Made by a program: the position numbers and the translations under genes. Below the pieces are notes generated by a model that searched no databases, was not told where the DNA came from, and saw only the letters and a program-made list of their open reading frames with translations. Positions 1-64,000 of a stretch of DNA of 64,000 nt are shown here, in pieces. How positions within the stretch are numbered: the first letter of the stretch is position 1; each line of letters begins with the position of its first letter. This DNA is from an uncultured Nesterenkonia sp. (GTDB lineage Bacteria; Actinomycetota; Actinomycetes; Actinomycetales; Micrococcaceae): the NCBI GenBank assembly GCA_947494195.1, contig CANLUC010000004.1:122188-186187 (forward strand). Direction: 5' to 3'.

Positions 1-1
1 G

Positions 2-355
2 GCATACGCCGCCGCCGATCTGATCATCGCCCGCTCCGGCGCGGCCACCGTCAGCGAGGTGGCCGCGGTCGGGCTTCCCGCCGTGTTCGTTCCGCTGCCG
101 GTGGGCAACGGCGAGCAGGAGCTCAACGCGCGCGAGCTCGTCGCCGCAGGGGGCGCGCTGCTGGTCAAGGACGAACACTTCAACAAGTCCTGGATCCGCC
201 GCAACGTCCTGCCGCTGCTCGAGGACCGGAGCCTGCTCGAGACCATGGAGCAGCAGTCGGCGACGCGCGGAATCACCGATGCCGACGAGCGCATGGCCAG
301 GGCAACGCTGCGCGCCGCAGGTCACGAGCTCGACGATGCGGAGGCGAGTCAGTGA
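2..355 (+). CDS. murG: MurG glycosyltransferase, C-terminal fragment (5-prime end outside window)
   Basis: Frame is open from the window edge. AYAAADLIIARSGAATVSE..LPAVFVPLPVGNGEQELNA is typical of the MurG C-terminal domain. GTGA overlap with murC; dcw synteny. Confidence 0.85.
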   Translation, partial: AYAAADLIIARSGAATVSEVAAVGLPAVFVPLPVGNGEQELNARELVAAGGALLVKDEHFNKSWIRRNVLPLLEDRSLLETMEQQSATRGITDADERMARATLRAAGHELDDAEASQ

Positions 356-1785
356 CGTCTCCGCGCACGCATGCCGCCGAGTCGCCGAACGAACCCTCAG
401 AGGTCGCCGCGCGCCTTGGCCACGTCCATTTCCTCGGACTTGCAGGAGTCGGCGTCTCAGCCGTCGCACGCCTCATGGCCGCCGACGGTGTGCCCATCTC
501 CGGCACCGACGCCAAGGAGCTGCCGGTGCTCGAGGAGTTCCGCCGGGCCGGCGCGGCGGTCCACGTGGGCTACAGCGCAGGAAACCTCGCCGACGCCGAG
601 CGGCAGATCGGGCGACCCATCAGCACCGTGATCGCCTCCTCCATCGCGGCCGCGGGCAACCCCGAATATGACGAGGCGCTGCGCCGGGGCTTGCCGGTGC
701 TGCATCGCTCCGAGGGCCTGGCCGCACTGATGCGGTCCCGCCGCTCCGTGGCCGTGGCCGGGACGCACGGGAAGACCACCACCTCCTCGATGGCCACCGT
801 GCTGCTGGAGCAGGCAGGGCTCTCGCCCACCTTCGCCGTGGGCGCCAATGTGGCAGGCATGGGGGTCAACGCTGCGCTGGGATCCGGGGAGTGGTTCATC
901 GCCGAGGCCGACGAGTCCGACGGCTCGCTGCTGAACTACGCCCCCGAGATCGGCGTGGTCACCAATGTGGAGCCGGATCATCTGGACCACTACGGCACCG
1001 CTGAAGCCGTGGAGCAGGTCTTCGTCGATTTCACCGAACGCATCAGCGACGGCGGCCATCTGGTCCTCTGCGCCGATGATCTCGGTGCGCGCACGCTCCT
1101 GGATTCGGTGCGTGCACCGCTGACCGCGCGCGGAGTGACCATCACCAGCTATGGGACCGCTGCCCAGGCCGATCTTCGGCTCTCCGAGCTGAGCCCCGTC
1201 GGCGGAACGGTCTCCACGGGCTCAGCCTCGGCGCCGCTTCGGCTGGGCGTGCCGGGTCTGCACAACCAGCTCAATGCGCTGGCCGCGATCGCCGTCGGTC
1301 TGCATGCCGGGCTCAGCCTCCAGGCCAGCGCAGAGGCCATCTCCCACTTCCAGGGGACCTCCCGGCGCTTCGAGCTGCGAGGTGAGTTCGACGGCGTGCG
1401 CGTCTATGACGACTACGCCCACCACCCCACGGAGGTCTCCGCCGTGCTGGCGGCTGCCCGGTCCTCACTCACCGGGCCCGGGGCGCGGGTGCATGTGATC
1501 TTCCAGCCCCATCTGTTCAGCCGCACCGCTGCCTTCGCGGAGGAGTTCGGGCAGGCCCTGACCGCGGCGGACACCGTTGCCGTGCTCGAGATCTACCCCG
1601 CCCGGGAAGAGCCGATCGAGGGCGTCACCGCCGAGCTGCTGGGACACCCCGTGCTCAGCTCCGCCGATGCCGTGGCGGCCGTGGTCGGCGCGGCCGAGCC
1701 CGGTGACATGATCATGACCCTGGGAGCAGGAGATGTGACGGCGCTCGGCGCCGATGTCCTCGCTGCCCTTCAGGCGCTGCGATGA
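352..1785 (+). CDS. murC: UDP-N-acetylmuramate--L-alanine ligase
   Basis: Mur ligase P-loop GTHGKTTTSSM. N-terminal HVHFLGLAGVGVSAVA Rossmann motif. ATGA overlap with ftsQ. Confidence 0.95.
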   Translation: MTSPRTHAAESPNEPSEVAARLGHVHFLGLAGVGVSAVARLMAADGVPISGTDAKELPVLEEFRRAGAAVHVGYSAGNLADAERQIGRPISTVIASSIAAAGNPEYDEALRRGLPVLHRSEGLAALMRSRRSVAVAGTHGKTTTSSMATVLLEQAGLSPTFAVGANVAGMGVNAALGSGEWFIAEADESDGSLLNYAPEIGVVTNVEPDHLDHYGTAEAVEQVFVDFTERISDGGHLVLCADDLGARTLLDSVRAPLTARGVTITSYGTAAQADLRLSELSPVGGTVSTGSASAPLRLGVPGLHNQLNALAAIAVGLHAGLSLQASAEAISHFQGTSRRFELRGEFDGVRVYDDYAHHPTEVSAVLAAARSSLTGPGARVHVIFQPHLFSRTAAFAEEFGQALTAADTVAVLEIYPAREEPIEGVTAELLGHPVLSSADAVAAVVGAAEPGDMIMTLGAGDVTALGADVLAALQALR

Positions 1786-2624
1786 GGCTGCGGTTCCGCC
1801 GCACCGCCGCACCCGACGAGGACCGGGAAGCCACCGAGGCTGCGGCTGCCCAGGCCGCATCGGGCGAGGATCAGACCGAGACGCCGCTGGACTTTCCCGA
1901 GCCGGCAGCTGTCACCAGCCGACGACGACGCCGCCGCGCAGCACTGGCCGGGCTGATCACCCTGGCGGTGCTGCTGGGTCTCGTGGCGATGTTGTACTTC
2001 TCGCCGCTGCTGGCGCTGCGCACCATCACTGTGGAGGACAACGACCTGCTCACCGAGGAGCGTGCCCAGGAGCTGCTCGAACCGCTGCTCGGCACTCCGC
2101 TGCCACAGGTCAGCGAGGCTGACGTGAGCATGCTGCTGCAGGACGAGCTCGCCGTCGCCGAGGTCGTCGTCGCAGCGGAGCTTCCCGAAGGACTGCAGGT
2201 CCGGGTGATCGAACACCCGCCCGTAGCCGAGGTCCACGTGGGGGAGGAGATCCACTTCTACAGCCAGGAGGGTGAGGTGATCAGAGTCTTCGAGGACTGG
2301 GAGCGCCCGGACGCCCAGGGCTACGCCACTCCCGAGATCTCCGCCGAGGCCGCCCTGCAGAACGAGTCGGTGTTCAAGACGATCGTCTCGGTGCTGGGTC
2401 AGCTGCCCGAGGGCGCCCGAGACGAGCTGGACTCGGCCACCGCGGAGTCACGCGACAGCGTGCAGCTTCAGCTCGCGGACGGGCGCACGGTGGTCTGGGG
2501 CAGCGACGATCGAGGAGCCGAGAAGGCGTCGGTACTTGAGGCGATCCTCAGCTCGGAGGCGGAGGACTTCGACTCTGCCGATGTCCTCGACATCTCCACT
2601 CCGAGCGCGCCGGTGACGCGGTAG
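1782..2624 (+). CDS. ftsQ: Cell division protein FtsQ (POTRA domain, one transmembrane segment)
   Basis: Basic N-terminus, a TM segment (LAGLITLAVLLGLVAMLYF), then a POTRA-like LRTITVEDNDLL. Sits between murC and ftsZ. Confidence 0.85.
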   Translation: MRLRFRRTAAPDEDREATEAAAAQAASGEDQTETPLDFPEPAAVTSRRRRRRAALAGLITLAVLLGLVAMLYFSPLLALRTITVEDNDLLTEERAQELLEPLLGTPLPQVSEADVSMLLQDELAVAEVVVAAELPEGLQVRVIEHPPVAEVHVGEEIHFYSQEGEVIRVFEDWERPDAQGYATPEISAEAALQNESVFKTIVSVLGQLPEGARDELDSATAESRDSVQLQLADGRTVVWGSDDRGAEKASVLEAILSSEAEDFDSADVLDISTPSAPVTR

Positions 2625-2953
2625 CCGTGACCGACGCGTAGGGTGAGAGGAACGAACGGACCCACCGTGACCGGTCCTCACCCGAGGTCCTCTAAGGTTC
2701 AAGTAAAGCTTGAACGTTGCTGTGGGTTCGCAGGCAACAGAACAATGTCTTAGGTACGGAGGCTCCCGTCCGCTGAAGAGCCGCTGCGACGTCTCGGACT
2801 GCCGCCCACGACCGAACCGATGTACCCGCGAATGACATCGGCACGATCAGGCGGTCCGCGACGGGTGAAGACAGTGAGGAGTCGCGCTGCGGCTTCTGCA
2901 GCGACGGGGGCCTTCGTGCATCTGAGACCAGAGACGAGCAAGGGACACACAAC

Positions 2954-4177
2954 GTGGCATCACCCAATAACTACCTGGCCGTGATCAAGGTCGTCGGCAT
3001 CGGTGGCGGCGGCGTCAACGCCGTCAATCGCATGATCGATGTCGGTCTGCGTGGCGTTGAATTCATCGCCATCAACACTGACGCCCAGGCGCTGCTCATG
3101 AGCGACGCCGACGTGAAGCTCGACGTTGGGCGTGAGCTGACCCGTGGACTGGGCGCCGGTGCCAACCCGGAGGTCGGCCGGCAGGCCGCAGAGGATCACT
3201 CCGAGGAGATCGAAGAGGTCATTCGCGGCGCTGACATGGTGTTCGTCACGGCAGGCGAAGGCGGCGGCACCGGTACCGGCGGCGCACCCGTGGTGGCCCG
3301 CATCGCTCGTTCCCTGGGCGCTCTCACCATCGGCGTGGTCACCCGCCCCTTCACCTTCGAGGGCCGCCGGCGCGCGGGCTCCGCAGAAGAGGGCATCGAG
3401 CAGCTGCGCGACGAGGTCGACACGCTCATCGTGATTCCCAATGACCGACTGCTCTCCATCTCAGACAAGAACGTCTCGGTGCTCGACGCCTTCCGCTCCG
3501 CCGACCAGGTGCTGCTCTCCGGCGTGCAGGGCATCACCGATCTGATCACCACTCCGGGCCTGATCAACCTCGACTTCGCCGACGTGAAGTCGGTGATGCA
3601 GGGCGCTGGTTCGGCCCTCATGGGCATCGGCTCGGCCAACGGCGAGGACCGCGCCGTGAAGGCGGCGGAGCTGGCCATCGCATCGCCGCTGCTGGAAGCC
3701 TCCATCGACGGAGCCCACGGCGTGCTGCTGTCCATCCAGGGCGGCTCTGACCTTGGCCTCTTCGAGATCAATGAGGCAGCTCGGCTCGTGCAGGAGGTCG
3801 CCCACCCGGAGGCCAACATCATCTTCGGTGCCGTCATCGACGACGCACTCGGTGATGAGGCCCGCGTGACCGTGATCGCGGCAGGCTTCGACCAGGTCGA
3901 CGCCACCTCGCGCCCCGCGCAGCCGCTGCAGAACCAGGCGCCCGCCCGCAGCGTGGGCTCCGCAGCTCCCGCCGCCCGCACGGCACCGCCGGTGCCGGGA
4001 ACCGTTCCGATCGCCGCACAGAACGCCGGATCTCAGGACACCGCTCCGCAGCAGCGGGTGGATCCCGCCCGCCGTCGTTCCGAGAACGATGAGCAGCAGG
4101 ACATCCCGGACATCGTGGAGTCGGACTACAACGGTGGTCGCAATGACGATCTCGATGTGCCTGACTTCCTGAAGTGA
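2954..4177 (+). CDS. ftsZ: Cell division GTPase FtsZ
   Basis: [18 protein letters not shown] and the tubulin signature [13 protein letters not shown]. Disordered Pro/Ala-rich C-terminus ending [13 protein letters not shown] start. Confidence 0.98.
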
Positions 4178-4998
4178 CCCTGCCCCCCGTCTCCGCAGCG
4201 AGGCCCTCACCCTTCTGGTGGCGGCAGAGCATCGGTGGCGGGGTGCACCTGGCCTTCACCTCGGTGGAGGCGGGGAATCTGGCCCGACATGTCGGGCCCC
4301 AGCAGGACGTCGAGACGCATCGGCTCAGGCTCCAGGAGGCGATGGGCGTCCCCGCAGGGTCGCTTCGCTTCCTGGACCAGATCCACTCGGCCCAGGTGTT
4401 AGACGCTGGTGATCTCCCAGCCGCAGCGGCGCCACCAACGAACGACGGAGCCTCCGTGACGGCCCTGACCGAGGACCCCGCGACCGTCCCCACCGGCGAT
4501 GCCTGGGTCTGCTCCGACGGATCCGTTCCACTGGCGATCATGGTCGCCGACTGTCTTCCGGTCCTGCTCCTCGGCCACCGCGATCGGCACGACCCGCAGA
4601 CGGCGCCGGTGACGGCCGCAGCCCACGCGGGACGTCCTGGACTTCTGGCCGGAGTCCTGGAGAACACCGTCGCCGCGATGCGCGACCGCGGCGCCGTCGC
4701 GATCTCCGCCTGGATCGGCCCCGGCGCCTGCGGGAGCTGCTACGAGATCCCCGACGAGATGGTCGCCGAGCTCGCCGCCGATCGACCCGCCCTCGCGTCC
4801 ACCACCAGCTGGGGGACCAGCGCCATGGATCTGCGCGCAGAGGCCGAGCAGGTGCTGGCCCAGGCTGGGGTCACGGTGGCGCCGCTCGTCGGCTGCACGC
4901 TGGAGGACCCCTCCCTGTTCTCGCACCGCCGCGACCCCGGGCGGGGGCGGTTCGCCGGACTCATCTGGATGGACCCGGTGACCCCCTTCCACCGCTGA
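4174..4998 (+). CDS. pgeF: YfiH/PgeF-family laccase-domain protein (DUF152)
   Basis: Motifs [34 protein letters not shown] overlap with the ftsZ stop. Conserved position after ftsZ. Confidence 0.85.
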
Positions 4999-5041
4999 GC
5001 CCGGCTGTCGCGAACCCGGCACTCTCGATAGGCTTCCGATC

Positions 5042-5851
5042 GTGGACACCAGCGGACCCAGCCAGAGACTGCGCAGCGCAGCACGGAGACTCGCCGAGAC
5101 AGGGGAGGACCCACGCAGCCAGGAGCTCGCGGAGAACCTCGCCTCGGTCCATGAGCGCATCGACCAGGCCATGGGGGCGGCAGACCGGTCCGATCGTCCC
5201 GCGCTGATCGTCGTCACGAAATTCTTCCCGGCGGCCGATGTGGCACGGCTCTATCGCCTCGGTGTGCGAGACGTCGGCGAGAACCGCGACCAGGAGGCCG
5301 CAGCCAAGGCTGCAGAGGTCCGCGCGCTGCTGAACGCGGAGAATGCGGCGGAACCAGCGGCGGCTGGGCAGGACCTGCATTGGCACTTCATCGGCCAGCT
5401 GCAGTCGAACAAGGCCAAGTCGGTCGTGGGCTACGCCGATCACCTGCACTCGGTGGACCGCGCTTCCCTGATCAAGGCACTGACCAAGACCGCTGAGGCG
5501 CGCTCCGCAGCTGAGGTCACATGTCTGATCCAGGTAGACCTGCGCGACCCGCTTCCCGCCGACGGCAGGGGAGGCGCCGCTCCGGAGCACATCAGCACCC
5601 TTGCTGACGCACTCGACGAGGCGCCCGGGCTCAGACTGGGCGGCCTGATGGCTGTGGCCCCGCTCGAGGAGCCCCCGGCGCCGGCCTTCGCGCGGCTCCA
5701 GGAGCTCTCGGCGACGCTGCGGACGCGCCGACCGGAGGCTGACATGATCTCCGCCGGAATGAGCGGGGATCTCGAGGCCGCCGTCGCCCACGGCGCGACA
5801 CACCTGCGGGTTGGCAGAGATGTCCTCGGTGAGCGTCCGCTTCAGCGATAG
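5042..5851 (+). CDS. yggS: YggS-family pyridoxal-phosphate homeostasis protein
   Basis: [27 protein letters not shown] and [23 protein letters not shown] are YggS/PROSC hallmarks. Confidence 0.88.
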
Positions 5852-5901
5852 TCTCGGAATCGCGCAGTGACATCACAACCTTCCCCCTCAGGAGAATCCT
5901 C

Positions 5902-6567
5902 ATGGCCGGTGCCTTCAAGAAGACCATGATCTACCTCGGCCTGGCCGACGGAGACGACTACAGCGAGGACCACTTCACCAAGGAGCCCTCGAGCACGACG
6001 CAGAGCACCCAGGGTTCCACCGCGGATTCTGCCCCGATCAGCCGCGGAGGATCCGCTTCGGCGACCTCCGTGCGCGAAGCCCCCACCTCGACCGGCGCCA
6101 CCTCGACCGCCGCAGGCCGCGGAAGCGAAGTCGTGTCACTGGGTGTAGCTTCCGAACACACCGAGACCACCACCCATGCAGGACAGTACAACAGCTCCAA
6201 CTTGGCGGTGGATCCGGATTACCGCGCTCCGGTGACCCCGATCAAGCGAGCTCCCTCATCCCGGGATGAAAGTTCACCGATGCGAAAAATCACCACCGTC
6301 CACCCGCGCTCCTACAACGACGCGAAGGTCATCGGAGAGTCCTTTCGGGACAGCATCCCGGTGATCATGAACGTCACCGATATGGGAGAGGCCGAGGCCA
6401 AGCGCCTCGTCGACTTCTCCGCCGGACTCGTCTTCGGCATGGGTGGGTCGATCGAGCGCGTGACCAACAAGGTGTTCCTGCTCACCCCGAAGAACGTCGA
6501 GGTGCTGGCTGAAGAGCGAGCCGCCGCAGAGACTCCGTCCTCGGCCCAGTTCTTCAACCAGAGCTGA
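5902..6567 (+). CDS. sepF: Cell division protein SepF
   Basis: N-terminal membrane-targeting [14 protein letters not shown], a long Ser/Thr-rich linker, and a C-terminal SepF core ([35 protein letters not shown]). Confidence 0.9.
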
Positions 6568-6587
6568 ACCAAGTACTGTTTTCAGCT

Positions 6588-6875
6588 GTGGATCTCTTTA
6601 CTGCGCCCCTGTACCTGCTGCTGACGATCTACCAGTTCGCGCTGGTGATCCGGATCATCTTCGACCTCACTCAGCAGTATGCCCGCAGCTGGCGACCCAA
6701 GGGCTTTGCGCTGATGCTCGCTGTCGGCGTGTATTCCATCACCGACCCGCCGATCCGGTGGATCCAGCGCAAGGTTCCGCCGCTGAATCTGGGCGGCGTA
6801 TCCCTGGACATGGGGTTCCTGCTGGTCTTCCTGGTCATCGTGATCGCCAAGATGGTGCTGCGCGGCTTCGCCTGA
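6588..6875 (+). CDS. yggT: YggT-family membrane protein
   Basis: 95 aa with two hydrophobic segments. YQFALVIRIIFD and ITDPPIRWIQRKVP are typical YggT motifs. Lies between sepF and divIVA. Confidence 0.8.
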   Translation: MDLFTAPLYLLLTIYQFALVIRIIFDLTQQYARSWRPKGFALMLAVGVYSITDPPIRWIQRKVPPLNLGGVSLDMGFLLVFLVIVIAKMVLRGFA

Positions 6876-7031
6876 GCACTCCGCCCCGCTGCGCGGCGCC
6901 GCCGGGCGTCTCCTGCTGAAAGCCCGGCTTGAAGGTTGAAGTCGAGGGCCGTCAGACGCAGTGGGTATGCTGGTCGTTGACCCAAAGACCAGCTTCACAG
7001 CTTCCCCAGCCACTCGATGAGGTGACACCGC

Positions 7032-7967
7032 ATGGCCCTGACTCCTGACGATCTCCTGAACAAGGAATTCCCTGAGACCAAGTTCCGTCCCGGTTACGAC
7101 AAGGACGAGGTCGACGACTTCCTCGACGAGGTCGTCGTCGAATGGCGACGACTGACCCAGGAGAACGAGGATCTCACCGCCAAGGTCGCGGCCCTCGAAG
7201 AGCAGCTTGAGGAGAACCCGGCGAACCTTGAGCCGGACGAGCTCAAGGACGCGGGCCTCTCCGGATACGCCGGCACCAGCTCCACGATGACCGGCTCGAT
7301 CGACCGGATCAGCGATGAGCAGGAGCCGAAGGCCGACTCGTCCGCCACCGCGTACCCCGAGTACGAGCTGGGCACCCGTCCCGCCCAGGAGCGGCCTCAA
7401 GAGTCCGCCGGGGCAGATCACGCGGCCTCGGCCACCGGTGTGCTGGCCATGGCGCAGAAGCTGCACGACCAGTACGTCTCCGAGGGCGAGCAGACCCGCG
7501 CGGCCTACATCGCTGAGGGTGAGTCCAAGCGAGCAGAGTACCTGGCAGAAGGTGAACAGACCCGCGAGGCCTACATCGCCGAGGGCACGCAGACCCGCGA
7601 GGCCTACATCGCTGAAGGTGAGTCCACGCGCGCTGAGTACATCGCCGAGGGCGAGACCCGCCGCGATGAGCTGATCAGCGCTGCAGAGAGCACCCACGCA
7701 CAGCTGCTGGCGGAGGCCGAGCGTCGCCGGAACGAGATCGTCACCGACGCCGAGACGCGCGCCGAGAACATGATCGAAGAGGCCGAGCTCACCTCCACGC
7801 GCACGCTCAACGCGCTGGAGCGCAAGAAGGCGGACCTCGAGTCCAAGGTCGGGGAACTCACCAGCTTCGAACGCGACTACCGCGCCCGGCTCAAGGACTA
7901 CATCGAGGGCCAGCTCGCGGACCTGAACAGCCGCGGCTCCATCGAGAAGGAAGCCACCGGCGCCTGA
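7032..7967 (+). CDS. divIVA: DivIVA/Wag31 polar growth scaffold
   Basis: The N-terminal lipid-binding domain MALTPDDLLNKEFPETKFRPGYDKDEVDDFLDEV is diagnostic. The rest is coiled coil. Confidence 0.92.
   Translation: MALTPDDLLNKEFPETKFRPGYDKDEVDDFLDEVVVEWRRLTQENEDLTAKVAALEEQLEENPANLEPDELKDAGLSGYAGTSSTMTGSIDRISDEQEPKADSSATAYPEYELGTRPAQERPQESAGADHAASATGVLAMAQKLHDQYVSEGEQTRAAYIAEGESKRAEYLAEGEQTREAYIAEGTQTREAYIAEGESTRAEYIAEGETRRDELISAAESTHAQLLAEAERRRNEIVTDAETRAENMIEEAELTSTRTLNALERKKADLESKVGELTSFERDYRARLKDYIEGQLADLNSRGSIEKEATGA
7482..7679 (+). repeat. Six in-frame tandem 33-bp (11-aa) repeats inside divIVA
   Basis: EGEQTRAAYIA / EGESKRAEYLA / EGEQTREAYIA / EGTQTREAYIA / EGESTRAEYIA / EGETRRDELIS, read directly from the translation. 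Confidence 0.9.
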
Positions 7968-8022
7968 CCCGCTCCCTGGGAGTCAGGGCGTTCGCAGGGC
8001 ACCCGACCTGTAGAATTCAACG

Positions 8023-8646
8023 GTGTCTGAACAGCCTGCTCCCGTCCATCAGCGGTCCACGCGAACCCCGTCACGCCGAACTGCCATCCTGGTGGCAGCG
8101 GCACTGGCGGTCTTCGCCTGGGCCGTTGATCAATTAACGAAGATCTGGGTCGAATCCACGATGACGCTGGGGGAGCAGACCGAGGTTCTTCCTCCCGTGC
8201 TCTTCTGGCGATATCACCTCAACCCCGGCGCCGCCTTCTCCATGGGCACCGACCACACCTGGATCTTCACCCTGATCATGTGCCTGGTGCTGGGATACGT
8301 CGTCTTCAAGAGCCGCGCCCTCGGCGGCTCCTGGCTCTGGGCGCTGGGACTGGGCGGACTGGCCGGGGGAGTGGCCGGAAATCTGACGGACCGGATCTTC
8401 CGGGATCCCTCGCTGGGCGGCGAAGGAGTCGCCAGCTTCGGACAGGGACACGTGGTGGACTTCATCGCCGTCCCCAACTTCGCGATCTTCAACATCGCCG
8501 ACTCGTTCATCGTGTGCTCGATCATCGGCATCTGCGCGATGCTGCTCTTCGGGCTGAACCTCGATGGCACCCGCGAGCAGAGCAGCAAGCGAAAGGCTGA
8601 AGGGACGCACGCCGATCCCGAAGCTCAAGAAGAGAAACAGGCATGA
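8023..8646 (+). CDS. lspA: Lipoprotein signal peptidase II
   Basis: Four TM segments. NPGAAFS, VVDFI and FNIADSFI catalytic-region motifs. Confidence 0.9.
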
Positions 8647-9617
8647 CCGCGCAGGAGAGCTCCGCGCAGACCGCCCAGCAGGTCGACGTGCCCGAGGCAC
8701 TGGACGGTTCGCGCGCCGACGCGGTGCTCGCCAGCCTCTTCGAGGTCTCCCGCACGGAGACCACCCAGTGGCTCAAGGACGGGCTGGTCACCTGGGCGCA
8801 GGACCGGACCCAGGGCCGAGCCGCAGGCCGATCCGTGAAGAAGTCGGACAGGCTCCAGGCCGGAGCCCTGCTCAGCGTGCTGGTGCCGGAGTCGCACGAC
8901 CCCCTGGAGGTGAGGATCGAAGCCGTGGAAGATATGTTCCTGCTGCACGAGGACGACGACGTCGTCGTCGTGGACAAGCCCGTCGGTGTGGCGGCGCACC
9001 CTTCGCCAGGGTGGACCGGCCCCACCTTGATCGGCGGTCTGCTGGCCGCAGGGGTGGAGATCTCCACCTCCGGAGCCCAGGAGCGCAGAGGCATCGTTCA
9101 CCGGCTCGACGTCGGCACCTCCGGGGTGATGGTCGTGGCCAAGACGGAACGCGCCTACACCACGCTCAAGGATGCCTTCCGACAGCGCAGCACGAAGAAG
9201 ACCTACCACGCGCTCGTCCAGGGGCTGCCCGATCCGGTGGACGGGACCATCGATGCGCCTATCGGTCGCCACCCGGGCCACGACTGGCGTTTCGCCGTGC
9301 TCGAGGGAGGGCGGGAGTCCCGCACCCACTACAAGCTCATCGAGGCGTACGGGCGCGCGAGCCTGCTCGACGTCACCCTGGAGACCGGACGCACCCATCA
9401 GATCCGCGTCCATTTCTCGGCCCTGGCCCACCCCTGCGCGGGAGACCTCACGTACGGAGCCGACCCGCAGCTGGCCGCCGAACTGGGTCTCACCCGGCAA
9501 TGGCTGCACGCGGTGGAGCTCGGCTTCCATCACCCCGGAACCGGAGAATGGGTCAGCTATCGCTCCGACTATCCCGCTGACCTTGCCCAGGCCCTCACAC
9601 TCTTGGAGAACGGCTGA
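8643..9617 (+). CDS. RluA-family (RluD-like) 23S rRNA pseudouridine synthase
   Basis: S4-like N-terminus, catalytic [15 protein letters not shown], and [13 protein letters not shown] overlap with lspA. Confidence 0.9.
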
Positions 9618-9619
9618 TC

Positions 9620-12600
9620 ATGGCTGCCACTGGCGACTTCGTCCACCTGCACAACCACACCGAATACTCGATGCTCGACGGGGCCGCGAAGATCGGTGAG
9701 CTCTTCGAACAGACCCAGGACCTCGGCATGCCTGCCGTGGCCACCACTGATCATGGGTTCCTCTTCGGCGCCTACGAGTTCTGGAAGACCGCGCAGAACT
9801 ACGATGTGAAGCCGATCATCGGGCTGGAGGCCTATCTGTCTCCCGGCACGCACCGCTCCGACCGCACCCGCGTGAAATGGGGCGACGGGGTCATCGGAGA
9901 GAAGGACGTCTCCGGCGGAGGCGCCTACACCCATATGACCATGTGGGCGGAGAACACCACCGGGATGCACAACCTCTTCCGGATGGGCTCGAAGGCCTCC
10001 CTGGAGGGCTACTTCTATAAGCCGCGCATGGACCGCGAACTGCTGCAGACCTACGGCAAAGGGATCATCGCCACCACCGGCTGCCCCTCCGGGGAGATCC
10101 AGACCAGGCTGCACCTGGGCCAGTACGAAGAGGCGAAGAAGGCCGCTGGGGAGTACCAGGACCTCTTCGGGCGGGAGAACTTCTACTGCGAGCTCATGGA
10201 CCACGGGCTGGACATCGAGCGGAAGGTCAAACAGGACCTGATCAAGCTCGCCCGTGAGCTGAACATGCCCATGGTCGCGACCAATGACCTGCACTACACG
10301 CACCAGCATGACCACAAGGCCCACGGCGCGCTGCTGTGTGTGCAGTCCAACTCCACCCTGGATGACCCGAACCGCTTCAAGTTCGGCTCCGAGGAGTTCT
10401 ACCTCAAGTCTGCCGCCGAGATGCGTGATCTCTTCCGCGACTTCCCCGACGCCTGCGACAACACTCTGGCCATCGCCGAGCGCTGCCAGGTGGAGTTCAA
10501 CGAGTCGGCCTCCTATATGCCCCGTTTCCCGGTGCCTGATGGCGAGTCCGAGGAATCCTGGTTCGTCCAGGAGGTCGAGAGGGGCCTGCACTACCGGTTC
10601 CCGAACGGCATCCCGGACGAGGTTCGCAGGCAGGCCGAGTACGAGATCGGTGTCATCACCCAGATGGGCTTCCCAGGCTACTTCCTGGTCGTGGCCGACT
10701 TCATCACCTGGGCCAAGGAGCAGGGCATCCGAGTGGGTCCCGGACGCGGCTCGGGCCCGGGCTCGATGGTCGCCTTCGCGATGCGCATCACCGATCTCAA
10801 CCCCCTGCAGCACGGCCTGATCTTCGAGCGCTTCCTGAACCCTGACCGCGTCTCGATGCCCGACTTCGACGTCGACTTCGATGACCGTCGCCGCTCCGAA
10901 GTCATCCAGTACGTGGTGAACAAGTACGGCGACGAACGCGTGGCCATGATCGTCACCTACGGCACGATCAAGTCCAAGCAGGCGCTGAAAGACTCTGCCC
11001 GAGTCATGGGGGAGCCCTTCTCCACCGGCGATCAGCTGACCAAGAAGATGCCGCCTGATGCCATGGGCAAGCCGATGCCGCTGGGCGACATCTACGAATC
11101 GAAGTCGGCCCGCTACTCCGAAGCCTCCGAGATGCGCGAGTTCCTCGACTCGGACCCACGGATGAAGGAGATCTTCGACCTCGCCTCCGGACTGGAGGGC
11201 CTCAAGCGCCAGTGGGGTGTGCACGCGGCGGGCGTGATCATGTCCAGCGATCCGCTGATCGACATCATCCCGATCATGAAGCGCGAGCAGGACGGCGCGA
11301 TCATCACGCAGTTCGACTACCCGATCTGCGAAAACCTGGGTCTGATCAAGATGGACTTCCTGGGTCTGCGCAACCTCACGATCATCTCGGACTGTCTGGA
11401 GAACATCCAGCTCAACAAGGGCATCGAGCTCGACCTGGAGAACCTCGAGCTGACCGACCGCGCCGCGTACGACCTGCTCGCCCGAGGCGACACGCTGGGC
11501 GTCTTCCAGCTCGACGGCGGCGGCATGCGCTCGCTGCTGCGACTGATGCGCCCGGACAACTTCGAAGACATCTCCGCGGCCCTGGCGCTGTACCGTCCGG
11601 GGCCGATGGGCGCGAACTCACACACCAACTATGCGCTGCGCAAGAACGGGCACCAGGACGTCAGTCCGATCCACCCGGAGCTGGAGGAGCCGCTGCGCGA
11701 GATCCTGGGCACCACGCACGGACTGATCGTCTACCAGGAGCAGGTGATGGCGATCGCGCAGAAGGTGGCCGGCTACTCGCTGGGCCAGGCCGACATTCTG
11801 CGCCGCGCCATGGGCAAGAAGAAGAAGTCCGAGCTGGACAAGCAGTATGTGAACTTCTCCTCCGGCATGGAGGAGCATGGTTACTCTGCGGCGGCGATCA
11901 AGGCGCTCTGGGACGTGCTGCTGCCCTTCTCCGACTACGCCTTCAACAAGGCGCACACCGCCGCCTACGGACTCATCGCATACTGGACCGCGTACCTCAA
12001 GGCCAACTATCCGGCCGAGTACCTGGCGGCCCTGCTCACCTCGGTGGGTGAGAACCGCGACAAGCTCGCGCTCTACCTCTCCGAGTGCCGCCGCATGGGC
12101 GTCACCGTCACCTCCCCGAGCATCAACGAATCCGCGCTGACCTTCACCCCGGTGGGCGACGACACGATCCGTTTCGGCATGGGCGCGGTGCGCAATGTGG
12201 GCTCCAATGTGGTCGCAGGCATGGTCTCGGCGCGCGAGGAGAAGGGCCCCTACGAGACGTTCGCCGACTTCCTCAAAAAGGTCCCGATGCAGGTGTGCAA
12301 TAAGCGCACCATCGAATCGCTGATCAAGGCCGGGGGATTCGACGAGCTGGGTCATACCCGCCGGGCTCTCGTGACCATCCACGAACAGGCCATCGACCAG
12401 GCGATCTCGGAGAAGAAGGGCTCGCAGGCCTACGAGACGGACCTCTTCGGCAGCGCGGATATGGAGCTGGGGGATTCCCTCTCGGTCAGCGTTCCTGACC
12501 TGCCCGAGTGGGAGAAGATGGACAAGCTCTCCTTCGAGCGCGAGATGCTCGGGCTCTACGTCTCGGACCACCCGCTGCAGGGACTCGAGCGGGTGCTCGC

Positions 12601-13156
12601 CCACCACGCCGATCGCTCGATCAGCTCGGTGATGGGGGAGGACGGGCCGGCCGACGGTGCCGGCATCACCATCGCCGGAATGATCACCTCGTTGCAGCGG
12701 CGCGTCGCCAAGTCCTCCGGCAACCCCTATGCCAGGGCCGAGATCGAGGACATGGCGGGCACCATCGAGGTGATGTTCTTCGGCAAGACCTACCAGGCGG
12801 TGTCGATGATCCTGGCCGAAGACCTGGTCGTCTCGGTGAAGGGGCAGATCGATCGGCGCGAGGACGGCAGCGTGACGCTCAAGGCGATGGACGTCGTCGT
12901 GCCGGAGATCAACGAGGACGGCAACGCCGGTCCCGTAGTGGTCTCAGTCTCTGCGCAGCGTGCCTCGGAACGCCTGGTCACCGAGCTGGGCAGGACGCTC
13001 AGGGCCCATCGCGGCACCAGCGATGTCCACGTCCGGCTGCTCTCCGGGGACCGCATCGAGCTCATGCGGCTGGGCCACGAGTATCAGGTGAGCCCCTCAC
13101 CAGCGCTGTTCGGTGATCTGAAGGTCCTGCTCGGACCGGGATGTCTCGAGCTGTGA
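9620..13156 (+). CDS. dnaE: DNA polymerase III alpha subunit
   Basis: PHP domain FVHLHNHTEYSMLDGA. 1178 aa with palm/fingers motifs (MPDFDVDF, GLIKMDFLGL) and a C-terminal OB fold. Confidence 0.98.
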   Translation: MAATGDFVHLHNHTEYSMLDGAAKIGELFEQTQDLGMPAVATTDHGFLFGAYEFWKTAQNYDVKPIIGLEAYLSPGTHRSDRTRVKWGDGVIGEKDVSGGGAYTHMTMWAENTTGMHNLFRMGSKASLEGYFYKPRMDRELLQTYGKGIIATTGCPSGEIQTRLHLGQYEEAKKAAGEYQDLFGRENFYCELMDHGLDIERKVKQDLIKLARELNMPMVATNDLHYTHQHDHKAHGALLCVQSNSTLDDPNRFKFGSEEFYLKSAAEMRDLFRDFPDACDNTLAIAERCQVEFNESASYMPRFPVPDGESEESWFVQEVERGLHYRFPNGIPDEVRRQAEYEIGVITQMGFPGYFLVVADFITWAKEQGIRVGPGRGSGPGSMVAFAMRITDLNPLQHGLIFERFLNPDRVSMPDFDVDFDDRRRSEVIQYVVNKYGDERVAMIVTYGTIKSKQALKDSARVMGEPFSTGDQLTKKMPPDAMGKPMPLGDIYESKSARYSEASEMREFLDSDPRMKEIFDLASGLEGLKRQWGVHAAGVIMSSDPLIDIIPIMKREQDGAIITQFDYPICENLGLIKMDFLGLRNLTIISDCLENIQLNKGIELDLENLELTDRAAYDLLARGDTLGVFQLDGGGMRSLLRLMRPDNFEDISAALALYRPGPMGANSHTNYALRKNGHQDVSPIHPELEEPLREILGTTHGLIVYQEQVMAIAQKVAGYSLGQADILRRAMGKKKKSELDKQYVNFSSGMEEHGYSAAAIKALWDVLLPFSDYAFNKAHTAAYGLIAYWTAYLKANYPAEYLAALLTSVGENRDKLALYLSECRRMGVTVTSPSINESALTFTPVGDDTIRFGMGAVRNVGSNVVAGMVSAREEKGPYETFADFLKKVPMQVCNKRTIESLIKAGGFDELGHTRRALVTIHEQAIDQAISEKKGSQAYETDLFGSADMELGDSLSVSVPDLPEWEKMDKLSFEREMLGLYVSDHPLQGLERVLAHHADRSISSVMGEDGPADGAGITIAGMITSLQRRVAKSSGNPYARAEIEDMAGTIEVMFFGKTYQAVSMILAEDLVVSVKGQIDRREDGSVTLKAMDVVVPEINEDGNAGPVVVSVSAQRASERLVTELGRTLRAHRGTSDVHVRLLSGDRIELMRLGHEYQVSPSPALFGDLKVLLGPGCLEL

Positions 13157-13183
13157 GCAGGGAGGCGCGGGAGAAGGCCGTAG

Positions 13184-13199
13184 CCACAACATCTTGTGG
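13184..13199. promoter_or_regulatory. Candidate NrdR box 1
   Basis: CCACAACATCTTGTGG has perfect 6-bp inverted arms. It matches 12 of 16 positions of the NrdR-box consensus as I recall it (acaCwAtATaTwGtgt). Confidence 0.6.
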
Positions 13200-13214
13200 T
13201 GGATGATTTGAAGC

Positions 13215-13230
13215 ACACTATATGTGGTGG
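13215..13230. promoter_or_regulatory. Candidate NrdR box 2
   Basis: ACACTATATGTGGTGG matches 13 of 16 consensus positions. Its centre is 31 bp from box 1, the tandem spacing described for NrdR operators. It ends 14 nt before the nrdR ATG. Confidence 0.6.
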
Positions 13231-13243
13231 GTAGACTTGCCCC

Positions 13244-13747
13244 ATGTACTGCCCCTACTGCCGCCATGACTCCTCCCGGGTCGTCGATTCACGCATGTTG
13301 GACGATGGCTCCGGCATCCGCCGTCGTCGTCAGTGTCCGCAGTGCTCCAAACGCTTCACCACCATGGAGACCACCAGCCTCAACGTGATCAAACGATCGG
13401 GTGCCGCGGAGCCGTTCGACCGCTCGAAGGTCATCAACGGGGTGCGCAAAGCGTGCCAGGGCCGTCCCGTGTCCAACGATGATCTCGCAGTGCTCGCCCA
13501 GGAGGTGGAGGAGACGATCCGCGCCGCTGGCAACGCCGAGGTCGATGCCAATGACGTGGGCCTCGCGATCCTCGGACCGCTGCGCCGGCTCGACGTCGTG
13601 GCCTATATGCGCTTCGCCTCGGTCTACCGCGGGTTCGAGTCCCTGCTGGACTTTGAGAACGCGATCGCGGAGCTGCGCCGGGAGGAACTCCACGGACCTT
13701 CAAGTTCAGGTGCAACCGTTGTCCAGCCGAGGTTCGGATTCCGCTAG
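13244..13747 (+). CDS. nrdR: Ribonucleotide reductase transcriptional repressor NrdR
   Basis: Zinc ribbon [29 protein letters not shown] followed by an ATP-cone domain. Confidence 0.96.
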
Positions 13748-13760
13748 ACTCATGGACGTA

Positions 13761-13808
13761 CCGGCGGTGCTCTCTTCTGGGGAAGGTTGAGAGCACCGCC
13801 GGTTTTCT
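13761..13808 (+). terminator. Rho-independent terminator after nrdR
   Basis: Perfect 14-bp stem CCGGCGGTGCTCTC (13761-13774) / GAGAGCACCGCCGG (13789-13802) followed by TTTTCTC. Confidence 0.8.
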
Positions 13809-13953
13809 CGTCTTCACCGTCGGGGACTTCTCCTGCCAGATGCACTGATGGTCCGGAGAGAACCCCCTGAGTTTCTCTCCGGACCACCTGCGCCTCCGAG
13901 AAGGCCTTCCCATTAGACGCCCCGTGCGTCGCTGCGCTGCGCAGAACAGGCGG

Positions 13954-14006
13954 AACCCAGTAGCCCAGCCGGATAAACCCAGTAGAAGATACGGGGCCGG
14001 TATAGT
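13954..14006 (+). promoter_or_regulatory. Candidate promoter/operator of the LAL regulator
   Basis: Direct repeats AACCCAGTAG at 13954-13963 and 13976-13985 (22-bp period). A -10-like TATAGT at 14001-14006. SD AAGGAG at 14031-14036, before the GTG at 14042. Confidence 0.35.
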
Positions 14007-14041
14007 CTTCACCAACTGATCTCTCGACCAAGGAGCCCGCG

Positions 14042-16996
14042 GTGCACCGCAGTGACCCTTTCGTGGGCAGACGCGAGGAGATCGCGTTGATCCAGCGGGC
14101 CACTGACCGGGCGCGAAGCGGCAAGGCCCAGTTCGTCCTGGTCGAGGGCCTGACCGGCTCAGGCAAGACCCGTCTGCTGCACCGTGCCATGGAGAGCTAC
14201 CCGGAATGGAACGAGCGCACGATCCTGCTCGATGAGTCCTTCATGGCTCAGCCGGGGTCTGCGATCCATCATCTCCTCGGTGCAGACCTCGCCCGAGCTC
14301 CGGGACGCTCCGGTTTCGAAAGCGGAGGGCCGTCCGACGTCGAGGATCTCCTCGCAGCGGGCTTCGACGCCGCCCCATCGCTGCAACGGCCGTACCTGCT
14401 CAGCGTGCAGAACCTGCACCTGGTCGACGAGGTCTCTGCCGACGCGCTGTGGCGTGCGCTCAGCCTCTTCCAGAACGGACCCGTACTGGTGGTCCTGAGC
14501 ACCCAGGCTTCCGTCCGTCCAGAGGTGCAGCGGCTGATCCAACTCGCCCAGGCGAGTCCCCGCGGCACCTACATCTCGCTGCAGCCGTTGGGACTGCGCG
14601 ATGTCTCGGATCTTTTGGAGGCCTACTCCATGCTGCCCATTTCCGACGCCGTCGCCGCGCGGGTCATGGAGGAGACGGACGGCTACCCCGGCCTGGTGGA
14701 GCAGGTGGGGCTGTGGCTTCGGCGGACCCCGGTGGGTTCGCGCAGCATCGACCAGGCGCTGGTGCACACCGTGAAGTCTGCCGATTACAGCGGGATGCAT
14801 CGCGATGTGCTGACCCGGATGAACTGGCTGCAGGACAGCGATCGGCGGGCGGTCGAGCTGCTGGCGGCCGCTGACGGTTCGCTGAGCCGGGGCCAGATCG
14901 AGGCGGCGCTTTCGACCACCGTGGACCCGGCGGCGCTGTTGAGCACCTCGCTGCTCTCCTGGGAGGAGCTGACCGGCCGGTATGCCGTGAGCCGGCGCTC
15001 GTTCAGCCGCGCCGTGCTCAGCGGCACTTCGGAGGTGGATCGAGCGGGACTCCTCGTATCGCTCGCCGAGGTCCTTCAGGGGGAGGGCTCCGTCCGCCAC
15101 CTGGCCGAGGCGATTCGGCTGGACCCCAGCCTGGCGGACGGGGCTCAGGTGATCGCCGAGCTGCAGACCCACGCTCGGCACGCGGCGAAGCGACACGATT
15201 TCCGGGACGCCTTCGACCACCTGATGGCGGCGGTCTCCACGAATCTCGACGATGTGGAGTCCTTGTGTCTGCTGGCCGGTCTCGCGGTGCGCACCGACAG
15301 CGTCACTGCTCTGCAGGAGCTTGAGCCCTCCATGCGGGCCTTGCCCCCCTCGACCTGCCGGGCCGGAATCCTCGCCCTGCTGATGTTGGAGCAGTCGGAC
15401 ACGGAGGCGGCGCTCTTCGAACTCGAATCCCATCGGCCCGAGCAGGACCCGGGGCTGCCCATCTACGCGGAGGCCGTGACCGAGGTGAGCGCACGGCTGC
15501 TCTCAGAATCTCTGCGTAGCCGGGGCGCCGCGCTCGCCCACGACGTCTCTGCCGGCCTGCAGGCGGTGTTGGAGAGGCCGGACGGGCTCGATCTGGTCGG
15601 ATATATCTGGGACCGGGCCTATCTGCTCGGGCTCAGGGCGCTGAACACGCTGTGGATCCAGCTCTCCGCAGAGCAGCCACAGAACTTCGACGCGATGATC
15701 GCATGTGTCTCCGAGCGGCTGGCCGAGTTGCGGGGCGAGCCTGCAGTCGAACGCTTCGAGGCCGCCCTGTACTCCGTCCGGGGCTCGCTGCTTCGCCAGC
15801 AGGGCTCGATGGCCGACGCCTATCACGATCTCTCCCTGGCGGCCGCCCAGGAGGCGTCGAGCAGCTATGTGATGTATGCGCGCACCCAGCTGGCCCTGCT
15901 GCTGTTCAGCTCCGGATACTGGGATGAGGCGGCCAAGATGGCCGAGCGGGCCGCCGGAGCCGCGCTGGTCCGCCGGGAGGACGCGGTCTCTCACGTGGCC
16001 TACGCGGTCTCGTTGGTCGTGCCCGCCGCCCGTGGAGAGGTGGAGAAGGTCCGCGCGGGCCTGGAACGCCTGCATGAGAGCGAGCATGCCCATGGCCCGC
16101 TCGCTGCGGGCACCATCGACTGGGTGGAGGCCTGTCTGGCAGCCTCGCAGAACGACTTCCGCGGGGTTGCTCGAAACCTGCTGAGCATGCGCGACGACAG
16201 GACCGCCTGGTGGGCGATGGAGCCCCAGGCGATGAGCATGCTTGCGCGGGCGCTGCATCTGAGCGGCTGGGCCGCCATGCTTCCTGCCCTGCTGCGTGGT
16301 GCCGAGAGCGGCAATGCCCCCCTGGATTTCCAGCAGCACCTCACCACCCCGTACCTGAGGGGTTTCGAACGCTGGTCAGCTGGTGCGCCGGACGAGGCCA
16401 TGGAGAGCCTGCTGCAGGTGCTCCGTGGCTATGACAGCAGTGCATCGATCCGTCCCACGCAGCCGCCCGGGGAGGGCGGCGGGTTCCGCATCTTCCGAGC
16501 GATGCTCGGGCTCGACATCGGCGCGCTGGTCTCCGGCTATCCGATCGAACTCGCGCGGCACCGCGCCACGGCGCTGGAGCTCGCCGTCTGGTCAGCTTCG
16601 GTGCTGCAGGCCTGCGGCGCCGATACCCATCTGGAGCGGGCGAATCAGCTGATGGAGACCTTGCGGCCGCGCCTTCTCAACGACCATCCGGCCGCCCGAT
16701 CCCACTCGGCGGCGCTTCTGGGGTCGCGGCACACGTCGAAGCCCCAGGTCACCGAGGCCGCAGCCGCGGTGCGAGCCGAGCCCGAGCTCGGGGCCGAAGT
16801 GGAGCAGGCGCTGCGCAGCCTGTCCCGCCGTGAGCGCCAGGTGACCCTGCTGGTCTCGGAGGGCAGCACGAACCGCGAGGTGGCTGAGCAGCTCGTGCTC
16901 TCGGTGCGAACTGTGGAGTATCACGTGGCCAACGCCATGACCAAGCTGCAGCTGCATTCGCGGCGGGAGATCCGCAGGCTCGTCCGGTCGCTCTGA
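14042..16996 (+). CDS. Large ATP-binding LuxR-family (LAL/MalT-like) transcriptional regulator
   Basis: N-terminal FVGRREE..GLTGSGKTRLL Walker A, a long helical/TPR-like middle, and a C-terminal LuxR HTH (LSRRERQVTLLVSEGSTNREVAEQLVLSVRTVEYHVANAMTKL). Confidence 0.85.
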   Translation: MHRSDPFVGRREEIALIQRATDRARSGKAQFVLVEGLTGSGKTRLLHRAMESYPEWNERTILLDESFMAQPGSAIHHLLGADLARAPGRSGFESGGPSDVEDLLAAGFDAAPSLQRPYLLSVQNLHLVDEVSADALWRALSLFQNGPVLVVLSTQASVRPEVQRLIQLAQASPRGTYISLQPLGLRDVSDLLEAYSMLPISDAVAARVMEETDGYPGLVEQVGLWLRRTPVGSRSIDQALVHTVKSADYSGMHRDVLTRMNWLQDSDRRAVELLAAADGSLSRGQIEAALSTTVDPAALLSTSLLSWEELTGRYAVSRRSFSRAVLSGTSEVDRAGLLVSLAEVLQGEGSVRHLAEAIRLDPSLADGAQVIAELQTHARHAAKRHDFRDAFDHLMAAVSTNLDDVESLCLLAGLAVRTDSVTALQELEPSMRALPPSTCRAGILALLMLEQSDTEAALFELESHRPEQDPGLPIYAEAVTEVSARLLSESLRSRGAALAHDVSAGLQAVLERPDGLDLVGYIWDRAYLLGLRALNTLWIQLSAEQPQNFDAMIACVSERLAELRGEPAVERFEAALYSVRGSLLRQQGSMADAYHDLSLAAAQEASSSYVMYARTQLALLLFSSGYWDEAAKMAERAAGAALVRREDAVSHVAYAVSLVVPAARGEVEKVRAGLERLHESEHAHGPLAAGTIDWVEACLAASQNDFRGVARNLLSMRDDRTAWWAMEPQAMSMLARALHLSGWAAMLPALLRGAESGNAPLDFQQHLTTPYLRGFERWSAGAPDEAMESLLQVLRGYDSSASIRPTQPPGEGGGFRIFRAMLGLDIGALVSGYPIELARHRATALELAVWSASVLQACGADTHLERANQLMETLRPRLLNDHPAARSHSAALLGSRHTSKPQVTEAAAAVRAEPELGAEVEQALRSLSRRERQVTLLVSEGSTNREVAEQLVLSVRTVEYHVANAMTKLQLHSRREIRRLVRSL

Positions 16997-17062
16997 GCCG
17001 GCCGGCCACGTCCCGGCGGAGGGGAGGACCTGAACCTCGCTCAGCTCAGTTCTCGTCTCGGC

Positions 17063-17716
17063 TCAGCCCGCCAGTGTGCGGAGCTCGGCGATCGCAGCCT
17101 CTGGGTCCGCCGCCGAGTACACGGCGGAGCCCGCCACAAAGGTGTCAGCCCCGGCCTCTGCCGCCCGGGTGATGGTCTCCGCACTGATTCCACCGTCCAC
17201 CTGCAGCGCGATCTCTCCGCCAAGGTCATCGACGGCGGCCCGCGCGCGGCGGATCTTGGGCAGGATCAGGTCGAGGAAGCTCTGGCCGCCGAACCCCGGC
17301 TCCACCGTCATCAGCAGCAGCATGTCGAGTTCCCCGAGCATGTCCAGGTAGGGCTCGACGGGGGTGGCGGGCTTCAGCGCCATGGCCGACCGTGCGCCCT
17401 GCGCGCGAAGTTCCCGCGCGAGCCGGATCGGGGCCTTCGCCGCCTCGGCGTGGAAGGTCACGGATTCACAGCCCATCTCGGCGTACTGCGGGGCCCAGGT
17501 GTCAGGGTCCTCGATCATCAGATGCACGTCCAGCGGCAGCTCGGTGGCTGCCCGCAGAGACTTCACCACGGGGAGCCCGATCGTCAGATTCGGCACGAAG
17601 TGGTTGTCCATCACGTCCACATGGACGGCGTCGGCGGTGGTGATGCGGCCCAGCTCGCGCTGGAGGTTCGCGAAGTCGGCGTTGAGGATGCTGGGGTGGA
17701 TGCAGGTGCGGCTCAC
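17063..17716 (-). CDS. rpe: Ribulose-phosphate 3-epimerase
   Basis: [39 protein letters not shown] are canonical Rpe motifs. Confidence 0.95.
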
Positions 17717-17735
17717 GGGGCGATCCTACCGGTCT

Positions 17736-19385
17736 TCAGCTCGCATGCACGCCTCGCTGGAGCAGCGCGAAGAACATCGCGTCGGTCCCGTGGACGTGGG
17801 GCCAGAGCTGCACGCAGCGCTGCACAGTCCCGGTGCCGTGCTGCGCACCGGGTCCGTCCATCAGCTCCACGCCGGCCTCCAGCGCTGCGGCGCGCATCGG
17901 CTCACGGGCATCGAGCAGCTCGAGCTCCGGGTGGCGACGCAGCAGGTCATCGACCTGGATGACCGTCTCCGCGGCATGCGGAGAGCAGGTCACATAGGCC
18001 AACAGGCCACCCGGTGCCAGCGCTGCGGCGGCGGCGTCGAGCAGCTCCAGCTGCAGGGCGGTCAGGCTCGAGAGGTCCCCCGGAGTGCGGCGCCAGCGGG
18101 CTTCGGGCCGGCGCCGCAGCGCCCCGAGGCCGGTGCACGGTGCATCCACCAGGATCCGCTGGAAGCCGGCGGCACCGGCCTCTTCGCCGATGGTCCGGCC
18201 ATCTCCGGTGCGCACGGCCCAGGCTTCCGGCGCCACCGCAGCCAGGGCGCCGGAGACCAGCTTCGCGCGGTGCGCGGCCGGCTCGTTGGCGAGCACCGTC
18301 GCCCCGCGTTCCGCGGCCAGCGCGGCGAGCAGGGCCGCTTTGCCTCCGGGTCCGGCACAGAGGTCCAGCCAGCGCTCGGCAGCAGGCCTGTCGAATGCAT
18401 CCAGCTCCTGATTCGCTTCCCGGTGAGGTGCAGCGTCGGCCGAGAGGTCCGCGACGGCTGGCAGCTCGGCAGCGGCGAGTGCTCGGGTGACCCATTGGGA
18501 CCCGATGTCTTGGACTCGAAGCTGACCCTCGCGGGTCCCGGGAAGACGGCCGATGTCGCCCCCGCGAAAGACTGCTGCTCCGGGCAGCAGCGGGGAGACC
18601 GTCGCGCCTGCTTCAGTCGCACTGCGCAGATGCTGACCGGGCTCCTCCACCACACCGGGAAGCTCCACGAGGTGGACCTCGGGGGCGTCATTATCGGCGC
18701 GCAGCAGGTCTTCGAGCTCTTCGCCCCGACCGTGGAGTCGCAGTGACTGCCGCATTGCCCGGACCACCCAGGCCGGATGCGCATGCTTCAGCGCGAGCGC
18801 GTCGTCGCCGCCGAGCTTGCCGTCCACGGAGAGGCGCTCGGTCCATTCCTCCAGCGAGGCGGCGCTGACCTTGCGCAGCACTGCGTTGACCAGACCGCTG
18901 GGACCGGCGCCGATCTCGCTGCGCACCAGGGCGACGGTCTCGTCCACCGCGGCGTGTGTCTCGACGCGCATATTCAGCAGCTGGTGCGCGCCGAGGCGCA
19001 GGGCGTCGAGCACGGGTGCATCGAGCTGTGCCAGCGGACGGTCCACGCAGGCGCTGAGGATGGCGTCATAGGTGCCCGTGCCGCGCAGCGTGCCGTAGGT
19101 CAGCTCGGTCGCGAAGGCGGCGTCTCGCTTGTCCAGGCGCTGTCGCCGGATCTCAGCGGGAAGCGTCAGGTTGGCATAGGCGTCATCCCGGCTGACCGCG
19201 CGCAGCACCGTGAACGCGGTGAGTCTCGCGGGATCAGCTCGGCGCTTCCGCTGCCCGGGGGCTGTGGCGCTGAAGCCGCGGGTCGCGCTCGACTTGTCAG
19301 ACCGAGCACCGCCGCGGTTTCGTTCGCGCCCCTTCTCGTTTCTGCGACTGCGCTGCGGGTCTTGGGACGGGCCGCTGTGACTCAT
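17736..19385 (-). CDS. rsmB: 16S rRNA (cytosine-C5)-methyltransferase RsmB/Sun with a basic N-terminal extension
   Basis: NusB-like N-domain, SAM motif DLCAGPGGKAALLA, and catalytic ILVDAPCTGLGALRRRPE. 4-nt overlap with fmt. Confidence 0.9.
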   Translation of the reverse strand: MSHSGPSQDPQRSRRNEKGRERNRGGARSDKSSATRGFSATAPGQRKRRADPARLTAFTVLRAVSRDDAYANLTLPAEIRRQRLDKRDAAFATELTYGTLRGTGTYDAILSACVDRPLAQLDAPVLDALRLGAHQLLNMRVETHAAVDETVALVRSEIGAGPSGLVNAVLRKVSAASLEEWTERLSVDGKLGGDDALALKHAHPAWVVRAMRQSLRLHGRGEELEDLLRADNDAPEVHLVELPGVVEEPGQHLRSATEAGATVSPLLPGAAVFRGGDIGRLPGTREGQLRVQDIGSQWVTRALAAAELPAVADLSADAAPHREANQELDAFDRPAAERWLDLCAGPGGKAALLAALAAERGATVLANEPAAHRAKLVSGALAAVAPEAWAVRTGDGRTIGEEAGAAGFQRILVDAPCTGLGALRRRPEARWRRTPGDLSSLTALQLELLDAAAAALAPGGLLAYVTCSPHAAETVIQVDDLLRRHPELELLDAREPMRAAALEAGVELMDGPGAQHGTGTVQRCVQLWPHVHGTDAMFFALLQRGVHAS

Positions 19386-20515
19386 GCGTGGTGCTCTTCC
19401 GTGGGGGTGGATGTGGTCTGCTCGGTTCCGCCGAGTCGGACCTGGGACTGCAGGCCGCGGTACCAGTCGACGGCGTTGAGCATGGTCTTGCCCGCCGGCT
19501 GCACGCCGGAGAGCACAACCGCCTCCCCGTCACCTGCCCGGAACGCGATCACACTCCCTGCCTCGCGGCTCGCCGACGTCCGGTTGCCGGCGGGGGAACC
19601 CGTGCTCTCTGAGTTCTCCGTGCTCGGCAGGCTCAGGACCTGTCCCGTGGCGGTCTCGGCCAGTGCTGCCTCCAGATGCTGCGCCGCGTCTGGATCAGAC
19701 GGCGTCCGGTGCAGCCTGGCCACGCCGAGCTTGATCCGCTGATCTCCGTTCAACGTCCAGGCTCCCGGCTCGGGGATCGTGGCGTTGATCCGCTTCACCA
19801 GCTCGGCCGCTGGGCGAGAAGGATCGATGAAGGCGTCCTCGCGGGTGAGCTTGGGCGCGAAGCTTGGTGCACCTCGCTGCGCCTGCGGCGTCGAGGTGCC
19901 GGTGAGCAGACTGGGCAGCAGCACGGTGAGCAGCGAGGCTCCGAGGTTCGTCAGGTCCTCGAGCACCGTCCCGGCCGAGGTGGCCTCCCGGATCTCGTAG
20001 CTGCACAGCCCGTGGACGGGGCCGGTGTCCATTCCGCGTTCGAGTTGGAACACCGTGGCCGCGGTGGTGCGTTCCCCGGCCAGGATGGCATGGGGCACCG
20101 GGGCGGCTCCGCGGTAGGCCGGAAGCTGGGAATAGTGCAGATTGACCCAGCCGCGCGTCGGCACCTTCAGCGCCGCCTCGGGCAGCAGCGCGCCGTAGGC
20201 GACGACGACGCCCAGATCGGCTTCTGCTGTCGCGAGCTCGGCGGTCACCGAAGAGTCTATGGAGGCGGCCTTGATGACCGGGATGCCGGCAGCTTCGGCC
20301 GCCTGAGCGACGGGGGACGGGGTCAGCCGGCGTCGCCGTCCGACGGGAGCATCTGGCCTGGTCAGCACGGCGACGATCTCTGCACCATCGCTCAGCAGCC
20401 GGCGCAGGCAGGTGGCGGCGATCTCCGGGGTGCCCGCGAAGAGGACTCGACCCCGCCCGGGGCCGGCGGAGGCCGCACGCGCCGCGGCGAGCGAGTCTGC
20501 GGTGAACTGCTGCAT
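19382..20515 (-). CDS. fmt: Methionyl-tRNA formyltransferase (longer than usual C-terminal region)
   Basis: VLFAGTPE, VVAYGALLP, NLHYSQLPAYRGAAPV. Confidence 0.92.
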   Translation of the reverse strand: MQQFTADSLAAARAASAGPGRGRVLFAGTPEIAATCLRRLLSDGAEIVAVLTRPDAPVGRRRRLTPSPVAQAAEAAGIPVIKAASIDSSVTAELATAEADLGVVVAYGALLPEAALKVPTRGWVNLHYSQLPAYRGAAPVPHAILAGERTTAATVFQLERGMDTGPVHGLCSYEIREATSAGTVLEDLTNLGASLLTVLLPSLLTGTSTPQAQRGAPSFAPKLTREDAFIDPSRPAAELVKRINATIPEPGAWTLNGDQRIKLGVARLHRTPSDPDAAQHLEAALAETATGQVLSLPSTENSESTGSPAGNRTSASREAGSVIAFRAGDGEAVVLSGVQPAGKTMLNAVDWYRGLQSQVRLGGTEQTTSTPTEEHHA

Positions 20516-20526
20516 GGTGAGGCCTT

Positions 20527-21117
20527 TCAGGAGGCGAAGAAGCTGCTGCTGGTGCGCCGGGTGACCTGCGCCTGATCCAGGGCCTGGCCGTACTCCCGGG
20601 ATCGCAGCGCGCGGGCGGCGGAGCTCTTCTCCGCCCCGGTGAGCCGGTCGACGAACAGGCGTCCGTCCAGGTGGTCCACCTCGTGCTGGAAGCAGGCGGC
20701 AAGCAGCCCGGTCGCGTCAACCTCGACGTCACTGCCGTGCGGGTCGGTGCCGCTGAGCAGCACGCGCTGGGCGCGGGCGACGGGGGAGTAGATCTCGGCC
20801 ACCGAGAGGCAGCCCTCGCGCAGCAGGTTCTCACCCGCCGCCGGACCCGCTTCGGGCTCTCGCGGCGTGAAGGTGCGCTCGCCGAGCAGCCGCAGCTGCG
20901 GATTGATCACGGCCCCGCGCTGACCGCTCACGTCGTAGGTGAAGATCCGCCGCCCCACGCCGATCTGCGGAGCCGCCAGGCCGATGCCCGATACCGCGTC
21001 CATGGTCTCGAACATGTCCGCGATGAGCTCGCGGACGGTGTCATCGATCGAGGCCACGGCGGCCGCCGGCGTGCGCAGCACCGGGTCGCCGATCATGCGG
21101 ATGGTCAGGACAGTCAT
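20527..21117 (-). CDS. def: Peptide deformylase
   Basis: The three PDF motifs: GIGLAAPQIG, EGCLS, HEVDHLDG. Confidence 0.95.
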   Translation of the reverse strand: MTVLTIRMIGDPVLRTPAAAVASIDDTVRELIADMFETMDAVSGIGLAAPQIGVGRRIFTYDVSGQRGAVINPQLRLLGERTFTPREPEAGPAAGENLLREGCLSVAEIYSPVARAQRVLLSGTDPHGSDVEVDATGLLAACFQHEVDHLDGRLFVDRLTGAEKSSAARALRSREYGQALDQAQVTRRTSSSFFAS

Positions 21118-22025
21118 GGAGCCATTCTTTCATTGTCCGGGCTCTCGGGATTCCGCACCGGCGGCGGCGCGATGGGCCGCAGTGCGGGCCCGGCGCTGGC
21201 AGCGGTGCGGCTGTGTTCCCAGACCTGACGAAGCGCGCAGAACTTGAACCAGTGAGCCTTCAGCAGGGCGGGGTTCGCCTGTGCAGCGACGACCTCCGCC
21301 TCGGAGATCGCCACGCCGAGCAGGATCGGATCTTCACCGTAGGGCCATGGCTTCCATTCACCGGCGGCGGCGTCCACCAGCATCTCCTCGCCCTTCATGC
21401 CAGCCACCAGCTGCATCACCACGGAATCGTTCAGCGGCTTCGAGCGGCCGTCCCGAGTGAGTCCCTTGGTCTTGAAATCGATGATGCAGGTGCGCCCACC
21501 GATCTCGGCGACGAGATCGAGCGTGCCGGCGTAGCCGAGCGTGTGATTCCAGACCGTCACCTCGGCTGCCAATGGCGTCACGCCGTAGAGCGTCCACCAC
21601 TCGTCAAAACGGTCGGCGAATCGCGTCTCCCGGTGCTCCTCCAGAGCTGCGCGCGCCGCCCGGGTGGTCTCGCTCAGCCCCAGCGCACTCAAGGCCACCT
21701 GTTCCGCGTAGTGGTGCACCCGATCTCCACGGGCTGCCGCGGCGTCCCGGAAGCGCTCGGCCGCCGAGGAGGCCTGCCGCGCGAGCCGTTTGAGCTCGGC
21801 GGGGGAGCTGACGGCGGCCGCGAGTCGCTGATCATTGACCAGCTCAGAGGTCGCCATATGGCCCGCCCACCCGGTCATATCCTTATGCTCCTGGGAGATC
21901 ACCGTCGTGATCGACGGCACCTCAGGGGAGCCGCTGGTCGAGCGCGAATACATGCGGCCATAGTCGGTGGCGTGAGCGAGGCTGGGCTGTGTCATCGCCA
22001 CAAGTCTGCCACCTGGGACTGACAT
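21114..22025 (-). CDS. PD-(D/E)XK (RecB/Cas4-like, no Fe-S cysteines) nuclease-superfamily protein
   Basis: Motif order RGDRVHHYAE .. GYAGTLDLV .. CIIDFKTK .. VMQLVAG fits the G-x-x-V-H / D / (D/E)-x-K / Q-x-x-x-(Y) nuclease core. PSITTVI N-terminal motif. ATGA overlap with def. The start could be Met11 (21995). Confidence 0.6.
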   Translation of the reverse strand: MSVPGGRLVAMTQPSLAHATDYGRMYSRSTSGSPEVPSITTVISQEHKDMTGWAGHMATSELVNDQRLAAAVSSPAELKRLARQASSAAERFRDAAAARGDRVHHYAEQVALSALGLSETTRAARAALEEHRETRFADRFDEWWTLYGVTPLAAEVTVWNHTLGYAGTLDLVAEIGGRTCIIDFKTKGLTRDGRSKPLNDSVVMQLVAGMKGEEMLVDAAAGEWKPWPYGEDPILLGVAISEAEVVAAQANPALLKAHWFKFCALRQVWEHSRTAASAGPALRPIAPPPVRNPESPDNERMAP

Positions 22026-22174
22026 CTCGGTCTGCCGCCCGAGTCCGCCCCCGGCGGGACGACGTACGAGGGTGTTCAGCGAGGAAGCTCCTGCTCGATT
22101 GGACGAGCGGCCGAGACCTGCGCTATCGTTTCAAGTCGTTGAAACGCCGCAGAAAATGCGGTCGGGTCGGCACT

Positions 22175-22248
22175 GCGGATGTAGCTCAGCTGGCTAGAGC
22201 ATCACCTTGCCATGGTGAGGGTCGCGAGTTCGAATCTCGTCATCCGCT
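22175..22248 (+). tRNA. tRNA-Gly(GCC)
   Basis: Acceptor GCGGATG/CATCCGC, anticodon arm TCACC-TTGCCAT-GGTGA, T-loop GGTCGCGAGTTCGAATCTCG. Confidence 0.92.
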
Positions 22249-22366
22249 CGCAGGATTTGGGGAAACCCTTGAACGATCAGCAGGATCACTGCACGGCAGC
22301 CGGGTCTTCAACGATCGGGTCGCTGGATGTCAGTCCGGGACGGTGTAGTGTTTCGGGGATGGCTAC

Positions 22367-22437
22367 GGTGGGGTGGCCGAGTGGCGAGGCAGCGGCCTGC
22401 AAAGCCGTTAACGCGGGTTCGATTCCCGTCCCCACCT
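22367..22437 (+). tRNA. tRNA-Cys(GCA)
   Basis: Acceptor GGTGGGG/CCCCACC, anticodon loop CTGCAAA, T-arm GCGGGTTCGATTCCCGT. Confidence 0.9.
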
Positions 22438-22521
22438 CGCAGCTTCGCTTGAGACACCGGGCGGGGAGACTGAGAACAACGAGAACTGAATAAGTCTGAA
22501 TGGATGAGACAGTCCATACGG

Positions 22522-22593
22522 GCGCGATTAGCGCAGCGGTAGCGCGCTTCCCTGACACGGAAGAGGTCACTGGTTCGATCCCAGTATCGCGCA
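22522..22593 (+). tRNA. tRNA-Val(GAC)
   Basis: Acceptor GCGCGAT/ATCGCGC, anticodon arm CTTCC-CTGACAC-GGAAG, T-arm ACTGGTTCGATCCCAGT. Confidence 0.9.
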
Positions 22594-22646
22594 CTGAGTA
22601 CAGGAGATTCCGCCGCCGAGAAGGTGGCGGGGCATCCTGAACTCAT

Positions 22647-22720
22647 GCGGATGTAGCTCAGCTGGCTAGAGCATCACCTTGCCATGGTGAGGGTCGCGAG
22701 TTCGAATCTCGTCATCCGCT
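22647..22720 (+). tRNA. tRNA-Gly(GCC), second identical copy
   Basis: Identical 74 nt to 22175-22248. Confidence 0.92.
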
Positions 22721-22731
22721 CAGAACACAGG

Positions 22732-22765
22732 GAAGGGCCCGGGACCTCATGGTCTCGGGCCCTTC
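22732..22765 (+). terminator. Strong hairpin after the tRNA cluster
   Basis: 15-bp stem GAAGGGCCCGGGACC / GGTCTCGGGCCCTTC (one G-U pair) with tetraloop TCAT. The downstream CTGTATGT is only weakly T-rich. Confidence 0.5.
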
Positions 22766-22887
22766 CTGTATGTGCCGGCAGTTGGAGGTGGCCTGCCCCA
22801 GAAGCCTGCTTTCCCCAGACCATTGATTTCCCCAGATTGCGGTGCGGACGGGCCGCGCCGGCGCATGTGGCACACTTGGTGCTACAC

Positions 22888-23033
22888 AATTCGTGCTCCG
22901 GGATCGGTGAAAATCCGAACCGGCGGTCAAAGTCCGCGACCCGAGTCAGGTGCAGCCCGGCTGCTCCGGTCTTGGTTGAACCGGTGGAACTCCGGTACCG
23001 ACAGTCACAGTCTGGATGGGAGAAGCACGAGAG
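22888..23033 (+). promoter_or_regulatory. FMN riboswitch (RFN element) controlling the rib operon
   Basis: P1 TCGTGCT (22891-22897) / AGCACGA (23024-23030). Conserved cores GGATCGGTGAAAATCCGAACCGGCGGT..AGTCCGCGACCC and GGTGGAACTCCGGTACCGACAGT.ACAGTCTGGATGGGAGAAG. Confidence 0.9.
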
Positions 23034-23145
23034 TCCGCGCCCTGTGGACTCCGCCGTCGAGCGGAGCTCATGCAGGCGGACTGCGTCGACGCCTCACCGC
23101 ATCGGCCTTCCCGGAGTGCCTCGACACGCTGGGAGGAGACGGCCG

Positions 23146-24222
23146 TTGCTTCACGAGTCAGCGATGACCCAAGCCTTGGAGCTGGCGCTCTCGGGCGTCC
23201 GAGGAGCCAATCCGCTGGTCGGAGCCCTGCTCGTCTCCGCGCAGGGCGAGGTGCTCGCTCAGGGCCACCATCGAGGAGCAGGCACCTTCCACGCGGAGCG
23301 CGCCGCCCTCGCGAACTTCTTCGCCCATCACCCAGCCGGCGCTGACCTCAGCTCTGCCACGCTGTACTCCACGTTGGAGCCGTGCCGCCATCAGGGCCGC
23401 CAGCCAGCCTGCACCCAGCTGATCATCGACGCCGGCATCGGTCGACTCGTCCACGGCGCCTCGGACCCGACGAGCAACGGCGGGGGAGCGGAGGTGCTGC
23501 AGCGCGCGGGAATCGAGGTGGTCTCCTCCGTGTTGAGAGAGGAATGCGAGGCGCTGAATCACCGGTGGACGACGGCCCAGGAGCAGCACCGTCCCTTCGT
23601 CACGGTCCATCTGGCCCAGACCCTCGACGCACGGATCGCGGCCGCCGACGGCACCAGTCAATGGATCACCTCACAAGCCTCGCGAGAGCACACGCATCGG
23701 GTCCGCAGCCGGGCCGATGCCATCCTGGTGGGCACCAACACCGTGGCGGTGGACGACCCTCGGCTGACCGCGCGCACCCCCGCCGGGGACCTCACCCAGC
23801 GTCAGCCGCTCCGTGTGGTCATGGGACTGACACCCGTACCGAAGCGCTGCAAGTTGACCCAGGCACTCCCCGAGGGTGAGGGCTGGGTGCAGCTGCGGAC
23901 CCGAGAGCCGCTGGAAGCCCTGCAGGAGCTCGCTCAGACCACGCACGGGGGGTACCCCGTCAAGCACGTCCTGGTCGAGGGTGGCCAGAGCGTGCTCTCG
24001 GCCTTCTTCGCGGCAGGGCTCGTGGACGAGGTCTTCGCCTACCACGCACCGCTGCTGCTAGGTGCTGGAACCGCCAGCATCGGCGACATCGGCGTGAGAA
24101 CACTTCGCGAAGCGCCCCGCTTCGCACTCGACCCCGCCGAGAGCGGGCCGGTGCAGATCATGGACTCCGATGTCTGTGTGCACCTGCAGCCGAAAGGAGA
24201 CACATGTTCACCGGAATCGTGA
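23146..24222 (+). CDS. ribD: Bifunctional riboflavin-biosynthesis deaminase/reductase RibD
   Basis: HAERAAL and TLEPCRHQGRQPACT deaminase zinc motifs, plus a C-terminal reductase domain. TTG at 23146 follows SD GGGAGGAG (23131-23138); the alternative is ATG 23164. The track ORF from 22684 runs through a tRNA and the riboswitch. Confidence 0.9.
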   Translation: MLHESAMTQALELALSGVRGANPLVGALLVSAQGEVLAQGHHRGAGTFHAERAALANFFAHHPAGADLSSATLYSTLEPCRHQGRQPACTQLIIDAGIGRLVHGASDPTSNGGGAEVLQRAGIEVVSSVLREECEALNHRWTTAQEQHRPFVTVHLAQTLDARIAAADGTSQWITSQASREHTHRVRSRADAILVGTNTVAVDDPRLTARTPAGDLTQRQPLRVVMGLTPVPKRCKLTQALPEGEGWVQLRTREPLEALQELAQTTHGGYPVKHVLVEGGQSVLSAFFAAGLVDEVFAYHAPLLLGAGTASIGDIGVRTLREAPRFALDPAESGPVQIMDSDVCVHLQPKGDTCSPES

Positions 24223-26288
24223 CTGGTCTGGGAGAGGTCCTCGAACGACGGCTCGAGCCCACCAAGTTCGTGGAGCGGCTGAGCTTCGCCGCCCCCGGGC
24301 ACACCGAAGGTCTGGCCCTCGGCGGCTCGATCGCCGTCAACGGGGTCTGCGTCTCCGCTGTGGACATCGACGGTGGCCGGATCAGCGTGGAGCTGATCCC
24401 AGAGACGCTGAAGCGCACTGCGCTGGGCCAGCTCGGCGTGGGCGATCGGCTCAACCTGGAGCGCTGCCTGCCCGCCGGCGCCCGTCTGGACGGCCATGTG
24501 GTCCAGGGCCACGTCGACGGTCTCGGCGAACTGGTGGAGCGGGACCCGCAGGACGGGCGGCACCGCTTCCAGATCAGCGCCGAGCTGGCTCCGTATCTCG
24601 CGGAGAAGGGCTCGATCGCCGTCGACGGGGTGTCGCTGACCGTCACTGCAGTCGCGGACCCTGCGTCCGCGCAGCCGTGGTTCGAGGTGGGGCTGATTCC
24701 GACGACGCTGGCCGAGACCACCCTGGGAGACCTCTCGATCGGCGGAGTGGTCAATCTCGAGGTCGACGTGCTCGCGAAGTACACCCGGCGCATGCTGCAG
24801 TTCGGCCATCACCTCCCCGACCCCGCGTCCCACGCCGGGGAGGGAGCTGGGGTCAAGGGAGCTGCGGGTGAGGGAGTTGGGGTCAAGGGAGCTGCGGGTG
24901 AAGCGGACGGCCTTCTTGGAGCCGGCGATGACGCCGCAGGCCCAGTGTCATCCTCCCCGGTCCCCAGCATTCCCCAGCCGGAGACCCCGGCCCCGCTGCT
25001 GGATCCCATCGACGTAGCCCTCAACGAGCTCGCGGCGGGGCGACCCGTCGTCGTCGTCGATGACGCCGATCGGGAGAATGAGGGCGACATCATCTTCCCG
25101 GCCGCACTCGCCACCGAGGAGCTCATGGCGATGACGGTCCGGTATACCTCAGGGGTCATCTGCGTGCCGATGACGCCCGAACGGGCCGAGCACCTGCAGC
25201 TGCCGCCGATGGTCGCCGACAACGAAGATCCCAAGGGCACCGCGTACACGATCAGCGCCGATGCCGCGTCGGGAGTGAGCACCGGGATCAGCGCCGCCGA
25301 TCGCGCGCTCAGCGTGCGCGTCATGGCGGACTCCGCCACCACCGCCGCCGATCTGAGCCGACCCGGTCACCTGTTTCCGCTCATCGCGGACCCTGCGGGG
25401 GTGCTGGGTCGCCCGGGGCACACCGAGGCGGCCGTGGACCTGTGTCGGCTCGCGGGCCTGCCCGAGGTCGGTGTGATCGCCGAGCTGACCCACGACGACG
25501 GCCGCATGATGCGCCTGCCCGGGCTGCGCGACTTCGCCGACGCACACCGGCTCGCGCTCGTCTCCATCGCGGACCTGATCGCCTACCGCGGGGGAACCCC
25601 GAGCAACGGCGCCGCGATGGAGTCGGTGGCGGCCAGCTGGGAGGCCCCCAGCGACGAGCTCGCGAAGCTCGTGACCCCGGGCCCGGTGGTCACGCTGCCC
25701 ACCGATCACGGAGTCTTCGCCGCCCAGGTCTGGACCGAGCACGCGACCGGCCATGAGCACATGCTCATCTCGGCGCTCGCGCAGGCCCCCGGGGAGGGCA
25801 GAGAGGACGCCTCCCGTCCGCTGATCCGGATGCACTCCGAATGTGTCACCGGTGATGTGCTCGGATCCCGACGCTGCGACTGCGGAACCCAGCTCGCCTC
25901 GGCGCTGGAGTCCATCCAGCGCGACGGCGGACATCTGCTCTACCTGCGCGGCCATGAGGGGCGCGGCATCGGGCTGGCCAACAAGATGCGCGCCTATAAG
26001 CTCCAGGAACAGGGAGCGGACACGGTGGAGGCCAATGAGATGCTGGGCCTTGCCGCCGAGCTGCGCGACTTCACCGGGGCGGCCGCGATCCTGCACTCCG
26101 CCGGGATCCGTCGGCTCCGGCTGATGACGAACAACCCGGTCAAGGTCGACACGCTGCGCGGAGCCGGCCTGGACGTGGAGCTCGTCCCCTCGACCGGCGT
26201 GGTGCACGAGACGAACCTGCGGTACCTGCAGACCAAGCGCGACCGGATGAACCACACGCTGGACCACCTGCAGCTGAACGAGCAGTGA
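24204..26288 (+). CDS. Fusion protein: riboflavin synthase (RibE) + DHBP synthase + GTP cyclohydrolase II (RibBA)
   Basis: aa 1-200: [12 protein letters not shown]..two lumazine-binding repeats..[14 protein letters not shown]. aa ~201-265: Gly/Ala/Pro linker. aa ~265-694: [19 protein letters not shown] (DHBPS) and [20 protein letters not shown] (GCH II). One uninterrupted 694-codon frame. Confidence 0.85.
24840..24899 (+). repeat. 30-bp tandem duplication in the RibE-RibBA linker
   Basis: GAGGGAGCTGGGGTCAAGGGAGCTGCGGGT followed by GAGGGAGTTGGGGTCAAGGGAGCTGCGGGT, with one mismatch. It encodes [10 protein letters not shown] / [10 protein letters not shown]. Confidence 0.95.
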
Positions 26289-26422
26289 CCGCGTCCTTGG
26301 CCTGAGCCCCAGCCAGCCCAGCCTCAGCCAGCCCAGCCCCAGCCAGCTCAGACCCACCGCACGCGTCAGAAACACCGCACGCCCCAGAACAGCCCACACC
26401 CCAGACAAAGGAGACCGCGCAG

Positions 26423-26923
26423 ATGAGCGGCACCGGAACGCCACAGATCCAGCAGGACGAACTCGACGCACTCGCCCGCGCAGCGGCACAGCACGGACTC
26501 AGGGTCGCCGTCGTCGCCTCACGCTGGCACCAGGAGGTCATGGACGGGCTGATCGCCGGTTCCCAGCGCTTCTTCGAGCAGGTCGGGGTCCAGGATGTGA
26601 CGCTGCTGCGCGCTCCCGGGTCCTTCGAGCTGCCGGTGATCGCCTCCCATGCCGCCGCCCGATTCGACGCCGTGGTGGCCCTCGGCGTCGTGATCCGCGG
26701 TGGCACCCCGCATTTCGAGTATGTCTGCAACGCCGCCACCGATGGGCTGAGCCAGGTCGCGCTGACCTCGGGGACCCCCGTCGGGTTCGGACTGCTCACC
26801 TGCGACGACGAGGCCCAGGCGCTGGATCGCGCAGGTCTGCCAGGCTCCAAGGAGGACAAGGGGTTCGAGTCCGCCCATGCGGCTCTCGCAGCGGCGGCGG
26901 AGATCGCCGCGCTGGCCTCGTGA
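26423..26923 (+). CDS. ribH: 6,7-dimethyl-8-ribityllumazine synthase
   Basis: [44 protein letters not shown]. Confidence 0.95.
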
Positions 26924-27201
26924 GATACCCTGGAGCGGTGAAAACCTTCGATCAGCTGTACGCCGAACTTGCCCAGAAGGCCGAGACCCGTCCGGAGCGC
27001 TCAGGCACCGTCGCAGCCCTCGACGCCGGCGTCCATCAGATCGGAAAGAAGATCGTGGAAGAGGCCGCCGAGGTCTGGATGGCATCGGAGTACCAGACCG
27101 AGGCCGAGACCGCCGAGGAGATCTCCCAGCTGCTCTACCATCTGCAGGTCATGATGATCGCCAAGGGGATCTCCCCGGAGGATGTCTACCAGTACCTCTG
27201 A
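26920..27201 (+). CDS. hisE: Phosphoribosyl-ATP pyrophosphatase
   Basis: [51 protein letters not shown]. The GTG at 26920 overlaps the ribH stop (GTGA); the alternative is GTG 26938. Confidence 0.88.
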
Positions 27202-27274
27202 TTCCGCTCGCGGCATCAGCTGAGAAGAATCGCCGACCGCTCCATCACCTGCACACGAAAAGACGAGATTGACT

Positions 27275-28126
27275 ATGCTGCGCATTGCTGTTCCCAATAA
27301 GGGCGCCCTCTCCGAGGCCGCCATGGAGATGCTCTCCGAGGCTGGCTACGTCCAGCGCCGCGACCGGCGCGAACTGGTCATGCTCGACGAGGAGAACCAG
27401 GTGGAGTTCTTCTACCTGCGCCCCCGTGACATCGCCGTCTACGTGGGTGCCGGAACCCTCGACATCGGGCTCACCGGGCGCGACCTGTTCCAGGACGCGC
27501 GGGTAGATCACGGTGCCGAGGAGGTTCTGGGGCTGGGCTTCGGCAAGTCGACCTTCCGCCTGGCAGGACCCGCCGGACGCTTCACCAGTGCGGCGGACCT
27601 CGCCGGGACCCGCGTGGCCACCAGCTACGACGGCCTGCTCGCCCATTGGTTTGAGTCCCAGGGAGTGGCCGACGTCGAAGTGGTCCACCTCGACGGCGCG
27701 GTGGAGACCTCCGTGCGGCTCGGCGTCGCAGACGCCATCGCCGACGTCGTGGAGACCGGCAACACGCTCAAAGCCGCGGGGATGGAGACCTTCGGCGAGC
27801 CCATCATGGACTCCGAGGCCATCCTGATCTCGGGACGCGACCAGCGCCCCGAGGGGCTCGATCGACTGATCCGTCGGCTGCAGGGCGTCCTGGTCGCGAG
27901 GCAGTACGTGATGATGGACTATGACGTGCACCGCGACCTGCTTCCCCAGGCCGCCGCGATCACCCCCGGCCTGGAATCCCCGACCATCTCCCCGCTGGCC
28001 GATGAGAACTGGGTCGCCGTGCGCTCGATGGTGCCGTCGAAGAAGACCAACCAGCTGATGGACGAGCTCTACGAGCTCGGTGCCCGCGCCATCCTGGTCT
28101 CCTCCATCCACGCCTGCCGCGTCTGA
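27275..28126 (+). CDS. hisG: ATP phosphoribosyltransferase (long form)
   Basis: MLRIAVPNKGALSEAAMEML.. plus a C-terminal regulatory domain. ATG 27275 preferred over the in-frame TTG 27269. Confidence 0.93.
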   Translation: MLRIAVPNKGALSEAAMEMLSEAGYVQRRDRRELVMLDEENQVEFFYLRPRDIAVYVGAGTLDIGLTGRDLFQDARVDHGAEEVLGLGFGKSTFRLAGPAGRFTSAADLAGTRVATSYDGLLAHWFESQGVADVEVVHLDGAVETSVRLGVADAIADVVETGNTLKAAGMETFGEPIMDSEAILISGRDQRPEGLDRLIRRLQGVLVARQYVMMDYDVHRDLLPQAAAITPGLESPTISPLADENWVAVRSMVPSKKTNQLMDELYELGARAILVSSIHACRV

Positions 28127-28140
28127 TATCGAGGTAGCCG

Positions 28141-28905
28141 ATGACACTGGCAGTCCGAGTCATCCCGTGCCTGGACGTCGACGCAGGTCGCGTGGTCAAG
28201 GGAGTCAACTTCGAGAATCTCCGCGACGCCGGGGATCCGGTGGAGCTCGCCCACCGGTACAACCGTGCCGGTGCCGATGAGCTGACCTTTCTCGACGTCA
28301 CCGCCTCCTCGGCCGACCGTGAGACGACCTACGACGTCGTCACTCGCACCGCCGAAGAGGTGTTCATCCCGCTGACCGTGGGCGGCGGAGTCCGCTCACC
28401 GGCCGATGTGGACCGGCTGCTGCGAACCGGAGCCGACAAGGTCTCCATCAACACCGCTGCGGTGTCCCGCCCCGAGGTGATCAATGAGATCGTCGCTCGA
28501 TTCGGCAATCAGGTGCTCGTGCTGTCTCTGGACGCACGGCGCAGCTCGGCTACCGAGTCGGGCTACGAGGTCACCACTCACGGAGGACGGCAGGGGACCG
28601 GCATCGATGCGCTGAGCTGGTGCCGCGAGGCCTCGGAGCGCGGCGTGGGCGAGATCCTGCTGAACTCGATCGATGCGGACGGCACCCGCGATGGCTTCGA
28701 CACCGAGATGATCGCCGCCGTGCGGGCCGTGAGCTCCGTCCCGCTGATCGCCTCGGGCGGCGCCGGCACTCCGGCGCACTTCCCGCCCGCGATCGCCGCG
28801 GGAGCCGATGCGGTCCTCGCGGCCTCCATGTTCCACTTCGGCCCGGATGACATGATCGCCCAGGTCAAGAACGCCATACGATCTGCCGGTTATCCGGTGA
28901 GATGA
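28141..28905 (+). CDS. hisF: Imidazole glycerol phosphate synthase cyclase subunit
   Basis: [34 protein letters not shown]. Confidence 0.96.
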
Positions 28906-29357
28906 GGACTTTGATGAGCACCGCCGACGCCGCAGCAGATGGATCCGCCACACCTGGACCCGCAGCACCCGAGGGTGCCGAGTCTTCAGCAGAACCGCAG
29001 CCCGCCAAGCCTGTGGAGAGTCTTTCTGAATCGGTCCTGGACGCGGTGCGATTCAACGCCGATGGCCTGATCCCGGTCATCACCCAGGATGCCGACAGCC
29101 ACGAGGTCCTGATGCTGGCCTGGATGAACCCCGAGGCGCTCGGCATCACGCTGGCGACGCGGCAGGGCGTGTACTTCTCCCGCTCGCGCGGCGAGCTCTG
29201 GCGCAAGGGAGCCACTTCGGGCAACGTCCAGCACGTCGTCTCCCTCGCACTGGACTGCGATGGCGACACCGTGCTGATGAAGGTGGAGCAGACGGGCCCC
29301 GCCTGCCATACCGGCACCCCCACCTGCTTCACCGGGCGGGAGATCGCTCATGCATGA
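28902..29357 (+). CDS. hisI: Phosphoribosyl-AMP cyclohydrolase
   Basis: [54 protein letters not shown] overlap with hisF. Confidence 0.93.
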
Positions 29358-30981
29358 TCTCGGCAGCGTGGTGCCCGCTCGGGAGCAGTTCCTCGATCTT
29401 GCCCAGGATCACCGCGTCATCCCGGTGACGATGACCCTGCTTGCGGACGCACACACCCCCTTGAGCATCTATCGGGCGCTGGCCACTGACGACACAGGCT
29501 CCGCACGCCCGGGAACCTTCCTGATGGAGTCCGCGGCGCCGGGCGCCGCATGGTCCCGCCATTCCTTCATCGGCGTGCGCTCCTCGGCCACGCTCAGCGA
29601 GAAGGACGGTGCGGCCCACTGGATGGGAGAGCCGCCCCGGGGAACACCGCTGCAGGGCAGCACTGCGGAGGTGCTGCGCGATACGCTCACCTTCCTCGCC
29701 GGGGGTGCCCGTGACACTGCGGGGGACGCCCCGGGTGACACCGCGGGGGAGGCGGAGCGCGCGGCTCCCGGCAGGCCCTTCATCGAGGAGCTTCCGCACC
29801 TGACCTCCGGGCTGGTCGGCTATGCCGGATGGGACGTCATCCGCCACTGGGAGAAGCTGCCGAACCCGCCCCGAGATGATCTGCATGTGCCCGAGATGGC
29901 CATGAACCTGGTCTCGGACCTCGCGGTGCACGACAACCGTGACGGCACCGTCACGCTGGTCGCCAACGCGATCAACTTCGACGGCCTCGACACCGGAGTC
30001 GAGGCCGCCTACTCCGACGCCGTGGCCCGGCTGCATGCCATGGCGGCCAAGCTCGCCGAGCCCGTGGCGCCGGTGATCTCCACCGCGGAGCGGAATTGGG
30101 GTGCCGCCGTCGAGCGGGACCTCGAGGAACGCGTCGTCCATGCCTGGGACGAGAACGAGTACCTCGCGACGCTGACCAAGGCCAAACAGGCGATCGTGGA
30201 CGGTGAGGTGTTCCAGATCGTGGTCTCACGGCGATTCGAGGTCGAGACCGAGGTGGATGCACTCGCGGTCTATCGGATGCTGCGCCTGCTCAACCCGAGC
30301 CCCTATATGTACCTCATGCATTTCGAGACCCCCGACGGAGAGCCCTACCAGCTGGTCGGCGCCTCCCCTGAAGCGCTGGTGACCGTGGAGGACACCACGG
30401 TGGTCACTCATCCGATCGCCGGCACCCGGCCGCGCGGAGAGACACCGCGCCAGGACGCCGAGCTCGCCGAGGACCTGCTGGCGGACCAGAAGGAGCGCGC
30501 CGAGCACATCATGCTCGTGGACCTGGCGCGCAACGACCTGGCGAAGGTCTGCGTGCCCGGCTCGGTGCAGGTCACGCAGTTCATGGCAGTCGAGCGCTTC
30601 AGCCACGTGATGCACCTGACCAGCCACGTGCAGGGAGAGCTCGCCAGTGAATACACCGCCTATGACGTGCTTTCGGCGACCTTCCCTGCCGGGACCCTCT
30701 CCGGAGCGCCCAAGCCGCGGGCGCTTCAGCTGCTGGACGCGTGGGAGCCGACACGGCGCGGCATCTACGGGGGAGTGGTGGGCTACTTCGACCTCTCCGG
30801 CCGCATGGATGCCGCCATCGCCATCCGCTCTGCGCTGCTGAAGAACGGCCGCGCCTATGTGCAGGCGGGCGGCGGGATCGTGGCGGACTCCGAGAACGAC
30901 GCCGAACGCCTGGAGACTGTGAACAAGGCGGCGGCTCCGCTGCGCGCCGTGCTGGCCGCCGACCGACTGGAGCACACATGA
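29350..30981 (+). CDS. trpE: Anthranilate synthase component I
   Basis: Chorismate-binding C-terminus: [35 protein letters not shown]. 8-nt overlap with hisI. Confidence 0.95.
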
Positions 30982-31715
30982 GTGAGACCACGACGCCAGA
31001 CCCGCAGGGCGCCCGGCCCGGCGGCCCCGACACCTGGTCCGCCCGTCTGCGCCGCGCACTGACCCGGCGCACCGTGGTCTGGATGACCCTCATCGGCGGG
31101 GCGATGCTGCTGATCTCCTCGACCATGACCTGGGTGACTGCCTCCGGGCTGGGGGCCACCTCCGCAGTCCAAGAGGTGGAGATCTCGGGGGCGGACCTGG
31201 TGGACACCGTCACCGCCATGGGGCTGGTCGGCCTCGCCGCCGGACTGGCGGTCTCGATCGCCAAGCTGCTCGGGAGGGTGCTGATCGGTTCGGTGCTCTT
31301 CGGTGCCGCGATCATCGCTCTGCTCTCGGTCCGTGCCGTGCTCGCCGACACCAGTTCCACTGCCGCCAGTGCGCTGGGGGAGATCACCGGCACCACCGCA
31401 GAGGCGCAGCGCTACGAGCTCTCCGGCGCCGTGTGGCTGGGCTTCGCCGGCGCGCTGCTGCTGCTCGTCGCTTCGCTCGCGCTGCTCCTGCTCTCCCACC
31501 GGTGGCCGGATCGCCAGTCGCGCAAGTACCAGGTCTCTGGAGGCGAGTCCGGCAGCGAGCAGCGAGTCCATGGGGGCTCCGCCGCCGAACACGGGACGGG
31601 CACGGCTGCCGGCCCAACCTCGCAGGCACGCAGCGGTCGGGACGCCGACCCGGACGAGTTCGACCTCTGGGACGGGCTCTCCGACGGTGAGGACCCCACC
31701 GACTCCCGGCGCTGA
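30978..31715 (+). CDS. Trp-operon-associated membrane protein (actinobacterial, Rv1610-like)
   Basis: ATGA overlap with trpE. Four or five hydrophobic segments and a charged C-tail. Conserved position between trpE and trpC. The track ORF start 30741 lies inside trpE. Confidence 0.7.
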   Translation: MSETTTPDPQGARPGGPDTWSARLRRALTRRTVVWMTLIGGAMLLISSTMTWVTASGLGATSAVQEVEISGADLVDTVTAMGLVGLAAGLAVSIAKLLGRVLIGSVLFGAAIIALLSVRAVLADTSSTAASALGEITGTTAEAQRYELSGAVWLGFAGALLLLVASLALLLLSHRWPDRQSRKYQVSGGESGSEQRVHGGSAAEHGTGTAAGPTSQARSGRDADPDEFDLWDGLSDGEDPTDSRR

Positions 31716-31853
31716 GCAGCCGCCCGCTTCACCAGCCGCCCGTCACCGGCCGCCCGTCACCCGACGTCGTCACCGACCGCAGCGGCGGGCCATACGTGGC
31801 AGAATGGCCAGCAGACTGAATGAGCACTGACGCACGTTCCAGAGAGGACCAGG

Positions 31854-32234
31854 ATGAGCACCACCTCAGCTTTGCGCGACACCGAGCCGGCACCCGGCGA
31901 GAAGGTGGATGACGAGTACATCCATCACGACCACATCGGTCATGGTTCCACTCCCGCCGCCTGGTCGCTGAGCATCTGCATCATGGTGGGCTCGATCATC
32001 GCCGGCATCGGCATGGTCACCCAGGTCTGGGTGCTGGTCTGGATCTCGATCCTCTTCCTCCCGCTGGCGATCGTCCTGGGCCTGGTGCTCAAGGCCAAGG
32101 GCTATGGCGTGGAGATGGACGCCAAGAAGGTCATCAGCGAGCACGAGAGCGCCCTCGATCACCAGGGCCCGGCCAACGCCGACAACTCCCGAGGCAACAA
32201 GGACAAGCGGCGGCCTGAGACCGCCGCACACTGA
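31854..32234 (+). CDS. HGxxPAAW-family small membrane protein
   Basis: Signature HGSTPAAW followed by two TM helices. Stop is immediately followed by the trpC ATG. Confidence 0.7.
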   Translation: MSTTSALRDTEPAPGEKVDDEYIHHDHIGHGSTPAAWSLSICIMVGSIIAGIGMVTQVWVLVWISILFLPLAIVLGLVLKAKGYGVEMDAKKVISEHESALDHQGPANADNSRGNKDKRRPETAAH

Positions 32235-33047
32235 ATGGTGAGCGTTCTCGATTCAATCATCGCCGGAGTCCGCGAGGACCTCGAGGAGCGCCGGAGTGCA
32301 GTTCCGCTCGAGGAGATCGTGGCCCGCTCCGCCGCGGCAACGCCCGCGCTCGACGCTCACGCCGCGCTGATCGAGGGGCGCAGCGATCGGGAGGGCGTCC
32401 GCATCATCTCCGAGGTGAAGCGTTCCTCGCCCTCGAAGGGTGAGCTCGCCGAGATCCCCGATCCGGCGAGTCTTGCGCGCGCCTACCAGTCCGGTGGGGC
32501 CGCAGTGATCAGCGTGCTCACCGAGGGACGACGCTTCAAGGGCAGCCTGGCGGACCTCGATGCCGTCCGGGCCGCCGTGGACATCCCGGTGCTGCGCAAG
32601 GACTTCATGGTAGATGAGTACCAGTTCTATGAAGCTCGCGCGCATGGGGCGGACCTGGTGCTGCTCATCGTCGCCGCGCTCGACGACGAGACCCTCGCCC
32701 GCTTCCTCGCACTGACCCACGAGCTGGGCATGGAGGCGCTCGTCGAGGCGCATACTGAAGAGGAGATCTCCCGGGCTGTGGCTGCCGGGGCCAAGATCGT
32801 CGGCGTCAACGTGCGCAATCTGAAGACCCTGGAGGTCGACGTCGCCCATTACGCCACGATGGCGCGTCACCTTCCCGACGATGTGGTGCGGATCGCCGAG
32901 TCCGGCGTCACCGGCCCGGCCGTCGTCGCGGACTACGCGCTGCAAGGCGCCGACGCCGTGCTGGTCGGGGAAGCGCTGGTCAGGGACGGCGAGCCCGCCG
33001 AGGCCCTGCGTCGCTTCCGCACCGCGAGTCTTGTCCATGAACACTGA
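32235..33047 (+). CDS. trpC: Indole-3-glycerol phosphate synthase
   Basis: [36 protein letters not shown]. Confidence 0.95.
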
Positions 33048-33056
33048 GGAGAGACC

Positions 33057-34373
33057 ATGAGCGCTCCCGCTGAGGAGACCCAGAAATACCGCGACCACGA
33101 GGGGCCCTATTTCGGGAGCTTCGGTGGCCGCTGGATGCCGGAATCACTGGTCGCGGCCCTCGACGAGGTGGAACGCACCTTCCGTGAGGCGAAGGCAGAT
33201 CCCGCCTTCATCGCCGAGTTCCAGCGCCTCTCCCGGGACTACACCGGACGGCCCTCGCTGCTCACGGAGGTCACCCGCTTCGCCGCCGAGGCCGGGCCCG
33301 CCCGGATGTTCCTCAAGCGGGAGGACCTCAATCACACCGGGTCGCACAAGATCAACAACGTGCTGGGACAGGCGCTCCTGGCGCAGCGCATGGGCAAGAC
33401 CCGGCTGATCGCCGAGACCGGTGCCGGCCAGCACGGAGTCGCCACCGCCACGGCCGCCGCTCTCATGGGCATGGAGTGCGTGGTCTACATGGGCTCGGCA
33501 GACACCAAGCGGCAGGCGCTCAACGTCGCGCGGATGCGACTGCTCGGGGCAGAGGTGGTCCCCGTGGACCACGGCGCACAGACGCTCAAGGACGCCATCA
33601 ACGAGGCGCTGCGGGACTGGGTCGCCTCGGTGGAGAACACCCACTACCTGCTCGGCACCGTCGCCGGACCGCACCCGTTCCCCGAGATGGTCCGCTGGTT
33701 CCACCAGATCATCGGAGAGGAGGCGCGCGAGCAGATCCTCTCCATGGAGGGCCGACTTCCCGATGCGGTGGCGGCCTGCGTGGGCGGCGGATCCAACGCG
33801 ATGGGCCTCTTCCACGGGTTCCTCGACGACCCCGAGGTGGCGCTCTACGGCTTCGAAGCCGGAGGAGACGGTGTCGAGACTGGTCGGCATGCGTCGGCCA
33901 TCACACTTGGCCGCTCGGGTGTGCTGCACGGCGCCCGGTCCTACCTGATGCAGGACGAGGACGGCCAGACCGTGGACTCGCACTCGATCTCCGCGGGACT
34001 CGACTATCCCTCGGTGGGCCCGGAGCACGCCTACCTCGCCGAGACCGGCCGCGCCACCTACGAACCGGTGACCGACGCGGAATGTATGGCCTCCTTCGAG
34101 ATGCTGTGCCGCACCGAGGGCATCATTCCTGCGATCGAGTCTGCCCATGCGCTGGCGGGCGCCGCACGGCTCTCCCGCAGCTGGGGCGAGGCCGGTGAGG
34201 GCAAGATCATCATCATCAACCTCTCCGGACGCGGGGACAAGGACGTCGAGACCGCAGCTGAATGGTTCAGGCTGCTGCCCGGTCAGAAGAACGACCCGGT
34301 GGCCGAGACCGACACCGCGGAGAACGGCGCAGACGGGCCGTCTCCGGCACCCGAGACGGGAGTACAGGCATGA
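33057..34373 (+). CDS. trpB: Tryptophan synthase beta chain
   Basis: [16 protein letters not shown] (PLP lysine), [20 protein letters not shown]. Confidence 0.97.
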
Positions 34374-35197
34374 GCACCACGACAGCAGCCGACAAGCACC
34401 CCGCCACCTCCGCGTCGAAGACCGCGCGCGCCATCGAGGCGGCCCGCTCCCAGGGACGCGCTGCCTTCGTCGGCTACCTGCCCGCCGGGTACCCGGACAA
34501 GGCGACCTCCATCGCGGCGGCCATCGAGCTGGCCCGCAATGGCGCCGATGTCATTGAGATCGGTGTTCCCTATTCGGATCCCGTCATGGACGGCCCCGTG
34601 ATCCAGCAGGCGACCACCGAGGTGCTCGCTCGCGGGTTCCGCCTCCCGGAGGTCTTCGAGATCGTGGAGGCAGTGGTCGAGGCCACCGACGCCGCGGTGC
34701 TGGTGATGACCTATTACAACCTGATCGACCGCATGGGTGCCGAGGAGTTCGCCAGCAGGCTGGCGGCTGCCGGGGGAGCGGGCGCCATCACCCCGGATCT
34801 CATCCCCGATGAGGCAGGCGAGTGGATCGCTGCCACGGATCGTCACGGACTGGATCGGGTCTTCCTGACCGCCCCGTCCTCCTCGCCGGAACGCGTGGAG
34901 AAGATCGTCGCCGCCTCCCGCGGCTTCGTCTACGGGGTCTCGGTGATGGGCGTGACCGGAGCACGGGATCAGGTGTCCGACGCCGCAGAGCGTGTGGTCG
35001 CAGCCGCCAAGAGCGCAGGGGCCGAACGGGTCTGCGTGGGTCTGGGCGTCTCCACCCGTTCCCATGTCGAAGAGATCGGCCGCTACGCCGACGGCGTCAT
35101 CGTCGGAACCGCACTCGTCACAGCACTGCGCGACGGCGGACCCTCAGCAGTCGCGGCACTGACCGCCGAGCTCACCGGAGCCGGCGCCTCCCGATGA
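34370..35197 (+). CDS. trpA: Tryptophan synthase alpha chain
   Basis: The ATG overlaps the trpB stop (ATGA). [33 protein letters not shown]. Confidence 0.93.
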
Positions 35198-35262
35198 CAT
35201 AGACTGCACCGGATCACGAATCAGCCAGCTCGGCCTCCCGGCGATGCCCTGGCGAATCATCA

Positions 35263-36483
35263 TTGCGAGAGGACACCGTGTCTCACACCTCCAGTCCGGT
35301 CAGCGCGCTGCAGACCGTCGTGGAATCCACCGCGTCAGCGGGGGCCCAGATCACTGCCGCCTTTCCCGCCCCGCCGACCGACGGGATCGACCTCGTCGGC
35401 CCGTTCCAGATCGGCTTCTACGGTCTGGCCATCGGCCTGGGGATCCTCGCCGCGTACTTCGTCGCCAGTCGACTGTGGAAGTCCCGCGGAGGACAGCCGG
35501 AGAACGTCTTCGATGCACTGATCTGGGCCGTTCTGCTGGGCATCATCGGCGGCAGGCTCTATCACGTGTTCACCTCTCCGGATGCCTACTTCGGGGAGGG
35601 CGGCGACCTCTCGCTGATTCCGCAGGTCTGGCTCGGCGGCCTCGGCATCGTCGGTGCCGTGGCCCTGGGCAGCGTGGGCGTCTGGTTCGCCTGCCGCCGC
35701 TACGGCATGAAGTTCGGCGCCTTCGCCGATGCGCTGGTCCCCGGCGTGATCCTCGCGCAGGCCATCGGTCGCTGGGGAAACTGGTTCAACCAGGAGCTCT
35801 ACGGCGGCCCCACGAACCTTCCCTGGGGCCTGGAGATCGACACCTCCCAGCGCCACCAGGCGCCACCGCTGGGTGCCGGCGAGGACACGCTCTTTCACCC
35901 GACCTTCCTCTACGAGAGCATCTGGAACCTGGTGGGCTTCTTCCTGCTCATCGCGCTCTATCGCCGCTTCGCCGTCAAGCAGGGCCTCCTCACCTGGACC
36001 TACGTGGCGTACTACGCTCTGGGACGTTTCTGGGTCGAGTCCCTGCGCGTGGATGAGATGACGAAGTCCACTCAGTGGATCGACATCTTCGGAATCGAAT
36101 GGCGACTCAACATGTGGATGTCGGTGCTGCTCTTCGTCCTCGCGCTGGGCATGCTCATCTGGCTCTGGACCCGCCGACCGCGCACCGAGGTCGCACTGGC
36201 TGAGGAGCTGGAGATCTACCGCCCCGGCCAGGGCCCCCGCGGGGCAGAGGACCACGGCCTCCTGCTCGGCAATGAGGACGACGGCGTCGCGCCCACCACG
36301 GACGAGGAGAGCACGGTGTCCACCACGGAGGAGGACAGCGCACTGTCCACCACTCACGAGGAGACTGCCGCGTCAGCAGAGGTGCGCGAGACGGATTCGG
36401 AGGAGACCGATCCGTCCCTGCACGAGTCCGATCGCCCGGCCGAATCCTCCGGCCCCGCGGAGCAAGACCGTCCCAAATCCTGA
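35263..36483 (+). CDS. lgt: Prolipoprotein diacylglyceryl transferase with an acidic ~110-aa C-terminal tail
   Basis: GRLYHVF, GRWGNWFNQELYG, HPTFLYES. The start is uncertain (TTG 35263 or GTG 35278). Confidence 0.9.
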   Translation: MREDTVSHTSSPVSALQTVVESTASAGAQITAAFPAPPTDGIDLVGPFQIGFYGLAIGLGILAAYFVASRLWKSRGGQPENVFDALIWAVLLGIIGGRLYHVFTSPDAYFGEGGDLSLIPQVWLGGLGIVGAVALGSVGVWFACRRYGMKFGAFADALVPGVILAQAIGRWGNWFNQELYGGPTNLPWGLEIDTSQRHQAPPLGAGEDTLFHPTFLYESIWNLVGFFLLIALYRRFAVKQGLLTWTYVAYYALGRFWVESLRVDEMTKSTQWIDIFGIEWRLNMWMSVLLFVLALGMLIWLWTRRPRTEVALAEELEIYRPGQGPRGAEDHGLLLGNEDDGVAPTTDEESTVSTTEEDSALSTTHEETAASAEVRETDSEETDPSLHESDRPAESSGPAEQDRPKS

Positions 36484-36803
36484 GATCGAACTTGCAACGG
36501 CTGGGGGCTGGCAGGAAGATTGAGTCATCCCCTGCCCACCAGCGGGATGATCAAGAAGACGGTGCGCCGACCAATCCGCACCGCTTGAGCACCAGGCGCC
36601 GGGGTACACCCGAGCAGCGCAGGGTCACAGCCTGACTGCGCAACGCAGGACAGAAGACCGACGGATCTGTTGGAGACTTTTTCCGGGTAGGACGCACAGT
36701 CCCGCTGAAACGGGGAGAATGGTCCAAGACTCCGTGCACCACGAAGGGGCCGAAGGCGTCCCCTCCCCATGAAACGTCCGCATGCGGAGGAAGGAAGACC
36801 GTC

Positions 36804-39800
36804 ATGTCTACTCTCGAATCATTCGAGGCAGCGCTCGGCGCAGACGCGCTGAAGGTCACGAGTCCCTATCAGCGCTTTGCCGCTTTCCCCGAGAAGGCCG
36901 GGCTCTACGATCCTGCCAATGAGCACGAGAACTGCGGCATGGCCGCCGTCGCCACCCTGCGTGGGACCCCCGGACACGACATCGTGGACCACGCGCTGGT
37001 GGCGCTGCGCAACCTCGAGCACCGCGGTGCGGTGGGCGGCGACGTCGGCACCGGGGACGGCGCGGGTCTGCTCACGCAGATCCCTGATGAATTCTTCCGT
37101 GCCGTCACCGAGTTCGATCTGCCCGCTGCGGGGGAGTACCTCGCGGGGACTGCTTTCCTGCCGCAGTCCGAGGCCGAGCGGGAGACGATGTGCGCGAGCT
37201 TCGAAGACCTCGCCATCGAGCAGGGACTGAAGGTGCTGGGATGGCGTGACGTCCCCGTGGACGCCTCCATGATCGGCACCCTCGCCAAGGAATCCATGCC
37301 GTTCTTCCGCCAGGTCTTCCTCGGCGCCGCTGATGAGGACTCCTTCGAGTTCCAGGACTCCGCCTCGGGGTCGCTCGACCAGCGCGGCTGGCGGCTGCGC
37401 AAGCGCGGCCAGAACCGGCTGGGGGTCTACTTCCCCTCACTGTCCTCGAAGACGATCACCTATAAGGGGATGCTGACCACCGCGCAGCTGGAGCCCTTCT
37501 TCCCCGATCTCTCCGACGAGCGCTTCAAGACCACGCTGGGCATCGTCCACTCCCGCTTCTCCACGAACACCTTCCCGTCCTGGCCGCTGGCCCAGCCGCT
37601 GCGCAACATCGCGCACAACGGCGAGATCAACACCGTCAAGGGCAACCGGAACTGGATGCGCGCGCGGCAGTCCATGATGGCCTCCGAGCTGCTGGGGGAG
37701 GACCCCGAGTCGCTCTTCCCGATCTGCACCCCCGGTGCCTCGGACTCGACCAGCTTCGATGAGGCTGCCGAGCTGCTGATGCTCTCCGGTCGGCCGCTCG
37801 CCCAGTCCATGCGGATGATGATCCCGGAGGCCTGGGAGAACCACGAGACCATGGACCCGGGTCTGCGGGCGTTCTACCAGTATCACGCTCAGCTCATGGA
37901 GGCATGGGACGGTCCGGCCGCCATCGCCTTCACCGACGGCCAGCAGGTCGGCGCCATGCTCGACCGCAACGGCCTGCGCCCCGCGCGCTACTGGGTCACC
38001 GATGACGGCCTGGTCGTCATGTCCTCCGAGGTCGGCGTCATCGACCTCGAGCCCTCCTCGATCGTGCGCAAGGGACGGGTCGCCCCGGGCATGATGCTGC
38101 TGCTCGACACGGTCGAAGGGCGCATCATCGAAGACGAGGAGATCAAGGCTGATCTGGCCTCCTCCGCACCGTGGGCCGACTGGGTCAAGGACAACCTGGT
38201 CGAACTCGCGGATCTTCCGGAACGGCTCCATGTGCGTCACCCCTCGGAATCCGTGCGGCTGCGCCAGCAGACCTTCGGCTACACCCACGAGGAGCTGCGC
38301 ATCCTGATCGGCCCGATGGCCACCGCTGGCGCCGAGCCGCTGGGCGCGATGGGCACCGACACCCCGATCGCGGTCCTCGCTGACCGTCCCCGGCTGCTCT
38401 TCGACTACTTCGTGCAGACCTTCGCCCAGGTGACCAACCCCCCGCTGGATGCGATCCGCGAGGAGCTTGTGACCTCGCTCGGCCTGCACATCGGCCCGAG
38501 CGGGAACCTGCTGAGCAACGAGCAGGTGAAGTCCAAGCAGGTCGCGCTCGACTTCCCGGTGATCAACAACGACGAACTGGCGAAGATCGCGAACATCCGC
38601 AACGACGAGGGTGCGAAGATCGCGCTCAAGGTGCGCGCCCTCTACCGGGCCGGCTCCCGCGAGGAGGAGCTGCGCCAGCGGATCCGTGAGATCTGTGAGA
38701 AGGTCTCCGCGGCGGTCAACCGCGGGGTCAGCTACATCGTGATCTCCGACCGCGACTCCAACGCGCAGTGGGCGCCCATCCCGTCGCTGCTGATGCTCTC
38801 CGCCATCCACCACCACTTGCTGAAGTCGGCCAACCGCACCCGAGTCTCGCTCGTGGTCGAGGCCGGAGACGTCCGCGAGGTCCATCACGTGGCCTGCCTC
38901 ATCGGCTACGGCGCCGCCGCGGTCAACCCCTACCTGGCCATGGAGACCGCCGAGGACATGGTGCGTCGCAGCGAGATCAGCGGCGTCTCCGAAGAGCAGG
39001 CGGTGCACAACCTGCTGACCGCTCTGGGCAAGGGCGTGCTCAAGATCATGTCCAAGATGGGCATCTCCACCGTGGCCTCCTACTGCGGTGCGCAGACCTT
39101 CGAGGCCGTGGGCCTCGCGCAGAACGTGGTCGACCAGTACTTCTCCGGAACGCATTCCCCCATGGGCGGCGTCGGCCTGGACGTGCTCTGCGACGAGACC
39201 CTGCAGCGCCACTCGCGCGCCTATCCGGCCGACGGCAATGACCTGGGTCGCGGCGATGAGCTGGAGATCGGCGGCGAATATCAGTGGCGCCGCGAGGGCC
39301 CGCCGCACCTGTTCAACCCGCAGACGGTGTTCAAGCTCCAGCACTCCACCAAGACCCGCCGCTATGACATCTTCAAGCAGTACACCAAGTCGGTGGACGA
39401 TCAGTCGGAGGCGCTGCTGACCCTGCGCGGGCTGTTCAAGCTCACTGCGCAGCGAGAACCGGTGCCCATCGAAGAGGTCGAATCTGTGGGCGAGATCGTC
39501 AAGCGGTTCAACACCGGGGCGATGAGCTACGGCTCCATCTCCCAGGAGGCCCACGAAACGCTGGCCATCGCGATGAACCGGCTCGGCGGACGCTCCAACA
39601 CCGGCGAGGGCGGCGAGCATCCGGCACGGCTCGAGGACCCCGAGCGCCGCTCGGCGGTCAAACAGATCGCCTCCGGCCGCTTCGGCGTGACCAGCCAGTA
39701 CCTCACCCACGCGGACGACCTGCAGATCAAGATGGCGCAGGGGGCCAAGCCCGGCGAGGGCGGCCAGCTCATGGGCAAGAAGGTCTACCCCTGGGTGGCC

Positions 39801-41441
39801 GAGACCCGCCACTCCACCCCCGGCGTCGCACTGGTCTCCCCACCGCCGCACCACGACATCTACTCCATCGAGGATCTCGCCCAGCTGATCTTCGACCTCA
39901 AGCGCGCGAACACCGGCGCCCGGGTCCACGTGAAGCTGGTCTCCCTGCATGGGGTCGGCACCGTGGCGGCCGGCGTGACCAAGGCCAAGGCCGACGTCGT
40001 GCTGATCTCCGGGCACGACGGCGGCACCGGCGCCTCACCGCTGAACTCGCTCAAGCATGCCGGCACCCCCTGGGAGCTCGGTCTGGCCGAGGCGCAGCAG
40101 ACGCTGATGCTCAACGGACTGCGTGAACGCGTGACCGTGCAGGTGGATGGTCAGCTCAAGACCGGTCGCGACGTCGTGATCGCGGCGCTCCTCGGCGCCG
40201 AGGAATACGGCTTCGCCACCGCACCGCTGGTGGTCTCGGGCTGCATCATGATGCGCGTCTGTCACCTGGACACCTGCCCGGTGGGCGTGGCCACGCAGAA
40301 TCCGCTGCTGCGTGAGCGCTATACCGGCAAGGCCGATCACGTGGTCAACTTCTTCGAGTTCGTGGCCCAGGAGGTGCGCGAGTACCTCGCCGAGCTGGGC
40401 TTCCGCAGCCTCGACGAAGCCATCGGCCACATCGACTCGCTGAACATGGACGACGCCAAACGACACTGGAAGTCCGCCGGGCTGAACCTCGGCGCAGTGC
40501 TGGACGGCTACGACCCCAATGATCCGATCACCGCCTCGATGCTCCGCCGGACCCGCGGCCAGGACCATGAGCTGGAGAAGCACTTCGACATGGGCCTGAT
40601 CGAACTGGCCGGATCGGCGATCACCCACGGCGAGAAGGTGCAGATCGAGAAGAAGGTCATCAACACCGACCGCTCGGTGGGCACCATGCTCGGCCACGAA
40701 GTGACCAAGGCGCAGGGGCTCAAGACGCTGGAGAACAACACCATCGTCGTGGAGCTCACCGGTGAGGCCGGCCAGTCCTTGGGCGCATTCCTGCCCCACG
40801 GGATCACCCTGCACCTCTCCGGCGACGCCAACGACTACGTCGGCAAGGGACTCTCCGGCGGTCGCATCATCGCGCATCCGGACCCTTCGGCTCCGCTGGT
40901 CGCAGAGAAGAACGTGATCGCCGGCAATGTGATCGGCTATGGAGCCACCGCCGGTGAGATGTTCCTGCGCGGACAGGTCGGCGAACGCTTCCTGGTGCGC
41001 AACTCCGGCGCCACCGCCGTCGTCGAAGGCATCGGTGACCATGGCTGCGAGTACATGACCGGCGGCCAGGCACTGATCCTCGGACCCACCGGGCGCAACT
41101 TCGGCGCCGGGATGTCCGGCGGCACCGCATTCGTGCTGGACTTCGACGAACAGCGGATGAACTCGCAGGCCCAGCGCAACGGCGACCTGCTGCTGCTGGA
41201 ACCCGATGAGGAGGACCGCGGGATCATCCTTGACCTTCTGCGCCGCCATCAGGAGGAGACCGGCAGTGCGGTGGCCGAGGCCCTGCTGAACGACCCCGAG
41301 AAGACCTATGCGCGGATCACCAAGGTGCTCCCGCGTGACTACGACGCCGTGCTGAGCGCCCGTTCCAGCGCCCTCGACGAGGGGCTGGATCCCGATGGCG
41401 ATGCAGCATGGCAGAAGATTCTGGAGGCGACCCGTGGCTGA
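36804..41441 (+). CDS. gltB: Glutamate synthase large subunit
   Basis: Ntn amidotransferase Cys after a propeptide (HENCGMAAV), plus FMN, Fe-S and GXGXG domains. 1545 aa. Confidence 0.98.
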
Positions 41442-42900
41442 TCCCCGTGGATTCATGAAGCATCGAGACCGGCAAGGCAGGCCTTCTCGCCCCGTCCCCG
41501 TGCGCATCATGGACTTCAACGAGGTCTATGAGCGCAACGAGCGCGGCATCGTGCAGACCCAGGCGAGCCGCTGCATGGACTGCGGCATCCCGTTCTGCCA
41601 CACCGGCTGCCCGCTGGGGAACCTGATTCCCGAGTGGAACGACCTGATCTGGCGCGACCAGTGGGAGGAAGCCTCCTCTCGGCTGCATATGACCAACAAC
41701 TTCCCAGAGTTCACCGGACGCATCTGCCCGGCGCCCTGTGAGACCTCCTGCGTGCTCGGCATCAACCAGCCCGCGGTCACCATCAAGCAGTCCGAGGTCG
41801 CCATCGCGGATGAGGCGATCGCTCGCGGCTATGTCGAGCCCGTGCTGCCCCAGCGGCTCACCGGCAAGACCGTGGCCGTGGTCGGCTCCGGGCCGGCGGG
41901 TCTCGCGGCAGCCCAGCAGCTGACCCGCGCCGGACACACCGTGGCCGTCTACGAGCGCGATGACCGGCTCGGCGGGCTGCTGCGCTACGGCATCCCGGAC
42001 TTCAAGATGGAGAAGCATCACGTCGAGTTCCGCATCGATCAGATGCGCGCCGAGGGGACGCGGTTCTACACCTCCACCGAGATCGGCGCCGACATCACCT
42101 GGGATGCACTGGAGGCCAGCTACGACGCGGTCATCCTGGCCACCGGCGCCATGGTCCCGCGCAACCTCGGGGTCACCGGACGCGAACTCTCCGGCGTGCA
42201 CTTCGCGATGGAGTACCTGGTGCAGTCGAACAAGGCGACCTCCGGCGATGAGGTCACCGATCAGATCCACGCCGAGGGCAAGCACGTCGTCATCCTCGGT
42301 GGCGGTGACACCGGCGCCGACTGCATCGGCACCGCCCACCGTCACGGAGCGAAGTCGGTGACCACCCTGGCCATCGGCAAGGAGCTCCCCGGCGAGCGTC
42401 CCGAACATGAGCCCTGGCCCATGGACCCGCGCGTCTTCGAACTCACCAGCGCCGATGAAGAGGGTGGGGAGCGCAGCTACCTGGCCTCCACCGTCGAATT
42501 CCTCAGCGACGACGCAGGCCGGGTCCGCGCCCTGCAGGTCGCCGAGACCCAGTACAACCCGGACGGCTCACGCTCACCGAAGCCCGGCACCGAGCGGGAG
42601 ATCCCCGCGGACCTGGTGCTCCTGGCGCTGGGCTTCACCGGGGCAGAATCGGACACGCTGACCGGTCAGCTGGGCCTGGACTTCGACAAGCGCGGCAACA
42701 TCACCCGCGCCGAGGACTACCAGACTTCGGTCGAGGGCGTCTTCGCCGTGGGCGATGCCGGACGCGGTGCCTCACTGGTCGTCTGGGCCATCGCTGAAGG
42801 CCGTGCGGCCGCCGCGAAGGTCGACGAGTATCTCGAGGGGGAGACCCGCCTGCCGGCTCCGGTCAAGCCCTCGGATCGTGCGATTTCGCTCACAGGCTGA
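41434..42900 (+). CDS. gltD: Glutamate synthase small subunit (NADPH)
   Basis: [14 protein letters not shown]-terminus, Cys clusters [11 protein letters not shown] and [26 protein letters not shown] 41434 overlaps gltB by 8 nt. Confidence 0.93.
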
Positions 42901-42992
42901 CTGTTATAGGCTCGGAGAAACAGGTCCTGGTCCAGTGTCGTGCCAGTCCATCAGCAACGCTTAGCAGCAATGAAGATAGGACAGAGTAAGAC

Positions 42993-44507
42993 ATGAGACA
43001 CGCCAAAATCGTTGCCACATTCGGCCCCGCCACAGCAGGCTATGAGACGACCCGCCGACTCATCGAGGCCGGCGTCGACGTCGCCCGTGTGAACATGAGC
43101 CACGGTGACTACAGCGTCCATGAGGACACCTACAACACCGTGCGCGAGGTCTCCAAGGACCTGCGCACCGCAGTGGGCATCTTCGCGGACCTGCAGGGCC
43201 CCAAGATCCGCCTCGGACGGTTCATCGAGGGCGAGCACTACCTCGACGTCGGGGATCGCTTCACGATCACCGTCGACGACATCCAGGGCACCAAGGACCG
43301 CTGCTCGACCACGTTCAAGGGCCTGCCCGGAGACGTCAACGTCGGCGACACGCTGCTCATCGACGACGGCAAGGTCTCGCTGCGCGCCATCGAGGTCACC
43401 GGGACCGACGTCATCACCGAGGTCGAGGTGCCGGGCAAGGTCTCCAACAACAAGGGCATCAACCTTCCCGGCGTGGCCGTCTCGGTCCCGGCGCTCTCCG
43501 AGAAGGACGAAGAGGACCTGCGCTGGGCGCTGCGCACCGGGTTCGACATGGTCGCGCTCTCCTTCGTCCGCGACGCCGCCGACATCGAGGCAGTCCACCG
43601 GATCATGGATGAAGAGGGACGCCGCGTCCCCGTCATCGCCAAGGTGGAGAAGCCCCAGGCGGTGGAGTCGCTGCAGGATGTGGTCGACGCGTTCGACGCC
43701 GTCATGGTCGCCCGCGGTGACCTCGGCGTGGAGCTGCCGCTGGAAGAGGTTCCGCTGGTGCAGAAGCGCGCCGTGGAGCTCGCCCGCCGCTGGGCCAAGC
43801 CGGTCATCGTCGCCACCCAGGTGCTCGAGTCCATGATCGAGAGCCCCCGGCCCACGCGCGCCGAGGCTTCCGACTGCGCCAACGCCGTGCTCGACGGCGC
43901 GGATGCGGTCATGCTCTCCGGCGAGACCTCCGTGGGCAAGTACCCGGTGGAGACCGTGGAGACCATGTCCCGCATCATCGAGACCACCGAGTCCAAGGGT
44001 CTGAGCCGCATTCCCGAGCTCGGCACCCGTCCGAAGACCCGCGGCGGCGCCATCACCCGTGCCGCCAAGGAGATCGCGGATCAGCTGGACATCGCCCACC
44101 TGACCACGTTCACCCGCTCCGGAGACTCCGCCCGTCGGCTCTCCCGGCTCCGGCCCAAGCAGAACATCTTCGCGTTCACACACGTGGAGCACACGCACAA
44201 CATCCTGACGCTGTCCTGGGGCGTGCAGCCCCGCTGGGTGGAGTTCGCGACCCACACCGACACCATGACGGCCCAGGTCGACAAGCTGCTGCTCGAAGAG
44301 GGCGCGGCCGAGCTGGGCGAACTTGTGGTCATCGCCGCCGGTTCCCCTCCAGGACAGGCAGGCACCACGAACATGGTCAAAGTGCACCGCATCGGCGATC
44401 TGCACGACTCCGGTGACATCGAGACCCTGCGTCGCGGCGACACGGCTCCGCCGAACAAGGAGCCCGTCGGACCCTGGCCAGCCGCAAGCGCCTCCAGCGC
44501 GGGCTGA
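42993..44507 (+). CDS. pyk: Pyruvate kinase
   Basis: KIVATFGPAT, NMSHG, MVARGDLGVELP, ATQVLESM. A short extra Pro/Ala C-tail. Confidence 0.96.
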   Translation: MRHAKIVATFGPATAGYETTRRLIEAGVDVARVNMSHGDYSVHEDTYNTVREVSKDLRTAVGIFADLQGPKIRLGRFIEGEHYLDVGDRFTITVDDIQGTKDRCSTTFKGLPGDVNVGDTLLIDDGKVSLRAIEVTGTDVITEVEVPGKVSNNKGINLPGVAVSVPALSEKDEEDLRWALRTGFDMVALSFVRDAADIEAVHRIMDEEGRRVPVIAKVEKPQAVESLQDVVDAFDAVMVARGDLGVELPLEEVPLVQKRAVELARRWAKPVIVATQVLESMIESPRPTRAEASDCANAVLDGADAVMLSGETSVGKYPVETVETMSRIIETTESKGLSRIPELGTRPKTRGGAITRAAKEIADQLDIAHLTTFTRSGDSARRLSRLRPKQNIFAFTHVEHTHNILTLSWGVQPRWVEFATHTDTMTAQVDKLLLEEGAAELGELVVIAAGSPPGQAGTTNMVKVHRIGDLHDSGDIETLRRGDTAPPNKEPVGPWPAASASSAG

Positions 44508-44545
44508 ACCACTCGACAGACTGCCCGGCGAAGGCCAGGTAGGAT

Positions 44546-44587
44546 GATGCTGTCCTCGGACGCCACATCGGCACCGAGGGCAGCATC
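44546..44587 (+). terminator. Hairpin downstream of pyk
   Basis: 14-bp stem GATGCTGTCCTCGG / CCGAGGGCAGCATC (one G-U pair). No clear T tract. Confidence 0.4.
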
Positions 44588-44617
44588 GCTGAGTCCGGCG
44601 CAGACCGGCCCAGCACA

Positions 44618-44701
44618 GCCCGAATGGCGGAATCGGTAGACGCGCCGCACTCAAAATGCGGTACCACTGGTGTGTGGGTTCGAGTCCCACTTCGGGCACC
44701 A
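44618..44701 (+). tRNA. tRNA-Leu(CAA), CCA encoded
   Basis: Acceptor GCCCGAA/TTCGGGC, anticodon loop CTCAAAA, long variable arm, T-arm GTGGGTTCGAGTCCCAC, then ACCA. Confidence 0.92.
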
Positions 44702-44729
44702 CGATCGACAAGGGACCAGAAGGAGAACG

Positions 44730-45470
44730 GTGAGCGAACAGACTCAGTCCGGCGGCGCTGGTGCCCCCGAGGAAGCACCCGCAGCAGCAACCCCGGCGTC
44801 GGCAGCCCCGGCACCCCAGCCGACCCCGGCCACAGCGTCCCAGCCGGCGCCACTCGCCGCGTCCCAGGAGACGCCTCAGGAGCAGGCCCCTGAGGGACAG
44901 ACGCCGCGCCGCGTGCTGGTCGCCGAGGACGAGACGCTGATCAGGCTGGACATCGTAGAGATCCTCGCCGGAGCCGGCTACGAGGTCGTCGGCGAGGCAG
45001 ACAACGGCGAACGAGCCGTGGAGCTCGCCCGAGAGACCGAGCCCGATCTGGTCGTGATGGACGTCAAGATGCCCATCATGGACGGCATCTCTGCCGCGAA
45101 GATCATCGCCGAGGAGCGGATCGCGCCCGTCGTGATGCTGACCGCCTTCTCGCAGCGCGACCTCGTCGAATCTGCGCGCGAGGCGGGCGCGATGGCGTAC
45201 GTGGTCAAACCCTTCACCGAGAATGACCTGATCCCGGCCGTGGAAGTCGCCATGGCGCGCTTCGATGAGATCCGGGCCCTGGAGGACGAGGTCACCTCGC
45301 TCGCCGACAAGTTCGAGACGCGCAAGCTCGTGGAGCGCGCCAAGTCGCTGCTCACCACGAAGATGGGCCTCTCCGAGCCGGAGGCCTTCCGCTGGATCCA
45401 GAAGACCTCGATGGACCGCCGACTCTCCATGCGAGAGGTCGCCGAGACGGTCGTCGACCAGATGGGCTGA
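44730..45470 (+). CDS. pdtaR: ANTAR-domain response regulator (PdtaR-like) with a Pro/Ala/Gln-rich N-terminal extension
   Basis: GTG 44730 lies 5 nt after SD AAGGAG. REC domain RVLVAEDE..DLVVMDVKMP. ANTAR domain KLVERAKSLLTTKMGLSEPEAFRWIQKTSMDRRLSMREVAE. Confidence 0.85.
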   Translation: MSEQTQSGGAGAPEEAPAAATPASAAPAPQPTPATASQPAPLAASQETPQEQAPEGQTPRRVLVAEDETLIRLDIVEILAGAGYEVVGEADNGERAVELARETEPDLVVMDVKMPIMDGISAAKIIAEERIAPVVMLTAFSQRDLVESAREAGAMAYVVKPFTENDLIPAVEVAMARFDEIRALEDEVTSLADKFETRKLVERAKSLLTTKMGLSEPEAFRWIQKTSMDRRLSMREVAETVVDQMG

Positions 45471-45485
45471 CTACCTCCGTTTCCC

Positions 45486-45570
45486 GTTGAGGGGCGGATT
45501 CTCCGACTAGTTGAAGCTGTTTTCGGCCTCAGATGCTCCGAGAATCCGTCCCTCAGTGCGTGGGAGGGGG
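45486..45570. repeat. Palindromic intergenic element, copy 1 (degenerate right arm)
   Basis: Left arm GTTGAGGGGCGGATTCTCCG 45486-45505, 32-nt spacer, right arm CCGAGAATCCGTCCCTCAGT 45538-45557, G-rich tail GCGTGGGAGGGGG to 45570. Confidence 0.85.
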
Positions 45571-45571
45571 T

Positions 45572-45892
45572 TCACATCTCGAAATAGAACTGGTGGTGGG
45601 CCGCGCAGCCCGGGTTGAACGGCGCCGCACAGGACCTGCATTGCTCGGCCACGAGGTATTCGTCGATGCTGAACCGCCGGCGGCAGACCCCGCAGAGCAG
45701 AGCGAGCTCGGTCCGGCGCCCCAGCGGCCAGCGTCTGATCGGATGCGCCTCGGTCTCCTGATGGCACTTGAGGCAGGGATACCAGCGGTCACAGCAGAAG
45801 AACCTGATCGCGACGACGTCCAGCGGTCCGGCGTAGTGCCGACAGCGGGTCTGGTCGTCCACTGCTGGGCCGCGGATCTGAGCTTCCTCCAT
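45572..45892 (-). CDS. CHY-type zinc-finger protein
   Basis: RCRHY..FFCCDRWYPCLKCHQE..H..LCGVC..CRSCAAPFNPGCAAHHQFYF is the zf-CHY Cys/His pattern. Start taken at MEEAQIRG (45892); an upstream in-frame ATG at 45958 is possible. Confidence 0.8.
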   Translation of the reverse strand: MEEAQIRGPAVDDQTRCRHYAGPLDVVAIRFFCCDRWYPCLKCHQETEAHPIRRWPLGRRTELALLCGVCRRRFSIDEYLVAEQCRSCAAPFNPGCAAHHQFYFEM

Positions 45893-45966
45893 GATCCCGA
45901 GGCTATCCGACCCCTGCCGCGCCCCTCGCGCTGAGCCCACCCCTCGGGCCGAGCTCACCCCTCCCC

Positions 45967-46067
45967 GTTGAGCGGCGGATTTTCCGAGTATTTGATGCGT
46001 TTTTGGCCCTAGATGCTCGGAGAATCCGCCGCTCAGCGCAGGTGGGGCCGCCGCTCAGCGCAGGTGG
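45967..46067. repeat. Palindromic intergenic element, copy 2 (right end tandemly duplicated)
   Basis: Left arm GTTGAGCGGCGGATTTTCCG 45967-45986, 31-nt spacer, right arm CGGAGAATCCGCCGCTCAGC 46018-46037. CCGCCGCTCAGCGCAGGTGG occurs twice (46026-46045 and 46048-46067). Confidence 0.85.
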
Positions 46068-46186
46068 AATTACCCGCTCTGCGCAGGGGAATCACCGCAT
46101 CCCTGCACCCCAGTGGAATTCTGCATGGTGAGACGAGCAGCGGTGCGGGTGCGCTGGGACACCTTCTCAGGCATAGAATTCAGAAC

Positions 46187-47962
<1,776 letters not shown>

Positions 47963-48073
47963 ACCGCGGCCACGGTGCGGCGGCCCACTGTCGGGTCGCC
48001 GCTCCGCACCGAGGTCTTCCACCATGTGAGACGGGCATGTGGGATGTTGACACGGATCACAGCCCGCGGAAGC

Positions 48074-48139
48074 ATGGACGCCATGCGTCAACTACTAGCG
48101 GTAGTACCCGTAACCGCCGCCGGGGGAAGTGTGGAGTGA
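48074..48139 (+). CDS. Candidate ilvBNC leader peptide (21 codons)
   Basis: SD-like GGAAG sits 2-3 nt upstream of the ATG. Peptide [21 protein letters not shown]. Leu and Val are encoded by CTA CTA .. GTA GTA .. GTA, codons otherwise avoided in this GC-rich sequence. The stop is embedded in the inverted repeat GTGTGGA-GTGA-TCCACAC. Confidence 0.55.
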
Positions 48140-48219
48140 TCCACACACCCCAGCTCGGCCGCTCGAGAGCCTCGCACGGGGCCGCCGAACGGTTGAACTG
48201 GAGCTGACGCAGACGCTCA

Positions 48220-48265
48220 CCCCGGCAGAGAGCCCCACAGAGGCTTATCAGCCGGGGTTTTCTCT
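48220..48265 (+). terminator. Candidate attenuator terminator upstream of ilvB
   Basis: CCCCGGC (48220-48226) .. GCCGGGG (48251-48257) with inner AGCC/GGCT pairing, followed by TTTTCTCTT. Confidence 0.55.
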
Positions 48266-48338
48266 TGACCGGAGTGGATTCTCCACGGACCAGAGACTTC
48301 TTGGACCAGCAATTCGGGAACCAGAGACTGAGGAAAAG

Positions 48339-50216
48339 ATGAGCAATCTGACAGCCACGAGCCCAGCGCTGCTGGGCTCGAAAGCAACCAGCAGCGCCGC
48401 TGGAACCTCCGCCGATCAGCGACTCTACGGCCCCGGCCGCACGGTGGAGCCGGTAGCGGTCACGGGCTCCCAGTCGATCATTCGCAGCCTCGAAGAGCTG
48501 GGTGTGACAGACGTCTTCGGCATCCCCGGGGGCGCGATCCTGCCCACCTATGACCCGCTGATGGACTCCGAACAGATCAACCACATCCTGGTGCGCCATG
48601 AGCAGGGCGGCGGACACGCGGCTCAGGGATACGCCATGGTCACCGGTCAGGTGGGCGTCTGCTTCGCCACCTCCGGCCCCGGTGCCACGAACCTGGTGAC
48701 CCCGCTGGCCGATGCCCACATGGACTCGGTCCCCATGGTGGCGATCACCGGACAGGTCAACGCCTCCGTCATCGGCACCGACGCCTTCCAGGAAGCCGAC
48801 ATCGTCGGAATCTCCACACCGATCACCAAGCATTCCTACCTCGTCACCGACGCCGACCAGATTCCTCGCGTGATGGCCGAGGCCTTCCACCTGGCATCCT
48901 CAGGCCGCCCCGGCCCCGTGCTGGTGGACATCACCAAATCCGCGCAGGCGGCGCAGACCACCTTCTCCTGGCCCCCGAAGATCGAGCTCAACGGGTACCG
49001 CCCGGTCACCCGCGGCCACTCCAAGCAGATCCGTGAGGCCGCGAAGCTCATCCAGGGCGCCTCCCGGCCGGTGTTCTACATCGGCGGCGGCATGATCAAG
49101 GCCGAGGCCTCCGCGGAGTTCCACGCGCTGGCGGAGACGGTCGGGGCGCCGGTGGTCAACACGCTGATGGCCCGCGGCGCCTTCCCGGACTCGCACCAGC
49201 AGAACCTCGGCATGCCGGGCATGCATGGCACGGTCTCCGCCGTCGCCGCGCTGCAGCGCTCCGACCTGCTGATCACCCTCGGAGCGCGCTTCGATGACCG
49301 GGTCACCGGTCAGCTGGAGAGCTTCGCCCCGGATGCAAAGGTGATCCACGCCGACATCGACCCGGCGGAGATCTCGAAGAACCGCGCAGCCGATGTGCCC
49401 ATCGTCGGCTCGCTCAAGGAGATCGTGCCCGAGCTGACCACTGCCTTCGACGCTCTGGTCGCCAAGCACGGCCGCACCGATCTCACCGCCTGGTGGAAGC
49501 AGCTGAACCACTTCCGCAAGACCTACCCGCTGGGCTACACCGCCCCCGAGGACGGGCAGATCGCTCCGCAGCAGGTCATCGAGAAGATCAACCAGGCCGC
49601 CGGTCCCGAGGCCGTCTACGTGGCCGGGGTCGGACAGCACCAGATGTGGTCCTCGCAGTTCGTGAAGTACGAGCGTCCCCGACAGTGGCTGAACTCCGGC
49701 GGGCTGGGCACCATGGGCTACGCCGTGCCCGCCGCCATGGGCGCCCAGGTCGGCAATCCGGACCGGGTGGTCTGGGCCATCGACGGTGACGGCTGCTTCC
49801 AGATGACCAATCAGGAGCTCGCCACCTGCGCGATCAACAAGATCCCGATCAAGGTCGCGATCATCAACAACTCCTCGCTGGGCATGGTGCGCCAGTGGCA
49901 GACCCTGTTCTACGAGTCGCGCTACTCCAACACCCACCTGAACACCTCGCAGACTGCCGCCGGGGGAGAGGTCGTACGCATCCCGGACTTCCTCAAGCTT
50001 GCCGAGGCCTATGGCTGCGCGGGGCTGCGCTGTGACAAGCCCGAGGACATCGACGCCGTGATCGCCGAGGCCATGTCCATCAATGACCGTCCCGTGGTCG
50101 TGGACTTCGTGGTCTCCCGTGATTCCATGGTGTGGCCGATGGTCCCCGCCGGGGTCTCCAACAGCGACATCCAGTTCGCACACAACCTGACCCCGGAATG
50201 GGACGAGGAGGAGTAG
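48339..50216 (+). CDS. ilvB: Acetolactate synthase large subunit
   Basis: ATG 48339 after [21 protein letters not shown] and the TPP motif [24 protein letters not shown]. Confidence 0.95.
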
Positions 50217-50219
50217 AGC

Positions 50220-50753
50220 ATGGCTACCACTGACATCGCCTCAGCCGCCCAGCCACGCACGCTCTCGGTGCTGGTCGAGGACGTCCCCGGCGTGCTGACC
50301 AAGGTCTCCGGACTCTTCGCCCGCCGCGCGTTCAACATCCACTCGCTGGCTGTGGGCCCCTCCGAGCTGCCCGGACTGAGCCGGATCACCATCGTGGTGC
50401 ACGCCGACTCGGTGCTGCTGGAGCAGATCACGAAACAGCTGAACAAGCTGATCAATGTCATCAAGATCATCGAGCTGGCACCGGAGAACTCGGTCCAGCG
50501 CGAACACCTGCTGATCAAGGTCAAGGCTGACTCGCCCACCCGTCTGCAGGTCACCCAGGCCGTCGAGCTCTTCCGCGCCAAGATCGTGGACGTCTCCGTG
50601 GACTCACTCACCGTTGAGGCCACCGGCGCGCCTGACAAGCTCAACGCCCTTCTGGACGTCCTGGAGCCCTTCGGGGTCCGCGAGATCGTGCGATCCGGCA
50701 CGCTCGGGATATCCCGCGGCGCGAAGTCCATGACGGACAGAGCCCTGCGCTGA
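50220..50753 (+). CDS. ilvN: Acetolactate synthase small (regulatory) subunit
   Basis: ACT domain RTLSVLVEDVPGVLTKVSGLFARRAFNIHSLAV. Confidence 0.95.
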   Translation: MATTDIASAAQPRTLSVLVEDVPGVLTKVSGLFARRAFNIHSLAVGPSELPGLSRITIVVHADSVLLEQITKQLNKLINVIKIIELAPENSVQREHLLIKVKADSPTRLQVTQAVELFRAKIVDVSVDSLTVEATGAPDKLNALLDVLEPFGVREIVRSGTLGISRGAKSMTDRALR

Positions 50754-50801
50754 ACATGGCTTGAAGAACACTGACCTGACAACCACCCATTTCCAACTTG
50801 A

Positions 50802-51839
<1,038 letters not shown>

Positions 51840-51845
51840 GTCACT

Positions 51846-51892
51846 ACGGTGAGCGGGGTGGGCCATCGCCGCCCGCCCCGCTCACCGTCTTC
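51846..51892 (+). terminator. Hairpin terminator after ilvC
   Basis: 13-bp perfect stem ACGGTGAGCGGGG / CCCCGCTCACCGT followed by CTTC. Confidence 0.55.
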
Positions 51893-51956
51893 GCGTGCAC
51901 CGATCAACGCACAGAGCCGCTGCCCCCAAGCCGCGCCAGACCATGAACAGGACACC

Positions 51957-53552
51957 ATGAGCACTCACCGCCCCGTCGTCGTACTTGCCGAGGAACTCTC
52001 ACCCGCCACCGTCGAGGCCCTCGGTCCAGATTTCGAGATCCGTCAGTCCGACGGCACCGACCGGGAGCGGCTCTTCGCTGATCTCGCCGACGCGGACGCG
52101 CTGATGGTGCGCTCCGCCACCCAGGTCGACGCCGAGGCGCTCTCCCACGCCAAAGCTCTGAAGGTCGTCGCCCGGGCCGGCGTGGGTCTGGACAACGTCG
52201 ACATCAAGGCCGCCACCGCGGCCGGCGTGATGGTGGTCAACGCTCCGACGTCGAACATCACCTCCGCCGCAGAGCTCACCTGCGCGCACATCCTGGGCCT
52301 GGCGCGGCATATCTCCCCAGCACACCAGGCGCTGCGCGACGGCGCCTGGAAGCGCTCGAAGTACTCCGGAGTGGAGCTCGCAGACAAGACTCTCGGCGTG
52401 ATCGGCCTGGGCCGCATCGGCGGACTCGTGGCCGAGCGGATGAAGGCCTTCGACATGGACATCATCGCCTATGACCCCTACGTCACCTCGGCCCGGGCGC
52501 ATCAGCTCGGCGCCCAGCTGGTCGGCCTCGACGAGCTCTTCGCGAAGTCCGACGTGATCACCATCCACATGCCCAAGACCCCCGAGACCCTCGGCATGCT
52601 CAACACCGAGGCCTTCGCCAAGATGAAGGACACCGCGTTCGTGGTCAACGTCGCTCGCGGCGGACTCATCGACGAGGCCGACCTGGAGAAGGCCCTGGCC
52701 GAGGGCAGCATCGCCGGCGCCGCCGTCGACGTGTTCGCCGCAGAGCCCTCCACCGATCTCCCCTTCTTCACCCGCGAGAACGTGGTGGTCACCCCGCACC
52801 TGGGTGCCTCCACCGCCGAGGCTCAGGAGAAGGCAGGCGTCTCGGTGGCGAAGTCGGTGCGCCTGGCGCTGGCCGGCGAGCTGGTGCCCGACGCGGTCAA
52901 CGTGGCCGGCGGGGCCATCGATGAGCTCGTGCGCCCAGGCATCCCGCTGATCGAGAAGCTCGGCCGTGTGCTCAACGCTCTGGCAACGGACGCCTTCACG
53001 GACATCGAGACCGAGGCCGCCGGCGAGATCGCCGAGCTCAACGTCTCCGCGCTGCAGCTCGCGGCGCTCAAGGGCCTGTTCACCGATGTCGTCTCCGAGC
53101 AGGTCTCCTATGTCAACGCCCCGGTGCTGGCCGAGCAGCGCGGCATCTCCACCCGACTGACCACCACCACCGAGGTGGAGGATTACCGCAATGCGCTCAC
53201 AGTGCGCGGAGCCACCAGCTCCGGCACCAACCTGGAGGTCCGAGGCACCCTCACCGGGCCCAAGCAGATCCAGAAGATCGTCGGCATCAACGGCTATGAC
53301 CTCGAGATCGCGCTCACCGAACACCTGGTCGTGCTCGAGTACGCCGACCGCCCCGGAGTCGTCGGCGCACTGGGTCGGATCCTGGGCGAGCACCAGGTCA
53401 ACATCGCGGGGATGCAGGTCTCGCAGAACACCAAGGCGGGCCGCGCCCTGGCAGTGCTGGCCATCGACGCCGCTCTGCCTGCCGGGGTGCTCGATGCGAT
53501 CTGCGCCGAGGTCGAGGCGAATATGGCCGCTGAGGTCAATCTTGAGGACTGA
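51957..53552 (+). CDS. serA: D-3-phosphoglycerate dehydrogenase (long form with ACT domain)
   Basis: GVIGLGRIGGLVA, NVARGGLIDE, and a C-terminal ACT domain (DRPGVVGALGRILGEHQVNIAGM). ATG 51957 is preferred to the track start. Confidence 0.93.
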   Translation: MSTHRPVVVLAEELSPATVEALGPDFEIRQSDGTDRERLFADLADADALMVRSATQVDAEALSHAKALKVVARAGVGLDNVDIKAATAAGVMVVNAPTSNITSAAELTCAHILGLARHISPAHQALRDGAWKRSKYSGVELADKTLGVIGLGRIGGLVAERMKAFDMDIIAYDPYVTSARAHQLGAQLVGLDELFAKSDVITIHMPKTPETLGMLNTEAFAKMKDTAFVVNVARGGLIDEADLEKALAEGSIAGAAVDVFAAEPSTDLPFFTRENVVVTPHLGASTAEAQEKAGVSVAKSVRLALAGELVPDAVNVAGGAIDELVRPGIPLIEKLGRVLNALATDAFTDIETEAAGEIAELNVSALQLAALKGLFTDVVSEQVSYVNAPVLAEQRGISTRLTTTTEVEDYRNALTVRGATSSGTNLEVRGTLTGPKQIQKIVGINGYDLEIALTEHLVVLEYADRPGVVGALGRILGEHQVNIAGMQVSQNTKAGRALAVLAIDAALPAGVLDAICAEVEANMAAEVNLED

Positions 53553-53626
53553 GACCAGCTGCGCGTCCCGGCCTGATCCCGCGACCGGGCTCGGCAGCCC
53601 GGAACCGCGTGAGGTAAATTCCTAAG

Positions 53627-55237
53627 GTGACTTCTTCTCAGCCCTCGTACTACATCACCACTGCGATCTCGTACCCGAACGGGACCCCCCACATCGGGCA
53701 CGCCTATGAGTACATCGCCTCGGACGCGATGGCACGCTTCAAGCGTCTCGACGGGTACGACACGTACTTCCTCACCGGCACCGACGAGCACGGGCAGAAG
53801 ATGCAGCAGTCCGCGGAGAAGGAGGGGATCGCTCCTCGAGAGCTCGCGACCCGTAACTCGGCTGAGTTCAAGCGGGTGGACGACGAGGTCCTGGGGATCT
53901 CCTACGACCGATTCATCCGCACCACCGACGACGATCACTATGCCGCTTCCACCGCCATCTGGCGGCGCATGGTCGAGGCGGGGGACATCTACCTGGACAA
54001 GTACGCCGGCTGGTACTCGGTGCGCGATGAGCGTTTCTTCACCGCCGACGAGACCGAGGTCCGCGCGGATGGCGAACGCTACGCCACCGAAACAGGAACT
54101 CCGGTGACCTGGACGGAGGAGGAGTCTTACTTCTTCCGGCTCTCCAAGTACCAGCAGCCGCTGCTGGACTTCTTCGCCGCCAACCCCGACTTCGGCGGGC
54201 CGCGGAGCCGCTTCAACGAGGTGATCCGCTTCGTCGAGTCAGGCCTCGATGACCTCTCCATCTCCCGGACGACCTTCGACTGGGGCGTCCCGGTGCCGAA
54301 GGACCTCACCGCGCCGGAGACCGATCTCGATCACGTGATGTACGTCTGGGTGGACGCGCTCACGAACTACATCACCGGGGTCGGCTTCCCCGACACCGAG
54401 TCGGAGAGCTTCCGCAGGTTCTGGCCGGCGGATGTCCACGTCATCGGCAAGGACATCTCCCGCTTCCACTGCATCTTCTGGCCGGCCTTCCTGATGAGTG
54501 CCGGCCTGCCGCTGCCTCACCGGGTGATGATCCACGGCTTCTTGCACAACGCCGGCGAGAAGATGTCCAAGTCGGTGGGCAACGTCGTCGCCCCTGCCGA
54601 CTGGGTGGCCGAATACGGTCTGGACCCGGTGCGGTTCTTCCTGCTGCGCGAGTTCCCCTTCGGCCAGGACGGCTCGTACACCCATGAGGCCGTCGTCGGA
54701 CGCAAGAACTCCGACCTGGCGAACAACCTCGGAAACCTCGCGCAGCGCTCCCTGTCGATGATCGTGAAGAACTGCGAGGGCATGATTCCCCAGCCGGGGG
54801 AGCGCACGGCCGCCGACCGCCGGATCCTCGCTCAGGCCGAGGAGCTGCTGCAGATCAGCCGCACCGCCTACGAGATGCAGGACTTCCATCGCGCACTGGA
54901 GCGGACCTGGTTCGCGCTCGGCGAGGCCAACGCCTATTTCGCGGAGCAGGAGCCCTGGAAGCTCAAGAAGACCGATCTCTCGCGGATGAACACGGTGCTC
55001 TTCGTGACCGCCGAGGTGGTGCGCAAGGTGGCCCTGCTCGTGCAGCCGGTCATGCCGGAGTCTGCCTCGAAGCTGCTGGACGCGCTGAACATCCCCGAGA
55101 ACGGAGATGCCGGGGCCACCAACGACTCGGGGTCGGGTCCGCGCAGCTTCGCCGCCTTCGCCACCGAGCTCGTGCCCGGCACGCCGATCGAGAAGCCGGC
55201 GCCGATCTTCCCGCGGCATGAGGAGCGGGGGGACTGA
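53627..55237 (+). CDS. metG: Methionyl-tRNA synthetase
   Basis: HIGH-type motif [11 protein letters not shown] and KMSKS ([10 protein letters not shown]). GTG start. Confidence 0.93.
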
Positions 55238-55313
55238 ACCCGCACGATCTCAGATGCTGAGAGGCTGAACTGAACCTCTCGTGCCACTTGGATCCAGCGC
55301 ATAGAGTGACGCT

Positions 55314-56387
55314 ATGGCTGAGAACACATTTGAAATCGCAGTAATCGGTGGCGACGGCATCGGACCTGAGGTCGTTGCGGAGGCCCGCAAGGTCCTCGAC
55401 GCCGCGGTGGCGGGGGAGAGCGCCCGGCTGAACTACACCGAGTACTCCCTGGGTGCTGCGCATTGGCTCAGCACGGGGGAGACGCTGACCGAGGAGACGC
55501 TCAACGCGCTGCGCGAGCATGACGCGATCCTCTTCGGCGCGGTGGGTGCAGACCCGCTCGACACGCGCGTCCCCTCCGGCATCATCGAGCGCGAGCTGCT
55601 CCTGGGGCTGCGCTTCAACCTCGATCACTGCGTGAACCTGCGCCCCACCCGGTCCTTCCCCGGCGTCACCTCACCGCTGCGCGGGGTCGATGAGGAGCAC
55701 CCGATCGACTTCGTCGTGGTGCGCGAGGGCACCGAAGGCCCCTATGCCGGAAACGGCGGACTGCTGCGCCGTGGCACCACCGCAGAGATCGCCACAGAAG
55801 TCTCGGTCAACACCGCCTACGGCGTCCGCCGCGTGGTCGAAGACGCCTTCACCCGTGCCCAGGCTCGCGACAAGCACCTGACCCTGGTGCACAAGAACAA
55901 CGTGCTCACCTACTCCGGTGACCTCTGGACCCGGACCACCGCCGCCGTCGCGGAATCCTTCCCCGACGTCCGCTGGGACTACATGCATGTGGACGCGGCC
56001 ACCATCCACATGGTCAACAACCCGCAGCGCTTCGACGTGATCGTCACCGACAACCTCTTCGGTGACATCCTCACCGACCTCGCCCCCGCGATCAGCGGCG
56101 GCATCGGCCTGGCAGCCTCAGGCTCCATCAACACCTCGGGCACGGCGCCGTCGATGTTCGAGCCCGTGCACGGCTCCGCGCCGGACATCGCGGGCCAGCA
56201 GATCGCCGACCCCACCGCCGCGGTGCTCTCCGCCGCGCTCATGCTCGATCACCTCGGGATGTCCGAGGCCGCCGAGCGCATCGAGGCTGCAGTGTTGGGC
56301 CAGCTCACCGAATGGGCCACCGAGGGTGCTTCCGGGCTGAGCACCAGCCAGCGCGGAGATGCCTTCGTCGCGCGGCTGAGCGGTTGA
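55314..56387 (+). CDS. leuB: 3-isopropylmalate dehydrogenase
   Basis: [43 protein letters not shown]. Confidence 0.95.
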
Positions 56388-56468
56388 ACGCTCGCCGCGC
56401 AGAACTCGTAGAGTAGGACCGAATCTCTGCCCGCGAGCTTCTCGTCGCTCGCCATCTGAAAGGTCACC

Positions 56469-57542
56469 ATGGAGTTTGATCACACAGCCCACCCGAATCC
56501 CACCTCAGCCGCGCGACTGGAGGAGATCCTCGCGAACCCCGGATTCGGCACCAGCTTCGCTGATCACACCGCCGTGATCGACTGGACCGCCGAGGGCGGA
56601 TGGGCCAATCCGCGGGTGGAGCCCTACGGGCCCATCGCACTGGATCCCGCTGCCTCGGTCCTGCACTATGCCCAGGAGATCTTCGAGGGCATGAAGGCCT
56701 ACCGCCACGCCGACGGCGGCATCTACACGTTCCGGCCGCTGGAGAACGCCAAGCGGCTCAACCGCTCCGCGAAGCGCATGGCGCTGCCCGAGCTGCCCGA
56801 GGAGCTCTTCGTGGCCTCCCTGGAGGAGCTCGTCCAGACGGACAAGCACTGGGTCCCCGACGGCGACGGCGAGGCGCTGTACCTGCGCCCCTTCATGTTC
56901 GCCTCCGAGGCGTTCCTCGGTGTCCGCGCCGCCCGCGAGGTCTCCTACCGGGTGATCGCCTCACCGGCCGGGAACTACTTCGGTGGCGAGCTCAAGCCTG
57001 TGCGCATCTGGGTGACCCGCGACTACATCCGTGCAGCCCCGGGCGGGACCGGCGCGGCCAAGACCGGCGGCAACTATGCGGGCTCGCTGGCCGCCCAGCA
57101 GCAGGCCACCGCCCAGGGCTGTGACCAGGTGCTCTTCCTGGATCCCACCCGCGAGAATGCCGTCGAGGAGCTCGGCGGCATGAATGTGTTCCTGGTGACC
57201 GCCGACAACCGGCTCATCACCCCCGAGCTCACCGGCACCATCCTGGAGGGCATCACCCGCGCCTCGGTCATCCAGCTGGCCAAGGACCGCGGCATGGCCG
57301 TGGAGGAACGCCGAGTGACGTTGGATGAATGGGGTGCCGGCATCGCCGATGGCAGCATCACCGAAGCCTTCGCCTGCGGCACCGCCGCTGTGATCACCCC
57401 GATCGGGGAACTCGTCGACGGCGAGCACAGCATCGCCTCCGCGGGCACCGGCGAGGTCACCACGTCGATCCGCGAGGAGCTGCTCGGCATCCAGACCGGC
57501 ACGGTCGAGGATCGCCACGGCTGGATGCACCAGCTCGCGTGA
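56469..57542 (+). CDS. ilvE: Branched-chain amino acid aminotransferase
   Basis: LHYAQEIFEGMKAY, and TGGNYAGSL with the preceding GGTGAAKT. Class IV aminotransferase fold. Confidence 0.93.
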   Translation: MEFDHTAHPNPTSAARLEEILANPGFGTSFADHTAVIDWTAEGGWANPRVEPYGPIALDPAASVLHYAQEIFEGMKAYRHADGGIYTFRPLENAKRLNRSAKRMALPELPEELFVASLEELVQTDKHWVPDGDGEALYLRPFMFASEAFLGVRAAREVSYRVIASPAGNYFGGELKPVRIWVTRDYIRAAPGGTGAAKTGGNYAGSLAAQQQATAQGCDQVLFLDPTRENAVEELGGMNVFLVTADNRLITPELTGTILEGITRASVIQLAKDRGMAVEERRVTLDEWGAGIADGSITEAFACGTAAVITPIGELVDGEHSIASAGTGEVTTSIREELLGIQTGTVEDRHGWMHQLA

Positions 57543-57588
57543 TCAGCTGAACGAGGTGGGTGATGCGCCTGGACGATAGAGTTGGTCC

Positions 57589-58362
57589 ATGCGCATTGCA
57601 CGTTTTGTCACGGACGCCGAACCTTCCTACGGACTTGTCACCGGGGAAGAGGGCGAAGAGACCATCATCGGACTTGCAGGAGACCCCTTCTATCAGGGCA
57701 TCCAGCAGACCGAGACCACCCACAAGATCGAAGATGTGCGCCTTGTCGCGCCCATCATTCCCCGTTCCAAGGTCATCGGAGTGGGAAAGAACTACGCGGA
57801 CCACGTGGCCGAGATGGGCGGCGAGATCCCGGTCTCCCCGCTGCTGTTCATGATTCCCAACACCGCCGTGCTCGGCCCGAACGAGCCGGTGACGCTGCCC
57901 TCCTTCTCCGAGGAGATCAGCTACGAGGCCGAGCTCGCCGTGGTCATCGGTCGCATCTGCAAGGACGTGCCGGTTGACCGGGTCGATGAGGTCATCTTCG
58001 GCTACACGGTCGCCAACGACCTCACCGCCCGCGACGCGCAGCGCACCGACGGACAGTGGGCTCGCGCCAAAGGCTTCGACGGATCCACGCCCCTGGGCCC
58101 GTGGATCGAGACCGAGCTGGACACAGAGGGCCTGCGGGTCACCGGTCGGCTCAACGGCGACACCGTCCAGGACGGCTCCACCTCGGAGATGATCTTCGGC
58201 GTGGCCGAGCTGGTCTCCTATATCTCCCAGGCCTTCACCCTGCTCCCGGGCGATGTCATCCTCACCGGCACCCCCGCCGGCGTCGGACTGCTCAGCTCCG
58301 GAGACCGCTTTGAGGCGGAGATCGAAGGCATCGGCACACTCGTCAACCACTTCAGGAACTGA
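57589..58362 (+). CDS. Fumarylacetoacetate hydrolase (FAH)-family protein
   Basis: [41 protein letters not shown]. Confidence 0.85.
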
Positions 58363-58370
58363 TTCCCCCT

Positions 58371-59906
58371 ATGACTGTCACTGCAGCACCCGCAGAGAAG
58401 ATCCCCGCCGTCGATCCGCAGACTCAGGTTCGCGTCCGGTTCTGCCCCTCGCCCACCGGCACCCCGCATGTCGGGCTGATCCGCACCGCGCTGTTCAACT
58501 GGGCCTACGCCCGGCACACCGGCGGCAAGCTCATCTTCCGCATCGAGGACACCGACGCCGCCCGAGACTCCGAGGAGTCCTACGAGCAGCTGCTGGAGGC
58601 CCTTCGCTGGCTCGGCATCGATTGGGACGAAGGCGCGGAGGCCGGGGGACCGCATGAGCCCTACCGCCAGTCCCAGCGCGGGGAGATCTACGCCGAGGTG
58701 CTGCAGAAGCTGCAGGCGGCGGGCTTCGTCTACGAGGCCTTCTCCACTCCGCAGGAGGTGGAAGACCGGCATCTCGCCGCAGGGCGAGACCCGAAGCTCG
58801 GCTATGACGGATTCGACCGTGAGCTGAGCCAAGACCAGATCGAGGCCTACAGGGCCGAGGGTCGCGAACCGGTGCTGCGCTTCCGGATGCCCGATGAGGA
58901 GATCACCTTCACCGACGCGGTCCGTGGCGACATCACCTTCGGCGCCGGATCCGCACCGGACTTCGTCGTCGCCCGTGCCAATGGCCAGCCGCTCTACACC
59001 CTGGTCAACCCGGTGGACGACGCGCTCATGGAGATCACCCACGTGCTGCGCGGAGAGGACCTGCTCTCCTCCACCCCCCGCCAGGTGGCGCTGTACCGCG
59101 CTCTGTATGCCGTGGGAGTGGCCAAGCACATGCCAATCTTCGGGCACCTGCCCTACGTGATGGGGGAGGGCAATAAGAAGCTCTCCAAGCGCGATCCGGA
59201 ATCGAATCTCTTCCACCACCGGGACCGTGGGTTCATCCGTGAAGGGCTGCTGAACTACCTTGCGCTGCTGGGCTGGTCACTCTCGGCCGATGAAGACATC
59301 TTCACGGTGGAGCAGCTCATCGAGCACTTCGACATCGCCGACGTGCTGGCGAATCCCGCACGCTTCGACGTGAAGAAGGCCGAGGCCATCAACGGCACTC
59401 ATATCCGTCGCCTCGAGTCCGCAGATTTCCGGGACCGACTGGTGCCTTACCTGCAGGCCCGCGGGCTCGTGGGTGAGCCGCTGCATGAGCGGCAGGCCGC
59501 GATGCTCGACGGCGCCGCTCCACTGGTGCAGGAACGCATCGCCCTGCTGGACGAGGGAGCAGACATGATGAGCTTCCTCTTCGTGGAGGACTCCGCGCTT
59601 CAGATCGAGGACAAGGCCTTCAGCGGCTTGGGCGACCAGGTCTTCGAGACCCTGGATGCGTCCATCTCGGCCCTCGAGTCACTGGGCGAGCAGGCGTGGA
59701 CCACCGAGTCGGTGGAGGCCGCGCTGCGCGAAGCGCTGCTGGACGGGCTCCAGCTGAAACCACGCAAGGCCTTCGGCGCCGTGCGCTCGGCGATCTCCGG
59801 ACGTCGGGTCTCTCCGCCGTTGTTCGAATCCATGGAGCTGCTGGGTCGGGACTCTTCGCTGAGCCGGCTGCGCCGCTTCCGTGAACTCGCAGCAGCTCGC
59901 GGGTGA
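58371..59906 (+). CDS. gltX: Glutamyl-tRNA synthetase
   Basis: [22 protein letters not shown] (HIGH region) and KLSKR. Confidence 0.96.
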
Positions 59907-59924
59907 TCTGAGCTGTACCTGCCG

Positions 59925-59963
59925 CTGGTGGGGCCCGGTGATTTTGTGCTTGGGCCCCACCAG
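59925..59963 (+). terminator. Hairpin after gltX
   Basis: 12-bp perfect stem CTGGTGGGGCCC / GGGCCCCACCAG with a 15-nt loop. Weakly T-rich tail. Confidence 0.45.
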
Positions 59964-60032
59964 TGTGTATAGTTGATTCCCGTTGCTGGGCGCGAAAATG
60001 CGCCTGTCGCGACAGCGTTGACAAGCAAATAT

Positions 60033-60104
60033 TGGGCTATGGTGTAATTGGCAACACAGCGGTTTCTGGTACCGTCGTTCTAGGTTCGAGTCCTAGTAGC
60101 CCAG
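60033..60104 (+). tRNA. tRNA-Gln(CTG)
   Basis: Acceptor TGGGCTA/TAGCCCA, anticodon arm GCGGT-TTCTGGT-ACCGT, T-arm CTAGGTTCGAGTCCTAG. Confidence 0.9.
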
Positions 60105-60175
60105 CGAAGACCCTCATGTGGTCTTTAACACAGTACGACCGGCCCTCGGCGACGGGGGCCAAAGCTATGGAATGC

Positions 60176-60248
60176 GGCCCCATCGTATAGCGGCCTAGTA
60201 CGCTGCCCTCTCACGGCGGTAACGCGGGTTCGAATCCCGCTGGGGTCA
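60176..60248 (+). tRNA. tRNA-Glu(CTC)
   Basis: Acceptor GGCCCCA/TGGGGTC, anticodon loop CTCTCAC, T-arm GCGGGTTCGAATCCCGC. Confidence 0.9.
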
Positions 60249-60334
60249 CGGCCGTTCGCCCCCGATCTGCTCGCAGATCGGGGATGAACTCTCCATGCAG
60301 CATCTCCAGCCCGGCTGGAGCGTCAATTTCATAG

Positions 60335-60407
60335 GGCCCCATCGTATAGCGGCCTAGTACGCTGCCCTCTCACGGCGGTAACGCGGGTTCGAATCCCGCT
60401 GGGGTCA
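60335..60407 (+). tRNA. tRNA-Glu(CTC), second identical copy (CCA follows)
   Basis: Identical to 60176-60248 and followed by CCA. Confidence 0.9.
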
Positions 60408-60423
60408 CCATCATCAGTGACGA

Positions 60424-60463
60424 AGAAGCGCCCGGTCTCGGAAGAGGCCGGGCGCTTCTTTTC
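60424..60463. terminator. Terminator hairpin shared by the tRNA operon (+) and the LAxTG gene (-)
   Basis: Stem AGAAGCGCCCGG (60424-60435) / CCGGGCGCTTCT (60448-60459). TTTTCT follows on the plus strand; the other side is pyrimidine-rich. Confidence 0.7.
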
Positions 60464-60466
60464 TGC

Positions 60467-60550
60467 GTTGAGGGGCGGATTCTCCGTGCATCTCATAGGC
60501 TTTTCGGCCCCAAGTGCCCGGAGAATCCGCCCCTCAAAGTGGGTGGGGTG
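60467..60550. repeat. Palindromic intergenic element, copy 3 (best preserved)
   Basis: TTGAGGGGCGGATTCTCCG (60468-60486) is perfectly complementary to CGGAGAATCCGCCCCTCAA (60519-60537). 32-nt spacer. Tail GTGGGTGGGGTG ends at 60550. Confidence 0.9.
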
Positions 60551-60551
60551 A

Positions 60552-62675
60552 CTAGACCTGACGACGACGGCGCGCCGGCCACGCCGCTGCAAGGCCCAGC
60601 AGCACGAGCAACAGACTGCCGAGCGCGGTCCACCCGGCGCTGAAGCCGGTCTTGGCGAGCTCCGTGGAGTGTGCCGCGGACGCACCTTCCGGATCGGAGT
60701 GCTGAGTGTGCGTGCTAGCCTCGGTGCCTGACTCAGTGTTGTGAGCTTTGTCACTGCCTGCTGCGGCGTCGCTCGTCTCGAGAACCGCGTCCGTCACCTC
60801 ACGGCCGGAGACAACTTCGCTGTCATCGGAGGCGGGAGCAACGCTGCTGCTGGTGGCTGAGGAATTCCCGCTGGAGTCGTCACCGTAGGAGCTGTCTCCA
60901 GCGGAGTCGCCACCGCCGGAGGCCTTTTGGTCGACGTCCCCAGGGTTGGGTGATTCATTCGAGTCGGTGGTGTCGGGCTGACCCTCGTCTGCCTCCGCGT
61001 CGGGCGCTTCGTCGCCTGCGGGTGCGTCCTCCTCGTTGGAAGCGCCCTCGCCATCGGATGTCTCGTGGTCGACGTCCCCAGGGTTGGGTGATTCATTCGA
61101 GTCGGTGGGATCGGGCTGACCCTCGTCTGCCTCGGCGTCGGACACTCCATCGCCTGCCGGGCCCCCGTCGTCTCCATCGGGAGTCTCCTCACTGTTGGAG
61201 GGCTCGTCGTCGATGTCTTGCTCATCATCTGAGTTGCCAGAGCCTGTCTGACCGTGAGCTCCCGGCTCTGCATGCTCGTCCTGATCGTAGTGGTAGATCC
61301 ACTCCATCTTCAGGAGGTCATTCGGGAACTTGTAGCCGTACAGAGGATTCGCATCGACTGTCAGAGGCTCATCTTTAGGGATTGCAACTTCGCCGGACTC
61401 GTACCCGTAGTCAACTCCATCGATATCAGGAATCGAGATGGTATTTCCATCGCGAGTCGGCTCCTCGGGCGTGACAACGACGAAATCTTCATCTTCGTCA
61501 TCCTCGTCGACACCAGCGATGTACTCGAATGACCACTCAGTCTTTGTACCCTCAGGAAGCGTATATCCTTCCTTTGCGGAGACGGTGACCGTCAGAGTCT
61601 CCCCTTCGGGAATGTCTACAACGTCTTCAAATCCATTGAACGATGACGTCGCGTTCTCATTCCAGGTGAACTCAAGTCCTGGATCTCGGAAGACCAGGAC
61701 CTCATTCGGGTTACGCAGTGAGCGTTCGGGCTCGTAGAAGTCCACCTCGATGTCATTCGGCGCGTCTTCAGATTGATCGTCTGCTATATTCCCATAGGAA
61801 AAATTGAGTAATAGCTCACCATCATTGTAGCCGTCCCAAATTTGCCAACCGCCATTATCACTCAAGAAAAGTGGAACGACAATCTCTTCTGTATCGCCGA
61901 CGTTTACGTGGTGAACTCCTGTGTACTCAATTTTGTCTGTCTCCAGATCAAACTGATAGTCATCGATATATGACAAGTCATCCTGGCCGAAAGATCGGAT
62001 AATGAATGACTCGTATTCTGAGTTATTGCCATTTCGAATAGTCACTGTCGCGGTCATGTTGACATAATCAACATTCGAAACGCCAGACCCAAAACCAACG
62101 ATCTCGTCATTCGAGCCATCCTTCTCCGTTGCTTCTTGTTTGGGTGTTGGCTTGGGTTCTGCGGGCAGAACCTCTTCTTCAAGTTCTGACTCAGGGTCTT
62201 CCTCCGAAGCGGTCTCCAGCTCAGCAATCTCATCCGATACATCGGGCGTCTCTTGCTCGGCCGGCGCTTCAGTCTCGGCAGGTACCGATTCGTCAACCAC
62301 ATCTTCGGTGAGGCTGGGTTCAAGTTCGGACGCAGAATCTGGATTCTTTGGCTCTGCCTCAACGACCTCGGGCGCCGCATCGACCTCAGCTTCGTCAGCC
62401 CTGTGTTCAGGATTCTCGCTCTCGACAACGAGCGGTTCGCTCTCAGTCGCGATGTCCTCTGAGCCGGTCGCGACATGCTCGGCGGGACTGTTCTTCTCAG
62501 TGCCCTCACCATCGGGCTCATCGATCTCGGAGGTTGGGTCTGTGTCGAGTGCCTTGGTCTCTACGACGTCGCTGCTTTCGGTGGCTTGTTCGGTGTCCGC
62601 CATGGCGGCGGCGGGCGATCCAAGCATCAAGGCGCCGGCAGCGGCCAGCGTGAGGGGGGTGCGAGCAATTTTCAC
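60552..62675 (-). CDS. Highly acidic secreted LAxTG-anchored (sortase-substrate) surface protein
   Basis: Signal peptide MKIARTPLTLAAAGALMLGSPAAAMA. C-terminal LAKTG + hydrophobic segment + RRRRQ. Asp/Glu-rich flanks around a beta-rich core. GTG start with GAAGGAA SD. Confidence 0.85.
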   Translation of the reverse strand: MKIARTPLTLAAAGALMLGSPAAAMADTEQATESSDVVETKALDTDPTSEIDEPDGEGTEKNSPAEHVATGSEDIATESEPLVVESENPEHRADEAEVDAAPEVVEAEPKNPDSASELEPSLTEDVVDESVPAETEAPAEQETPDVSDEIAELETASEEDPESELEEEVLPAEPKPTPKQEATEKDGSNDEIVGFGSGVSNVDYVNMTATVTIRNGNNSEYESFIIRSFGQDDLSYIDDYQFDLETDKIEYTGVHHVNVGDTEEIVVPLFLSDNGGWQIWDGYNDGELLLNFSYGNIADDQSEDAPNDIEVDFYEPERSLRNPNEVLVFRDPGLEFTWNENATSSFNGFEDVVDIPEGETLTVTVSAKEGYTLPEGTKTEWSFEYIAGVDEDDEDEDFVVVTPEEPTRDGNTISIPDIDGVDYGYESGEVAIPKDEPLTVDANPLYGYKFPNDLLKMEWIYHYDQDEHAEPGAHGQTGSGNSDDEQDIDDEPSNSEETPDGDDGGPAGDGVSDAEADEGQPDPTDSNESPNPGDVDHETSDGEGASNEEDAPAGDEAPDAEADEGQPDTTDSNESPNPGDVDQKASGGGDSAGDSSYGDDSSGNSSATSSSVAPASDDSEVVSGREVTDAVLETSDAAAGSDKAHNTESGTEASTHTQHSDPEGASAAHSTELAKTGFSAGWTALGSLLLVLLGLAAAWPARRRRQV
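60931..61154 (-). repeat. Two in-frame 138-bp (46-aa) tandem repeats in the LAxTG protein stalk
   Basis: TCGACGTCCCCAGGGTTGGGTGATTCATTCGAGTCGGTGG..GGGCTGACCCTCGTCTGCCTC occurs at 60931 and again at 61069. It encodes DAEADEGQPD(P/T)TDSNESPNPGDVD twice. Confidence 0.9.
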
Positions 62676-62885
62676 GGAGTGGTTCCTTCAGAACGGTGCG
62701 GCGCTCGGAAAATTCAGGGGCGAGCGCGTCGCGGCGTGGGCAAGGGGAGATGGACGATCTGTGCAGGTGGCCCCAACTCCGAACCTAGGATGCGACTGTC
62801 GGTTCCTGTAGGTGTTCCGGTACCGGACGGAAAACTCGGACGGTCGCGTAGTGGCTTTCTCGCTCTGAGGAACAGCCGCGGAGTA

Positions 62886-62921
62886 CAAAAAGTGCCCGGC
62901 CCCATAAGAGACCGGGCACTT
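62886..62921 (-). terminator. Rho-independent terminator for the DUF421 gene (minus strand)
   Basis: Stem AAGTGCCCGG / CCGGGCACTT. The plus-strand CAAAAA at 62886-62891 reads as a U-tract after the hairpin on the minus strand. Confidence 0.7.
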
Positions 62922-62932
62922 CTTCGTTCTGC

Positions 62933-63019
62933 GTTGAGGGGCGGATTCTTGGTGCATCTCATGAGCTTCTAGGCCCAAAGTGCTCGGAGAATCCGCCCCT
63001 CAACGTGGGTGGGGTGGGG
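62933..63019. repeat. Palindromic intergenic element, copy 4
   Basis: Left arm GTTGAGGGGCGGATTCTTGG 62933-62952, 32-nt spacer, right arm CGGAGAATCCGCCCCTCAAC 62985-63004, tail GTGGGTGGGGTGGGG to 63019. Confidence 0.9.
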
Positions 63020-63553
63020 TTAGTTCTGTTCGGGGCGGCCCGTGAAGGGCAGGACCGAGGAGCCGTCGCCGAGTCCTTCGCCGCCGATGACGACGAGGCC
63101 GCCGTTCTGTTCGAGGATCACGGCGGAGACGCCTTCCAGGGATCCATGTGCGGAGTTGCGCGCAGCGGTGTGGACGTCGTCCTCCACCAACTGGTGCTTG
63201 CGCAGCGCCTTCCGCTGGAACTTGCCCTGGTAGTAGATCAGCACCGGCGGGGCATCCAGCACGCGTCGCATCTTGGGGGAGCGGCCCCGCACGAATGCCA
63301 TGAGCCACTGCAGCAGCACGATGAGCGCGAGGGCGAACACCGCCTGGCTCAGCGGCACGTCCACTGCGGTGATCGTACGTCCGAACGCAGAACCGATGGT
63401 GACTGCCACGATGAAGTCCAAAGGCGTCATGTTCGCCATGGTCCGCGGACCGGAGATTCGCAGGATGAGGATGAGGGCTATATAGCCGGCCGTCAGAGTG
63501 ATGGCCGTGTGAAGAATCGGGTCCCACCCGGCCCAATATTGAGTGATGTCCAT
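63020..63553 (-). CDS. DUF421 (YetF-like) membrane protein
   Basis: Three N-terminal TM helices with the RISGPRTMANMTPLDFIVAVTIGS motif typical of DUF421, plus a soluble C-terminal domain. Confidence 0.8.
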   Translation of the reverse strand: MDITQYWAGWDPILHTAITLTAGYIALILILRISGPRTMANMTPLDFIVAVTIGSAFGRTITAVDVPLSQAVFALALIVLLQWLMAFVRGRSPKMRRVLDAPPVLIYYQGKFQRKALRKHQLVEDDVHTAARNSAHGSLEGVSAVILEQNGGLVVIGGEGLGDGSSVLPFTGRPEQN

Positions 63554-63724
63554 TCGGCGACCATGTCACCTCGCGGACGCCTATGTCCATTACGGCCTGA
63601 TCAGGTCACTCAATGCGCTGTGTAGGCTGAAATGGCACGTCGAGCGCAGGGTCCAGCCTGCCTGGACAAGGTCGTAGCGAGCACCAGGAGAACGAGCAGC
63701 ACGGAGCAGAGGGGCGAAAGACGG

Positions 63725-64000
63725 ATGAGCAGCACACGCGACGTGGGGACCGTCGGAGAGGACGCCGTGATCGAGATCATCATGGAAGAGCTGGGTGGTC
63801 TCGCGTCCGCCGCAAACTCGCTGGTGGAGATGACGTTGCCCCCCGGTGACGATGCCGCAGTCCTCAAGCTTCCCGATGACGGCGAGCCAGCCCGCATCGT
63901 GCTCACCGCCGACACCCTGAGCCAGGACCAGGACTTCCGACTCAGCTGGTGGGGTTCGCAGGACCAGGGCCTTCCCGCCGGTACCGCAGTCGGCATGAAG
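63725..64000 (+). CDS. thiL: Thiamine-monophosphate kinase, N-terminal fragment (runs off the window)
   Basis: Open frame not listed in the track because it has no stop. GEDAVIEII..PPGDDAAVL..IVLTADTLSQDQDF follows the ThiL/AIR-synthase-like N-terminal pattern (GE..I..I, GDDAAV, T.D.L.E..HF). Confidence 0.6.
   Translation, partial: MSSTRDVGTVGEDAVIEIIMEELGGLASAANSLVEMTLPPGDDAAVLKLPDDGEPARIVLTADTLSQDQDFRLSWWGSQDQGLPAGTAVGMK

Follow-up and report, generated by a model that had tools for sequence, protein, structure and literature searches.

A probable single-gene cassette hot spot beside tRNA-Glu in Nesterenkonia, with duplicated terminator-palindrome units

The interval between tRNA-Glu and yetF/DUF421 in this uncultured Nesterenkonia sp. 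is a recombination hot spot for single-gene swaps, and not a transposon or a classic genomic island. It probably belongs to the minimal mobile element (MME) type of cassette site, with alleles exchanged by homologous recombination. In the window (the whole 64,000-nt stretch of DNA that was analysed), the swapped accessory gene encodes a predicted cell-wall-anchored surface protein. The site provides a well-delimited example, from a high-GC actinobacterium, of single accessory genes swapped at a chromosomal hot spot, apparently without a mobility gene. It also holds members of a previously undescribed REPIN-like palindrome family that lies beside stop codons and reaches Microbacterium.

Two composite units around a surface-protein gene

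The locus is laid out as follows, in window positions.

58371-59906, gltX, upstream of the tRNA trio (read from ORFs and Pfam)
60033-60105, plus strand, tRNA-Gln(CTG) (ARAGORN and Rfam)
60176-60249, plus strand, tRNA-Glu(CTC), first of two (ARAGORN and Rfam)
60335-60410, plus strand, tRNA-Glu(CTC), second of two (ARAGORN and Rfam)
60422-60461, plus strand, terminator hairpin A, left part of composite unit 1 (from folding)
60461-60550, plus strand, palindromic element copy 3, abutting the LAxTG stop codon (60552-60554)
60552-62675, minus strand, LAxTG cargo gene, an ORF of 707 aa
62676-62885, minus strand, 210-nt region upstream of the cargo gene, the presumed promoter, within the inserted segment
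62886-62925, strand not assigned, terminator hairpin B, a paralogue of hairpin A
62927-63016, plus strand, palindromic element copy 4, abutting the DUF421 stop codon (63020-63022)
63020-63553, minus strand, yetF/DUF421 membrane-protein gene (Pfam YetF_N and DUF421), the conserved right flank

The tRNA trio (60033-60410) is the left flank of the hot spot and was kept in all compared Nesterenkonia loci. Copies 3 and 4 lie in direct orientation around the LAxTG gene, at the places given in the original prediction. Formal alignment of the two composite units (60417-60550 and 62882-63016) bore out that they are direct repeats, identical in 115/137 aligned columns (84%). The similarity extends about 45 nt beyond the element and includes the hairpin, as had been proposed: hairpin plus spacer were identical at 39/52 positions (75%), compared with 59% for the best of 1000 shuffles, and the spacer of the unit at 62882-63016 (TCTTCGTTCTGCG) is homologous to that of unit 1 (TCTTTTCTGCG). 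The palindromic elements of the two units matched at 76/85 positions (89%), whereas copies 1 and 2, elsewhere in the window, reached only 72-78% identity, both with copies 3 and 4 and between themselves. The two copies around the gene are therefore closer to each other than to the remaining two, as the prediction had it.

Hairpin A, the terminator of the tRNA operon, consists of a GC-rich stem of 18 bp that closes a GGAA loop, and its plus-strand tail is rich in T. Hairpin B has its A-run on the left, which gives a U5 tail on the minus strand, and for this reason it suits termination of DUF421. The predicted compensatory change from a C-G to a T-A pair could be read directly in the stems, AGCGCCCGG/CCGGGCGCT and AGTGCCCGG/CCGGGCACT. 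For both units, predicted folding was much stronger than for shuffled sequence (z -6 to -10). In copy 3, arms CGTTGAGGGGCGGATTCTCCG and CGGAGAATCCGCCCCTCAA(A)G enclose a variable centre of ~35 nt, with a G-rich flank on the right. With up to 3 mismatches allowed, the window has 8 occurrences of the motif TTGAGGGGCGGATTCT, where 0.65 would be expected. Terminator and spacer are locus-specific and were absent from all other members of the element family. The composite of hairpin and element is specific to the tRNA-Glu/DUF421 locus and is the tRNA operon's own bidirectional intrinsic terminator joined to a resident element; the repeats are therefore local DNA that has been duplicated, and do not represent mobile-element termini.

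All the sequence features of a sortase-anchored surface protein are present in the cargo protein, which begins MKIARTPLTLAAAGALMLGSPAAAMA and ends LAKTGFSAGWTALGSLLLVLLGLAAAWPARRRRQV: a signal peptide, a C-terminal LAKTG motif, a hydrophobic stretch and a RRRRQV tail. LAxTG is the signal of class E sortases. As judged from its sequence, the product is a secreted, acidic surface protein with a predicted sortase anchor (LAKTG). The gene had been called foreign-looking, and composition agreed, with a GC content of 42-52% against ~65% and a GC3 of 0.62 against 0.84-0.90. Its central domain (61248-62123) is low in GC, and a 138-nt repeat lies within the gene (60917-61022 / 61055-61160). The protein had no match in Pfam or NCBIfam, a word search with the gene gave no homologue, no homologue was found for the N-terminal part of the central domain, and there was no plasmid match; only residues ~350-470 resemble InlB-B-repeat (Flg_new_2) surface proteins. 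The cargo gene is foreign in composition and largely orphan, and that composition shows an origin outside the genus. No donor with the LAxTG cassette was found, a point against the exchange reading proposed below. For the upstream region (62676-62885), we found no homology to related loci and called no consensus promoter.

The same site in related genomes

The left flank of gltX, tRNA-Gln and two tRNA-Glu genes and the right flank of yetF/DUF421 were common to the 8 genomes in which both flanks were readable, and two metagenome contigs (L160 and L145) match this layout at their tRNA(s) and DUF421. An empty site with a single unit had been predicted, and was found in Nesterenkonia sp. Act20, the closest relative (flanks ~97% identical), in N. 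aurantiaca and in both metagenome contigs. Each has one unit and no gene, in the order tRNA-Glu, one hairpin, one element, yetF/DUF421 stop codon. N. lutea kept the hairpin, with the element cut to a 14-nt arm remnant (CCGTTGAGGGGCGGA), for which an ordinary deletion is possible. The no-cargo state was found in five genomes, including this one with an element remnant only. Orthologous hairpins follow tRNA-Glu in Act20, N. aurantiaca, E16_10, N. jeotgali, N. lutea, L160 and L145; that of Act20 has an independent compensatory pair (GCGTCCGG/CCGGACGC).

Different cargos occupy the site in other genomes. E16_10 carries a Zn-ADH gene and N. jeotgali a 184-aa gene, each flanked by two elements, and LB17 and AY15 carry a three-gene cluster (CPBP + DUF4012 + LAATG protein). 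The window and E16_10 have their cargo on the minus strand, N. jeotgali on the plus strand. Approximately 50 nt of jeotgali-type cargo are left beside the tRNA-side element of E16_10, indicating cargo replacement. The LAxTG gene was not found in Act20, N. aurantiaca, E16_10, LB17, AY15, N. jeotgali, N. lutea, L145 or L160. No integrase or transposase family was found among the genes called within 7 kb on either side of DUF421 in N. jeotgali, N. lutea and AY15. The proposal that the element marks the boundaries of acquired DNA was upheld in part: the E16_10 and N. jeotgali cargos are also double-flanked, but the element is no general marker of foreign DNA, with most of its copies at core positions.

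Identity to Act20 was 97-100% left of the unit, fell to 88-92% across copy 4 and the final ~170 nt of DUF421, and was 96-100% in the remainder of DUF421. Eighteen of the 25 DUF421 differences fall in the last 171 of its 534 nt (P about 5e-5); this divergent tract (63021-63190) has derived states in both lineages, and the DUF421 protein is 99% identical to that of Act20. Because divergence runs past copy 4 into DUF421, the exchanged DNA ends in the conserved flank and not at the repeats, contrary to the earlier view that the repeats bound it. The left boundary of the tract is ill-defined, since identity in the intergenic DNA upstream is already 92-97%. The clustering of differences points to putative allele replacement by homologous recombination, and not to transposition or an integrase.

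The units themselves also carry a pattern. The cargo-distal halves (left of copy 3, right of copy 4) match the single ancestral copy, and the cargo-proximal halves carry derived changes; copy 3 is like the lone element of Act20 and N. aurantiaca in its left half and has its derived changes in the right half. The Act20 unit is copy-3-like on its left and copy-4-like on its right. In LB17, the element loop is the exact reverse complement of the AY15 loop, in surroundings that are 98.7% identical. Taken with the unit duplication, this loop flip shows that the element arms are recombinogenic.

We propose that alleles move between lineages through RecA-type homologous recombination, with homology supplied by the conserved tRNA and DUF421 flanks and by the repeated units themselves. 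The two-unit architecture would be the product of a crossover inside a unit, either through Campbell-type integration of a circular molecule carrying gene plus unit or through unequal exchange. The gene could be deleted again via the same direct repeats, leaving one hybrid unit.

Such a deletion is also central to a different history, which we consider possible but rather unlikely: the LAxTG gene and both units would predate the split between the window and Act20, nothing would have been acquired here, and the gene would have been lost in Act20, and independently in other species, via repeat recombination or import of an empty allele. Deletion between 134-nt direct repeats is easy, and would leave a hybrid exactly as seen in Act20; the derived states in both lineages across the divergent DUF421 tract are likewise consistent with this history. 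The units are 16% diverged, whereas the window and Act20 differ by ~3%; the duplication must therefore either predate the split of the strains or have arrived in diverged form. However, the single-unit state occurs in four or five lineages, including outgroups at ~80-86% identity, and LAxTG in none of them. Long independent divergence also predicts changes in all four halves of the two units, whereas most derived changes are found in the halves next to the cargo, and the cargo gene is still compositionally unadapted.

A family of palindromic elements

The element is a low-copy, genus-wide Nesterenkonia palindrome of ~75-100 nt (~90 nt here), in which two conserved 21-nt inverted arms enclose a variable, invertible centre. 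In all 48 listed copies, a C-rich left flank and a G-rich right flank are complementary and lengthen the stem. Alignment of 47 copies gave nearly invariant 21-nt arms around a variable centre of ~24 nt, an arm conservation to be read within the limit that the 21 positions were fixed beforehand by the search pattern. Stem cells were paired in 81% of cases, compared with 41-49% when the partner columns were slid, and folding z-scores ran from -4 to -10. At pair 22/81, 34 copies have G-C, 6 have C-G and 1 has U-A, and the arms of the orthologues at the tRNA-Glu site read GGGG/CCCC, GCGG/CCGC (Act20) and GAGG/CCTC (L145), with half-steps in L160 and N. jeotgali. Since most columns are invariant, the overall covariation score did not rise above that of the shuffles.

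Every copy sits between genes, mostly no more than ~25 nt from a stop codon, in 20 convergent, 23 tandem and 3 divergent contexts. Most are at orthologous, syntenic core positions in several species. Counted in 8-kb blocks around exact-pattern matches, there were 2-13 copies per Nesterenkonia genome, at 2-10 loci. A 13-nt arm core (GGGGCGGATTCTC) is common to Nesterenkonia and a separate Microbacterium family. The element had no Rfam family match, and we found no paper on the palindrome family in the literature. Genes between element pairs include REase_MTES_1575-like, TfoX_N, TetR, MDMPI_N, CHY-zf and ADH genes, and not Y1_Tnp; the TfoX-like gene lies between elements in N. aurantiaca and is not in Act20. 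Where the cargo is recent and variable, each flanking element has the other as its nearest relative apart from orthologues; this does not hold for an old conserved element pair.

The window holds a second pair of elements.

44670-45470, ANTAR response-regulator gene, with its stop codon beside copy 1
45480-45569, plus strand, element copy 1, between the ANTAR and CHY stop codons
45572-45958, minus strand, CHY zinc-finger gene, bracketed by copies 1 and 2
45960-46047 (to 46069 with an arm duplication), plus strand, element copy 2, upstream of the CHY gene and ilvD

Like copies 3 and 4, copies 1 and 2 bracket one single minus-strand gene, here that for the CHY zinc finger. Copy 1 is kept in Act20 and LB17. 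In copy 2, whose nearest non-orthologous relative is copy 1, 22 nt of the right arm are duplicated in tandem (46026-46045 / 46048-46067). The segment holding copy 2 (~45955-46092) is missing in Act20 with no clean boundary, and an ordinary deletion is possible.

REPINs are defined by two conserved inverted sequences and a less conserved spacer (Bertels & Rainey 2011, PMC3116915). The element shares this plan, with ~55 nt between arm starts compared with 71 nt for GI of P. fluorescens (PMC3116915), and also the long predicted hairpin, the extragenic position and the compensatory stem changes. It further resembles REPINs in persisting vertically at orthologous sites and in leaving a part-arm remnant after loss. 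It differs in copy number, with 2-13 per genome (in blocks around exact matches) and not hundreds, in having no GTAG-type head, in its actinobacterial host, and in that the DNA sampled beside the elements yielded no RAYT. That search, with phmmer --max and E. coli RayT as query, covered 5,093 stop-to-stop ORFs of at least 60 aa from the sampled element-centred loci and the window, and gave no RayT-like ORF (best E-value 2.6). If a specific protein does recognise the element, REPIN- or cassette-type biology would extend into Actinobacteria; if not, the element keeps its use as a marker for plastic loci and as a candidate RNA element of 3' ends.

Comparison with known systems

The MME was described in Neisseria (Saunders & Snyder 2002). 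As summarised in PMC3898611, it lies between two conserved genes, holds varying whole-gene cassettes, has no mobility genes and depends on homologous recombination alone. The tRNA-Glu/DUF421 site resembles the MME of that summary in its two conserved flanks and different whole-gene cassettes, gene tables around the site that list no integrase or transposase family, the dispersed repeats nearby and the surface-protein cargo; clustered divergence ending inside DUF421 would likewise fit homologous recombination. It differs in its host, a high-GC actinobacterium, and in that the cassette lies between copies of a duplicated resident palindrome plus terminator, which falls outside the definition as summarised there.

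Against the RecA reading, perfect arm homology covers only ~21-25 nt, which is marginal for RecA and thus leaves room for a dedicated enzyme. An element-specific process is hinted at by three independent cargos with duplicated elements at one site, by partial arm duplications beside full copies, and by the presence or absence of copy 2 between genomes 97-98% identical. We therefore weighed a dedicated cassette system, which we regard as improbable. Here the palindrome would be the recombination site of a hitherto unrecognised, integron-like cassette system of Micrococcales, integrase-less or with a novel site-specific recombinase. Modules of a gene plus its 3' palindrome would form circles and enter resident palindromes either way round, by analogy with attC x attC or attI recombination. 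Like integrons, the site has single genes bounded by imperfect 60-140-nt palindromes and arrays of unrelated genes at one position. A cassette system would account for the arm footprints and for the presence, at a single site, of three unrelated one-gene cargos that each lie between two locally duplicated elements. More element / cargo / element arrangements are known (the CHY gene, the N. aurantiaca TfoX-like gene, the L048 array), and the arm core common to the Microbacterium family suggests sequence-specific recognition. Of 46 inter-species homology breakpoints, 23 were within 150 nt of an element, compared with 17% of intergenic junctions, an enrichment biased by ascertainment because all loci were picked for holding the element.

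Other features argue against such a system. In N. jeotgali, N. lutea and AY15, the gene tables around the hot spot show neither an integrase nor a recombinase family, with no intI within 7 kb of DUF421, and there is no attI. Cargo genes face either way and bring an upstream region of their own (210 nt for LAxTG), the duplication in the window takes in the terminator hairpin, which is not part of the element, the divergent tract reaches into DUF421, and most copies are at stable core positions. The attC core sites follow the consensus R'' RYYYAAC ... R' GTTRRRY. The element ends, GTTGAGG...CCTCAAC, stand the other way round and depart from each consensus at one position. Assignment as an integron cassette was rejected on both counts, adjacent intI/attI and the attC core.

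Correia elements and bacterial MITEs, as described in PMC3898611, resemble the element in being short, non-coding, dispersed and intergenic, with terminal inverted repeats and a tie to variable loci. The element differs in that the whole of it forms one long hairpin, flanks included, and in its strong bias toward stop codons. A MITE/Correia-type assignment was rejected, as the inverted arms are present but none of the 48 listed copies has a target-site duplication. We know of no related IS or transposase. Independent MITE- or REPIN-like transpositions beside a gene acquired otherwise, or a composite transposon carrying the gene, are very improbable: a dispersed family with terminal inverted arms, the presence/absence of copy 2, a possible excision footprint in N. 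lutea and the partial arm duplications would fit, but the similarity reaches ~45 nt past the element into the tRNA terminator hairpin and spacer, the empty sites keep one complete unit and not zero, the flanks are complementary (C-rich/G-rich) and not direct repeats as in a target-site duplication, and the sampled element-centred loci and the window held no RayT-like ORF.

The site was also compared with tRNA-associated genomic islands. These it resembles in having foreign low-GC DNA, direct repeats and an adjacent tRNA gene. The cargo here, however, is a single gene (2.3 kb), and the repeats start about 7-12 nt past the tRNA (which ends at 60410) and hold its terminator and not its 3' end, with no duplication of the tRNA at 62870-62885. 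A tRNA-integrating island was rejected, as no integrase was found nearby and the repeats do not include the tRNA 3' end.

Two features of the family were seen at other loci. Partial arm duplications stand beside full copies at L086 and L049, as at copy 2, and the L048 array has another element / cargo / element arrangement.

The two units around the LAxTG gene

The interval between the gltX/tRNA-Gln/tRNA-Glu genes and the yetF/DUF421 gene is probably a cassette hot spot of the minimal-mobile-element type, with a new family of REPIN-like palindromes as its basis. The window carries four copies of the palindromic element, and its motif TTGAGGGGCGGATTCT occurs 8 times against 0.65 expected (≤3 mismatches).

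Palindromic elements and LAxTG gene in the window
45480-45569, palindromic element copy 1
45960-46047, palindromic element copy 2
60461-60550, palindromic element copy 3
60552-62675, minus strand, LAxTG ORF of 707 aa, between the two units
62927-63016, palindromic element copy 4

Copies 3 and 4 are the closest pair, with 76/85 positions identical (89%), as compared with 72-78% for every other pair. Their likeness runs ~45-50 nt leftward over a GC-rich hairpin and spacer (39/52 identical; the best of 1000 shuffles of this stretch reached 59%). Formal alignment of 60417-60550 with 62882-63016 gave 115 identities in 137 columns for the whole unit of hairpin plus element, and the hairpin stems differ by a compensatory C-G to T-A pair. 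The original prediction had described such a duplication on both sides of the gene, and its observation is confirmed in every detail. An assembly artefact is ruled out because 22/137 aligned columns differ between the units. The predicted folds of the two units are much more stable than those of shuffled sequences (z -6 to -10), and TRF reported no tandem repeats in 60400-63100.

To its left, the DUF421-side hairpin (62886-62925) has acquired a run of A (ACAAAAAG), which gives the minus strand a U5 tail; it therefore looks better fitted to terminate DUF421 than does the ancestral form, in which the U-tract is directed at the tRNA operon. The consensus promoter and terminator scan is uninformative here, as its loop and stem limits miss long hairpins. 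Copies 1 and 2 also enclose a single minus-strand gene, encoding a CHY zinc-finger protein. The right arm of copy 2 has a 22-nt tandem duplication (46026-46045 / 46048-46067), and similar partial arm duplications beside full copies were also seen at loci L086, L049, L002 and L005.

The gene between the units is predicted, from its sequence, to encode a foreign, largely orphan, sortase-anchored surface protein. The product has a signal peptide and a sorting signal composed of an LAKTG motif, a hydrophobic stretch and RRRRQV; GC content in the centre of the gene is 42-52% against ~65% around it, and its GC3 is 0.62 versus 0.84-0.90 in neighbouring genes. The protein had no Pfam or NCBIfam match and no homologue in a word-index search. 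Matches in an exhaustive HMMER search were confined to about residues 350-470, an InlB-B-repeat-like part, and these relatives are multi-repeat surface proteins. Two of the three relatives scanned contain a 'divergent InlB B-repeat' domain (Flg_new_2) over Pfam's threshold, one of them together with an LPXTG anchor. No nucleotide match to the cargo was found in any related locus, nor a plasmid match at the protein or DNA level, and exact-protein look-ups returned no database record for the window's DUF421 and LAxTG proteins. An AlphaFold single-sequence model of the central domain was unusable (pLDDT 39). Within the gene, at 60917-61160, an acidic SNESPNPGDVD segment is encoded twice, by two 106-nt copies that share 89% identity at a distance of 138 nt.

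Empty sites and alternative cargo in related genomes

The closest relative of the window is Nesterenkonia sp. Act20 (96-98% identity over syntenic stretches). The empty site expected in the original prediction, retaining a single unit, was found in Act20 (L012), N. aurantiaca (L070) and the metagenome contigs L160 and L145; there, tRNA-Glu is followed by a single terminator hairpin, a single element and the stop codon of DUF421, and nothing more. In N. lutea (L096:7535-7560), only CCGTTGAGGGGCGGA separates the tRNA-Glu terminator hairpin from the stop codon of DUF421; this 14-nt left-arm remnant is either an excision footprint or a deletion. The claim that the element marks the boundaries of acquired DNA stands in part: the DNA at this locus is acquired or exchangeable and the single-unit empty site exists, but casting the element as a boundary marker overreaches.

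Other genomes hold different cargo at the site. E16_10 has a Zn-dependent alcohol dehydrogenase gene with an element on each side, and N. jeotgali has a 184-aa gene between two elements, its stop codon overlapping the second. In LB17 and AY15 the cargo codes for three proteins (a CPBP protease, a DUF4012 protein and an LAATG protein of 213 aa), and an element is present on the DUF421 side only. Since E16_10 keeps ~50 nt of jeotgali-type cargo beside its tRNA-side element, cargo has been replaced in place. The far side of DUF421 is variable too: in N. jeotgali (L094:4770-6975), sigma-70-like, 346-aa, CHRD-domain, 102-aa and sortase genes lie between thiL and DUF421, and the window has an inter-species homology break at ~63575.

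No family of integrases or transposases appears in the gene tables for the surroundings of the site (N. jeotgali, N. lutea and AY15). A dedicated cassette recombination system is an alternative of low probability. A tRNA island was rejected, no integrase being listed there, and a MITE pair or composite transposon is excluded, since one unit is still present at the empty sites and there is no target-site duplication. Two viral contigs were returned by the search, neither of which matches the window or the element profile.

Origin of the two-unit structure

The terminator that belongs to the tRNA operon, together with its spacer, is part of what is duplicated, and no other family member has these; therefore, the repeats are duplicated local DNA and not transposon ends. 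The cargo-distal halves (left of copy 3, right of copy 4) match the single copy of Act20 and N. aurantiaca, and the derived changes lie in the cargo-proximal halves. A crossover within the unit would leave exactly this arrangement. Such an exchange would be RecA-dependent, passing through either a circular molecule or unequal exchange, and its polarity could be a gain in the window's lineage or a loss, by import of an empty allele, in Act20.

Identity to Act20 is 97-100% left of the unit, falls to 88-92% across copy 4 and the end of DUF421, and is 96-100% in the remainder of DUF421. Of the 25 DUF421 differences, 18 are confined to the final 171 of 534 nt (P about 5e-5). Third codon positions account for all but two, and derived states occur in both lineages. 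This clustering suggests that an allele from a donor with ~10% divergence replaced the resident one by homologous recombination, and would place the right-hand crossover of the exchanged tract inside DUF421.

At the variable cargos, each flanking element has its partner as the closest non-orthologous relative; this holds for copies 3 and 4, for copies 1 and 2 and for the E16_10 pair. An old element pair around a REase-like gene, conserved in three species, does not show this relationship. That gene (L015:3953-4978, L058:4060-5091 and L060:208-1233, in N. aurantiaca, Act20 and E16_10) encodes a protein of ~341-343 aa with a weak match to REase_MTES_1575 (DUF559-like endonuclease), and its GC3 of 0.80 is below that of its neighbours. 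The arms of the element do recombine. LB17 and AY15 share 98.7% identity across 5.2 kb, and the ~34-nt element centre is exactly reverse-complemented between them with the arms unchanged (L069:4420-4510 vs L097:7533-7625). The loop has flipped, through recombination or template switching from one inverted arm to the other.

The element family and genome plasticity

We scanned one genome per prokaryotic species with the pattern GGCGGATTYT-N28-46-GAGAATCCGYC. Six species representatives of Nesterenkonia have the element (Act20, aurantiaca, sandarakina, LB17, E16_10 and CF4.4), and two Microbacterium genomes have a shorter relative whose arm core is identical; isolated matches in other taxa, mostly one per genome, are taken as chance. 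A profile search of the collected loci yielded 54 copies, of which four are those of the window and two are weak matches in Microbacterium. Aligned copies share arms CGTTGAGGGGCGGATTCTCCG / CGGAGAATCCGCCCCTCAACG around a variable ~24-35-nt centre, and the stem is prolonged by C-rich left and G-rich right flanks. Many copies are orthologous in position across three to five species with synteny kept on both sides, and the arm sequence is conserved between species whose genes differ by 15-20%. None of the copies shows a target-site duplication. Loss is occasional: copy 2 is absent from Act20, where window ~45955-46092 (copy 2 plus ~45 nt) is missing, and N. lutea has a remnant only.

We found no description of the element in the literature on Nesterenkonia palindromes, the arm motif, or REPIN/RAYT in Actinobacteria. 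Its best structural analogue is the REPIN (PMC3116915); the sampled element-centred DNA contained no RayT-like ORF. When 60400-60600 was scanned against Rfam by E-value, the only matches were to generic hairpins (miRNA) and stayed below threshold. At gathering thresholds, Rfam matched only tRNAs and an FMN riboswitch in the window, leaving the element unmatched. Within 22175-23032, the riboswitch (22889-23032, 96.6 bits) follows a Gly-Cys-Val-Gly tRNA cluster whose two tRNA-Gly(GCC) genes are 100% identical. The window also has a coding tandem repeat of 33-nt period within an ORF (7473-7687), with four overlapping 83-nt copies at 60-83% identity to the reference copy. In Microbacterium, a separate palindromic family, GGGTTTGGGGCGGATTCTCGCG...CGCGAGAATCCGCCCCAAACCC (L014, L020, L021, L024, L030, L031, L038, L065, L068, L082), has a 13-nt arm core in common with the Nesterenkonia element; several of its copies closely follow a stop codon and show C-rich/G-rich flanks.

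The predicted hairpin of the element is very stable, and its centre is flippable. Gene context was 20 convergent, 23 tandem and 3 divergent among the 46 copies that have a called gene to their left and right, and a stop codon lies within ~25 nt of most copies. The element has no U-tract of its own, and a canonical terminator stands beside it at the tRNA-Glu/DUF421 locus. We infer that it belongs to the 3' ends of mRNAs and acts there either as a stabiliser or as an auxiliary bidirectional terminator. Stem cells are paired in 81% of cases versus 41-49% with slid partner columns. Overall covariation does not exceed shuffles because the core arms are invariant, partly fixed by the search pattern. 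Pair 22/81 has undergone real compensatory change, including GGGG/CCCC, GCGG/CCGC and GAGG/CCTC, plus half-steps, among orthologues at the tRNA-Glu locus. Mismatches comprise 64 G-U versus 27 A-C on the aligned strand, and about 28 versus 13 on the transcript strand in tandem contexts (hand tally); this weak G-U excess is compatible with RNA-level selection, and only suggestive since orthologous copies are not independent.

Variable segments adjoin elements at three places besides the tRNA-Glu/DUF421 locus.

Further variable segments at elements
PdtaR/CHY locus
Lipoate-ligase-like/441-aa locus (L002, L048, L086)
L003/L093 locus, with a TfoX-like gene between two elements in N. aurantiaca, absent from Act20

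Inter-species homology breakpoints fall ≤150 nt from an element in 23/46 cases, and 17% of intergenic junctions hold an element, in a count for which every locus was selected for containing the element and events are common to several comparisons. By a conservative count, about 6/12 independent breakpoint events lie at elements (P 0.01-0.05), which is suggestive of a tie between the element and plasticity in general.

Follow-up and report, generated by a model that had tools for sequence, protein, structure and literature searches.

Four copies of one palindrome lie in the stretch of DNA analysed here (the window, 64 kb long, with positions counted from its start), and none occurs elsewhere in these 64 kb. 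They form two pairs, each of which brackets one gene (Table 1): copies 1 and 2 enclose a zf-CHY gene, and copies 3 and 4 enclose a gene for a surface protein of the LPXTG type. Copy 1 fills the entire gap between the convergent pdtaR-like gene (stop codon at 45468-45470) and the zf-CHY gene (stop codon at 45572-45574). Copy 2 is located in the divergent zf-CHY/ilvD promoter region and is the sole window copy that does not adjoin the 3' end of a gene. Copy 3 is found between the terminator of tRNA-Glu and the minus-strand LPXTG-type gene, two bases past the stop codon of the latter (60552-60554), and copy 4 is directly adjoined by yetF/DUF421, a minus-strand gene whose stop codon occupies 63020-63022. 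Given this placement of copies 1, 3, and 4, the transcript of the adjacent gene would consist, at its end, of a stop codon, a C-rich tract, and a long hairpin.

Table 1. Palindrome copies of the window with the terminators and genes next to them
Feature	Position	Strand	Parts and setting
ANTAR response regulator (PdtaR-like) gene	44670..45470	+	stop 14 nt ahead of copy 1
Copy 1	45471..45571	no strand	C-rich flank 45471-45484, palindrome 45485-45558, G-rich tail 45559-45570
zf-CHY gene	45572..45958	-	between copies 1 and 2
Copy 2 block	45956..46093	no strand	palindrome 45966-46038, GAGCGGCGG/CCGCCGCTC subtype
tRNA-Glu terminator	60422..60462	+	canonical hairpin and T-run, directly 5' of copy 3
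Copy 3	60466..60550	no strand	palindrome 60466-60539, G-rich tail 60540-60550
LPXTG-type (LAKTG) acidic surface protein gene	60552..62675	-	between copies 3 and 4
Diverged duplicate of the tRNA-Glu terminator hairpin	62887..62927	no strand	A-run, hairpin, T-run; directly 5' of copy 4
Copy 4	62932..63019	no strand	palindrome 62932-63005, G-rich tail 63006-63019
yetF/DUF421 gene	63020..63553	-	stop abuts copy 4

Genes were called with a simple GC3-based caller and, for the window, checked against Pfam. Their identities come from a Pfam scan of 19 window open reading frames (ORFs), and the remainder was judged to be housekeeping by gene order and context. No transposase domain was present in the scanned ORFs, in agreement with the preliminary description of this DNA, which had noted no transposase in the window. 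The annotated zf-CHY product of relatives has 106 aa, which would place the start near 45892; a contig search with the 128-aa zf-CHY ORF gave no match, probably since the called start differs. The LPXTG-type product is an acidic surface protein of 707 aa that has a signal peptide and, at its C terminus, a LAKTG sortase motif, and its gene contains an internal 106-nt direct repeat (60917-61022 and 61055-61160). Elsewhere in the window we noted an FMN riboswitch (22889-23032, plus strand, 96.6 bits) upstream of a ribD-like gene, a tRNA Gly-Cys-Val-Gly cluster (22175-22721) just ahead of this riboswitch, and, inside a DivIVA-like gene, a 33-nt coding tandem repeat (7473-7687, plus strand) in four overlapping 83-nt copies.

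The copies had been placed at 45486-45570, 45967-46067, 60467-60550, and 62933-63019, and all four are present. The 17-mer arm GGAGAATCCGCCCCTCA, allowed up to three mismatches, is matched nine times in the window (the eight arms and one stray), whereas 0.41 matches are expected from shuffles and none of 100 shuffles gave nine. Repeat finding in the window also picks up the family, and a profile built from 43 copies of other genomes returned exactly these four copies when run on the 64 kb. The layout of arm, spacer, and inverted arm that had been proposed stands as far as the arms are concerned (those of copy 3 are indeed perfectly complementary over 19 bp), whereas the supposed spacer of 31-32 nt folds as an imperfect continuation of the stem, closed at its apex by a G+C hairpin of 4-6 bp. 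All four copies are thus single palindromes of ~74 nt. Folded on the plus strand with their flanks, copies 1 to 4 reach energies of -47.9, -70.9, -53.7, and -52.9 kcal/mol, respectively (z = -4.2 to -8.2). A G-rich 3' tail and the absence of a U-tract were both reported correctly, as was the statement that the element is neither a tRNA nor a riboswitch; in copies 1 and 2, a C-rich 5' flank additionally mirrors the tail. The polarity said to be common to all copies agrees with a T-rich apical loop that has one reading direction in all four. It is nonetheless weakly defined, because both strands score almost equally in the profile (63.5 and 63.3 bits for copy 1; 65.0 and 63.5 bits for copy 2).

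The family extends beyond the window. A scan with a two-arm pattern over one genome per species (185,579 species) returned 71 loci, of which 36 belong to six Nesterenkonia species (Act20, N. aurantiaca, N. sandarakina, LB17, E16_10, and CF4.4) and 10 to two Microbacterium genomes. The remaining pattern matches (Paenibacillus, Acidobacteria, Planctomycetota, and others) were KdpA coding sequence or unrelated palindromes with a common 11-mer and were not counted. By the strict two-arm pattern, each Nesterenkonia genome has 2 to ~12 copies and the Microbacterium MAG has 11, and a profile search of the fetched loci added ~16% more, diverged copies, bringing the total to 51. The Microbacterium sister form consists of GGTTTGGGGCGGATTCTCG, an inner hairpin (TTYGGGGCGG...CCGCCCCRAA), and then CGAGAATCCGCCCCAAACC; the GGGGCGGATTCTC core and the overall architecture are common to the forms of both genera. 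The aligned stretches of the window and Act20 are 95-98% identical, so the two are close relatives.

An exact single-arm scan of metagenomes yielded eight contigs, seven of which are Nesterenkonia-like and carry complete palindromes at sites already known. The eighth, unrelated contig (L083, 508-527) holds a solitary exact 20-mer arm without a partner. In N. salmonea, N. natronophila, and N. lacusekhoensis, the 21 kb of sequence surrounding ilvD contained no copy; because of these empty regions, and because only two Microbacterium genomes were positive, we consider the distribution patchy. Rfam gave no match on the elements at gathering thresholds, and relaxed thresholds produced generic microRNA-hairpin noise far below the cut-offs. 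Likewise, blastn of the Nesterenkonia and Microbacterium forms against plasmid and phage collections gave no match other than a marginal one of 36 nt to a Tsukamurella plasmid, and the core motif was not matched in the relevant papers of the searchable literature. The palindrome family is thus real and, as far as searchable sources show, undescribed, which bears out the earlier view of a dispersed palindromic family of no known class.

Two further sets of palindromes came up in the scan. Loci L006, L021, and L042 carry a different, GCGGAT-rich palindrome (…GACCGCGGATGACGCGGATGCGGCGGATTTTCGCGGAT…) that is nearly unchanged in MAGs of Caldilineaceae, Acidobacteria, and Blastocatellia and was picked up because it has an 11-mer in common with the search pattern. 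L029 and L062 (Humisphaera) and L031 (Acidobacteriota) contain unrelated palindromic repeats with GGCGGATTCTC in their arms, probably by chance, since half of the pattern is all that a palindrome has to match.

Throughout the family, a C-rich tract precedes the arm GTTGAGGGGCGGATTCTCCG; an inner stem follows, imperfectly paired and topped by a small G+C hairpin, and the unit is completed by the arm in inverted form and a tract rich in G. The unit is a near-perfect palindrome of ~75 bp (~100 bp with flanks) that folds as a single long hairpin (median 30 bp and -51 kcal/mol). An alignment of 53 copies shows hardly any variation in the outer 21 bp, and the mean pairwise identity over all copies is 89% in the arms versus 54% in the inner 32 nt. 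The arms form terminal inverted repeats of 20-27 bp. The inner part usually comprises a 4-6 bp G+C stem and a loop of 4-6 nt, the sequence of this apical stem depending on the site (GGGCC/GGCCC, CCCC/GGGG, or GCCG/CGGC). Of the 53 copies, 23 carry a mismatch at the same stem position (TTCT[C]CG / CG[G]AGAA; e.g., copy 4, 62950-62953), almost always by a transversion that is rarely compensated. A variant affecting both arms, GAGCGGCGG/CCGCCGCTC, occurs in several non-orthologous copies and also in Act20, in the copy orthologous to copies 3 and 4 of the window. At that site, both arms of the Act20 copy are unlike those of the window, N. aurantiaca, E16_10, and LB17 despite flanks that are 95-98% identical, and the arms thus evolve in concert.

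At the base of the hairpin, short stretches comprising the arm end and the tail are repeatedly found duplicated in tandem, both in Nesterenkonia (window copy 2, L036, L067, L002, and L074) and in Microbacterium (L015, L016, and L027). In copy 2, the palindrome is followed by partial repeats of this kind at 46027-46048 and 46049-46070 and by a degenerate third at 46071-46093. Together they make up a 22-23 nt minisatellite of the right-arm end and G-tail (AGCCCCTCAACGCAACGGGGGCC), seen at 46027-46093 in the window (two to three units) and also at 9800-9880 in L073 and 9780-9930 in L074 (up to six units).

The hairpin-forming potential of the copies is certain: 80.9% of the alignment cells pair, compared with ~40% when the partners are slid. 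Pairing-preserving double changes do occur (G:C to C:G in 5-6 copies and G:C to U:A in the L073/L074 orthologues). Formal covariation, which the preliminary description would have taken as a sign of a structured element, is nonetheless not significant (59 of 500 column shuffles scored as high, and RNAalifold assigned a covariation term of 0.07), and covariation was dropped as a proof of RNA structure. With the copies oriented by sequence, G.U and C.A cells are balanced, and the wobble pairs show no strand asymmetry.

The strongest regularity, to which the preliminary description does not refer, is placement a few nucleotides past stop codons. A predicted stop codon lies within 40 nt of the profile boundary in 37 of 49 copies (median 13.5 nt), on both sides in 11. 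The gene contexts are convergent in 20 cases, tandem in 21, and divergent in 5, versus 50, 200, and 47 in the background of the same loci; convergent gene pairs are over-represented. The sister family in Microbacterium follows the same placement pattern, with 5 of 11 copies between convergent genes. In tandem contexts, the copy hugs the stop codon of the upstream gene and leaves 85-320 nt to the next gene. In 14 of 18 such cases, folding favours the sense strand, with a mean gain of 3.0 kcal/mol, a test that is weaker than it appears because several of the 18 copies are orthologous and therefore non-independent. By eye, the inner asymmetry has no consistent orientation relative to the adjacent gene. 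Genes that end at a copy include acs, gltA, purU, hsp20, hpf, prs, mscL, glmM, rplA, pdtaR, and the tRNA-Glu cluster, many of which (tRNA-Glu, rplA, hpf, hsp20, gltA, acs, prs, and glmM) we take to be usually highly expressed.

From the placement, folding, and constraint of the copies, and by analogy with known elements, the reading we prefer, and to which we would give an even chance, is that the copies are REP/TRIT-like gene-end hairpins, that is, bidirectional terminators or protectors of RNA 3' ends that arise by local duplication. Transcribed from either side, the element would place a hairpin of ~30 bp at the end of the message, just past the stop codon. This hairpin could stop or pause RNA polymerase or, on the other hand, block 3'-to-5' exonucleases; the outcome would be a bidirectional terminator and insulator that works without a U-tract, as has been proposed for TRIT and REP. 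Since the sequence of the arms is conserved, it suggests that a protein reads them, either on the RNA stem or on DNA. New copies would stem mainly from local duplication, judging by local similarity, and such duplication could create direct-repeat pairs around single accessory genes and, in turn, gene loss by recombination between the members of a pair.

Several observations count against a role in termination, namely the missing U-tract, the insignificant covariation, and the balanced G.U and C.A cells. At the palindromes, a scan for canonical terminators detects only the neighbouring terminator of tRNA-Glu. With 2 to ~12 strict copies per genome, the family is not the general terminator of these organisms, and at copies 3 and 4 the palindrome is perhaps unneeded or insufficient, because ordinary terminators adjoin both. 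Actinobacteria have few canonical terminators, and the manner in which their transcripts end is still debated. A need for other gene-end elements would be in line with the 44-64 kb part of the window, where canonical terminators of hairpin plus T-run are not above chance (8 found, 7.3 expected). The earlier statement that the element is not a plain intrinsic terminator is accordingly right about the U-tract, whereas to dismiss a terminator role on that ground was too hasty for an actinobacterium.

We consider it unlikely that the copies are selfish, nonautonomous elements of the MITE or REPIN type, whose arms would be read by an enzyme encoded elsewhere and for which gene ends would be tolerated insertion sites. 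Such an element would be expected to look much like this one in some respects: it is dispersed in multiple copies with conserved terminal arms and a free interior, its distribution over six Nesterenkonia species and two Microbacterium genomes is patchy, and the GAGCGGCGG/CCGCCGCTC subtype of both arms is common to non-orthologous copies. The boundaries tell against mobility. No offset gives direct repeats of at least 3 nt in more than 8 of 53 copies, and the few that do occur result from the conserved CG at the stem base; target-site duplication is thus absent at any boundary offset. Nor was a plausible partner found: tblastn with E. coli RayT gave no RAYT-like ORF in the 752 kb of fetched loci (best E-value 0.09, a search in which a distant homologue could be missed), neither a cross-genus protein comparison nor a within-species comparison of paralogues revealed a recurrent neighbour gene, the genes bracketed by copies encode no transposase domain, and solitary arms flanking an ORF were not seen among the genome or metagenome matches. 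The low copy number points the same way, and copies that are close relatives of each other are neighbours rather than dispersed.

Occupancy of the sites is also kept across species. Many copies sit at orthologous sites (copy 1, for example, has orthologues in Act20 [L039], LB17 [L052], and L073/L074), where the flanks are 71-98% identical, the arms 83-100%, and the inner part 59-97%. From these identities, constraint on the arms equals or exceeds that on the flanks, which are mostly coding, whereas the inner part drifts. No insertion polymorphism was found, and the sole case of presence and absence is a deletion: Act20 is without the entire 138-nt block that holds copy 2, and its empty site was ruled out as proof of transposition because the more distant relatives L073, L074, and L075 carry copy 2 in decaying form (in L073 and L074, 3-6 units of 23 nt form an array there). 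Of the window copies, only copy 2 has no adjacent gene end, and relatives show it decaying or gone, which would suit a function linked to gene ends. The resemblance to REPIN or MITE elements suggested earlier is therefore not supported by the features that define these classes, as GTAG/CGTC tags and target-site duplications are lacking, copies are few, and sites are orthologous.

Rather improbable in our view is a site that acts at the level of DNA, at which a host protein (e.g., a topoisomerase or nucleoid protein) would bind the arms as duplex or cruciform behind strongly transcribed genes, the RNA hairpin being incidental. Gyrase, for instance, binds some BIMEs of E. coli. Because covariation is not significant, the hairpin could indeed be a by-product of a conserved DNA palindrome, and wobble pairs without strand asymmetry would fit as well. 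The sequence of the arms is conserved beyond mere pairing, even between Nesterenkonia and Microbacterium (GGGGCGGATTCTC), the single mismatch recurs at one stem position, and the sites are few per genome, many of them behind genes that are usually highly expressed. On the other hand, neither a match to a binding motif nor a candidate protein was found, the tight spacing to stop codons is easier to explain at the transcript level, and the gain in sense-strand folding in tandem contexts points to RNA. Neither this possibility nor that of a mobile element is exclusive, and both are compatible with the gene-end hairpins that we favour.

The pairs of copies deserve separate attention, as they surround genes whose presence varies between genomes. 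A single copy occupies the tRNA-Glu/yetF site in Act20 and N. aurantiaca, whereas in the window two copies enclose the LPXTG-type gene (with the adjacent terminator hairpin duplicated too) and in E16_10 two enclose a Zn-ADH gene; in LB17, the site holds one copy and, in addition, 3.9 kb of other genes. A TfoX_N gene lies between two copies at another site in N. aurantiaca, where Act20 and three metagenome contigs carry one. The LPXTG-type gene was probably acquired or differentially lost, because it is absent from the closest relative, Act20 (as well as from N. aurantiaca). Bracketed genes are lower in GC3 than their neighbours; in the LPXTG-type gene, GC3 is 0.62 versus ~0.87. The inner identity of neighbouring copies amounts to 0.75-0.88 in 4 of 10 pairs, compared with a 95th percentile of 0.72 for all other pairs, and since their inner parts are closest to each other, neighbours would be local duplicates and not imports.

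In the window itself, the duplicated unit comprises terminator, palindrome, and tail (~135 bp), because the terminator hairpin recurs 5' of copy 4, where it is readable as a terminator on either strand. Copies 3 and 4 are 90% identical (0.81 in the inner part) and the terminator hairpins roughly 75% by eye; these values are low enough that the duplicates either arose before Act20 split off or came in by recombination. From pdtaR to ilvD (L073-L078), gene content is highly variable in Nesterenkonia as well: in N. lacusekhoensis, 16 nt separate the two genes, whereas the gap holds LysR and EamA genes in N. salmonea and zf-CHY alone in the window and Act20. In L073 and L074, zf-CHY is accompanied there by an 8-kb block of thiolase, CoA-transferase, and SCFA-transporter genes.

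One could read these states as the work of a recombination or gene-capture site, a cassette-like exchange point at which accessory genes are inserted at a resident palindrome together with its duplication and are lost again by recombination between the copies. One-copy and two-copy states at both sites, flanking copies of local type, bracketed genes of low GC3, and the recurrent short duplications of the arm end in both genera would all suit it; we nevertheless hold it to be very unlikely and a minority reading, because deletion between direct repeats yields the one-copy states without special machinery, whole-gene indels must end in the intergenic DNA that these elements fill, the window duplicates are so diverged as to be old or imported, no integrase or recombinase was seen, and a duplicated unit that includes the neighbouring terminator is a poor fit to a palindrome-specific mechanism. 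More improbable still is that the palindrome itself serves as the point of capture or exchange, with entry by breakage of the hairpin or cruciform and end-joining or by a recombinase that reads the arms; if true, it would represent a dispersed, integrase-less analogue of integron cassettes in these actinobacteria.

As gene-end hairpins, the copies would provide a second genus-restricted, sequence-conserved gene-end palindrome, outside Mycobacterium and with a core common to two Micrococcales families, and hence an independent system for testing termination, protection of RNA ends, or reading by a protein. The pairs around single accessory genes offer concrete loci at which effects of palindromes on gene gain and loss can be followed. 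For annotation, the family accounts for four otherwise unannotated intergenic blocks of the window. The conservation of the arms across two families, the mismatch hot spot, the arm-end duplications, and the polymorphism between one copy and a gene plus two copies merit notice, although none is categorically new.

Several known systems invite comparison. Canonical intrinsic terminators share the hairpin, but the palindromes have a 3' flank that is G-rich on both strands instead of a U-tract. The attC sites of integrons resemble the copies in length, in being imperfect palindromes whose center varies between conserved outer parts, and in their location at the 3' end of single accessory genes, and attC cassettes likewise show one-copy and gene-plus-two-copies states at the same site. 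An attC identity was rejected, as the ends read GTTGAGG...CCTCAAC, in the opposite order to RYYYAAC...GTTRRRY of attC. Unlike attC arrays beside intI/attI, moreover, the copies are scattered in core regions, many of them behind housekeeping genes, and no integrase is seen. Correia/CREE elements of Neisseria and ERIC are short, noncoding, intergenic sequences with inverted terminal arms that occur at the boundaries of variable gene content, and they can form RNA hairpins that affect transcripts. The Nesterenkonia palindromes differ in that they have neither a parent IS nor insertion polymorphism and, at ~75 bp, are palindromic over nearly their full length. With MITEs they share terminal inverted repeats, without the target-site duplications and derived filled sites.

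REP, BIME, and REPIN sequences, known mainly from Proteobacteria, are extragenic palindromes that lie mostly downstream of genes, a REPIN forming one long hairpin with conserved arms; the roles proposed for them are termination, mRNA stabilization, and protein binding (PMC3733652, PMC3116915). Actinobacteria are not among the phyla reported for REP/RAYT (PMC3733652). A REP is an imperfect palindrome of 20-40 bp with a conserved unpaired GTAG or CGTC tag, and a REPIN consists of two REPs in inverted order, whereas the Nesterenkonia arms are not REP hairpins: the arm GTTGAGGGGCGGATTCTCCG holds just a 4-bp mini-palindrome (CGGA-TTC-TCCG), the base of the hairpin (CGTTGAGG/CCTCAACG) is paired, and GTAG is absent. 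In a genome, REP and REPIN copies also run from tens into the hundreds, which exceeds the numbers seen here by one to two orders of magnitude. Such systems include a single-copy RAYT gene (an IS200/IS605-type Y1 transposase) with family members on its flanks, whereas the 752 kb sampled here gave no RAYT match better than the E-value of 0.09. REPIN/RAYT, MITE, attC, and the canonical terminator each part from the palindromes in at least one tested defining feature.

The "Tuberculosis Rho-independent terminator" (TRIT), described with RNIE by Gardner et al. in 2011, comes nearest. It occurs in 147 copies in M. tuberculosis and is a sequence-conserved, mostly bidirectional palindrome that is tightly set at stop codons and was reported as restricted to Mycobacterium; its authors inferred a factor that reads the conserved stem (PMC3152330). 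In Term-seq of M. tuberculosis, mapped 3' ends overlap the terminators of each predictor, including TRITs, by 2-4% (bioRxiv 10.1101/2022.06.01.494293), which makes the terminator role of TRIT itself doubtful. The sequences are unrelated (the pattern scan matched no Mycobacterium genome), the copies are far fewer in Nesterenkonia, and TRIT starts ~8 nt ahead of the stop codon, whereas the Nesterenkonia palindromes start past it, behind a C-rich tract. What the two have in common is a palindromic hairpin conserved in both sequence and structure, multiple copies, bidirectionality, a position near stop codons, and no obligatory U-tract. We regard TRIT as the closest described analogue, the resemblance being one of kind only, and the family as belonging to a familiar kind of element, the REP/TRIT-like palindromes of gene ends.
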